The notes beneath the pieces were generated by a model. The model was not told the DNA's origin and did no database searches. It saw only the letters and a list, made by a program, of their open reading frames with translations. From a virus (lineage: Duplodnaviria; Caudoviricetes): 37,317 nucleotides of DNA. Shown in pieces: positions 1 through 37,317 of the stretch. The stretch covers positions 1-37,317 of IMG/VR virus record IMGVR_UViG_3300028740_000013. One strand, written 5' to 3'. How positions within the stretch are numbered: the first letter of the stretch is position 1; each line of letters opens with the position of its first letter. The translations under genes were made by a program, and so were the position numbers.

Positions 1-1
1 C

Positions 2-1777
2 AACCTGCAGCTGCCATTTGTTCTGAGCGGAAACCTAACGAGCGGCCACAAGGGGATGTTCCTCGACTTTAGCGGCCAAGCCAACACCACCCTGGACAAC
101 GTCTATGTGAAGGCGCTCGGCTACTCGACGGCGGGGGTTGCCAATCTTCGGGTTGCCGCTCCTGGTGGTGGTGTTGGCGGCGTTAATTTTGGGATGCACT
201 TTGCCAATAACACTTTTGTCGATGGCTACACAAACCCCAATTTAGTTGTGGCAGTGGCGCTTCAAGACGCTGACCTGACAATATTTGATCCCACCTTTTC
301 CGCTCGGGCCAGCCTGGACACTTCGATTGTAAACCGCTGGGGGTTCATGGGCCAGACGTTATACCATGCGCCGAACGGCGTAGGGATTGCGCAGGGCGGT
401 ACTTCGAGCACTATTACGCTGGCGTCTACCGCCTCGTCAGTGAACGATTTTTACAAGGGTCTCCCGATTCATGTGTGCTCAGCTCACACCGCAAGCGGGG
501 CATGCGACGGAACTAGGCAGCTGGGGTACATTGACAGCTATACGGGGTCCTCGCGGCAAGCGCATGTCGAAATACCGTGGCTATACTTCACGCCGACCAG
601 CTCTTCGGCCTATTCGATTGGCGCGGTGGGGTCGCAGTATCAGCATCTTGCCGGGCTGTCCTCTGCCAACGGAGCAACCCAGTACATCATCGGCGGCCAA
701 AACCTTACTGGGCAACTCATCTGGACTGGCGGGCTGATGCTTAACTTCACGGCGCCGTATATGGCGGGGTACGGAAGTGTCGCCGACAACATCGTGAAAG
801 ATGACGGCATTTTCTGCTCAACTGGTTCTCAGATGATTACCGGCACGGTGAATACGGAAGTGCAGGGCGCGAGCACGGGCGGGTCTTTCATCCGGTTGGT
901 AAGCGGCGCGGTGACGGACGTAAACGTTACTGGGCGGGTCACCAATATCGGGTCGGCGCGGGCGGTATATTCCGCTGACGCAGGTGGCGCGTGCAGTACT
1001 TACTTCACCAACATCAACGCCAAAACCGGCAGTATCGGGCCGACCCCGATGTTTTCCATGGCGGCCGGAACTGGGGTTCCGACGCAGTGGGCGGGCTCTG
1101 ATGTGACGGCAACGGCTTTTGGGTCGATTGGGGACTTGAGCGCCACGGCGAAAATCCCCTACTGCGGTTATATGTCGGAAAACCAGGGCACGCTGCGCGA
1201 TTCCGATATGCCGAGCTACTGCGAAACTTGGAGGTTCGGAAGCCTCGTAGGTGAAAACAAAACCGCCTTTACGAAAAATGTCTCCGGTCGCGTTACACCA
1301 TCGTATCAGTACCTAAGCTATTTCGTCACCTGTAGCCAACTGACTGGCGACTCCGCTGCGCATGATGTCTGCACGTTTCCTATCCCAGGCGGCGTACTGC
1401 AAGCGTATGCGGGGGGTTCATACACCAACGGCTACAACACGCTTTCCATGCATTGCCACAGTTCATTCACAACTACTGGTGTTGTGGTTACCCTGAGACT
1501 GAACCAGGGCGGCTACAGTATGCCATCTGACACGGTCACGCTGACCAGTACTGATATTTCTTGGGACGTCCATGTCTCCTCCTATCAACGGGCGGGCAAC
1601 AGCGGCTTTATTTCCTGGGATTGGAAGATTTATTCTGGCAAGGACTTGCTCGCATCAGGAAAATCGGGCGTCGCCAATGGTATCGCCGTCGAGAATGCCT
1701 CTAGCCTGATACTCAGCGCGGCGTCGTCCACAACCCAGACCCCTGATCCGTGCTACGTGCAGAAGAACGGGAATTAG
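2..1777 (+). CDS. Virion structural / receptor-binding (tail fibre or spike-like) protein, 5'-truncated
   Basis: Frame is open from base 2 (NLQLPFVLSGNLTSGHKGM...), so the start lies upstream of the window. G/S/T-rich; contains AQGGTSSTITLASTASSVNDFYKG...YTGSSRQAHV, a motif I recognise from phage virion proteins. Visibly lower GC than the core genes. Confidence 0.55.
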   Translation, partial: NLQLPFVLSGNLTSGHKGMFLDFSGQANTTLDNVYVKALGYSTAGVANLRVAAPGGGVGGVNFGMHFANNTFVDGYTNPNLVVAVALQDADLTIFDPTFSARASLDTSIVNRWGFMGQTLYHAPNGVGIAQGGTSSTITLASTASSVNDFYKGLPIHVCSAHTASGACDGTRQLGYIDSYTGSSRQAHVEIPWLYFTPTSSSAYSIGAVGSQYQHLAGLSSANGATQYIIGGQNLTGQLIWTGGLMLNFTAPYMAGYGSVADNIVKDDGIFCSTGSQMITGTVNTEVQGASTGGSFIRLVSGAVTDVNVTGRVTNIGSARAVYSADAGGACSTYFTNINAKTGSIGPTPMFSMAAGTGVPTQWAGSDVTATAFGSIGDLSATAKIPYCGYMSENQGTLRDSDMPSYCETWRFGSLVGENKTAFTKNVSGRVTPSYQYLSYFVTCSQLTGDSAAHDVCTFPIPGGVLQAYAGGSYTNGYNTLSMHCHSSFTTTGVVVTLRLNQGGYSMPSDTVTLTSTDISWDVHVSSYQRAGNSGFISWDWKIYSGKDLLASGKSGVANGIAVENASSLILSAASSTTQTPDPCYVQKNGN

Positions 1778-1788
1778 GCGGGCCGTTG

Positions 1789-1804
1789 TTGACCTAACCG
1801 TCAA
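1789..1804. promoter_or_regulatory. Palindrome TTGAC-ctaacc-GTCAA; -35/operator upstream of helicase
   Basis: Intergenic; one of five copies of the motif; TATTGG 17 bp after the -35 hexamer, ATG at 1823. Confidence 0.65.
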
Positions 1805-1822
1805 TTGCTGGTATTGGGCGGC

Positions 1823-4363
1823 ATGTCTCAACCAACGTTCCGCCCGTATCAGACCACCCTATCCGACGACATTGACTTGGCTTGGGCCGCAGGCGCGCGC
1901 AACGTGCTTGCCAAGCTCCCGTGCGGCGGCGGCAAAACCGTCATCATGGCCCACAAGGCCCGCACGTACCGCGGCGCCTCTATCTGCATTGCACACCGTC
2001 ACCACCTTGTCGCCCAAATGTCGCTTGCGCTCGCCCGCAACGGCGTGCGCCACAGACTCATAGGCGCAACGGACCTTGCGCGGCTCATTGTCACGCAGCA
2101 TGTAGAAAAGCTCGGGCGGTCTTTCTACGACCCGCAGGCATGGGTGGGTGTCGCCAGCGTCGACACGCTTGCCCGACGCGCGCCGGATGACGCCTGGTTT
2201 AAGCAAATCACCCTTTGGCAAACTGACGAATGCTTTCCAGCGGGGACGTTGGTTGACGGTCGGCCGATCGAAACCCTGCGAGTCGGTGACGTGGTCGCGT
2301 CGTTTGATGAACGATTCGGCGTCTTGCGCTCCCGCCGGATCGTTCGATTATTCAAAAACCCCGCGCCGCGGCACATGGTGCGGCTTTACACCCAAGCCCA
2401 TCACGTATTAGAATGCACCCCCAATCACCCGATTTTCACGCAACGCGGCTGGGTTGCCGCAGGGGGCCTAAATGCCGACGATAAAGTGCTTTATGTGCCC
2501 GAAGCCCGCGGACCTAAGCGGCTTTCGACAGGGGCAATACGAGAGGACCGGGCGGGCGTATTGCAGTCGAGAGTGTTCGACGGCCTACCGAGCGAGGCGG
2601 TCATCCGAAACGGCAACCAAAACCAACCTCAAGTATGCGTCGGCGCGCATGAAACTAAACAACCCGATGCGCCACAAAAAATCGCGGGACAAGATGCGCA
2701 AAACGCTGTTGCGGATTGGGCACCGACCGAGCGTCCAGGGCGGCAACGGGACGCCGCCACCCCCAGCGGAAGCGGCGCTTTTTGCGATCTTCGGGGGCAT
2801 GGGCTTCGTGATGCAATTTGCGATTCGGACGGGGAAACGCAAAGGCGACGGGAAGAAAATCCCGCACAGTTACAAAGTGGACTTGGCCAATCCGACGCTG
2901 CGGCTGGCGATCGAAGCGGACGGGGGCTCTCACGGAATGCGGGAGCGCAAGGAACAGGACCGGAAGAAAGAGGGGGTCTTAGGTGGATTGGGCTGGACCG
3001 TATTGAGGTTTACGAACCTGGAAATTCTCAACGACCCGACGGCGGTTGTGGTGAGGGTTTTGTCTACAATCTCGAAATTGAAGACTTCCACACTTATGTC
3101 GCTGGCGGGATCGTAGTCCACAACTGCCATCATCTTTTGCGTAAAAATAAATGGGGTAAAGCCGTCGCACTTTTTCCTAACGCCCACGGGATAGGTTGGA
3201 CCGCCACACCGGGGCGCGCGGACGGTTATGGCCTCGGGCGCCATGCGGACGGGGTTTTTGATGCGATGGTGTCCGGCCCGGGAATGCGGGAGCTTATCAC
3301 TGCGGGGTACCTGACCGACTACAAGCTGCTTTGCCCGCCGTCCGACCTAAAGCTTGACGAGTCGGACCTTGGCGAGAGCGGGGAATTTAAGCAGGCCGCG
3401 GTATCCGCGGCAGTGCGCGGCTCGCACATTACCGGCGACGTGGTTTCCCACTATCTGCGGTACGCCGCCGGCAAGCTCGGCATGGTCTTTGCGGTCGACG
3501 TTGACCACGCGACGCAACTCCTGGCCGGGTTTCAAGCCGCTGGGGTGCCCGCCGAAGTCATCACGCACCTAACGCACCCGACGGCGCGCGCGGCGGTCAT
3601 GCGGCGATATGAGCGGCGCGAGGTACTTGTCGTTATCAACGTCGATCTATTTGGCGAGGGGACCGACTTCCCGGCCCTGGAGGTTGTGAGCCTCGCGCGG
3701 CCAACCGCCAGCTACCCACTTTACGAGCAGCAATTTTGTCGCGCGCTGCGGCTCCTGGAGGGTAAAGCGTATGGGCTTATCCTGGACCACGCGGGCAACA
3801 CGATGCGCCATGGGGGCCCGCCAGACTGCCCGCGGCATTACAGCCTAGACCGGCGCGAGAGGCGCGGGCCGCACCTGCCGGCCGACGGCGTGCCGATGCG
3901 CGCTTGCACGGCCTGCACGGCGCCCTATGCCCGCACGCGGCTGACGTGCCCCTATTGCGGCGCGGAGGCTCCCGAACCTGCCGGCCGCGCCTCGCCCGAG
4001 CAAGTCGAGGGGGACTTAGTGTTGCTGGACGGCGCGGCGCTGGCGGCTCTACGTGGCGAGGTCGCGCACATTGACGGCCCGGCGCGCGTGCCCGGGCACC
4101 TGGACGGCCCGGCGCGCATATCATGCGAGCGGCGCCACCTAGAGCGGCAGCAAGCCCAAGCGACCTTGCGCGCCACGATCGCGCTTTGGGGCGGCTGGCG
4201 GCGGCGTGAGGGCGAGGACGACCGGGAGGCGCAACGGCGCTTTTGGTTCCGGTTTGGCGTCGACGTGGCGACCGCTCAAACGCTGGGTGCGCGTGAGGCT
4301 GGGGAGCTTTGCAGTCGGGTCGCGGGGGACTTGTCGACGGCGGGCGTCGTCGCCGCTACTTAG
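1823..4363 (+). CDS. Superfamily 2 DExH helicase (RadD/YejH-like, C-terminal Zn ribbon), intein-containing
   Basis: Q motif FRPYQ, Walker A PCGGGKT, motif II DE|CHH split by the intein, motif III TATP, LFGEGTDFP, QQFCRALR, CxxC...CPYCG. ATG 1823 preferred over TTG 1805. Confidence 0.93.
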   Translation: MSQPTFRPYQTTLSDDIDLAWAAGARNVLAKLPCGGGKTVIMAHKARTYRGASICIAHRHHLVAQMSLALARNGVRHRLIGATDLARLIVTQHVEKLGRSFYDPQAWVGVASVDTLARRAPDDAWFKQITLWQTDECFPAGTLVDGRPIETLRVGDVVASFDERFGVLRSRRIVRLFKNPAPRHMVRLYTQAHHVLECTPNHPIFTQRGWVAAGGLNADDKVLYVPEARGPKRLSTGAIREDRAGVLQSRVFDGLPSEAVIRNGNQNQPQVCVGAHETKQPDAPQKIAGQDAQNAVADWAPTERPGRQRDAATPSGSGAFCDLRGHGLRDAICDSDGETQRRREENPAQLQSGLGQSDAAAGDRSGRGLSRNAGAQGTGPEERGGLRWIGLDRIEVYEPGNSQRPDGGCGEGFVYNLEIEDFHTYVAGGIVVHNCHHLLRKNKWGKAVALFPNAHGIGWTATPGRADGYGLGRHADGVFDAMVSGPGMRELITAGYLTDYKLLCPPSDLKLDESDLGESGEFKQAAVSAAVRGSHITGDVVSHYLRYAAGKLGMVFAVDVDHATQLLAGFQAAGVPAEVITHLTHPTARAAVMRRYERREVLVVINVDLFGEGTDFPALEVVSLARPTASYPLYEQQFCRALRLLEGKAYGLILDHAGNTMRHGGPPDCPRHYSLDRRERRGPHLPADGVPMRACTACTAPYARTRLTCPYCGAEAPEPAGRASPEQVEGDLVLLDGAALAALRGEVAHIDGPARVPGHLDGPARISCERRHLERQQAQATLRATIALWGGWRRREGEDDREAQRRFWFRFGVDVATAQTLGAREAGELCSRVAGDLSTAGVVAAT
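2231..3124 (+). mobile_element. Class 1 intein (298 aa) in helicase Walker B/motif II
   Basis: Block A CFPAGTLV, block B LECTPNHPIF, blocks F/G VYNLEIEDFHTYVAGGIVVHN followed by +1 Cys. Removal restores WQTDECHHLL. Confidence 0.95.
2472..3116 (+). CDS. Vsr/DUF559-like PD-(D/E)XK homing endonuclease nested in the +1 frame of the intein
   Basis: 214 aa. CFMC...YCSREC Zn finger, NNPM...RDKMRKTL (NUMOD3-like), YKVDLA...IEADGGSH...QDRKKE..L..LGWTVLRF. AGGGGG 5 nt upstream of the ATG. Confidence 0.88.
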   Translation: MPTIKCFMCPKPADLSGFRQGQYERTGRAYCSRECSTAYRARRSSETATKTNLKYASARMKLNNPMRHKKSRDKMRKTLLRIGHRPSVQGGNGTPPPPAEAALFAIFGGMGFVMQFAIRTGKRKGDGKKIPHSYKVDLANPTLRLAIEADGGSHGMRERKEQDRKKEGVLGGLGWTVLRFTNLEILNDPTAVVVRVLSTISKLKTSTLMSLAGS

Positions 4364-4368
4364 CGCCG

Positions 4369-4563
4369 CTAATCGGTATCGGGGGGTAAGTCCGTCGGTT
4401 GCACGGGCATTTCCGCGTGTTCTTCGCCGGTGCCACCGCATCCGGCGCATAAAGTACGCCGGCCCAACCCTTCGCCCGTGCCGCTGCAATCGGGGCAGGT
4501 TTTGCCGGTCCAACCGTAGAGCTTGCCGCCCTTGGTATATTCGCCCGCTTTTAATTGATACAT
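4369..4563 (-). CDS. Small DnaJ-type Zn-finger protein (64 aa)
   Basis: AAGGAG RBS and ATG at 4563; CPDCSGTG and CAGCGGTG (2x CxxCxGxG). Confidence 0.7.
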   Translation of the reverse strand: MYQLKAGEYTKGGKLYGWTGKTCPDCSGTGEGLGRRTLCAGCGGTGEEHAEMPVQPTDLPPDTD

Positions 4564-4576
4564 GCCCGTGCTCCTT

Positions 4577-4840
4577 CTAAGTGTGCGCCACGCGCGCATT
4601 GGCCGATCGGTCCCTTGCGGGCGTCGTCGCGGCGTGAGCCTTAAGGTACGACGCGCGATGTATCCAATGGCAAAAATGCAGGTAGGTGTTGCTGCCATCG
4701 GCGCGGAAGTGCGTCCACCCGGCGGCGCGCGCCTCGGTCCACGCCTTCGCGGTGTTGTGGGTGGCCGTGGGATGCGTCGCGCGGCAGTCGGCGCAATCGC
4801 ACGCAAAGACGGTGCCCGAGACGGTGCGGCGCTTAGTCAT
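4577..4840 (-). CDS. Hypothetical Cys/His-rich protein (87 aa)
   Basis: ATGA overlap with the upstream ORF; CDCADC...ARAAGW...HFCHWIH. Confidence 0.6.
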   Translation of the reverse strand: MTKRRTVSGTVFACDCADCRATHPTATHNTAKAWTEARAAGWTHFRADGSNTYLHFCHWIHRASYLKAHAATTPARDRSANARVAHT

Positions 4841-4923
4841 AACCACACCCAAAGGGCCGCACCCACCGCCAACCAAAAAAGCGCGCAAAGCCCCGTCGCG
4901 ATGGTAGCTCCATAGTTGCTCAT
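4837..4923 (-). CDS. Small membrane peptide (28 aa)
   Basis: GAGGGA RBS, ATGA overlaps at both ends, MSNYGATIATGLCALFWLAVGAALWVWL. Confidence 0.55.
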   Translation of the reverse strand: MSNYGATIATGLCALFWLAVGAALWVWL

Positions 4924-5366
4924 TTTTTGTCCCTCGGTTGGTACGCGCGGGCGGCGTGCGCCTCGCAATATGGATAGTTTTGGTGGGTGGCGTGGCCACA
5001 ATAGCAGAAGTCCGGTGTAAGCGGGTCGCCGATCGGCCAGCGGCATTGATTGGCCTGGAGGGTCTCAAGGGTGGTGTGTGCGCCCGTAACCGACGACACG
5101 GGCGGTTCGGCTTCTTGCTGGCGGAGTATAGCGGGGCGGGGCTTGCGGGAGATACCGCCAGCGACTCGCGGCGCTCGGTTTTGTGAGGATCCCGGCTGTT
5201 GCGCGAGAGTGGGCGCCCCGTCGGTCCCTTTGAGGCGGTGAATTTTGCCGATTATGGCGCTACGGGAGGTATCCCCGAGCGCGTGAGCAATTTGCAAGGC
5301 GGACAACCCTTCGGCGGCCAGCACTTTAAGCTGCTTTAATTTTTCATCGGTCCAAACGTCAGCCAT
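4920..5366 (-). CDS. gcrA: GcrA-family cell-cycle transcriptional regulator homologue (148 aa)
   Basis: WTDEKLKQLK...GLSALQIA..LGDTSRSAIIGKIHRL (HTH) and CRWPIGDP...FCYCG...PYCEAHAARAYQ. Confidence 0.9.
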   Translation of the reverse strand: MADVWTDEKLKQLKVLAAEGLSALQIAHALGDTSRSAIIGKIHRLKGTDGAPTLAQQPGSSQNRAPRVAGGISRKPRPAILRQQEAEPPVSSVTGAHTTLETLQANQCRWPIGDPLTPDFCYCGHATHQNYPYCEAHAARAYQPRDKK

Positions 5367-5372
5367 GGGGCT

Positions 5373-5414
5373 TCTATAAACGCTATTGACACTCCGGTCA
5401 AGACGGGAGATAAC
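5373..5414. promoter_or_regulatory. Divergent promoters sharing palindrome TTGAC-actccg-GTCAA (5386-5401)
   Basis: Minus strand TTGACC-17-TATAGA-6-ATG (gcrA); plus strand TTGACA-17-GATAAC-6-ATG (5421). Confidence 0.7.
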
Positions 5415-5420
5415 CGGGGC

Positions 5421-5621
5421 ATGGACTTTGACGCCTACGCCGCTGCTCTTGCCCGCGCCGATTGGTTTTACCAAATGAGCGACGACCCTGCCGCCTATGC
5501 CGCGGGGTGCTGGGAAATAGCGGCGTTGCGAGCGTTATGGGGTGCGTCGGAATTGCACGGGGTGCTATTCGACTGCACGCAGGAATGGGCTAACAGAGTC
5601 ATGAGGGAACACAATGCGTAA
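5421..5621 (+). CDS. Hypothetical protein
   Basis: First ORF after the promoter; ADWFYQMSDD motif. Confidence 0.65.
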   Translation: MDFDAYAAALARADWFYQMSDDPAAYAAGCWEIAALRALWGASELHGVLFDCTQEWANRVMREHNA

Positions 5622-5796
5622 GACAATGTGGGCTATCAAGCGCCAATGTGGGGCCTACCAGCAATGCCCTAGCGGGTCAGGCGCGCCCTGGCTTTTCAGG
5701 ACTCGGCATCTTGCTAATTGGGAGATTCAATACGGCCGAGCCTCCGCTTTTGGTAAGGCCGTCCCTGTTATTGTCACGATTGAGTTGCGCAAATGA
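5614..5796 (+). CDS. Hypothetical protein
   Basis: GAGGG RBS; overlaps both neighbours. Confidence 0.55.
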   Translation: MRKTMWAIKRQCGAYQQCPSGSGAPWLFRTRHLANWEIQYGRASAFGKAVPVIVTIELRK

Positions 5797-6113
5797 GAGT
5801 CTATATCGCCGGGCCGATCAAAGGTAACGACTCAGCGCGAGAGTGTTTCGCGTTGGCGGCCAAAATGCTTAGGGACCTAGGCAAGTATGAAGTCGTCAAC
5901 CCTTTTGAATTGAACGTCTCGGCTATAGAAGCCGACGCGGGGTATGCGGCGTACATGCGCGCGGACCTTAAGGCTCTTGTGGGTTGCGACGCAATTCACC
6001 TTTTGCGCGGGTGGGAAAATAGCGCCGGGGCGCGCCTGGAGTTCCAAGTCGCGCAAATGTGCGGACTTTTGGTTACGTACCAATGCGCTTTGGGCTTGAG
6101 CCTACATCCATGA
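5793..6113 (+). CDS. DUF4406-like nucleoside deoxyribosyltransferase-fold protein
   Basis: VYIAGPI...VVNP...YMRADLKALVGCDAIHLLRGWENSAGARLE. Confidence 0.85.
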   Translation: MRVYIAGPIKGNDSARECFALAAKMLRDLGKYEVVNPFELNVSAIEADAGYAAYMRADLKALVGCDAIHLLRGWENSAGARLEFQVAQMCGLLVTYQCALGLSLHP

Positions 6114-6481
6114 CCCGCGAGTCGCCCCTCTATCTCGCATTGCGCGAAGAGGCCGCCCGTAAAGGGATGCGGCTTTGGCGCAATAACTGCGGCGCGTTTC
6201 AAGACGCGACGGGCCGGTGGGTGCGCTACGGCCTCGCCAACGACTCCAAGGTTTTGAGTGCGCACATTAAGAGCGGGGACTTGATCGGTATCCGGCCGGT
6301 GCTCATTCTGCCCGAGCACGTCGGGACGGTCATTGGCCAATTTATCAGCCGGGAGTGCAAGCCTGCCGAGTGGCACTTTTCACCAAAGGATGATCGCGAG
6401 GCGGCACAAGAGCAGTGGAACATGCTTGTGCGGGCCCTTGGTGGCGACGCTCAATTTGCAACACGAGAGGGGACGCTATGA
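6110..6481 (+). CDS. VRR-NUC family nuclease / junction resolvase
   Basis: LWRNNCGA...VRYGLAN...SGDLIG...RECK; ATGA overlap. Confidence 0.8.
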   Translation: MTRESPLYLALREEAARKGMRLWRNNCGAFQDATGRWVRYGLANDSKVLSAHIKSGDLIGIRPVLILPEHVGTVIGQFISRECKPAEWHFSPKDDREAAQEQWNMLVRALGGDAQFATREGTL

Positions 6482-6759
6482 CCCCCGCCGCAGCTGCCCA
6501 CTTTGCGCAACGCCTGGCCGCCCCGCTCGTACTTGAGCCCGGCGCGGTGTGTCGCCTGCGTGGCGGCCGCATAGCGGTTATTGACCGCGGCTTGCGGTAT
6601 CGCCACGTCGACGCCCCCGGCGGCGCGCAATATGACGGTTGGGGCGGCCGGGCGCTCTTTGAAGACGGCGGCGACGTGCTGGCCTTTTGGTGCGCGGACG
6701 GCGCCGCAAGCGTCGACTATAACCCTGACCCCTACGACCTAATGGAGCGGATAGCGTGA
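6478..6759 (+). CDS. Hypothetical protein
   Basis: RBS and ATGA overlap; shares a motif pattern with 7470-7820. Confidence 0.65.
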   Translation: MTPAAAAHFAQRLAAPLVLEPGAVCRLRGGRIAVIDRGLRYRHVDAPGGAQYDGWGGRALFEDGGDVLAFWCADGAASVDYNPDPYDLMERIA

Positions 6760-7121
6760 CGTATCAGGCTAGAGTGTGGCGTTGGGTGGTCCAATGCTTC
6801 GGTACGGGCTTCGCGTGCGACCCGATTGAACGCGCGCACCGCTTTCTTGAAGAGTCGCTAGAGCGGGCGCAAGCCGTGGGGTGTACCGAAGAGGACGCCG
6901 TAAAGCTCGTAGCATACGTCTACGGGCGCCCGGTCGGCGTGGTCTTCCAAGAAGTTGGCGGCGTCTCGGTCACGTTGGTCGCTCTTTGTGCGGGGCTTGA
7001 AGTGGACGGGGACGACGCCGCCGAAACAGAGCTTGCGCGGTGCTGGCAAAAATTTGACCGCATCCGCGAAAAGAATGCCGCGAAAGCGCATGGCATGCCG
7101 CTCCCGGGGTCGGTCACATGA
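6756..7121 (+). CDS. Putative MazG-like all-alpha NTP pyrophosphohydrolase
   Basis: ERAHRFLEESLE...QEVGGVSVTL pattern; GTG start overlapping the upstream stop. Confidence 0.5.
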   Translation: MTYQARVWRWVVQCFGTGFACDPIERAHRFLEESLERAQAVGCTEEDAVKLVAYVYGRPVGVVFQEVGGVSVTLVALCAGLEVDGDDAAETELARCWQKFDRIREKNAAKAHGMPLPGSVT

Positions 7122-7342
7122 GCACCTTTGTCGTCACCCGAGATTACGCCGGCCGTCCGTGTCACGCACTTTGCGCGGAGCCGCCCCGCTTGACCAAAGA
7201 GGCGCGGCGCGAGGTCGTTGTCGCGCTGACGTTGAGCCCGATCGGCGAGCGGCTGACGTTCCGCGAGTTGATCGCCTGCTATGAGGCGGATGGCTTCCGC
7301 GGAGCATTGACCGCGCGGTGCGTGGTGGAGCGTTTGGTTTAG
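7118..7342 (+). CDS. Hypothetical protein
   Basis: ATGA overlap within a gene string. Confidence 0.55.
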   Translation: MSTFVVTRDYAGRPCHALCAEPPRLTKEARREVVVALTLSPIGERLTFRELIACYEADGFRGALTARCVVERLV

Positions 7343-7354
7343 AGGAGAGACGAT

Positions 7355-7456
7355 ATGTCTAAAATCACCGCGCGGTTTGTTGGGGCATGGTTTGGACTTT
7401 GGGCGGTATTGGGCCCGGTGTCTTTCGGCTTGCTTCTCTGGGTCTTAACCCGTTAG
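7355..7456 (+). CDS. Small membrane peptide (33 aa)
   Basis: GAGGAG RBS; MSKITARFVGAWFGLWAVLGPVSFGLLLWVLTR; absent from the ORF track. Confidence 0.6.
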   Translation: MSKITARFVGAWFGLWAVLGPVSFGLLLWVLTR

Positions 7457-7469
7457 GGAGCGCGCTGCT

Positions 7470-7820
7470 ATAATTTGCCCAACATGCCTTGGTGCCGGTG
7501 CGCAGCTTGCGGGTAACGCCGCGGGCGCGACGTGCGGCAAATGCGGCGGGTCCGGCGCGTTGCCCGACGCGGGGCTTGTCGTGGGCGGCACATACCGTAG
7601 CCGGGGTGGCGACGAAGCGGTAGTGCTCGGCGCGCGTGAGGACACTATCCGTAGCGCGCTGTCCGGCCTCGACATACCCTGCCCGACGTACTACGGCGTG
7701 CTGGGGACCGGGCGCGTCACAACTTGGGAACCCGACGGTTTTTGCCGTTGGGATAGACAACCCACCCCGCACGACCTACTATTGACCAAACTGTCAGACT
7801 CGCAAGAGGTTGCCCGATGA
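7470..7820 (+). CDS. DnaJ-type Zn finger plus small phage domain; probable ATA start
   Basis: Frame of the 7560 ORF extends upstream as ICPTCLGAG...CGKCGGSG; AGGGAG 9 nt before ATA 7470; in-frame stop at 7446. Confidence 0.55.
   Translation: MICPTCLGAGAQLAGNAAGATCGKCGGSGALPDAGLVVGGTYRSRGGDEAVVLGAREDTIRSALSGLDIPCPTYYGVLGTGRVTTWEPDGFCRWDRQPTPHDLLLTKLSDSQEVAR
7782..7797. promoter_or_regulatory. Motif copy (CTA)TTGAC-caaact-GTCAG
   Basis: Matches the motif and begins 35 nt before ATG 7817; lies inside the 3' end of a CDS. Confidence 0.45.
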
Positions 7821-8032
7821 CCCCGCCGCCCGACCCGCCTCGCCCCGCACCAAGACGCCCCGTTGCCGCCACACAGTGCGAAATTGCGCTATTACGGCTT
7901 AAGGCTTTCGAGCTGCTTAACGGGTATGACCCCCATTCTAGGGCGGGAGCACCCACAACATTTAATCTCGAAGGTCGTAAAGACGCGGCGCTTGCTTTGG
8001 CCGAATGGGCTCTTAAGGATAGCGACCGATGA
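7817..8032 (+). CDS. Hypothetical protein
   Basis: AAGAGGT RBS, ATGA overlaps. Confidence 0.55.
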   Translation: MTPPPDPPRPAPRRPVAATQCEIALLRLKAFELLNGYDPHSRAGAPTTFNLEGRKDAALALAEWALKDSDR

Positions 8033-8337
8033 CTCGCCCCCGCCTACTCGCCACCGATCGTAAGGCCCAAATCTTGGAGTCAGCCCTGCTTTATGCGGTC
8101 GCCAACAATTTCGCGCAAATCACCTTTGCGGCGGTTGGTCGCTTGAGCGGCTGCGGCCGTACGACGGTTATCTATCACTTCCATTCTATCGTGCGACTGC
8201 GGTCCGCTGTGATGCGACTCGCCGTCAAACGCGGTGTGTTCAAGGTCGTTGCGGAAGGGCTTGTCGCGCGGCACAGTGCGGCCCTGGCCGCGCCGGACGA
8301 TCTTAAAGCGCGGGCGTTGGCGTCGCTTCGGTCATAG
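8029..8337 (+). CDS. TetR-like HTH DNA-binding protein
   Basis: RKAQILESAL...FAQITFAAVGRLSGCGRTTVIYHF. Confidence 0.8.
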   Translation: MTRPRLLATDRKAQILESALLYAVANNFAQITFAAVGRLSGCGRTTVIYHFHSIVRLRSAVMRLAVKRGVFKVVAEGLVARHSAALAAPDDLKARALASLRS

Positions 8338-8360
8338 CATCTTGCGGGGATACCTGGGGT

Positions 8361-10790
8361 ATGTGGCAACTGCCGCCCGCATTGTCTGCGTTCGGGGCTT
8401 ATAGGCGATTTATTGTCTATCAAGCCGTGCCGAGCACGACGCGCGCCGGCAAAACCGACAAATTCCCAATCGACTACCGCACGGGGCGCAAGGGCGACTC
8501 GCAGGACCCCGCAATTTGGCTGACGTGGCAAGAGGCCGCGGCATATGCCGAAGTGTTTGGCCCCGCGTTTGGCGTCGGCTTTGTCTTCACGCGCGAGGTC
8601 GGGCTATTTTTCATAGACCTTGACAATTGCCTACGCGACCCGGCGCACCGTGAGCTGGGATGGAATGATACGGCCCTAGCATTGCTTGCGCAGTTTACCG
8701 GCGCAGCGGTTGAAGTGTCGCTATCGGGCGAGGGGCTCCATATTTTTGGCCGCGGCCATGCCCCCGAGCCGCGGCGTAAGAAGTCTGCGGACCCTGCTTT
8801 CGCTTTTGATCTTTATACGGAGGGCCGCTTTGTTGCACTCACGGGTTGGAATGCTCTAGGCGACGCGGCAACCGACCACACCGCCGCGCTCACTGATATA
8901 ACCGCACGCTATCTGCATCGTGACGCGGCCGCGATTGTAGAGGGTGACGGCCCATGCGCTGAATGGAACGGCCCGGCCGACGATGTGGAGTTACTGCGAC
9001 GTGCGCTCAAGTCCCGCGGCGTCGGTGCGGTCTTTGGTGGCAAAGCCTCCTTTGCGGACCTTTGGGATAATAACGTGCCCGCGCTTGCCGCGGCTTTCCC
9101 TGACGATCATGGCCGCGCGGACTATGACGAATCGCGCGCCGACGCCGCCCTTGCCCAACACCTAGCTTTTTGGACGGGCAAGGATTGTGAGCGCATTGCC
9201 CGGCTTATGCTGCAATCCCAGCTCGTACGTGAAAAATGGGAACGGCCAGACTACCTGCCCCGCACGATCGAAGCCGCCGTAGCGCGGCAGGTCGACGTGC
9301 TGCACGACAAGCCCACTGCGTTGCCGGCGGTCGTACCCCCACCCCCGTCGACCCCGGCCGTAGCGCCCCCCAAGGTTGTGAGCGGCGACCGGTACTTGTC
9401 CGCCCCGGCGCAAATGAACCTTTTTAAGGGTTGCGTCTATGTGTCGGCACTCCACCGCATCCTTGTGGAAGGCGGCTATCTCCTAAAGCCGGATCAATTC
9501 CGCGCCGTCTTTGGCGGCTACTCTTTCCCGATGGACCCCGCCAACGAGCGGGTCGTACGGGATGCATACGAAGCCTTTACTCAGTCACAATGCTTTAGGT
9601 TCCCACAAGCCGACTCGGTTTGCTTCCGCCCCGAGCTGCCGGCGGGGGTCATCATCCAAGAGGGCGGCGCGCGCCTCGCAAATGTGTGGTGGCCGATCGA
9701 CACGCCGCAAGCTGACGGCGACGCCGGGCCGTTCCTGCGGCACATGGAAAAGCTCTTTCCGATTGACAGCGACCGCGCCGCAATTCTCGCTTACATGGCC
9801 GCGCTCGTGCAAAACCCCGGGCGCAAATTCCAATGGGCGCCGGTCATCATCGGCGCGGAAGGCAACGGCAAGACGCTACTTGCGACGGCGCTTACGCATG
9901 CGGTCGGGGAGCGCTACAGTCACACGCCAAATACAAAAGACCTAGGCGACAACGGCCTTAAATTCACCGGATGGTTGGCAAGCAAGCTCTTGGTGGTGTT
10001 TGAAGAGATTTACACCGCGGAGCGTCGCGAGGTCCTGGAGGGCCTTAAGCCCCTCGTGACCAACTTACGGGTGGAAATCCAGGGCAAAGGGCAAGACCAA
10101 GTCACGGGCGATAACCGCGCCAACCTCATATTTTTTAGCAACCATAAGGACGCGGTGCCCTCGCACCCCGACGCGCGGCGCTATGCGATTTTTTACACCG
10201 CGCAGCAAAACGCGGAGGATATGGACCGCGACGGATTGACCGGGGGCTACTTCCCCGACCTTTGGGACTGGTTCGAAGGGCGCAACGCCTATGCGGGCGG
10301 CCCGTCCGGCAAGGCGATCGTCAACGGATACTTGCGGTCCTACGCGATACCCGACGCACTCAACCCCGCTACGCAATGCCAGCGCGCGCCCGCCACGTCT
10401 AGCACTGCCGAGGCCGTGCGCCTGTCGCTCGGAACGATCGAACAAGAGGTACTAGAGGCCGTGGCGCAAGAGACGCCCGGATTTGCCGGCGGGTTTATCA
10501 GTTCCCTTGCGATGACAAAGCTAGTCGAACGCCTCAAATTTGAGCGCCGCATGCCGCCGCGCCGTCGCCATGAGCTGCTAATCGGGCTTGGATACGAGCC
10601 GCACCCGGCATTGCCTGACGGCCGGGTCAACACGGTCGTTATGCCGGATGTGGGCAGGCCGCGGCTTTACGTCAAAAAAGGGTCGTTGCTCTTAAATTTA
10701 ACGTCAGGGGCCACGGTGCAAGAAGCTTACGAGCGCGCGCAAACCAAGACTGTGACGCGCGGCGCGGCTTTTATTTCCCCGGCCTCTTGA
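8361..10790 (+). CDS. NrS-1-type primase-polymerase fused to SF3/D5-like helicase
   Basis: FIDLD, EVSLSGEGLHIF, LYTEGRFVALTG, helical bundle DESRADAALAQHLAFWTG, Walker A GAEGNGKT, VVFEE, FFSNH, RRY. Confidence 0.9.
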   Translation: MWQLPPALSAFGAYRRFIVYQAVPSTTRAGKTDKFPIDYRTGRKGDSQDPAIWLTWQEAAAYAEVFGPAFGVGFVFTREVGLFFIDLDNCLRDPAHRELGWNDTALALLAQFTGAAVEVSLSGEGLHIFGRGHAPEPRRKKSADPAFAFDLYTEGRFVALTGWNALGDAATDHTAALTDITARYLHRDAAAIVEGDGPCAEWNGPADDVELLRRALKSRGVGAVFGGKASFADLWDNNVPALAAAFPDDHGRADYDESRADAALAQHLAFWTGKDCERIARLMLQSQLVREKWERPDYLPRTIEAAVARQVDVLHDKPTALPAVVPPPPSTPAVAPPKVVSGDRYLSAPAQMNLFKGCVYVSALHRILVEGGYLLKPDQFRAVFGGYSFPMDPANERVVRDAYEAFTQSQCFRFPQADSVCFRPELPAGVIIQEGGARLANVWWPIDTPQADGDAGPFLRHMEKLFPIDSDRAAILAYMAALVQNPGRKFQWAPVIIGAEGNGKTLLATALTHAVGERYSHTPNTKDLGDNGLKFTGWLASKLLVVFEEIYTAERREVLEGLKPLVTNLRVEIQGKGQDQVTGDNRANLIFFSNHKDAVPSHPDARRYAIFYTAQQNAEDMDRDGLTGGYFPDLWDWFEGRNAYAGGPSGKAIVNGYLRSYAIPDALNPATQCQRAPATSSTAEAVRLSLGTIEQEVLEAVAQETPGFAGGFISSLAMTKLVERLKFERRMPPRRRHELLIGLGYEPHPALPDGRVNTVVMPDVGRPRLYVKKGSLLLNLTSGATVQEAYERAQTKTVTRGAAFISPAS

Positions 10791-10802
10791 CGCTTCGGTC
10801 AA
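10787..10802. promoter_or_regulatory. Palindrome TTGAC-gcttcg-GTCAA(TAG)
   Basis: Overlaps the primase stop; followed by TGCTAAAAAT (-10-like). Confidence 0.65.
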
Positions 10803-10845
10803 TAGGGTGCTAAAAATGCTTACGCTCTTAAAAAGGACCGCCGTC

Positions 10846-11004
10846 GTGCTCCATTTCCGCCCGCTTACAAAAGTTGTTGCCGCGCTGCGTTGGCGCCGCC
10901 AGCCGCTTCTGGTTCATGTGGACGACTCGGGGATGATTATCAACGTCGGCCCCGCCGAAGGATATGCAACGCGGCGCGACCTACGCGCCTGGAGGAACAG
11001 GTAA
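10846..11004 (+). CDS. Hypothetical protein
   Basis: AAGGA 8 nt before GTG 10846; alternative starts at 10807 and 10816. Confidence 0.5.
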   Translation: MLHFRPLTKVVAALRWRRQPLLVHVDDSGMIINVGPAEGYATRRDLRAWRNR

Positions 11005-11186
11005 TGGGACCCTGGGTTACGTACACTTGCGAAGGCGGCCGGTATTGGCGGGTTATCCGGCGAAATCCTATATGGGTTGGCGGCATTGAAGTGCTTCGCA
11101 CCCACACCGGTCGCGCCCGTTGGTTTATGACATACGAGGCCGCTAGAAAGGCCGCCCGTAAAGCAAACGCAAAGGCCAAACCATGA
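11004..11186 (+). CDS. Hypothetical protein (60 aa)
   Basis: GGAGGA RBS, TAATG overlap. Confidence 0.6.
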   Translation: MGPWVTYTCEGGRYWRVIRRNPIWVGGIEVLRTHTGRARWFMTYEAARKAARKANAKAKP

Positions 11187-11341
11187 CCCGCACCGACCGC
11201 AGTTTGACGCCCGAGCAAGAAGCCGACTTTTTTGCCGGTCGTCCGGTGCCGCCACTACGTCGTCGCAATAGCGGGTACTTTTGGCCCTTGTTCTTTTGGG
11301 CGCTGGCGGTCGCGCTATACGCACATGTCCGCGCTTTTTAA
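11183..11341 (+). CDS. Small membrane protein (52 aa)
   Basis: ATGA overlap; C-terminal hydrophobic YFWPLFFWALAVALYA; absent from the ORF track. Confidence 0.5.
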   Translation: MTRTDRSLTPEQEADFFAGRPVPPLRRRNSGYFWPLFFWALAVALYAHVRAF

Positions 11342-11390
11342 TTGGTGCCGCCGCACCTGGCGCGCCGCAACCTCGGGAGAATGCAAGCCT

Positions 11391-12161
11391 ATGCCCTCTA
11401 TCACGATCACACTGCCCCTGGACCCGAGCGGTTCGGACCTACGCAAGGCGCGCGAGTTGCTCGCCTTCTTGCGCTCACTCAGTCAAGACCCGTCGGCGCG
11501 CTCGGCCAGTACCGCGGACGTTGACGATGATGACGGCGAGGATGCCCCGGCCGTCGCGGGCTTTGCGCCGCCGGTTGCGTCGGTCAACGCCCACGCCAGC
11601 GCGGCGCTGCACGAGGCTCTTGCCGTGTCCGCCTCGCCGGTCGTAATGCCGCCCGCGGCGGACAATGGCGCAGTCATGGGTGCCGTTGACTCCACCGGCC
11701 TGCCCTGGGATGCGCGCATTCACGCCAGCAACCGCAGCACCAATGCCGACGGCTCGTGGCGCCGCAAGCGCAACCTGGACGACGCGACGTACGCCGCCGT
11801 CGTTGCCGAGCTGCGCGGCGCCAAGACCGTGTCGCCCCCCGCCCCGATGGTCGCGGCTACTCTCGCGCCACCTCCGCCGCCCCCGGTCCCGGTTGCCCCG
11901 CCAGCGCCCCCGCCGCCCGCCGCGTCCGGCAAGTCAAAGTTTGTGGTCTTTATGGAGTCGTACGTGCAGCCCGGCCTTGTCGCGGGCAAATTTAAGCGCG
12001 AGCAACTCAACGAGGCGGCGGTCGCGGTCGGCCTGCAAAACCTCGTGGGCCTCAGTATCCGGCCCGATCTTGTGCCCGCCGCGACGACCTACCTTGACGC
12101 CATTGTTGGCGGTCAAGACGCCGCGACGGCCGCCGTCCTCGCGCAATCCATGATCGGTTAA
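11391..12161 (+). CDS. Pro/Ala-rich replication-module protein
   Basis: GGGAG RBS; DSTGLPWDARIHASNRSTNADGSWRRKR motif; sits upstream of the DUF2800-like gene. Confidence 0.7.
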   Translation: MPSITITLPLDPSGSDLRKARELLAFLRSLSQDPSARSASTADVDDDDGEDAPAVAGFAPPVASVNAHASAALHEALAVSASPVVMPPAADNGAVMGAVDSTGLPWDARIHASNRSTNADGSWRRKRNLDDATYAAVVAELRGAKTVSPPAPMVAATLAPPPPPPVPVAPPAPPPPAASGKSKFVVFMESYVQPGLVAGKFKREQLNEAAVAVGLQNLVGLSIRPDLVPAATTYLDAIVGGQDAATAAVLAQSMIG

Positions 12162-12165
12162 GCCT

Positions 12166-13353
12166 ATGAGCGCCGCCCAACACGCTCCGTTGCCCCCCAG
12201 CGCCGCCGCGCGCTGGGGTGGCCAGTGCGCCGCCTCTGCTGCCCTTGAGGCGCGGTACGCTGACTTTGGCGCCGACACGCACGCCAGCGCCCGGGAATGG
12301 GGGGACGCGGCGCATTGGCTGGCGGCCGGGTGCTTACGTGCGGACGGCATACCGTCGCGGGGCGCGATCGGGGAGACTGCCACCCCCAACGGCGTCGTCA
12401 TTGACGATGAAATGGTCGAAGCCGTCGACCTTTACGTGTCCGACGTGCTGGCCAAGCTCGCCGAAGTCGGCGTGTCGCTGGCCGATTGTCACATTGAAAG
12501 CCGCCTGGACCCGACCGGCATAATCCACCCCGACAATTGGGGGACGGCGGACCTTTGGGTTTTTGTGTGGCGCGGGCCGACCGCTGGGCTGTTGCTGCTT
12601 TGGGACTTCAAGGGCGGCCATCGCTTTGTCGACGCCTACCTGAATTGGCAGCTTATCAATTACGCCGCGCTAATCCTTGGGCGCAAAGAATTTGCCCACC
12701 TGGACCACCGGCAGGTGCAAGTCGTGATGACCGTCGTACAGCCGCGCAATTACGCCCCGGTCGGGCCGGTGCGGCGTTGGGCGACAACGGCCGTTGACCT
12801 TGCCGGGTACTGGCAGGACTTGCGCGATGCCGCGGCCGAAGCCCGGGGGCCGTCGCCACGCACGCAAGTCGGGCCGGAATGCGCCGACTGCAAAGGCCGC
12901 CACATATGTCCGGCTCTCGCCCGTGCGGCAGACAGTGCCGCCGACGTGGCGGGTGACGCCGCGCCTGTCGAGTTGCCGCCCGACGCGCTCGGGATTGAAT
13001 TGCGCATCTTGCGCCGCGCCAAAGACCTACTCGACGCGCGAGTCGACGGCCTGGAAACCCAAGCCCTCGCGTTGATTAAAGCGGGCAAATCAATTCCGTT
13101 CTTTAAGGCCGAAGCGTCACCGGGCCGGGAGTGGTGGAGCGGCGACACCGCCGAAGTCATCGCGCTCGGGGCCGCGCTTGGGTTACCGATCGCCAAGCCG
13201 CCCACGCCGATCACACCGGGGCAAGCGCGCAAAGCGGGCATGGACGCTGCTATCGTCGCCGCCTATTCCGCCCGCACGCCGGGCGCCGTCAAAATTGTAC
13301 CCGCCGACAGCGCTGTCGCTGCCAAAGTTTTCACCGCAACCCCCGGAGCTTAA
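12166..13353 (+). CDS. DUF2800 / Cas4-like PD-(D/E)XK exonuclease
   Basis: PSAAARW..C, G.AAH, WGTADL, WDFKGG, QLINYA, CADCKGRHICP. Confidence 0.88.
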   Translation: MSAAQHAPLPPSAAARWGGQCAASAALEARYADFGADTHASAREWGDAAHWLAAGCLRADGIPSRGAIGETATPNGVVIDDEMVEAVDLYVSDVLAKLAEVGVSLADCHIESRLDPTGIIHPDNWGTADLWVFVWRGPTAGLLLLWDFKGGHRFVDAYLNWQLINYAALILGRKEFAHLDHRQVQVVMTVVQPRNYAPVGPVRRWATTAVDLAGYWQDLRDAAAEARGPSPRTQVGPECADCKGRHICPALARAADSAADVAGDAAPVELPPDALGIELRILRRAKDLLDARVDGLETQALALIKAGKSIPFFKAEASPGREWWSGDTAEVIALGAALGLPIAKPPTPITPGQARKAGMDAAIVAAYSARTPGAVKIVPADSAVAAKVFTATPGA

Positions 13354-13571
13354 AGCACCATGACCCCCGAACAGCGAGAGTCATTCACGCAGGCGGCTCG
13401 CCCGCTGATCGAATGGCTTAACCAAAACGGCCACCCGCATTACACCGTAGTGGTGACCCCCACGAATGCCGAGCTTCTTGAAGGGCGAATCTCTACGGGT
13501 CCAATCCTCGACTACGTGCGCGACTAAGCGCATTCCCCACCGCAACCCCTGGAGCTTAAAGCACCATGACC
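13332..13571 (+). repeat. 34-bp direct repeat (13332-13365, 13538-13571; 33/34 identical) flanking a small gene
   Basis: CACCGCAACCCC(C/T)GGAGCTTAAAGCACCATGACC. Confidence 0.95.
13360..13527 (+). CDS. Small hypothetical protein (55 aa)
   Basis: GGAG RBS; MTPEQRESFTQAARPLIEWLNQNGHPHYTVVVTPTNAELLEG...; absent from the ORF track. Confidence 0.8.
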   Translation: MTPEQRESFTQAARPLIEWLNQNGHPHYTVVVTPTNAELLEGRISTGPILDYVRD

Positions 13572-14450
13572 TCACTAAACCTTACGCTGCCCGTTGGACG
13601 TGTCGTCCAGGGGTCACTTTACACCGCCAACGACAAAGACTTCGACGGCAACCCCCTCGTGGTCAAGCGCGGGCCGAACGCCGGCAAACCGACCGTGCAA
13701 TACTTCTTTGCCATCGCCATCCCGAAAGGCCCCGAGCGTACGTGGTTCGAAACGGCCTGGGGTCAAGAAATTCTTAAGGTCGGCGCTGCGGCGTTCCCGT
13801 CGCAGCACCAGCACCCGGACTTTTCTTGGAAAGTCGCGGACGGCGACTCGGCTGTGCCCAACAAGCGCGGCGGCAAGAATTGCGACAAAGAGGGATTACC
13901 AGGCCATTGGATTGTCAAGCTGTCATCCGGCTTCGCGCCCAAGACGTACCGCAGCGTTGACGGCGGCAAGTCGTGGCAATCGATCGTGGAACCCGAGTTT
14001 ATCAAATGCGGCTATTTCGTGCAGGTCAACGTCACGGTTGACGGCAACGGCCAGTCGGGCAACCCGGGCGTCTATCTCAACCACAACCTCGTGGCGTTCA
14101 ACAACTTCGGCCCCGAGATTGTGCAGGGGCCGGACCCGGACGCCGTCGGCTTTGCTGCCCCGGTCGCTGCCGCCAACGCCGCGCCGCCCGCAATGCCGAT
14201 GCCGTCGGCCCCGGTCGTGCCGCCCGTAGCGATGCCCAACGTCGCTACGCCGCCCGCCATCCCCGTCACGCCTAACCCCGGCATTCTCGACGTGCCTGCC
14301 GTCCCGGGTGTGCCGGCCGTCGCCCCGCCGCCTCCCGCGGCTCCGGTGCATCGGATGACCGCGGCGGCGGGCGGCGTGTCGTACGAGGCGTACATTACCG
14401 CCGGGTGGAATGACGCCTTGCTCGTGCAACACGGAAAGATGGAAGCCTAA
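13566..14450 (+). CDS. Phage ssDNA-binding protein (DUF2815/gp2.5-like) with Pro/Ala tail
   Basis: PVGRVVQGSL, FSWKVADGDS, KCGYFVQV, PGVYLNHNLV; lies between the exonuclease and the polymerase. Confidence 0.78.
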   Translation: MTSLNLTLPVGRVVQGSLYTANDKDFDGNPLVVKRGPNAGKPTVQYFFAIAIPKGPERTWFETAWGQEILKVGAAAFPSQHQHPDFSWKVADGDSAVPNKRGGKNCDKEGLPGHWIVKLSSGFAPKTYRSVDGGKSWQSIVEPEFIKCGYFVQVNVTVDGNGQSGNPGVYLNHNLVAFNNFGPEIVQGPDPDAVGFAAPVAAANAAPPAMPMPSAPVVPPVAMPNVATPPAIPVTPNPGILDVPAVPGVPAVAPPPPAAPVHRMTAAAGGVSYEAYITAGWNDALLVQHGKMEA

Positions 14451-14451
14451 A

Positions 14452-14811
14452 ATGTCAGAGGTCAGGCCGCTAGAAGTGCAGGATTTATTTTTGGCCCTAG
14501 CGGCCTGCCCGATGACGGCGCAAGTGTGGGTTGGCGTGCCCGACTGCGACGCCCAAAGCCCAGTACTGTCCCTGGACCCCTATGCGGGGCCGGGCGTGCG
14601 GTTGGAAATGGGTCCGGTCTATGACCCCGATGACGACCAACCGGCGGCGGTTATCTTAAAAAAAATTCGGGCTGCGGTAAAAGCGTTCAAGCGCGGCAGT
14701 CTCTACGTCGACAAAACAACCGGCGCGGTCCATATGGTGACGCAGTCTGAGGTCCGCGACTTTGCCGCGAAACTGGACCACATCCTTGCGATTGATGAAA
14801 GCGGCAAGTGA
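14452..14811 (+). CDS. Hypothetical protein
   Basis: Fills the SSB-polymerase gap; GTGA overlap. Confidence 0.6.
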   Translation: MSEVRPLEVQDLFLALAACPMTAQVWVGVPDCDAQSPVLSLDPYAGPGVRLEMGPVYDPDDDQPAAVILKKIRAAVKAFKRGSLYVDKTTGAVHMVTQSEVRDFAAKLDHILAIDESGK

Positions 14812-17129
14812 TCCCGCCCCCGCCGTCCCTTGAGTCCCTGCCGTACGGAACGCAGCTCGTAGCAGGCTGCGGCGTGTCAACCGTCATTGCCGACATGGAT
14901 TTTGAGACGTACTGCGAGGCCGGGTTTGTCTGGGACCCGACGGGCGGCAAGCTCGAGCTCGGCTCCTGGGGCCTCTTGCACGGCGCGCGATTTAAGGGCC
15001 TGTCGACGGTCGGTGCCGCCGCGTATGCCGAGCACCCAACGTGCGAGGTTCTATGCCTCGCCTACGATCTAAAGGACGGCCGCGGCCGGCGGCATTGGCG
15101 CCCAGGTCTGCCGCCGCCCACCGAGCTATTCGAGCACCTGGCCGCCGGCCGCCTCATTGAGGCGCACAACGCCGCGTTTGAGGCGTGGGTGTGGTCGCGG
15201 GTTTGCGTGCCGCGCTACGGCTGGCCGCCGCTCCAGCTTGGGCAGGTGCGTGACAGCATGGCAAAGGCCCGCGCCCACGCACTCCCGGGCGCGCTGGGGG
15301 ACTTGTCATCCGTCTTGGACCTCGAGCACGGTAAGGACCGGGCGGGCTCTGCGTTGCTCGGGGTCTTTAGCGTTCCGCGCAATCCAACCAAGACCGACCC
15401 GCGCCGTCGCATCACGCCCGCGGAAGACCCTGACCGCGCCGCGCGGCTCTACGCCTACAATGACCGCGACATTGTGGCCGAAGCCGAAGCGTCGTCACGC
15501 TGCCCCGATCTTAGCCCGACCGAGCTGGCCTATTGGCAAGACGATTGGGAAATTAACATGCGCGGCGTTGCGGTCGACCATGAGGGCGTCGCCGCGTGCG
15601 TTGCGATTATTGAGCAAGCCTACGAGCGATATAACGCGGAGCTGCGGCAGGTGACCGGCGGCGCCATTGAGCAAGCGTCCCAAGTCGAACGGCTCAAGGG
15701 CTGGTTGCACGGTCGCGGCGTCCACACCGACCCACTGGACGAAGAGGGATTGGACGAAGTCCTAAAGCTCCCCGGGCTCCCCGGCGACTGCCGCCGCGCC
15801 CTGGAAATACGCCAGCTTATCGGAAGCGCCGCGGTCAAAAAGCTCTACGCGCTCGCCAACCAAATGACGGCCGCGGGCCGCGTTCACGACCTTTTTAGCT
15901 ACCATTCGGCCCGCACGGGGCGGGCCGCCGGCAACGGCCCCCAGCCGCAAAACCTGCCCAACAGCGGCCCGGCGGTTTACCAGTGCCACGCTTGCGGCCA
16001 TTGGTTCGGCGCGGGCGACCCGAACGATTGCGAGCCGCATTGCCCATGGTGCGGTCAGCTCGTTCCCCTCGACCGATTAAAGCCTCTGGAATGGAGCGCC
16101 GACGCCGCCATGGACGCACTGACGATCATCGCCATGCGGTTGCTGCCGTTGGTTGAAATGTACTTCGGTAACGCAGTCGCGGCCGTCTCGGGGTGCTTAC
16201 GCGCCCTTTTCGTGGCCGCCCTCGGGCACGACCTAATTTGCAGCGACTACAACGCGATTGAAGCGGTCGTACTGGCCGCGCTGGCCGGTTGCCAATGGCG
16301 GCTAGACGTGTTTGCCACGCACGGCAAGATTTACGAGGCCAGCGCGTCGGCAATTTCCGGCATTCCGCTTGCGGATTTTCTAGCCTACCGCAAAGAGCAC
16401 GGCGCGCACCATCCGCTGCGTAAGAAGCTCGGCAAGGTGGCGGAATTGGCGTCGGGTTATCAGGGTTGGATAGGCGCCTGGAAAAACTTTGGCGCCGATG
16501 AGTACTTTACCGATGATGAAATTAAGTCCCATATTTTAGCGTGGCGCGCGGCGTCGCCCGAGATTGTCGAATTTTGGGGCGGCCAGCACCGCGGCAAGCC
16601 GTGGCAAGCGGGCTATCGGGCGGAGTACTTCGGTGTGGAAGGCGCGGCAATTCAAGCCGTATTACGCCCGGGCGAGACGTTCGCCTATCGCGATGTTGCC
16701 TACTTTATGCGTGGCGACGCGCTCTATTGTCGCCTGCCGTCCGGCCGGCTGCTCACGTACCACCACCCGCGCCTAACCGTCAGCTCGCGCGCGGAGGATG
16801 AATACGCGCTGTCCTTTGAGGGTTGGAACACCAACCCCAAAATGGGACCGATCGGCTGGCAAACCATGTGGACCTACGGCGGCAAGCTGACGGAAAATAT
16901 CGTGCAGGCTGTCGCGCGGGACATTCTGTACGACGCCAAGCTGCGGCTACGCAACGCGGGATACCGAGTCGTCCTGCACGTCCATGACGAGGTCGTGTGC
17001 GAGCAACCCGAGGGCTGGGGATCGGTAGAAGAGGTTGAACGGCTTATGATGGTGCGCCCATCGTGGGCGTCGACGTGGCCCATAAAAGCGTCGGGCGGTT
17101 GGCGCGGCAAGCGATACCGGAAGGACTAA
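14808..17129 (+). CDS. polA: Family A DNA polymerase with 3'-5' exonuclease
   Basis: DMDFET, AHNAAFE, YNDRD, ARTGR, motif A SDYNAIE, motif B KVAELASGY, ENIVQA, motif C HVHDE. Confidence 0.95.
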   Translation: MIPPPPSLESLPYGTQLVAGCGVSTVIADMDFETYCEAGFVWDPTGGKLELGSWGLLHGARFKGLSTVGAAAYAEHPTCEVLCLAYDLKDGRGRRHWRPGLPPPTELFEHLAAGRLIEAHNAAFEAWVWSRVCVPRYGWPPLQLGQVRDSMAKARAHALPGALGDLSSVLDLEHGKDRAGSALLGVFSVPRNPTKTDPRRRITPAEDPDRAARLYAYNDRDIVAEAEASSRCPDLSPTELAYWQDDWEINMRGVAVDHEGVAACVAIIEQAYERYNAELRQVTGGAIEQASQVERLKGWLHGRGVHTDPLDEEGLDEVLKLPGLPGDCRRALEIRQLIGSAAVKKLYALANQMTAAGRVHDLFSYHSARTGRAAGNGPQPQNLPNSGPAVYQCHACGHWFGAGDPNDCEPHCPWCGQLVPLDRLKPLEWSADAAMDALTIIAMRLLPLVEMYFGNAVAAVSGCLRALFVAALGHDLICSDYNAIEAVVLAALAGCQWRLDVFATHGKIYEASASAISGIPLADFLAYRKEHGAHHPLRKKLGKVAELASGYQGWIGAWKNFGADEYFTDDEIKSHILAWRAASPEIVEFWGGQHRGKPWQAGYRAEYFGVEGAAIQAVLRPGETFAYRDVAYFMRGDALYCRLPSGRLLTYHHPRLTVSSRAEDEYALSFEGWNTNPKMGPIGWQTMWTYGGKLTENIVQAVARDILYDAKLRLRNAGYRVVLHVHDEVVCEQPEGWGSVEEVERLMMVRPSWASTWPIKASGGWRGKRYRKD

Positions 17130-17138
17130 AAGTAACTA

Positions 17139-17166
17139 TTGACACTTAGGTCAGTAGGCGTAGAGT
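17139..17166 (+). promoter_or_regulatory. Promoter TTGACA-16-TAGAGT containing motif TTGAC-acttag-GTCAG
   Basis: Intergenic after the polymerase; near-consensus sigma70 elements. Confidence 0.7.
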
Positions 17167-17193
17167 GCCGTCATCAAACGAGGACGCCACGCT

Positions 17194-17355
17194 ATGAGGT
17201 TTACTTCTCGGGAACTGGTAACACTGGAAGAGGCCCTGCGCGACATGGTGCAGACATCCGAAGTGCAGAAACTGCTAGCACGGGTTTTGCGCGAAAAGCC
17301 TCGCAAGCTGATGAGCGTAATCCCCAATCGTACCCCACGGGTCGCCACGCCATGA
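17194..17355 (+). CDS. Hypothetical protein (53 aa)
   Basis: GAGGA RBS; MRFTSRELVTLEEALRDMV...; ATGA overlap with the next gene. Confidence 0.6.
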   Translation: MRFTSRELVTLEEALRDMVQTSEVQKLLARVLREKPRKLMSVIPNRTPRVATP

Positions 17356-17768
17356 CTGACATCGGATTTACCGGAACGCAAAACGGCATGACGTGGGGGC
17401 AGCGCTCCCGGCTTGCGGATAAGCTGTCGCACTACGCGATCGGCACGCGGTTCCATCACGGGTGTTGCATCGGTGCGGACGCGGGCGCGCACATTATCGC
17501 CCGCGGATACCGCTACTACATCATCCTGCACCCGCCTCTAAACCCCGCAAAGCGTGCGTATTGTAATGGCGCGGACGAAGAGCGGGAGCCCCTGGAATAT
17601 CTCGCCCGCAACCACGCCATCGTAAACGAGTGCGGCCTACTCATTGCGGCCCCAAAATCCCCGGTCGAAGAGCTGCGGTCGGGAACGTGGGCGACGGTGC
17701 GTTACGCTCGGAAGCGGGGCGTTCCCATATGGTTCGTCCTCCCCGACGGGACGGCACGGGCCGGGTAA
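17352..17768 (+). CDS. SLOG/DprA-YspA-like nucleotide-binding protein
   Basis: IGFTGT, HHGCCIGAD, LARNHAIV, SGTWATVRYARKRG. Confidence 0.75.
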   Translation: MTDIGFTGTQNGMTWGQRSRLADKLSHYAIGTRFHHGCCIGADAGAHIIARGYRYYIILHPPLNPAKRAYCNGADEEREPLEYLARNHAIVNECGLLIAAPKSPVEELRSGTWATVRYARKRGVPIWFVLPDGTARAG

Positions 17769-17805
17769 AAACAAAAGCCCCCAGCGAGCTAGTCACCGGG
17801 GGCTT
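17767..17805 (-). terminator. Rho-independent terminator at the convergence of the two arms
   Basis: Minus strand AAGCCCCCGGTGA-ctagc-TCGCTGGGGGCTT-TTGTTTTT. Confidence 0.85.
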
Positions 17806-17852
17806 AAGGGTCTTGGGGTGTTCCGGGGGGTGGAACGTAGGTACTTTACCCC

Positions 17853-18110
17853 CTACCGGGCCGCTCGGCAAGAGGCCCGCAGCGCCCCATAGTCCTTGAC
17901 CGCGCCGACGATCACCTGCCAGCCCGTGGGCTTGACCCGTGCCAACTCTGTGACCGCCGCCGCAAGGTCGGCCTGTTGTGCCGCGTTATACTCGACATAC
18001 GCCGCGCACGGGGCTGGGCCGGGCGCCGCAGCTGGCGGCGTCGTGCTGGGGAAAGATACGCAGCCCCCGAGCACGAACGCCGCCAGCACGCACGCGCCGC
18101 CCACACGCAT
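17853..18110 (-). CDS. Lipoprotein, putative o-spanin
   Basis: Signal peptide plus lipobox LGGC, Pro-rich; last gene of the lysis cluster. Confidence 0.7.
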   Translation of the reverse strand: MRVGGACVLAAFVLGGCVSFPSTTPPAAAPGPAPCAAYVEYNAAQQADLAAAVTELARVKPTGWQVIVGAVKDYGALRASCRAAR

Positions 18111-18385
18111 TAGAACTGCCCCGCTTTGGCCGCGGTGACGATATCGGCCGCATCGGCAGGCGTCCCCGCTGCGGCGGCCTGCACTGCCGTTGTAAGCGTT
18201 TCATGCGAGACGGTGGTCGCCGCGGCATGCTTCTTTTGCCAAACCCCCCAAGCAACCGAGACGACGGCGGCCAGCGCCCCGGCCACGACCCCGAGTTGGT
18301 CACCGCTAAGAAGGCCGCCCGCGCCAACCATGGCGAGGATAGACCGAATAAGGCCACCGACAATTGCTTGGTTTTCCGGGCTCAT
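18110..18385 (-). CDS. Putative holin (two TM segments)
   Basis: GLIRSILAMVGAGGLL...ALAAVVSVAWGVWQKK; RBS in the preceding AAGGA. Confidence 0.65.
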   Translation of the reverse strand: MSPENQAIVGGLIRSILAMVGAGGLLSGDQLGVVAGALAAVVSVAWGVWQKKHAAATTVSHETLTTAVQAAAAGTPADAADIVTAAKAGQF

Positions 18386-18391
18386 GGCTGG

Positions 18392-18736
18392 TTATTCCTT
18401 GAGAGCATTGCCGGCAATGACCTTGAGGGTATTGACGGCCGCCTCGGTCAAGAGGTTGACGAACGCGCCAAAGCCGTCCGCCATGATATCGTGGCCGACG
18501 CCTTCAAGGTGTTGTGTGAGGTCGCCCACGACTTGGCTGCGCTTTTCGGCGCCGCTGAGTAGGTCGGGGTTGTTGGCCGCGGCCTGGACAAAGCCGAGCG
18601 CGACGGGGAGATACTTTTTCACGAGCGCGTCGAAATCGACGGCGGCGTGTTCGGCAGCAGCGGTAATGACGATTCCGAGGCCCGACAGAATGCCGGACAC
18701 CACTTCGTTAAGGTAGGCCAAAATCCGTTTGAACAT
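18392..18736 (-). CDS. Lysis-cluster protein (holin-like/amphipathic)
   Basis: AAGGA RBS, ATG at 18736; SGAEKR...EAAV pattern. Confidence 0.5.
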   Translation of the reverse strand: MFKRILAYLNEVVSGILSGLGIVITAAAEHAAVDFDALVKKYLPVALGFVQAAANNPDLLSGAEKRSQVVGDLTQHLEGVGHDIMADGFGAFVNLLTEAAVNTLKVIAGNALKE

Positions 18737-18763
18737 TGGGCGTAGTCCTTTTAGAGAGCGGCC

Positions 18764-18792
18764 AGCATACCCCCGTCCGGCGGCTACTTCAA
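18764..18792 (-). promoter_or_regulatory. Sigma70-like promoter TTGAAG-17-TATGCT
   Basis: Mostly within the 47-bp gap upstream of 18736. Confidence 0.5.
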
Positions 18793-19079
18793 ATGCAGAA
18801 GAAACGACGCCACGATAGCTCCCGCCCCGCCGACCATGGCCGATAACCCGTTGCGCACCGCGCCGGCCCACCGGTCCTTGCGGGAATCAATGGCTTTTTC
18901 AGTCGCTTGGTCGGTCGCAGTTTTTTTTGGAGCAATTCGGTTAACTCTTCAAACCGACGGGAATTTGTAGCCTCGAATGAATCAAAGCGTTTATTGAGAT
19001 GGTCCAGGCTGGCGACAATCCCCGTCACCCGCCCCTCTATCCGCCCGAGGTCGCGCTGCGTATCTCCCTCAGTGCCCAT
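18784..19079 (-). CDS. Coiled-coil plus C-terminal hydrophobic-segment lysis-region protein, interrupted by a frameshift at A8
   Basis: -1 frame after CAA AAA AAA reads TATDQATEKAIDSRKDRWAGAVRNGLSAMVGGAGAIVASFLLHLK*. Confidence 0.6.
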
Positions 19080-19641
19080 CGTCGCTCCAGTGTGGCGGGT
19101 CGGAGGTTAATTTTACAACACCATACCCGGCGCCAACCGCGACTAAAAGGGGGTGCGCGCCTCGCCCGGGACCGGTAAGCCCAATTGTCGCACCATCGGC
19201 TTTCTGCACCCACACCTTGCCGGTCCAAGCCAGAGACATGTCAATCGCCCGCCCCTGAATGTGGCGGCTCGTAAGCGACGGGGGGAACACGATCATGTAG
19301 GCGCCGCACATGGCCCGCGCCGCGCGCACCGCGGCCTTGAGGTCACTGCCATGCGTCCAATCAATCCCGAGCGCTGCGGCGCTGGCGTCTTGCATTGTGG
19401 CCGGGTCGGCCTGCACCCACGGCCCCACTTTGCTTCGGTATCCAGCAATCACGGCTGCGTGGTGCATGAGGTACGCGCGCTCTATTGGCCGCACGGTCGT
19501 TTGGATGGTGACGCAAATTCCGGCAGCGTAGAGCGCGGCAAGAAACCGTTGCACGCTGCCGCGGAACGGCTCGGCAAGGTCCGCCACGTTGCGGCTTGTC
19601 GGAAACCGCGCGCACCAATCGGGGCCGGAGGGCGTGAGCAT
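19069..19641 (-). CDS. Endolysin, M15-like Zn peptidase
   Basis: R..ERAY, SRHIQGRAID (SxHxxGxAxD), DPPHWS; TGATG overlap. Confidence 0.78.
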   Translation of the reverse strand: MLTPSGPDWCARFPTSRNVADLAEPFRGSVQRFLAALYAAGICVTIQTTVRPIERAYLMHHAAVIAGYRSKVGPWVQADPATMQDASAAALGIDWTHGSDLKAAVRAARAMCGAYMIVFPPSLTSRHIQGRAIDMSLAWTGKVWVQKADGATIGLTGPGRGAHPLLVAVGAGYGVVKLTSDPPHWSDDGH

Positions 19642-20492
19642 CACCAACCCACCCCGAAAACCCACGCACGAGTCTGCACGGTGTAATCCCCCGCATACCG
19701 TTGCCGCTGCACGTACACCCCCGCCGCGGCCTTTCCGTACCATTGGTAGGTTTGGTCAATTTGGGTACTTTGGGCCGCAATCTCGGTTGACACCATGGCG
19801 GCAAGGCACGCATTCGGAAAGGCCAACGCCCACGGGATAAAATGATAGGGTTCGGAATTGTCCGCGGGGTCCCAGGGGCCAACGGCCCATTTAACGTAGA
19901 AAGTACGCGCGACGCCACCCACAACGACCGGAATCGCAACAGACCCCGCGTCCCCAAAGACCGCAACAAAAGCCGATAGTGGCGCGCGTAAAAGGTCCGC
20001 CGCAGCCCGCGCCGCGGCTTCGTCACCAAGCGCCCCGGCTAAGTCCCCCTCCGCGCCTTCCGCCCGTGCAATCTCCGCGGCGAGTGCCGCGCTACTCGCG
20101 TTGTTGGATTGAAACACAATCCACTTTGTCGCGTCGGTCCCCGGCGTCGCGGTATTGGCGGGGATGAGAGATTGCCACACCTGCCCGTCGGTGTAGAGCA
20201 CGAGGGCCTTGGCCGCGTAGGCGAAGGGCGCGCCGCCGTTGTCGGCCGCGCTAATCCATTGCGGTGCAAAAAATTCCTGTAACGCCCGCACCGAGTCGGT
20301 CACGGCGTGCAGAATGCCGTTGTGGTCGGGGCGTAGAATATCCTTTGCGCTCGGGTCCGTCGCCGGGTCCAATTGGTAGTCGACGCCGAAGCCGCTTTCG
20401 TAGCTTACCGAGCCGTCAACGGGAGCCGCGTTGGGCACCGCGTTTTTGTCGCCTGAGGCCGCAAAGGGGGTCTTAAAGTACTTGGTATCCAT
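19641..20492 (-). CDS. Short tail fibre / baseplate-attached fibre
   Basis: PFAASGDK...GSVSYESGF..DYQLD N-terminal anchor; C-terminal FPNAC...VGW domain. Confidence 0.75.
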   Translation of the reverse strand: MDTKYFKTPFAASGDKNAVPNAAPVDGSVSYESGFGVDYQLDPATDPSAKDILRPDHNGILHAVTDSVRALQEFFAPQWISAADNGGAPFAYAAKALVLYTDGQVWQSLIPANTATPGTDATKWIVFQSNNASSAALAAEIARAEGAEGDLAGALGDEAAARAAADLLRAPLSAFVAVFGDAGSVAIPVVVGGVARTFYVKWAVGPWDPADNSEPYHFIPWALAFPNACLAAMVSTEIAAQSTQIDQTYQWYGKAAAGVYVQRQRYAGDYTVQTRAWVFGVGW

Positions 20493-20495
20493 GGC

Positions 20496-21086
20496 CTAAA
20501 CCTCACTGACGATCGTGACGGACGTTGCGGCGGAATGCGGCAGCAAATCATAGAACGAAAAAATGAGCCGTAGCGCGCTGGGGATGACAAAGCCAAAAAC
20601 GAAAGTCACTGACATATCGTGATTGTCGATCACGTATGCCGGGCCGTAGTCCTTAAAGAGGTACTTTAAGAATCGGTTGGTCTGTGGCACCGTGCAGCGC
20701 GCGAAGAGTTGGAAGTACCGCAGCCGCAGTACGAGGCGTTTTTGCTCTAGAGTCAACGGCAAGAGAGCTTGCGCGCCGATGCCAAAATTGGAACCGTGGA
20801 AATTTGCCCGATACGGGGAAAAGCCAAAGGTCACTTTGTCCGGCGCGGGGTCCTGGACGATTGAGATTGGAATGCCGAGGATGATCGCCCACACTGCGCA
20901 GCCGAAGTCGTTGGCCGTGCGCAAGTCAAAAACGTCCCGCACCCAATCATTCCAAAAGCCTGTAAAATTGGCGTCATACCACGCCTGCTTAGCCTCAAGC
21001 AGCGCCTGCAAATTGGGCGCGCTGTTGTGGCGCCACAAGAGTGCTTGCAGGAGGTTAACCGAAAAATCTATGGGCTGATTTTTCAC
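20496..21086 (-). CDS. Baseplate protein (DUF2612-like)
   Basis: FWNDWVRDVFDLRTANDFGCAVWAIILG; synteny. Confidence 0.8.
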   Translation of the reverse strand: MKNQPIDFSVNLLQALLWRHNSAPNLQALLEAKQAWYDANFTGFWNDWVRDVFDLRTANDFGCAVWAIILGIPISIVQDPAPDKVTFGFSPYRANFHGSNFGIGAQALLPLTLEQKRLVLRLRYFQLFARCTVPQTNRFLKYLFKDYGPAYVIDNHDMSVTFVFGFVIPSALRLIFSFYDLLPHSAATSVTIVSEV

Positions 21087-22288
21087 GTCACCAAATCCAC
21101 CGTTATGTGCGCCGCGGCGATAGACGCTTGTTCATTGAGTGCAAGGGCGATCTCAACGGCCACCCAAGCAACGTCCGTAACCTTTTTAACCTCTAATTTT
21201 TTCACGTAGAGGCCCGAGACTTGACCCGTGATCGCCCCGGAAATTTCAAAGGGCGACACGCTTAGCCCGACCTTAAAGCCATCCATCCCAGAGATGCCGC
21301 CCGCGGCGTAAAGCAACACCGCATTTTTAACCGCAAGGGTCGGGTCGGTTGAGGACGTGGAGGACTTGACCGTCGCGCGCACCTGCATAGGAACGTCGTC
21401 GGGCCGATCAAAGGACACCGTGTAGCTCTGCCCGCTGGCGGGCTCCACAATCGTCACGTCCGTTGCGCCATTCCAGGCCGCGCCGTCGCTCTTATTTTCA
21501 AGCAACGCAGCGGCCACGTCGGCGTCGGTCCCGCCGTCGACGCACGCCCAAACCGACTTAGGCGCGAGGGTTATGCCGTCAATAATTTGCTCGGTCGGCG
21601 CTTGGTTGGTGCGGTATTGCAGCGACCGCACGCCCGGCACGGCGCGCACGCCGGACATGACCGCGGCGTCGCTAGACGTGCCCTGTAGCCCGAGCGTTTC
21701 AGCCCGCAAGGTGCGCAGCGCTTCGTCGGATAGCTCATCCGTCCCCAGCGTGGCCGCCGTCGGGTTGTCGATCGTTTCCCAGCCTAAGACCGGCGTGACG
21801 ATCGTGGTCAGTGCGTGCGCTGCGCACGGGACCGCGCCAATTTCAACCGCCTGGAAGTCGACAACCGCAAGGCCGCTATCGTCCAGGGTCACATCGGCAA
21901 CACTCTGGAAAAGTGCACCCCCGGCGCTGGCCTGCGACCCGGTGGGGATGATACGAGTTGCCACGCCGGCAAGCTGCACGCCGGGCACGACGCTATGGGT
22001 GCCCGCCTCGGGCTCAAGGCCCGTCAGCGCGCAAAGTGCCAAAAGGAACACGCCGCCCGATTCGTTCGGGTTGATTTGGTTGGCCACAACGGCGTTGTTT
22101 GTCACCATCTTTTCGCGGGCGAGAGTTTCCGAAACCATCTGCGCACCTTGGGGCGTCTCAGGGTTGTCAGAGAGGTCGTCGCCCCCGAGGCCCGGCAAAG
22201 CGCGCCATTCAGCCACAACGTCGCTCTTAATCGTGGCCGTGTCCGGCACAATGACGCCCGAGGTCGTGACGTACCCGTAATCAGCCAT
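21083..22288 (-). CDS. Baseplate J-like wedge protein
   Basis: GVIVPDT, ETPQG, GTDELSDEALR, FDRP; start MADYGY at 22288. Confidence 0.85.
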   Translation of the reverse strand: MADYGYVTTSGVIVPDTATIKSDVVAEWRALPGLGGDDLSDNPETPQGAQMVSETLAREKMVTNNAVVANQINPNESGGVFLLALCALTGLEPEAGTHSVVPGVQLAGVATRIIPTGSQASAGGALFQSVADVTLDDSGLAVVDFQAVEIGAVPCAAHALTTIVTPVLGWETIDNPTAATLGTDELSDEALRTLRAETLGLQGTSSDAAVMSGVRAVPGVRSLQYRTNQAPTEQIIDGITLAPKSVWACVDGGTDADVAAALLENKSDGAAWNGATDVTIVEPASGQSYTVSFDRPDDVPMQVRATVKSSTSSTDPTLAVKNAVLLYAAGGISGMDGFKVGLSVSPFEISGAITGQVSGLYVKKLEVKKVTDVAWVAVEIALALNEQASIAAAHITVDLVT

Positions 22289-22628
22289 CGATCGTACCCG
22301 TCCCGTAAATCGTCTCAATTTCCGCGGTGTAGTGCATAACGTGCGCCGCCCGGGTAATCGTGAAGCTTTTGACCGATACGACGCCCGCAATCGTCGCCAA
22401 TAGCGCGCGGGCGGTCGCTTCAAATTGCGCCGGTAACCAGGCGCTCCACACCGTCGCGTCGGTCGGTACCCCGCGCGTGAGGTCAAGCACACACTCCCCG
22501 AATTGCGTTTGCATCGATGCCCGGCAAAGCGTGAGCACGGCCATAAGCCCGGTCACTACGGCAAGGTTGCCCGAACGATCCAGGTAGAGATCATTGTTGC
22601 GCGTTTCGCCAAGGGTTGTCACGGTCAT
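22281..22628 (-). CDS. Baseplate wedge/sheath initiator (gp25-like)
   Basis: NDLYLD.SGNLA, GE.VLD..RGVP, IETIYG; synteny. Confidence 0.7.
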   Translation of the reverse strand: MTVTTLGETRNNDLYLDRSGNLAVVTGLMAVLTLCRASMQTQFGECVLDLTRGVPTDATVWSAWLPAQFEATARALLATIAGVVSVKSFTITRAAHVMHYTAEIETIYGTGTIDG

Positions 22629-23302
22629 ACGGGTTTACCCGTGTTGGCGCCGCCAGCCGTCACGCCGGAATGCACATGGTCCTTGAGCGACTTGCCGCCG
22701 CCCACGCAGTCGGTCGTTCCGGTCACGGTGCCCTGCACCTGGAGGTTCCCCGACATTGTAACCGTTGGGGTAACAATCTCAACCTTAGTCGGATGCACGA
22801 CCCGGATTTTGCCCGGGGATAGGGCAATTTTTACCGCGCCGTCGTTGGACTGCCAAACCGCCGCGTCCGCATCGTCGCCGGAAAGCACCCACCGCCGGGC
22901 CGCGTCGGGGATGAATACCCCATCCGAAAAGCTTTTGAGCCGGTTGGTGTTGGGGCCACTCTCCCCGTCCGTTTGGAGCACGAGCGATATGTCGCGGTCG
23001 CCCGCAAAAATCCATCCCAAATCCCCCGCCTTAATTGGGAAACTCATAACGAAGCCGCCGGCCCCGAGGGTAAAAATGGGCACCTTGGCAATTTGTGGCC
23101 GACTCGTCAGCGCCCCGTCGGTCGCCTGCACCATCACGAGCGGCTGCACCGTGGCGTATTCGCGCTTGGCGTCGGCCGCTATCACCCGCGCGGGCAGCAT
23201 GCCGTCGGTCGACTGCATGAGCTTGCGGAAGGCGCCGCGCAACACCCCGGCCAGCGTGCCAAGGTCCGCGGGGTTTTGGGACGGGTTGGCGTGGCCGCTC
23301 AT
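22625..23302 (-). CDS. Baseplate central spike (gpV/Gp138-like)
   Basis: FPIKAGDLG...DRDIS; C-terminal HVHSGV (HxH). Confidence 0.88.
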   Translation of the reverse strand: MSGHANPSQNPADLGTLAGVLRGAFRKLMQSTDGMLPARVIAADAKREYATVQPLVMVQATDGALTSRPQIAKVPIFTLGAGGFVMSFPIKAGDLGWIFAGDRDISLVLQTDGESGPNTNRLKSFSDGVFIPDAARRWVLSGDDADAAVWQSNDGAVKIALSPGKIRVVHPTKVEIVTPTVTMSGNLQVQGTVTGTTDCVGGGKSLKDHVHSGVTAGGANTGKPV

Positions 23303-24204
23303 TTCTTACCCCGTGTATGCTTCGGTACCGGATTGGGCCGTACGATTGCGCCACCGTCGCTTCGGCGGGAGCATTCTGCAATCCAGTAGAAGGGGGTTGA
23401 CCGGGTCGACACACTCCACTCGAGTTTGTAAATCGTGTAGTTGCCGTTGAGCGCCGGGTAAAGCGCGCTTTCGATCCGCAGCGCCCCGCCAAGCTTGCTT
23501 TGGTTGTCCAGGAGATAAAGCACCTTAACGCCGTGCTCGGTCGGCTCGGGGGTTCCGATCATACCCGACGCCGCGTTAAGGACCCGCATTTGCCCCTTAA
23601 GCGGCACGCCGCGGTTTTTGACGACTAGCGCTCCGTCGTCCACATAGGCGTCGTAATTGCCCGCGTCTTCCAACCTGGGCACCTGCCCGAGCGCGCTGCC
23701 AGCGTGGCAGTAGTTGGACACACTGCAGTCGTCGCCCTCAAAGTTGAGCGACAGGCTGTTGTCGGATGCCACGCCGCGGGCAATGTCCGAAAGCTTGCTT
23801 ACGCCCGGCCGGCTCACGCTGACGATTTTGCCCTTTTGGTACGCGCCCGTTTGGCACTTGAGGGTCAGCCCAATGTCCGGCGGCTGCGTTAGGGTGCAGG
23901 TCGTTATGTTGCCTTCGTAGAGTTTGGAAAGCCCCGTCGACACGCGGCCCGCTTCCAAAATCAGCTTTTTGGGCGTGCGGTTTTTATTGAACGGGGGGCA
24001 CTCGGTGAGCAGGTAGTCGCGGTCGGATTTGGAGAGGTTAAAAATTTTAACCTCTGCCTCATTTTGAAGCGGGCTCGCAAATTTGCATCCCGTCGATTCA
24101 ATTTGAAGCGCCGGGCCGACGCCGTCCGCCTCGGCGTTGTAGACCTTGAGCTGGCCGTTAATTTCCAGGGACAGGCGGACGAGTCGAAGATCAAGCGAGG
24201 CCAT
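23299..24204 (-). CDS. Baseplate hub protein
   Basis: IFNLS, LEAG, SGMIGTP; synteny. Confidence 0.78.
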   Translation of the reverse strand: MASLDLRLVRLSLEINGQLKVYNAEADGVGPALQIESTGCKFASPLQNEAEVKIFNLSKSDRDYLLTECPPFNKNRTPKKLILEAGRVSTGLSKLYEGNITTCTLTQPPDIGLTLKCQTGAYQKGKIVSVSRPGVSKLSDIARGVASDNSLSLNFEGDDCSVSNYCHAGSALGQVPRLEDAGNYDAYVDDGALVVKNRGVPLKGQMRVLNAASGMIGTPEPTEHGVKVLYLLDNQSKLGGALRIESALYPALNGNYTIYKLEWSVSTRSTPFYWIAECSRRSDGGAIVRPNPVPKHTRGKK

Positions 24205-24514
24205 TGCGGATAGCCCCAATCTCCGCGGTCGTCGCAAAAATCAGTGTTTGCGTCGCCCCGAATTGGTCGTAGTACGGCAGGTCGCCGCCTTGCGTGAGAA
24301 TAGCAAAGTTGCCGTATTCGCCCTCAAGTGAAACGAACGGCAAGATCGGGCGGCCCGCAACGACGCGTTTGCCCTGCACGACCACGTCGCCCGCGCGAGA
24401 GATATCTGCAGCCATGCAACCGCCAACGTCGCGAAGGGTAATATCGTAAAGGATACCATCCAACACGACGGTAAGTTGCTGGTTTGGGATTGCCTGAAGC
24501 GCGATTGTCTGCAT
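24191..24514 (-). CDS. Baseplate plug-like protein
   Basis: IALQAIPNQQL...LPYYDQFGATQTL; TAATG overlap. Confidence 0.65.
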   Translation of the reverse strand: MQTIALQAIPNQQLTVVLDGILYDITLRDVGGCMAADISRAGDVVVQGKRVVAGRPILPFVSLEGEYGNFAILTQGGDLPYYDQFGATQTLIFATTAEIGAIRNGLA

Positions 24515-25038
24515 TACCCACCCCACCCCAGGCCCTTAAAAAGATCGTGCGCAGCTGACGACTGTGGCGGTGTAGCAGGCGCGGGCTGCTTCTGGCCGGT
24601 CTTTACGGTCGACGCGTGGCGCTTCGTTTTGACCTTGGCCGCGGGCAGTTGCTGGTATTGCGCCTCGACAAGCGGAATCTCTTTGAGCCGCAGTGAGATT
24701 GCCACGGTGTCAAACAGATCGGCCGTCTCTTCGCGCGGCAAAGCCAATATGTACATATCTTTATATGTGTCGACACGCGTGCAAACCGTGAGCGACGACG
24801 TACCCGTAAACGCCGCTTTGATTTGCTGGTATGTGCTTTGGTAATCCTCGGGGTCCAGGATGACCGAAAGCTCAATTTCTACCGGCAAGAAAATGCGGTG
24901 GTCGCCGATCGTCGCGCCGGACTCTAGCGGGTGCTCGGGGAATTTGGCGCTCGGCTTTACCGCCGCTTTGACCGCGCGGGCATTGGCGAAAAGCTGCGTT
25001 TGCGAATCGTTATAGACGCCTACGACATCGGTTGTCAT
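24514..25038 (-). CDS. Dit-like / tail tube initiator
   Basis: EHPLESGATIGDH; follows the tape measure gene. Confidence 0.7.
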   Translation of the reverse strand: MTTDVVGVYNDSQTQLFANARAVKAAVKPSAKFPEHPLESGATIGDHRIFLPVEIELSVILDPEDYQSTYQQIKAAFTGTSSLTVCTRVDTYKDMYILALPREETADLFDTVAISLRLKEIPLVEAQYQQLPAAKVKTKRHASTVKTGQKQPAPATPPQSSAAHDLFKGLGWGG

Positions 25039-26687
25039 CCGCGCACCCCGTCGTCAAAGTGGTCGGTGGCCTGACGGAGTTGGTCGGCTAGGGTGTTGTT
25101 GACCGCGTCGCTCACGCCTTGGGGGTCGGTTGCTTGCGTGTTGACGGTCACACCGCCCACGTCGACGCGGACGCTGCGGCTTTGTGCGCCGGCCGTAAGT
25201 GCCCCGGCGAAGGCGGGAGAGGACGCGCTAAACGGCGTCGTGTTGGCTGTCGTAAGCGCAGATTGCCCGGCGCGGACGCCCGCGGTTACGTGTGCGTAGT
25301 CCATGCCGCCGCTCAAGTCGAGGCGAGGCATTCCCTTTTCAAGTTGCTTCGCGGTCCAGGAAAACGCATCGGACACCGCGCCGATGATCTTGCCCAGGTG
25401 CTCAAAAAGCCAAATCACCGGGCGGAAGACCGTTAGGATTACGTCGGCCGCCAGCTTGAACGCAGGCGCAAGAAGCCGCACGGCCCCCGCCACCATGTTG
25501 ATAATCGGCACGGCCACAAGCAACCCCACGTCCCAGGCCAGCCGCATGAAATTGCCGATCGCCGGGAACACGACGCCAGCGATGCCCTGCAACCATTCGA
25601 AAATACTGCCGATCGTGCGGACTAGGTAATGGATATACTCTCCAATCCACGGCCATTTCGCGGCAAGGTCCCCGATTAGGGACTGGTTTCCCGCAAGGAA
25701 ATTTTGCACGTCATCATAGAGTAGCGCGAAAGCCGCCCCGAGCGCGGCGACAGGAATCACGACGGCCAGAATTGGCGCGAGCAAAGCCCACGTGGCCGCC
25801 GCCGCGGCGACAATCGACGGGGTGTAGAAGACTGCCACGGCGGTACCGACGCCCACAAAGAAGCCGATTGCAAGCCCGCGGTGCTTGTCGAGATACTCAA
25901 TCCAGCCCTTGACAGACAGAAGCGCGGCGGAGATAGCGGGCAACACGGCGGACCCGATCTTGCGCGCCATGTCCCCGAGGCTGTCCTCTAGCTCAAGGTT
26001 GGCGATGCGCCACTCTTCGGCTTTGCGCGCGTCCTCTTCGCTCGCAACCCCGTTCTTTTTAATCTCTTCCAAAAGCTCGCTAACGCCGTCTTTGCCCTTG
26101 CGCAAAAGCAATAGCAAGCCGTCGCTGATACCGAGTTTTTCGGCATAGCCCGCGCTCTTTTGGGCGCCGTATTCCTTGAATTTGTTGGCGATCAATCCGA
26201 GTAAATCGGGCAACGGCCGCATTCTGCCGTGTACGTCGGTCGCCTTAATTTTCATTTCCTCAAAGAACGGGAGTAACCGGGACTTGCCCGTCGCGTCTAC
26301 CATTGCAAGGTTTTTATTAAGGAAATCGAGGGATTGCGCAAACTCCCCGCTTTTCCCGCCCGCGATCATCGTTGCGCGGTTCCAAGCGTCGACTTCACCT
26401 ACAGCCCAGCCGAGACGCTCGGCAGTGCGGCCCAGCTCTGCGTTAAGCTTCGCCTCTTCGGTGACTTTGGACGCAATCTCAAACACGCCGAACGCGGCAA
26501 GCGCGGCGACCGCAACGCTCTTGAACGTCTCGACTAGGTGCTCGCCCATCGCCGCGCCCGCGCGGTCGCTGGCATTTAGAGACTCTTCAAGCTTATTGGT
26601 GGATTGCTTCGCGTCTTCATTGCCGCGCTTGACCTTGTCCGCGTTGCTCTCGAACATGATAAAAAAGGTTTCGAGCAGCGACGGCAT
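25035..26687 (-). CDS. Tail tape measure protein
   Basis: 550 aa, helical, Ala-rich with hydrophobic segments; follows the chaperone. Confidence 0.85.
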   Translation of the reverse strand: MPSLLETFFIMFESNADKVKRGNEDAKQSTNKLEESLNASDRAGAAMGEHLVETFKSVAVAALAAFGVFEIASKVTEEAKLNAELGRTAERLGWAVGEVDAWNRATMIAGGKSGEFAQSLDFLNKNLAMVDATGKSRLLPFFEEMKIKATDVHGRMRPLPDLLGLIANKFKEYGAQKSAGYAEKLGISDGLLLLLRKGKDGVSELLEEIKKNGVASEEDARKAEEWRIANLELEDSLGDMARKIGSAVLPAISAALLSVKGWIEYLDKHRGLAIGFFVGVGTAVAVFYTPSIVAAAAATWALLAPILAVVIPVAALGAAFALLYDDVQNFLAGNQSLIGDLAAKWPWIGEYIHYLVRTIGSIFEWLQGIAGVVFPAIGNFMRLAWDVGLLVAVPIINMVAGAVRLLAPAFKLAADVILTVFRPVIWLFEHLGKIIGAVSDAFSWTAKQLEKGMPRLDLSGGMDYAHVTAGVRAGQSALTTANTTPFSASSPAFAGALTAGAQSRSVRVDVGGVTVNTQATDPQGVSDAVNNTLADQLRQATDHFDDGVRG

Positions 26688-26694
26688 GGTGCGG

Positions 26695-26931
26695 TTACTT
26701 TCTACGCTTTGCGGCCTCTACGGCAAGATACTCATTGACCCGGGGCACCACGATCGACTCCCAAATAAGGAAAGCATCCTCTAGGGTGTATATCGTCCTT
26801 AACTCGTGGAGCGAGGCTTTCCCACTTGAGACGATGCAGCCAATGAGTCCGTCAAGATTGACGTAATCAACTGTTTCGCCGTGTCCATGAACCCGCCGAA
26901 GAAATCCGAGGTCTTGCCGTTGGAGAAAAAA
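26695..26931 (-). CDS. -1 frameshift extension of the tail assembly chaperone (GT-like)
   Basis: T TTT TTC at 26931-26925; -1 frame reads ...SGKASLHELRTIYTLEDAFLIWESIVVPRVNE...* and has no own start before this motif. Confidence 0.75.
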   Translation of the reverse strand, partial: FFLQRQDLGFLRRVHGHGETVDYVNLDGLIGCIVSSGKASLHELRTIYTLEDAFLIWESIVVPRVNEYLAVEAAKRRK

Positions 26932-27245
26932 GAGCAGTTGTACTCCATCATCCCCAATTCAATACGCGCGAGGGTTTCCCAATCGTGCGTATGGTTGTCT
27001 ACGAGCGCACGCGTGGTCAGCAGCAGCGGCGGCCGGTCGTCCGGTTGGGGAACCCCGACACACGACATGAGCTTAAGCATGGTCGCTTCGCTGACGGCGT
27101 AGTCACCAATCTTCGGCAAAATCGAAACGGGATACTTGGCCACAATCTCGCGGCCGAGCACCGCCGGGAATTTGGAAAAGACAAAGGTCCGGGCGACGCC
27201 GTCGGGTCCGTCAATTGTCACTTCTTTGGGCTCAAGAAGTGCCAT
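26799..27245 (-). CDS. Tail assembly chaperone
   Basis: Between tube and tape measure; SKFPA..GREI, EYNCSFF. Confidence 0.75.
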   Translation of the reverse strand: MALLEPKEVTIDGPDGVARTFVFSKFPAVLGREIVAKYPVSILPKIGDYAVSEATMLKLMSCVGVPQPDDRPPLLLTTRALVDNHTHDWETLARIELGMMEYNCSFFSNGKTSDFFGGFMDTAKQLITSILTDSLAASSQVGKPRSTS

Positions 27246-27251
27246 CGGTTG

Positions 27252-27713
27252 CTATGCCCCCCCGGTGCGGTTGGCGAATTTGAACTTGTAGGACTTGGCT
27301 TTCATGCGGCCGGCGCTCGCAACGCTCGGGCCGACCATGCCCGCGGTGATCTTGCCCGGCGTGAGCGTAAGTTGCTTTTCGCTGGGGTAAACCGCGACGA
27401 CGGTAATCACGTCCTGCGCGCTTTTCTTGCCGGGGCCGACGCGATTAGCCTCAAGCAAAATCGCCATATTTTGATCGTCCTCGCTGCCCGCGATAAGCGC
27501 CAACGCAACTTCGATCACTTTGGCCGACGACCACGACACGAGGTCGCCGTTGAGGCCGACCGCAGCGTCCGCAACTTGAATCTCGGGGAGGTCAAAGGGG
27601 TCCGCGTCGTCGGCAAATTGCGTCAACGTCACGCCCGCGGGGAACGTGTTGGACGCAAAAACCGTGACGCTTAGGCCGAAGCCGGAAGTGTCAACAACAC
27701 CGGGGGAAGACAT
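27252..27713 (-). CDS. Tail tube protein
   Basis: AAGGAG RBS; [23 protein letters not shown]; follows the sheath. Confidence 0.8.
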
Positions 27714-27727
27714 GAGCGGGAGACTCC

Positions 27728-29254
27728 TTAAATGAGGGCGTGCGTGCCTTCGGCCTTGCGAATAACGTCGTCTTTCGAATATACGAGCGCGTAAACAACT
27801 TTCCACTCGGTGCGATTGTCGTCGGTCTGGTACGACTCGAAGCCGATCGTCAGCCAATAGCCAATGGTTTGCACCTGGCGCCAAGCCATATCGTCGCCCG
27901 TCAGCTCGCCAACAACGGCAATTTGCAGCGCGGTCAGGTCCTTGCCGACGGACACCGTACCGTTTTTCACGCCGGTTGCGATAACCGGTTGCAACGCGCC
28001 GTTGACCAATCCCCGGCCGGTCTTATTGATTGGAATCTCCGGTACGGCGATCATCAAATTCATAAGCGCCGCTGCCGCCGCATCCTTGAACCACATTTCA
28101 TTCGCATAAATGTTCATGTCGACGGGGGACGTGATGCCGCCCATCATCGTGCCGCGCTGGTAGAACGCGAGAGTGTTGCCCGCCTCTTGCGTCACCCCGA
28201 GGTAGTTGACCCGCAACCGGTCATAGGTGTTTGACAACGTCGTGTCCGACACGGTCGGATTTTGACCGGGGAACAACTGGTACATGTAGTTTTGCGTCGC
28301 GCCCTTGGCGTTGTAGTCGGTCGCCGCGACAATGCACATGGAGTCCATTTCCGGGAAGTCGCCAGGAAATGCCGTGGCGTCCGCAAGGGTCAAAGCCGTG
28401 CCCGGCGTCGCAATAAGGGCCGCGCTCCAGGCCGTCGCGTTGGCCGCGGTAACGGGAACCTCAAACATGAAGCTGACGTTTTGCGCCTCGTTCCAAGCCG
28501 CCGCGTCCTCGACATTTTGCAGCGTGAGCGCCGCGGCCCGCGTAAAGCAGAACGACCCGAAATTGTTGGAAGCCGTGACCGACTTGGTAAGCGTGTCGGT
28601 GATCGTTTCCGCCGCGATGCCGTCGGACAGCGTAGCGCCCGCGGTCCAACCGAGAGCCGCCGCCGGGCTTTCCGCGCCGTCGTCAACAGCGATCACCGCC
28701 GCGCCCGCAAGGCCGCTGACGAACTGGAAGCTGCCGCGCACCGCGTCGAATGTGACGGTTGCGGCTGTCCATCCCGCGCCACTGCCCGCGCCGGCAAGAC
28801 GGATAGCCGCCTGCACCGTGGCCGCAACGGCGGCTAGGTCGGCGTCCAAGTGTAGGTCGACCGTAACCTCGTGCGTCACCGCGCCCAGCGTGAGGTCAAA
28901 TTTGCCCGCGGCGATGCCAGTGAAATCCCCCAGCGCGTACGTCCCCTTGAGGCCGTAAATGAGCGGCGCGGTCGCGGCTTGCGCCCAAAACTGAAAGCTG
29001 ATTCCTTGCGGCCGGCGGTTCTTTTTGGAAATCCAAGAGCCGTAAAATGCCGCGCGCTTGTACTCTTCCGAGGCCGCGCCGAAATAGGCCTTCACGTCCT
29101 CAACGAAGGATGCCCCCCGAAACTGCACGACCGTCTCGGTCGGCAGCAACGGGTTGATGCTGAAAACACGGGCGATAAGCTCGCGCGTCGACACGGCCGG
29201 GGCGCCTGCTACGGTACTCAGAATGTTCACGTATTTGGAAAAGCTGATTGCCAT
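27728..29254 (-). CDS. Tail sheath protein (DUF3383-like)
   Basis: [39 protein letters not shown]. Confidence 0.88.
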
Positions 29255-29285
29255 AGCCGAAAGGCCCCTTTAGGTAGCGCGCCCC

Positions 29286-29314
29286 AACATACGCCGGGCA
29301 GGGTTAGACCGCAA
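29286..29314 (-). promoter_or_regulatory. Sigma70-like promoter TTGCGG-17-TATGTT upstream of sheath
   Basis: Same layout as 18764-18792, in a 49-bp gap. Confidence 0.45.
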
Positions 29315-29885
29315 CGACTCCGCCGCGCACGTCGTGCGTATGCGGGGTTTCCGTTACTTGAGATTCGCTATAAACAAGCGTAAAGTCAAACGACGGCACC
29401 CGCTCGAATTGGTCGCGGTCTAACGCGACGCTGGTCTGCCGTACATCCTGCACCCGAAGGATACCGCAGCCGCCGACGGCCAGCGCCGTCCGGCCCGCGT
29501 CGCTCTGCAAAATGTCGGACACCGCGCGCACGAGGTCGCTTGCCGCAGGCGTGGCGGCCAGCCGTATGACGTAATTTGCCACAGTTTCGTTTGCCGCACG
29601 CGCCGGGATTGGATAAAGCGCGTTGACTTGAAACGACGCCTCCCATTGCTGCGTTTCGGTGTGGCGCATTACCGCGGGCGGGGCGGCCGGTACCCATTCG
29701 TCTTTGCGTGCAAGAAACCCGAAACGCTTAAGCCCCATCGGGGTAAGGATGACCGTAGGCCCCCCGGGCGCGCCCCCGATCCGCGGTTGTTCGCCTTGCT
29801 GAGTGCCCACCCCCGCAAAGCCGCGGGCCGTCAGGGCCGGGGCAACGATGCCGGTAAGCAACGCAAAGAGCGCGCGCTCGTTCAA
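29304..29885 (-). CDS. Tail terminator/neck protein
   Basis: TTG start overlapping the upstream stop; FQVNAL, ASDL, FE..PSFDFTL. Confidence 0.7.
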   Translation of the reverse strand: MNERALFALLTGIVAPALTARGFAGVGTQQGEQPRIGGAPGGPTVILTPMGLKRFGFLARKDEWVPAAPPAVMRHTETQQWEASFQVNALYPIPARAANETVANYVIRLAATPAASDLVRAVSDILQSDAGRTALAVGGCGILRVQDVRQTSVALDRDQFERVPSFDFTLVYSESQVTETPHTHDVRGGVVAV

Positions 29886-30268
29886 GGCGCCGCCCCCGCC
29901 GCGCCAATGTCGACGCAAATCGAGCCCCGCCAGCCGTTGAGCGCGTACCAATCGGTATTTGATTCGACCGAGTAGCGGCGTCCCGCAAAATCCACAACGT
30001 CGACGCCGCCGGTCCCGCGCGCCACGTCCTGTAACGGCGTGGAGCAATAGACCATGAGGTAAGACTTTTGGAAGTCGAGGCCAAATTTTTCGTACATCGC
30101 GCGCGAGACGGCCTGCACGCTGGCCTTAATTGTGGCCGCGGCGGCGTAGGTCGGAATGAGCACGCCCGCCCCGCCGTCAGTGTTGGACGCCCACGCGTAG
30201 CGCACGATGTCAACGGGCGGGATTAAGCGCTGCGCGCGGCTCAAGAGGTTGGATGCGAGCAAGCTCAT
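29882..30268 (-). CDS. Head closure/collar protein
   Basis: NLL..A.RLIP, SVQAV...YEKFGLDFQK, DWYALNGW. Confidence 0.7.
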   Translation of the reverse strand: MSLLASNLLSRAQRLIPPVDIVRYAWASNTDGGAGVLIPTYAAAATIKASVQAVSRAMYEKFGLDFQKSYLMVYCSTPLQDVARGTGGVDVVDFAGRRYSVESNTDWYALNGWRGSICVDIGAAGAAP

Positions 30269-30803
30269 TTTGCTAGGGGCTCCTGCGGCAAAGTAAACTT
30301 CCCCCGCCACGTCGTCCAGGCGCGCGCGACCGCACCGGTTCCGGGGAAAAGGTCCGCCAGGGTATCCTCCGGGCGCGCGGCGACCAATTCAAAGGCCCAA
30401 TGACAAACCCGCTCCGGTTTCGCCCCTGTCAGGCCCCGCTTAAGGGTGATGCTTTCCTGAATCCAGTCCCGCAAGGGGACCATACGTTTGCTGACGACCG
30501 GCTTGCGGGCGGGTTTGATAATGACTGGCTCCCACGCGTACCCGACTGGAACGTTTTTCTTAAAAGCAGCAAACCCCTTAACCCACGTACACCACCGAGC
30601 GCCGGTCTTTTCAACAAGGGGCGCAAGCACCGCCATTGACCGCGGGGTTGCCGAAGCGTGAAGCACCCACCCGTCATACTCGGATTGCAACCGATCGATT
30701 AGCAAAGCGTGGTCAACTTCACCCGCAAAATCCGCGTGGTCGCGGTAAAGGTGGGCGCATCCGATGTACGGCGGGTCCGCGTATGCGAGCAGGCTCATTT
30801 TGC
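30253..30803 (-). repeat. 21-bp direct repeat (30253-30273, 30783-30803; 20/21) flanking the MTase gene
   Basis: Minus strand GCAAAATGAGC(C/T)TGCTCGCAT. Confidence 0.9.
30265..30798 (-). CDS. Minimal beta-class N6-A/N4-C DNA methyltransferase-like protein
   Basis: N-terminal ADPPY (motif IV); C-terminal KP...DLFPGTG (motif I). Confidence 0.75.
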   Translation of the reverse strand: MSLLAYADPPYIGCAHLYRDHADFAGEVDHALLIDRLQSEYDGWVLHASATPRSMAVLAPLVEKTGARWCTWVKGFAAFKKNVPVGYAWEPVIIKPARKPVVSKRMVPLRDWIQESITLKRGLTGAKPERVCHWAFELVAARPEDTLADLFPGTGAVARAWTTWRGKFTLPQEPLAK

Positions 30804-31298
30804 ACCCTTCACGTCGACGCGGTTCGACACCGAGCCTAAAAGCTCCCCGGTGTCCACAAGGGGCTTTGCGACGGTCAAGGATACGACGCGGCCTTGCTTC
30901 TTACCTACCAAGCGCGCTTTGACCGTGTCGACCTTGAGCGGCGGTTGCGTGACCTTGGAAATATGCTTGCGGATATCGCCCGCCGCCTTAAGCCCGATAG
31001 CTTCCATGGCCTGCTTAGCGGTCATCGTGCCCGCAAGCACCGCCTTTGCGCACTGCCGTGCGACAATCTTCCACGCAGGTTCCCGCTCCTTTGCCGTCTC
31101 GCGCATGCCGAGCCGCGGCGGAATGTTGCCCTCGGGATATCCAAACTCGTGAATGGACGCCACGTAAGCGACCGGCGTACCGTCAGGGTAGTGCGCCGTG
31201 TCGAACCACCCGACCTTGCCGACGACTGAGTCGAGCGCCTTGAGCGCGAGGTCTAGGCGCTTGGCGGCCGGCTCAACCTTGCGGGTTACCTTGGCCAC
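30795..31298 (-). CDS. Neck / tail-completion protein
   Basis: [15 protein letters not shown]...IPPR, KPLVDTG.L. Confidence 0.8.
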
Positions 31299-31756
31299 AC
31301 CCTACCCCCGCCAAAGACGCCGCCCGCCGTACGAAAGCCGCCGCGCCCGGGCGCCGCGCCGCCGCCAGTGTAAAAACCGCCTGCCGTCTTGCCCTGCAAA
31401 AGCGCAAGCAACGCGGCGCCGTAAGCCGTGGTCGACAACCACCAACTGAATTGATTTTTGACCGGCGGCGGCGTGACGGTGACGGACACTTTGTCAATCG
31501 TGGCCGCCGACTCAACCGCGGGTGTCTCGCCCGCGGCGATAAGCGCGGTCAACTTGGTAATGTGCGCCGTCAGTTGGTTGAGCGCGAGGACGCGCGCCTT
31601 ACCGTTGAGCATGGCGCAACCGTAATCGCGATCGGAAATGTAGACCGTTGCCGTCGCCCAATTGAGCCCGAGGGTCGCGTCGCTTGGCGGCGTTGCGGCA
31701 AACTCGGGGAACATGAGCCGGAAGGCCGCAACGTCAAAAGTGATCTGCCCGGCCAT
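31286..31756 (-). CDS. Head-tail adaptor (DUF4054-like)
   Basis: [17 protein letters not shown]. Confidence 0.85.
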
Positions 31757-31759
31757 TGG

Positions 31760-32125
31760 TTACCCCGGGGCGCCAACCGTCGGCAGCGCTTTGAAGTCGG
31801 CGGGAGTTTTGGGCGCGGAACCGTCGGCGGCTTCCATGCCCGACGCGACCGCGTCGGGGTCCTCTTTGCGGTTGTCAACCTGCATAAAGCCGTCGTTGAC
31901 AAAGCGCTGAAACGAATCGAGCACCTGGGGGTGGGTCGTCAGCCACAGGTAATCGTCGTCGCTAATCTGCGTCGCTACGCCGCGGGGCGTAATGAGCTGC
32001 TTGGTCGCGCAATTGGCGCCACCGCGAATTACGACCCGGCGCTTGACTTGCGGAATGCTGTTTTCCGGCGCCGGGTGGTACTCTTCGAAAGCAACGTCGG
32101 TCGAGACGGTCGAGTAAACGTACAT
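31760..32125 (-). CDS. Conserved virion-region protein
   Basis: YVYST...I.GGAN...TPRGVAT; synteny. Confidence 0.7.
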   Translation of the reverse strand: MYVYSTVSTDVAFEEYHPAPENSIPQVKRRVVIRGGANCATKQLITPRGVATQISDDDYLWLTTHPQVLDSFQRFVNDGFMQVDNRKEDPDAVASGMEAADGSAPKTPADFKALPTVGAPG

Positions 32126-32128
32126 GGG

Positions 32129-32554
32129 CTATCCCTTGGGCTTGGGGGTCAACAGGGCGGCTTTTTCATCTTCGCTTGCAGCGCCCATCATGGCGTCACG
32201 TTCGGCTTCGGGCAAGGGCGCAACGTCAGCCACAAACGCGTCAAGCGCAGCAATGCGCGCGGCGTAGGCTTTGGCCTTTTCGCCCTCGCGCCGGTCCCAG
32301 ACAGAGACGGTCGGGGCGATAAACCCGGGCAGGTTTGGCGAGTCATCCTCGGTCAAGGCGTCGTCAACTACCACAACGTGGCCGCCCGCCTCGTGACGCT
32401 GAAAAAGCGGGTTGCCGCGCAAGCGGTCAAGCTGGCCGGGCGTGACGTTGTTGTCGCCCGGCGCAAGCTCAATCGTCTCAGTCGGGAACGGCGCTTCGTT
32501 GCTTGCGGGGTGGGTGTAGGCGACACGAGTCGGCAAGTGGGAATGGACGCGCAT
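32129..32554 (-). CDS. Hypothetical protein
   Basis: AAGAGG RBS, ATG at 32554. Confidence 0.65.
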   Translation of the reverse strand: MRVHSHLPTRVAYTHPASNEAPFPTETIELAPGDNNVTPGQLDRLRGNPLFQRHEAGGHVVVVDDALTEDDSPNLPGFIAPTVSVWDRREGEKAKAYAARIAALDAFVADVAPLPEAERDAMMGAASEDEKAALLTPKPKG

Positions 32555-32566
32555 GTTAGGCCTCTT

Positions 32567-32601
32567 AAAATTATGGCGGCCGACCTTGGAAACCGACCGC
32601 C
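32567..32601 (-). terminator. Stem-loop after the capsid gene (weak terminator/attenuator)
   Basis: GGCGGTCGGT-ttccaag-GTCGGCCGCC-ATAATTTT. Confidence 0.5.
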
Positions 32602-32622
32602 TAAAGCACTGCGGCATAGGGT

Positions 32623-33816
32623 CTAGGCGAACAGTTTACGCACGACGGCATAGGGGCGTTTGAGGTACGCGCCGGCCGAAGCCATCGTGTAGTCCTCTTC
32701 TAAGCCCTTGACCATTTGCTGCACTCCGAGCACCCGGAAGCGGGTCGGAACGGCGTGCAGCCACACGCGCTTGTCGTCGGTCGACGCGGTATCGTCCACC
32801 GACTCGGCGTACATCACCGCGACACTCGCGCCGCCGACCGCATTGGTCAGCTCGGGGGCGTCGACAACGCGCACCTTGGAGTAGGCCTTACTCAGCCACT
32901 CGCTGACGGACTGCCCGCTTCCGTTGGTCGCCGTGGTCGACAGGTAATCGACTTGGTCGGACGGGACGGCCAGCGTAATAGCCGTCTTCTGCGGATCGAT
33001 CGTTGCGCCGGACTGCGACCGGAGCGTGGAAATCATGAGCCGGATATCGGCGCAAATTTCCTGGAAAGTCTTGAGCGCCCACGCCCTCGAACCGCTCGCG
33101 CCCGCGGGGAACTGCCCGGCCGCCGGCAGGTTGGGGTCGTTGAGGAAACCGTACGTCCGATTGAGGCCGCTGTTGTAGCCGTAGAAACCGATCGAATTGC
33201 GGTCAATTTCCAGCTGCAACGCCGCGCTGCCGCGCTTCTCTTCGGCGTCGTTAATCTTGATGCGCGAGGCACGGGCGGCGTCCAGAATACCGGAACGCAT
33301 GCCCTGTTCGATACGGACGATGGTTCGGCGTTCCCACGTCGCATTGTAGCCGGACAGCGGCACGTTGCCCAAATCGCTGTAAAGCTGCGACTTGGCCAGC
33401 GGCTCTTTGATGCCCTGCACAATCTCTTCGTCTTCCCAGGCGCCGACCGTCGCCACGCCGATAAGCTCGTCAATTTTGCGGGCTTGCGTGATGACGGAAA
33501 TAAAGCCGGGAAGCCAATTTTGCAGGAACTGAATCGGCGTCAAGACGCTGGCCGTCGTGAGCGGCGCAACCGGCGTGGCGTCCATGGCGTAGCCTAGGCG
33601 GCGGCCGGCGACGGCCCATGCCGCCAGATTGTCGGCGTCGTCAAAGCCCTGAATACCGAGCATGTACAGCCCGGGCAGGACATCCGATAGCGCGGGGAGC
33701 TTTTGCGCATCCGCAAGAGCGTCCATCGCGCACATAAACGGCAAAATGCCCTTGCCGTTCGAACCGCGGGGGCCGATGGCGCCGAATTCGGGCGAGGCGT
33801 TGGATTGGCGAATCAT
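32623..33816 (-). CDS. Major capsid protein (DUF2184-like)
   Basis: AMDA, FLQNWLPG, G.WEDEEIV, YGFLNDPNLP, KRPYAV. Confidence 0.88.
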   Translation of the reverse strand: MIRQSNASPEFGAIGPRGSNGKGILPFMCAMDALADAQKLPALSDVLPGLYMLGIQGFDDADNLAAWAVAGRRLGYAMDATPVAPLTTASVLTPIQFLQNWLPGFISVITQARKIDELIGVATVGAWEDEEIVQGIKEPLAKSQLYSDLGNVPLSGYNATWERRTIVRIEQGMRSGILDAARASRIKINDAEEKRGSAALQLEIDRNSIGFYGYNSGLNRTYGFLNDPNLPAAGQFPAGASGSRAWALKTFQEICADIRLMISTLRSQSGATIDPQKTAITLAVPSDQVDYLSTTATNGSGQSVSEWLSKAYSKVRVVDAPELTNAVGGASVAVMYAESVDDTASTDDKRVWLHAVPTRFRVLGVQQMVKGLEEDYTMASAGAYLKRPYAVVRKLFA

Positions 33817-33832
33817 AGCGGTTTGGTCCTTC

Positions 33833-34336
33833 TTAATTCGTCAGCTTGACGACGCCGATGCCAGCACCGGTGAGGTTGAAACGCGAAATGGTCGCGTTCG
33901 GAATGTTCACGTCGCCACCTGCCGCTGCGCCGCCGGGGGCGTGCGTGGTGATTGCGCCCGTTGCGACTGTGTAGTCCACGAGGTCGCCGACTTGGCAGGC
34001 CGCGGGGAGCGACACGAGCAACTCGCCCATCGTCACAAACTCGCCCGGGGTGTACTGCGGCAAGTCCAGTGACGCCGCCAGCGGGCCCCCCGCCGTCGTG
34101 CCGCGAAGGGCGTAGACCTTGGGGTTGGCCAAGATGCCATAGAACGGAGTGCCCGCGGTGATCGTACCGCCGACGATGCAATGGCCGTCGGCGCCGGCAA
34201 CCTGCGTAAAGGCGTAACCAACCGTATTGGGACCGACGGAGTCGATGATGCCGGGTTGCGCCCGCGACGGGCCGTCGAGATAAAGCGTGCCGATGCTGCC
34301 GATACCGAGCGCCGCGCGCACTGTGGACTGGACCAT
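33833..34336 (-). CDS. Head decoration/cement protein
   Basis: GGAG RBS; DGPSRA, GILANPK; lies between protease and capsid. Confidence 0.75.
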   Translation of the reverse strand: MVQSTVRAALGIGSIGTLYLDGPSRAQPGIIDSVGPNTVGYAFTQVAGADGHCIVGGTITAGTPFYGILANPKVYALRGTTAGGPLAASLDLPQYTPGEFVTMGELLVSLPAACQVGDLVDYTVATGAITTHAPGGAAAGGDVNIPNATISRFNLTGAGIGVVKLTN

Positions 34337-34351
34337 AGTAAAAAGCTCCTA

Positions 34352-35701
34352 TTAGACCGCGGACGACGTGAGGTAGGCGGCGACCGGCGATTTGCCCGGC
34401 TTACGCTGTGCCGAATCGAGCGCAAAAACATTGCTACGATTGGCGGGGGTGCGGCAGTGCAGGTAGGCGTTAACGGCGGCGACTTCTTGGCCCGCGGCGA
34501 CGCCCGGGATGCCGAGGGTCTTAACGCCGTATGCGGCGACTTCCGCGGTGGTCATTTGGGCGGCGTCGAAAGCCCCAACGAAACCAGACAGTTTGCCGGC
34601 GAGCGCATCGCGCGCGGCAACTTCGGCCAGAAGGGCTTTCGCATCCAGGGCCTTCGGCGCCTTGGAAAAATTGGCAATTGTGGCCTCCGCGGCCTTAAGC
34701 CGGGCGTCCATGCCGCTCAGGCACTTGGCGTCGACGGCGGGGGCTGCAGCGGCGGCAGCAGGGACAACGCCCTTCTTTTTCATCTGCGGTTTGCCGAACG
34801 CGTCCATGACGGCCTTGCCTTCCGCGTCGAGGACCGGCTCCATATCTTCGTCACCGGCGGGGGGTATGACTTCGTCACCGTCCGGCTCGCCCGACAAGCC
34901 CTTGATTGCTTCGGCCAGCTTGGTCAGCACCGGAAGCATGCCCATGAGGTCGGAAACCTTGGGGTCCTTACTGCCCTCGCCTTCCGCTTCGGCCTCTTCG
35001 GCGTCCATGGCGGCGGTGACCGCGGCGGGATTGGCCGCAATGGCGGCTTGCAATTTGGCCGGGTCGGTCACACTGAGCGCGTTCATGAGCCGCGCGCGGA
35101 GCTTTTTGGGAGTCACCATTGGTCGAACCTCGTTTGAATCGAAGGCGAATGACAGGGAGTCGAGCACCGCGACGCCGGGCCCCATACGGCCGCTGTCAAC
35201 GTCCGCGATGTGGTTGCCCCGGGGGTTACGTTGGATTGCATCGAACGGTTGCCCTTCAAAAGTCCCGCTCGCTAATTCATACACGCAACGGAAGCCGCAA
35301 GAAAGCTCCTTTTTCCCGGCGTCGATTAGGGCGGCCAATTGGCGCCCCCAAATTTTCAAATTGGCGTAAAGCGTCCGCGTTTCGGGGTCGTACTCGACTT
35401 GCTCCCCGATCGTGCCTTGCGCGCCCTTCTTTTCGACCGGCATAAGCCCCTCGGTATCACCCAAAAGCACCGGGGGGTGGTCAACCGTAATCGGAATGAG
35501 ACGGAATGACGCAATCGCCTCCGGCGCGCTAAGCTCTTGCTCGGGCCGATAGACGCGATAAATCCGCCCGGGATCGGCCGGTTGGTCGGTATTGGTAAAC
35601 CTGCCAATTTGGGCGCCGCTGTATGGGAAGACGCCCACGCGGGAAATTGGATTGCGCGGGACTTCGTACCACCCATTAAAATCAGGAATGCGCACGGTCA
35701 T
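34352..35701 (-). CDS. Prohead protease/scaffold (DUF2213-like)
   Basis: NPISRVGVFPY, VYRP..EL, ELSCG, NHIA.VD.GRMG; acidic helical C-terminus. Confidence 0.88.
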   Translation of the reverse strand: MTVRIPDFNGWYEVPRNPISRVGVFPYSGAQIGRFTNTDQPADPGRIYRVYRPEQELSAPEAIASFRLIPITVDHPPVLLGDTEGLMPVEKKGAQGTIGEQVEYDPETRTLYANLKIWGRQLAALIDAGKKELSCGFRCVYELASGTFEGQPFDAIQRNPRGNHIADVDSGRMGPGVAVLDSLSFAFDSNEVRPMVTPKKLRARLMNALSVTDPAKLQAAIAANPAAVTAAMDAEEAEAEGEGSKDPKVSDLMGMLPVLTKLAEAIKGLSGEPDGDEVIPPAGDEDMEPVLDAEGKAVMDAFGKPQMKKKGVVPAAAAAAPAVDAKCLSGMDARLKAAEATIANFSKAPKALDAKALLAEVAARDALAGKLSGFVGAFDAAQMTTAEVAAYGVKTLGIPGVAAGQEVAAVNAYLHCRTPANRSNVFALDSAQRKPGKSPVAAYLTSSAV

Positions 35702-35895
35702 TTAGGCTCGCCCCGCTTGGCCGCGGCCTTCGCTTTGGCGGCGTCGAACACGGTATTTATTTCCGTTTCGGAAATTGTCTTGCCGGGATTTACCGCCTCG
35801 AAAAGCCACTTAAGCGCCTTTGCACCGTTGTAGGTTTTGCCGTCCGGGTTTAACGCCGCCTCACCTAACGTCGCTGCGTGCGGTTGGTCGCTCAT
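35698..35895 (-). CDS. Small hypothetical protein (65 aa)
   Basis: ATGA overlaps at both ends; ends in GEPK* like the upstream gene. Confidence 0.7.
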   Translation of the reverse strand: MSDQPHAATLGEAALNPDGKTYNGAKALKWLFEAVNPGKTISETEINTVFDAAKAKAAAKRGEPK

Positions 35896-35911
35896 TTAGG
35901 CTCGCCCGCTT
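35698..35911 (-). repeat. Direct repeat, 16 bp exact (35698-35713, 35892-35907), ~20 bp with one indel
   Basis: TCATTTAGGCTCGCCC(C)GCTT. Confidence 0.85.
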
Positions 35912-36764
35912 CAAACTGAATTACCGGGACCATTGTACACCGGCAGTTGATCGCTTGACCAGGGATGCCGCGTTCCCCGTTTTCCTCAATGATCGGCGGC
36001 TTGTCGAACCGGTAAATTTTGCCGCTCATGTCTTGGTGCATGCGCCGCGGGTGCAGGCCGCCGCCCGAATGCACCCACTCGTAAGATTTGACGCCGACCG
36101 CCTGCATGCGGCCCTTGTTAAAACCGTTGTACGCCTTGTGCGTTTGGTCGATTGCGATGTTCTTGGCACGGCGGGCCGTCATGCCCTCTTGCTGTTCGAA
36201 GAACGGCACGAGGTCTTCAAGGCCGTGCCCGCTCGTAATTGAGCGCATGACCTTGCTTTCGATCTTGGCGAAGTACTCCGCGGGGATGGATTTAATCAAC
36301 GACACGTTTTCGCTGATAGACGCCTTAAGCATCTCGCGCATGCGACCCTTGATAAAATCCGTCTTGAGCGACAGGCCGCCGGAAAGCTCTTTTAGGCTTT
36401 CGTACGTGGCCGATGCGCTGGCCCGGTCCGCCTGCCCGAGCATCGTTTGCGCGAGGTCCGACGCGTCGCCGCCAAATATCTGCGACCATTTGTCACGCAA
36501 CGCGCGGGACAGGATGCGGGTTTGAGACGCCGGGCTGATATCCATCGCCTGCCCGAAATGCGCCGCAACGTCGGGATGCGCGAGCAATCGGGCAAACTGG
36601 CGGGACACGTCGGCGCACATGGCGACCACGAGCGCGTCAAGTTTCGCCGCGTATCGCAGCGCCACGCCCGCCGGCAACGCCAGCCGCCTGCCCCGCATCA
36701 CGCCGTCGTGATTACGAGCCGCGGCCCAAGCCGCGCGACGGTTAGTGAGAAGCTTGCGCGCCAT
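35892..36764 (-). CDS. Mu gpF/SPP1 gp7-like minor head morphogenesis protein
   Basis: NVSLIKSI, RAKNIA.DQT.K, PGQAINCRC; start MARK at 36764. Confidence 0.9.
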   Translation of the reverse strand: MARKLLTNRRAAWAAARNHDGVMRGRRLALPAGVALRYAAKLDALVVAMCADVSRQFARLLAHPDVAAHFGQAMDISPASQTRILSRALRDKWSQIFGGDASDLAQTMLGQADRASASATYESLKELSGGLSLKTDFIKGRMREMLKASISENVSLIKSIPAEYFAKIESKVMRSITSGHGLEDLVPFFEQQEGMTARRAKNIAIDQTHKAYNGFNKGRMQAVGVKSYEWVHSGGGLHPRRMHQDMSGKIYRFDKPPIIEENGERGIPGQAINCRCTMVPVIQFEAGEPK

Positions 36765-37317
36765 CCGTAGACCTTGCAATTTTCAACAGAAGCTCCCGAA
36801 ACTCAGGGGGTGTTTTGGCCCGATCCCGCTTCTTATTTTTACCGCCGATCCGACCCGTCATGCCACAACGACGCGCATATTTATACCCGTGAGTCTTAAG
36901 CAGAACCGGGTCCAAACGTTGCCCCGACGACCCCCACTTAAGCTCGGGCCGATCCGTGCCGACCGCATACAGCCACGTCATTTTGCGTCCATAGTGGCCG
37001 TAGTGCCCTTGCTCGACACAACACGCCCACCCGCCAAAATCATCAACGGGCACCCACCCACCTTTACGTGGCGGCTTTTTCAAACCGAAAGCGGCATAGG
37101 CGTGGGTGTCTGCAGGATGCTCTAGAACGCCACCCCAACACCGCACCGCCATAAGCGCCGCAGCAAAACAGCCCCCATCATTACCGAGCCGGTATTTATT
37201 TTTGTCGGGCTTTAGGGGCGACCCGAACCACATGCGCCCCCAGCGCTCGCATGGCGGATGCGCGACGACCGGGTACGGGCCGGGGTAGCTCCGTGCATCT
37301 CGCGCTTCGTCCCAAGG
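36742..37317 (-). CDS. Small C5-cytosine methyltransferase-like protein, 5'-truncated
   Basis: Frame is open to the window edge: WDEARDAR..PVVAHPPC (motif IV-like), VLEHP (VI-like), Q..YGH..RK.TWLY (VIII-like), RAKTPPEF. Confidence 0.6.
   Translation of the reverse strand, partial: PWDEARDARSYPGPYPVVAHPPCERWGRMWFGSPLKPDKNKYRLGNDGGCFAAALMAVRCWGGVLEHPADTHAYAAFGLKKPPRKGGWVPVDDFGGWACCVEQGHYGHYGRKMTWLYAVGTDRPELKWGSSGQRLDPVLLKTHGYKYARRCGMTGRIGGKNKKRDRAKTPPEFRELLLKIARSTDGAQASH

Follow-up and report, generated by a model that had tools for sequence, protein, structure and literature searches.

A contiguous phage helicase intein overprinted in the +1 frame by a gene for a Vsr-like nuclease

A single DNA segment at positions 2231–3124 of the window (the whole 37,317-nucleotide stretch of IMG/VR record IMGVR_UViG_3300028740_000013 analysed here) is, with a probability of roughly 85%, read in two frames, giving a self-splicing intein in the helicase frame and, in the +1 frame, a Vsr-like nuclease with its own start that would cut intein-free alleles for homing. 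The underlying observation, a contiguous intein frame combined with a selected nuclease ORF in another frame, is confirmed as real, and about 150 distinct related sequences show the same double coding.

The host gene (1823–4363, + strand) encodes an SF2 DNA helicase of a myovirus-type phage, as judged from matches to ResIII, Helicase_C and PHROG 16 (DNA helicase). Its first start in the ORF list is TTG 1805 (ORF 1805/1823–4363); from ATG 1823 the precursor has 846 aa, which would become 548 aa if spliced. Within Walker B/motif II, at TDE/CHH, lies a contiguous class-1-type intein of 298 aa (2231–3124, + strand), whose translation runs without stops through CFPAG...TPNH...VYNLE...VVHN and is followed by Cys. 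All class 1 residues are present (C1, T63-P-N-H66, H297-N298 and the +1 Cys). The N-terminal splicing region (2231–2500, + strand; Cys1, and TPNH at 2417–2428) matches PT-HINT over residues 12–87 (E 4e-7) and the C-terminal region VYNLE...VVHN (3059–3124, + strand) matches TIGR01443 over residues 277–298, so that Hint homology is above cut-off at both ends; Intein_splicing and TIGR01445 score below their cut-offs. The intein also aligns to the Mtu RecA mini-intein (E 3e-8). The splicing blocks proposed by a sequence-only reading of this DNA are borne out by these matches. Furthermore, an intein-free relative, L162, reads WQTDEAHHLLRKN at the insertion site; it is without exactly the intein segment, and its C-extein is 98% identical to that of the window. 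The intein is predicted to splice itself out in cis, restoring the DECH motif.

The intein-frame linker (2501–2992, + strand) is a poorly conserved, stop-free shadow of the nuclease gene. Its codons 91–254 are rich in G/A/R/Q/D/E/P/S, with 16% hydrophobic residues (nuclease, 29%), and neither LAGLIDADG nor HNH turned up in them in a simple pattern search, in agreement with the earlier description of a G/A/R/Q/D/E/P-rich middle free of both motifs. Pfam and NCBIfam detected no endonuclease in the intein frame, where only the Hint/intein ends match. Unlike a canonical bifunctional intein with its in-frame endonuclease, the window carries DUF559 in the +1 frame only. A single-sequence fold of the intein frame was uninformative (pLDDT 35).

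The +1 frame (2472–3116, + strand) holds a gene for a nuclease of 214 aa, assigned by its DUF559 match (Pfam, E 1.7e-12), conservation, structure model and fold match. Its tail, STISKLK, overlaps the intein C-terminal splicing region up to the TAG at 3114–3116. The protein consists of a four-Cys finger (C6, C9, C31, C35), a helical SARM..NNPM region, a GGNG linker and a C-terminal Vsr-like/EDxHD domain with the active-site set D137, E148, D150, H154 and D163. A protein search found 88 homologues, among which the SARM..NNPM motif is conserved, and D137, E148, H154 and D163 are invariant in 73/73. All five active-site residues are present in 151/151 sequences of the nucleotide-derived set, an invariance that is partly built in because E148-H154 and GW..RF.N sat in the search patterns, with D137 and D163 outside them. 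The structure model (pLDDT 90.7) has as its top fold match 3R3P, the homing endonuclease I-Bth0305I (E 4e-4), followed by 1CW0 (E 0.014); the 3R3P match is modest and confined to the C-terminal domain (TM 0.30 normalised to the query and 0.59 to the target). The spacing of D137, H154 and D163 (17 and 9 residues) equals that of D196, H213 and D222 in I-Bth0305I. The DUF559 assignment and Vsr-like fold of the sequence-only reading stand; its NUMOD3 label finds no Pfam support, since no NUMOD family matched the +1 protein at E<=0.1, and the finger and SARM..NNPM region occupy the N-terminal place of such DNA-binding motifs. DUF559-like domains are also common in many proteins with no tie to homing.

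Both frames are kept open. Given the third-base usage of the nuclease, 7.7 stops would be expected in the intein frame of the window; none was seen (P ~1e-4). Among the best-ranked loci (the best 80 of 468 plus the best 80 of 315 confirmed matches, ranked by likeness to the window nuclease), 133 of 143 non-redundant sequences have no stop in the intein frame over the length of the nuclease, where 11 would be expected on average, a share of 93% that is not the family-wide rate because the ranking favours intein-borne copies, the tail of the window nuclease being the shadow of intein block F. The other sense frame is stop-free in 0/143, and the remaining 10 sequences carry 6–29 intein-frame stops versus 10–27 expected. 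Across 151 sequences, nucleotide entropy at nuclease codon positions 1, 2 and 3 is 1.25, 1.11 and 1.64, and strongly conserved columns number 26/160 in the nuclease frame versus 3/160 in the intein frame. Between Vibrio phages 1.194.O and 1.088.O, 32 of 35 differences in the overlap fall at nuclease third positions, with 31 synonymous and 4 non-synonymous codons in the nuclease frame versus 5 and 29, respectively, when the intein is read; beyond the overlap, intein third positions account for 7 of 10 differences. These substitution patterns show the signature of purifying selection on the nuclease frame and of a linker that drifts freely but may gain no stop, as had been foreseen in proposing a disposable linker, with the +1 frame conserved and the intein frame divergent yet stop-free.

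Could an assembly error or compensating frameshifts have displaced what was originally a conventional in-frame nuclease? Capsid-protein inteins do carry distantly related nucleases in frame. However, contigs from three further runs match the window with 0 other letters, 0 gaps and an empty indel table (X2 over 2228–3477 in two overlapping contigs, X3 over 2000–2782 and 2996–3193, X4 over 2823–2973), a comparison based on assembled contigs rather than raw reads; the window itself may derive from run X1. Moreover, the nuclease lies on the same strand in +1 in the window and all classed loci, and one register is kept in 159 non-redundant sequences, cultured phages among these, a family pattern that already refutes such an error. 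A search of proteins of 509–2000 aa yielded generic DUF559 matches and no full-length in-frame fusion (best 70 bits), which is weaker evidence. We consider the chance of an artefact negligible.

The nuclease probably has a translation start of its own, as indicated by the nucleotides around ATG 2472. An SD-like AGGGGG (2461–2466), an in-frame TAA and this ATG follow one another within 2461–2474 (+ strand), with an anti-SD pairing energy of –9.4 kcal/mol; the earlier proposal of an AGGGGG leader and ATG is thereby upheld and both signals are enriched across the family. In 126/150 loci, versus 143/293 control windows, an ATG lies no more than 20 codons ahead of the first CxxC, and median anti-SD pairing is –4.7 kcal/mol at nuclease starts versus –1.8 kcal/mol at 902 internal ATGs (p 5e-12). 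In two Vibrio alleles the leader is weak and A-rich. No RNA structure was found over the nuclease start (z +1.4). A sigma-70-like match inside the intein (2385–2414, + strand), 57 nt before the ATG, is a weak hint, one site being found versus 0.6 expected, which for the window by itself does not exceed chance; such sites occur in 36/116 homologues versus 20.5 after shuffling, at differing positions, and perhaps an intein-internal promoter helps nuclease initiation. Alternatively, ribosomes might reach the nuclease by a +1 frameshift from the helicase–intein frame, producing a fusion, a route with which the clustering of nuclease starts at intein codons 73–108 and the 24/150 loci devoid of an ATG in those 20 codons would agree. 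The family-wide enrichment of ATG and SD speaks against it, as does the TAA directly preceding the ATG in the window's +1 frame, which leaves no more than five codons in which a frameshift would spare the Cys finger. We thus regard frameshifting as very unlikely.

The distribution of alleles fits homing. In cultured Vibrio phages, inteins 95.8% identical sit in helicase genes with flanks of 76–78% identity, and of their relatives K389 has a mini-intein and 1.251.O and 1.023.O have empty alleles; general recombination between phages could account for part of this pattern. Of two phages on Corynebacterium glutamicum, which form a harmless pair for laboratory work, phi673 has the intein and phi674 is without it, and empty sister alleles are present in runs X1 and X2 and as L162. 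Of 122 complete inteins, 119 come right after DE. At +1, intein carriers have Cys (151/160) or Ser (9/160), and 15 of 17 intein-free relatives inspected have Ala, Gly or Val. Downstream of the site, the +1 Cys codon opens a likely co-conversion tract (3125–3214, + strand), which is more divergent from the empty relative (22/90 differences versus 125/1146 further on, 22 being the maximum of all windows; the 90-nt tract was picked after looking, and the fixed-window p of ~0.001 is uncorrected) and has low GC3 (0.40 in the first 25 codons versus 0.79). Homing need not be frequent everywhere, since nuclease divergence is similar to extein divergence in most close pairs.

These data enable us to propose a putative cycle. 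In the helicase frame, the intein would splice out and restore the DECH motif. In the +1 frame, the separate EDxHD nuclease would initiate at ATG 2472, perhaps assisted by the internal promoter, and cut intein-free helicase alleles near the Walker B codons. Repair would then copy the insert, together with the +1 Cys codon, into the cut allele; with this codon co-copied, the intein could enter DEAH-type alleles that offer no nucleophile at +1.

The +1 protein might instead be made and selected as a nuclease of the free-standing phage type that merely shelters in the intein and attacks rival genomes at other positions within the helicase gene or close to it. Eight relatives are free-standing, and the tree mixes them with intein-borne copies (AU test against a single contiguous clade, p 0.02); three of the eight have no helicase neighbour in view, and for the other five the gene immediately downstream is of helicase type, has a Walker B-like motif and contains no intein. 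We nevertheless find this explanation improbable, given that intein and nuclease travel between diverged helicase genes as one sharp-edged unit, nearly always placed after DE, and that empty, mini and full alleles occur side by side. Homing by the overprinted nuclease remains our preferred interpretation.

The Walker B sites occupied by the family belong to SF2, DnaX-like and UvrD-like hosts. In three split relatives (L116, L137 and L182), two intein ORFs, an N-part of 88 aa and a C-part of 48–57 aa, surround the nuclease gene with the register kept; the window intein is contiguous rather than fractured in this way. The linker of L223 contains one stop, which may be a sequencing error or mark a pseudogene. 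As the sequence-only reading suggested, the overprinted form may plausibly be a step on the way to split inteins: the three split relatives in the same register support a link, but the tree does not fix its direction. Gain and loss of the forms cannot be ordered because the nuclease trees are poorly resolved (5/65 branches starred; 68/173 rows used); FastTree unites the three split loci at 0.99, but IQ-TREE places L116 outside the group. Residual stop avoidance as a trace of overprinted ancestry was rejected as inconsistent, split loci ranging from z –1.9 to +1.6 (n=3) and free loci (n=7) showing avoidance only in L092 (z –2.7). A search of cellular genomes with the window protein gave no match; a narrower alignment with one pattern, of low sensitivity, gave 30 loci, of which two are family members, both on MAG contigs and in +1 inside a helicase intein. 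In all 40 GenBank phage matches, the host gene is the sole annotation across the nuclease.

The sequence-only reading took the arrangement for an undescribed third architecture. It is not new, because contiguous inteins with an out-of-frame nuclease are already in print. Gosselin, Arsenault and Gogarten (bioRxiv 10.1101/2025.01.02.630785) describe 63 cases, termed rare, in actinobacteriophages, with antisense LAGLIDADG, antisense VSR-like and same-strand frame-3 EndoVII nucleases. Those inteins resemble ours in a VSR-like nuclease matching 3R3P and in continued transfer. They differ in that the VSR-like nuclease is antisense, whereas that of the window lies on the intein strand in +1; in their hosts (DNA polymerase, minor capsid, terminase and thymidylate synthase versus a helicase); and in their second ORFs, which as a rule stay clear of the splicing domain; in our family, by contrast, the nuclease stop falls within the last intein blocks in most of 128/132 cases. 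Phillips, DeSimone and Gogarten (bioRxiv 10.64898/2026.09.14.751524) report a cyanobacterial dnaX intein with an out-of-frame endonuclease, SD and per-frame dN/dS. It shares with our family the overlapping nuclease ORF with SD, frame-dependent selection and full, mini and empty alleles, and its insertion site is likewise described as just after Walker B (PMC4760082). It is set apart by a nuclease described as LAGLIDADG-class and by its single cellular host gene, whereas ours is Vsr-like and spread over many families of viral ATPases; the window intein matches the Spl DnaX mini-intein weakly (E 7e-5). Both preprints cite Gorbalenya 1998 for an out-of-frame intein nuclease.

Among other known systems, the fractured genes of Dassa et al. 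2009 (PMC2677866) also have a Vsr-like nuclease gene in the intein locus, its 3' end shortly overlapping the downstream part, but the intein is split; the model given there leads from invasion straight to fracture or in-frame fusion and includes no stage at which a contiguous intein is overprinted. I-Bth0305I (Taylor et al. 2011, PMC3239194) likewise joins an N-terminal DNA-binding part to a C-terminal Vsr-like domain and shares the spacing of three active-site residues, yet it is intron-encoded, targets recA and has a NUMOD2/HTH N-terminus instead of a four-Cys finger and helical motif. The hidden HNH nuclease in the ShiLan phage methylase (Arsenault et al. 2025, PMC11855218) is also out of frame in a stop-free in-frame insertion, but there the insertion has no splicing domain and the nuclease is of the HNH family and shows no SD. 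In a literature search thin on subscription papers, we found neither a same-strand +1 Vsr-like intein family nor its size, its Walker B spread over SF2, DnaX-like and UvrD-like hosts, or its split, free-standing and in-frame relatives.

A broader reading, which we put forward tentatively and hold as possible rather than probable, joins these observations: one large phage element, invisible to annotation, would target the Walker B codons of ATPases that are not related to one another (SF2 helicases, DnaX-like clamp loaders, UvrD-like helicases and a terminase), co-convert its own +1 Cys to enter DEAH-type genes, and occur as an overprinted, a split, a free-standing and a mini form, of which the first would be the direct precursor of natural split inteins. 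Such a precursor would already hold the nuclease start; a linker stop plus an internal ATG would complete the change, as L116, L137 and L182 illustrate, and L223 would then be a transition under way.

In summary, out-of-frame intein nucleases, described as rare, are the rule in this family of hundreds. Gene callers miss these nucleases, and such inteins would be misfiled as having a decayed nuclease though likely mobile. The family offers many candidate Vsr-like homing nucleases and three candidate natural split-intein pairs, and it provides a clean natural case of overlapping-gene evolution as well as a path from contiguous inteins to split ones that can be put to the test.

The window derives from a contractile-tailed phage. 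The 39 ORFs (of 153) that were scanned against PHROG include primase, DNA polymerase, tail sheath, baseplate and major head genes, and the sequencing runs matching the window best are peat metagenomes. The intein (2231–3124, plus strand) lies in an SF2 helicase gene (1823–4363), begins with Cys at 2231, ends with His-Asn at 3124 and interrupts Walker B as TDE/CHH. Both of its ends align with Hint and intein models and with the Mtu RecA mini-intein; the middle, in the intein frame, is scarce in hydrophobic residues and matched no model. Over this middle, the +1 frame of the same strand encodes a 214-aa ORF from ATG at 2472 to TAG at 3116, with a stop directly 5' of the ATG and AGGGGG 5 bases upstream. 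All features described in the sequence-only reading, an intein plus a separate +1 ORF, are present. Compensating indels, which might have displaced the nuclease from the intein frame, are argued against by contigs (not raw reads) of three sequencing runs, X2, X3 and X4, which are identical to the window letter by letter wherever they cover it, X2 covering nearly the whole intein.

Upstream of the helicase gene is a long Gly/Ser/Thr-rich ORF (2–1777) with no PHROG match. A close, intein-free relative of the window, L162, carries a different gene in its place, and likeness begins only at about 1785; the ORF is possibly a swapped tail-fibre-like gene. On the minus strand, a 148-aa ORF (4920–5366) starting MADVWTDEKLKQLK has a Cys/His cluster at its C-terminus and PHROG matches of unknown function. 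We take its product to resemble a GcrA-type regulator; if so, the host would probably be an alphaproteobacterium.

The +1 ORF matches DUF559 (E = 1.7e-12) and no NUMOD family; the NUMOD3-like label assigned earlier is unsupported by Pfam. The proposed nuclease fold is supported by a confident structure model (pLDDT 90.7, from 73 sequences), the best solved structural match of which is the catalytic domain of the homing endonuclease I-Bth0305I (E = 4e-4). Residues D137, H154 and D163 of the +1 protein are spaced like D196, H213 and D222 of I-Bth0305I. The four N-terminal cysteines are more than 90% conserved and probably bind zinc. Most of the 88 relatives from the protein search (123–322 aa) end in a STISK-like tail, which is intein block F read one base on.

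Homologous loci were taken as the best 80 of at least 468 viral and the best 80 of at least 315 metagenome matches. Among these, the intein frame is stop-free over the nuclease in 150 of 161 sequences including the window; merged at 90% identity, it is open in 133 of 143 against a mean of 11 stops expected, and the other sense frame in 0 of 143. Most of these homologues keep both frames open, as had been anticipated. Both intein ends were seen in 122 of the 133 open-frame sequences, with DE preceding the intein in 119. A non-redundant set of 177 sequences (the earlier loci, 63 loci found via a split relative and 4 cultured phages) comprises 151 contiguous +1 forms, 8 of the same kind truncated where the contig stops, 4 classed as split, 10 free (2 being weak fragments) and 4 in frame; because ranking favours intein-borne copies, these shares are not family-wide rates. 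Most hosts are SF2 helicases (116 of 160 in one cluster), and a scan of 26 pieces, 9 without Pfam match, added DnaX-like, SNF2-like, Helicase_C_2, XPB-like, RecQ-like, UvrD-like and terminase hosts. In L147:1–5604, the ORF hosting the overprinted intein belongs to an SNF2-related helicase, is very large and stays open through the entire locus. The element occurs in 40 GenBank phage records, all with only the host gene annotated over it; 4 regions, then 2 more, were inspected individually.

Per-frame conservation agrees with the expectation of a conserved nuclease and a divergent intein linker. Across 151 sequences, nuclease third codon positions are the most variable, and strong conservation is seen in 26 of 160 columns for the nuclease frame versus 3 of 160 for the intein frame. 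Within the overlap, 35 nuclease-frame codons differ between the Vibrio phages 1.194.O and 1.088.O and 31 of them keep their residue, whereas in the intein frame 29 of 34 differing codons alter it; beyond the overlap, changes fall back on intein third positions. In 126 of 150 loci, versus 143 of 293 controls, an ATG shortly precedes the first CxxC, and anti-SD pairing is stronger at nuclease ATGs than at internal ATGs. Promoter-like sites upstream of the nuclease are somewhat enriched (36 of 116 versus 20.5), at varying positions.

Of 105 matching records, 6 were examined: 1.194.O and 1.088.O share 95.8% identity over the intein and 76–78% over its flanks, K391 also has the full intein, and 1.251.O and 1.023.O are empty. 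Vibrio phage K389, a close relative of K391, bears at the same DE/CHH site an unrelated-looking 150-aa mini-intein (L249:529–2613), its DNA about 50% alike to the full intein of K391. At L157:2447–2812, the intein is short (191 aa) and the N-terminal half of the +1 nuclease ORF has disappeared, a stage of decay on the way to a mini-intein. The phi673 paper reports an intein in this Corynebacterium glutamicum phage and none in phi674, the passage concerned making no mention of a nuclease. Empty counterparts of the window allele are found in runs X1 and X2 and in L162. The residue at +1, directly after the insertion point, is Ala in 12 of 17 empty relatives, Gly in 2 and Val, Cys and Ser in 1 each. 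Under established intein chemistry, Ala at this position is incompatible with splicing. The 90 bases 3' of the window intein, a stretch picked after looking, are the most divergent from L162 and low in GC3, as would be expected if the Cys codon, together with adjacent codons, had been brought in from a donor during repair. Among metagenomic pairs, a few have nuclease identity far above extein identity (L128/L154, 72% versus 29%); most do not.

Three helicase loci, L116 (1709–2662), L137 (750–1718) and L182 (about 2230–3310), are candidate natural split inteins, with an 88-aa N-part closed by a stop, 15–25 stops between, and a 48–57-aa C-part with its own ATG; both parts share one frame and the nuclease is at +1. 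Their insertion point is 3 residues past DE (after DExHx), and traces of stop avoidance in them are inconsistent. In a DnaX-like host, L223:2402–3250 is an overprinted intein with a single linker stop versus about 17 expected, being an incipient split, a pseudogene or a sequence error. Five of eight free-standing nucleases (L033, L092, L095, L102 and L141) lie directly upstream of an intein-free helicase-type gene, often overlapping its start. Distant in-frame relatives with Cys-finger/RMKKNNPM/DUF559 nucleases occur in inteins of Mu F-like minor capsid proteins (L234:983–3154, L236:977–3097, L237:1049–3217 and L240:1229–3346); the portions of the literature compared yielded no in-frame Vsr-like intein nuclease. 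In the nuclease tree rooted on these four, split and free forms are scattered among contiguous ones, and a single clade of contiguous forms is rejected (AU p = 0.02); branch support is weak, and the tree does not give the direction of change. A tentative proposal, which we judge less likely than not, is that overprinted inteins turn directly into split ones, the element co-converting the Cys codon and jumping from one ATPase family to another.

The broad architecture, a contiguous intein with an out-of-frame nuclease, is already published, so the priority implied by the sequence-only reading falls while its mechanism stands. In the portions compared, Gosselin et al. (bioRxiv 10.1101/2025.01.02.630785) describe contiguous phage inteins with antisense LAGLIDADG, antisense VSR-like and same-strand frame-3 EndoVII nucleases, in contrast to the same-strand +1 Vsr-like nuclease of the window; Phillips et al. 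(bioRxiv 10.64898/2026.09.14.751524) present a dnaX case with SD and per-frame selection, crediting Gorbalenya 1998, and Dassa et al. (PMC2677866) the split form. No family of same-strand +1 Vsr-like nucleases at Walker B appeared in the portions of the literature searched, and preprint supplements could list phi673-like cases. Judged by comparison of sequences, both frames are selected, the nuclease active site is conserved, start signals are present and the element moves as a unit. In the putative model, to which we assign a probability of about 0.85, the dual-frame element would yield an intein predicted to splice out of the helicase precursor and a nuclease translated separately from the helicase-intein frame. 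The nuclease would cleave Walker B alleles that lack the intein, into which the element would then be copied by gene conversion.
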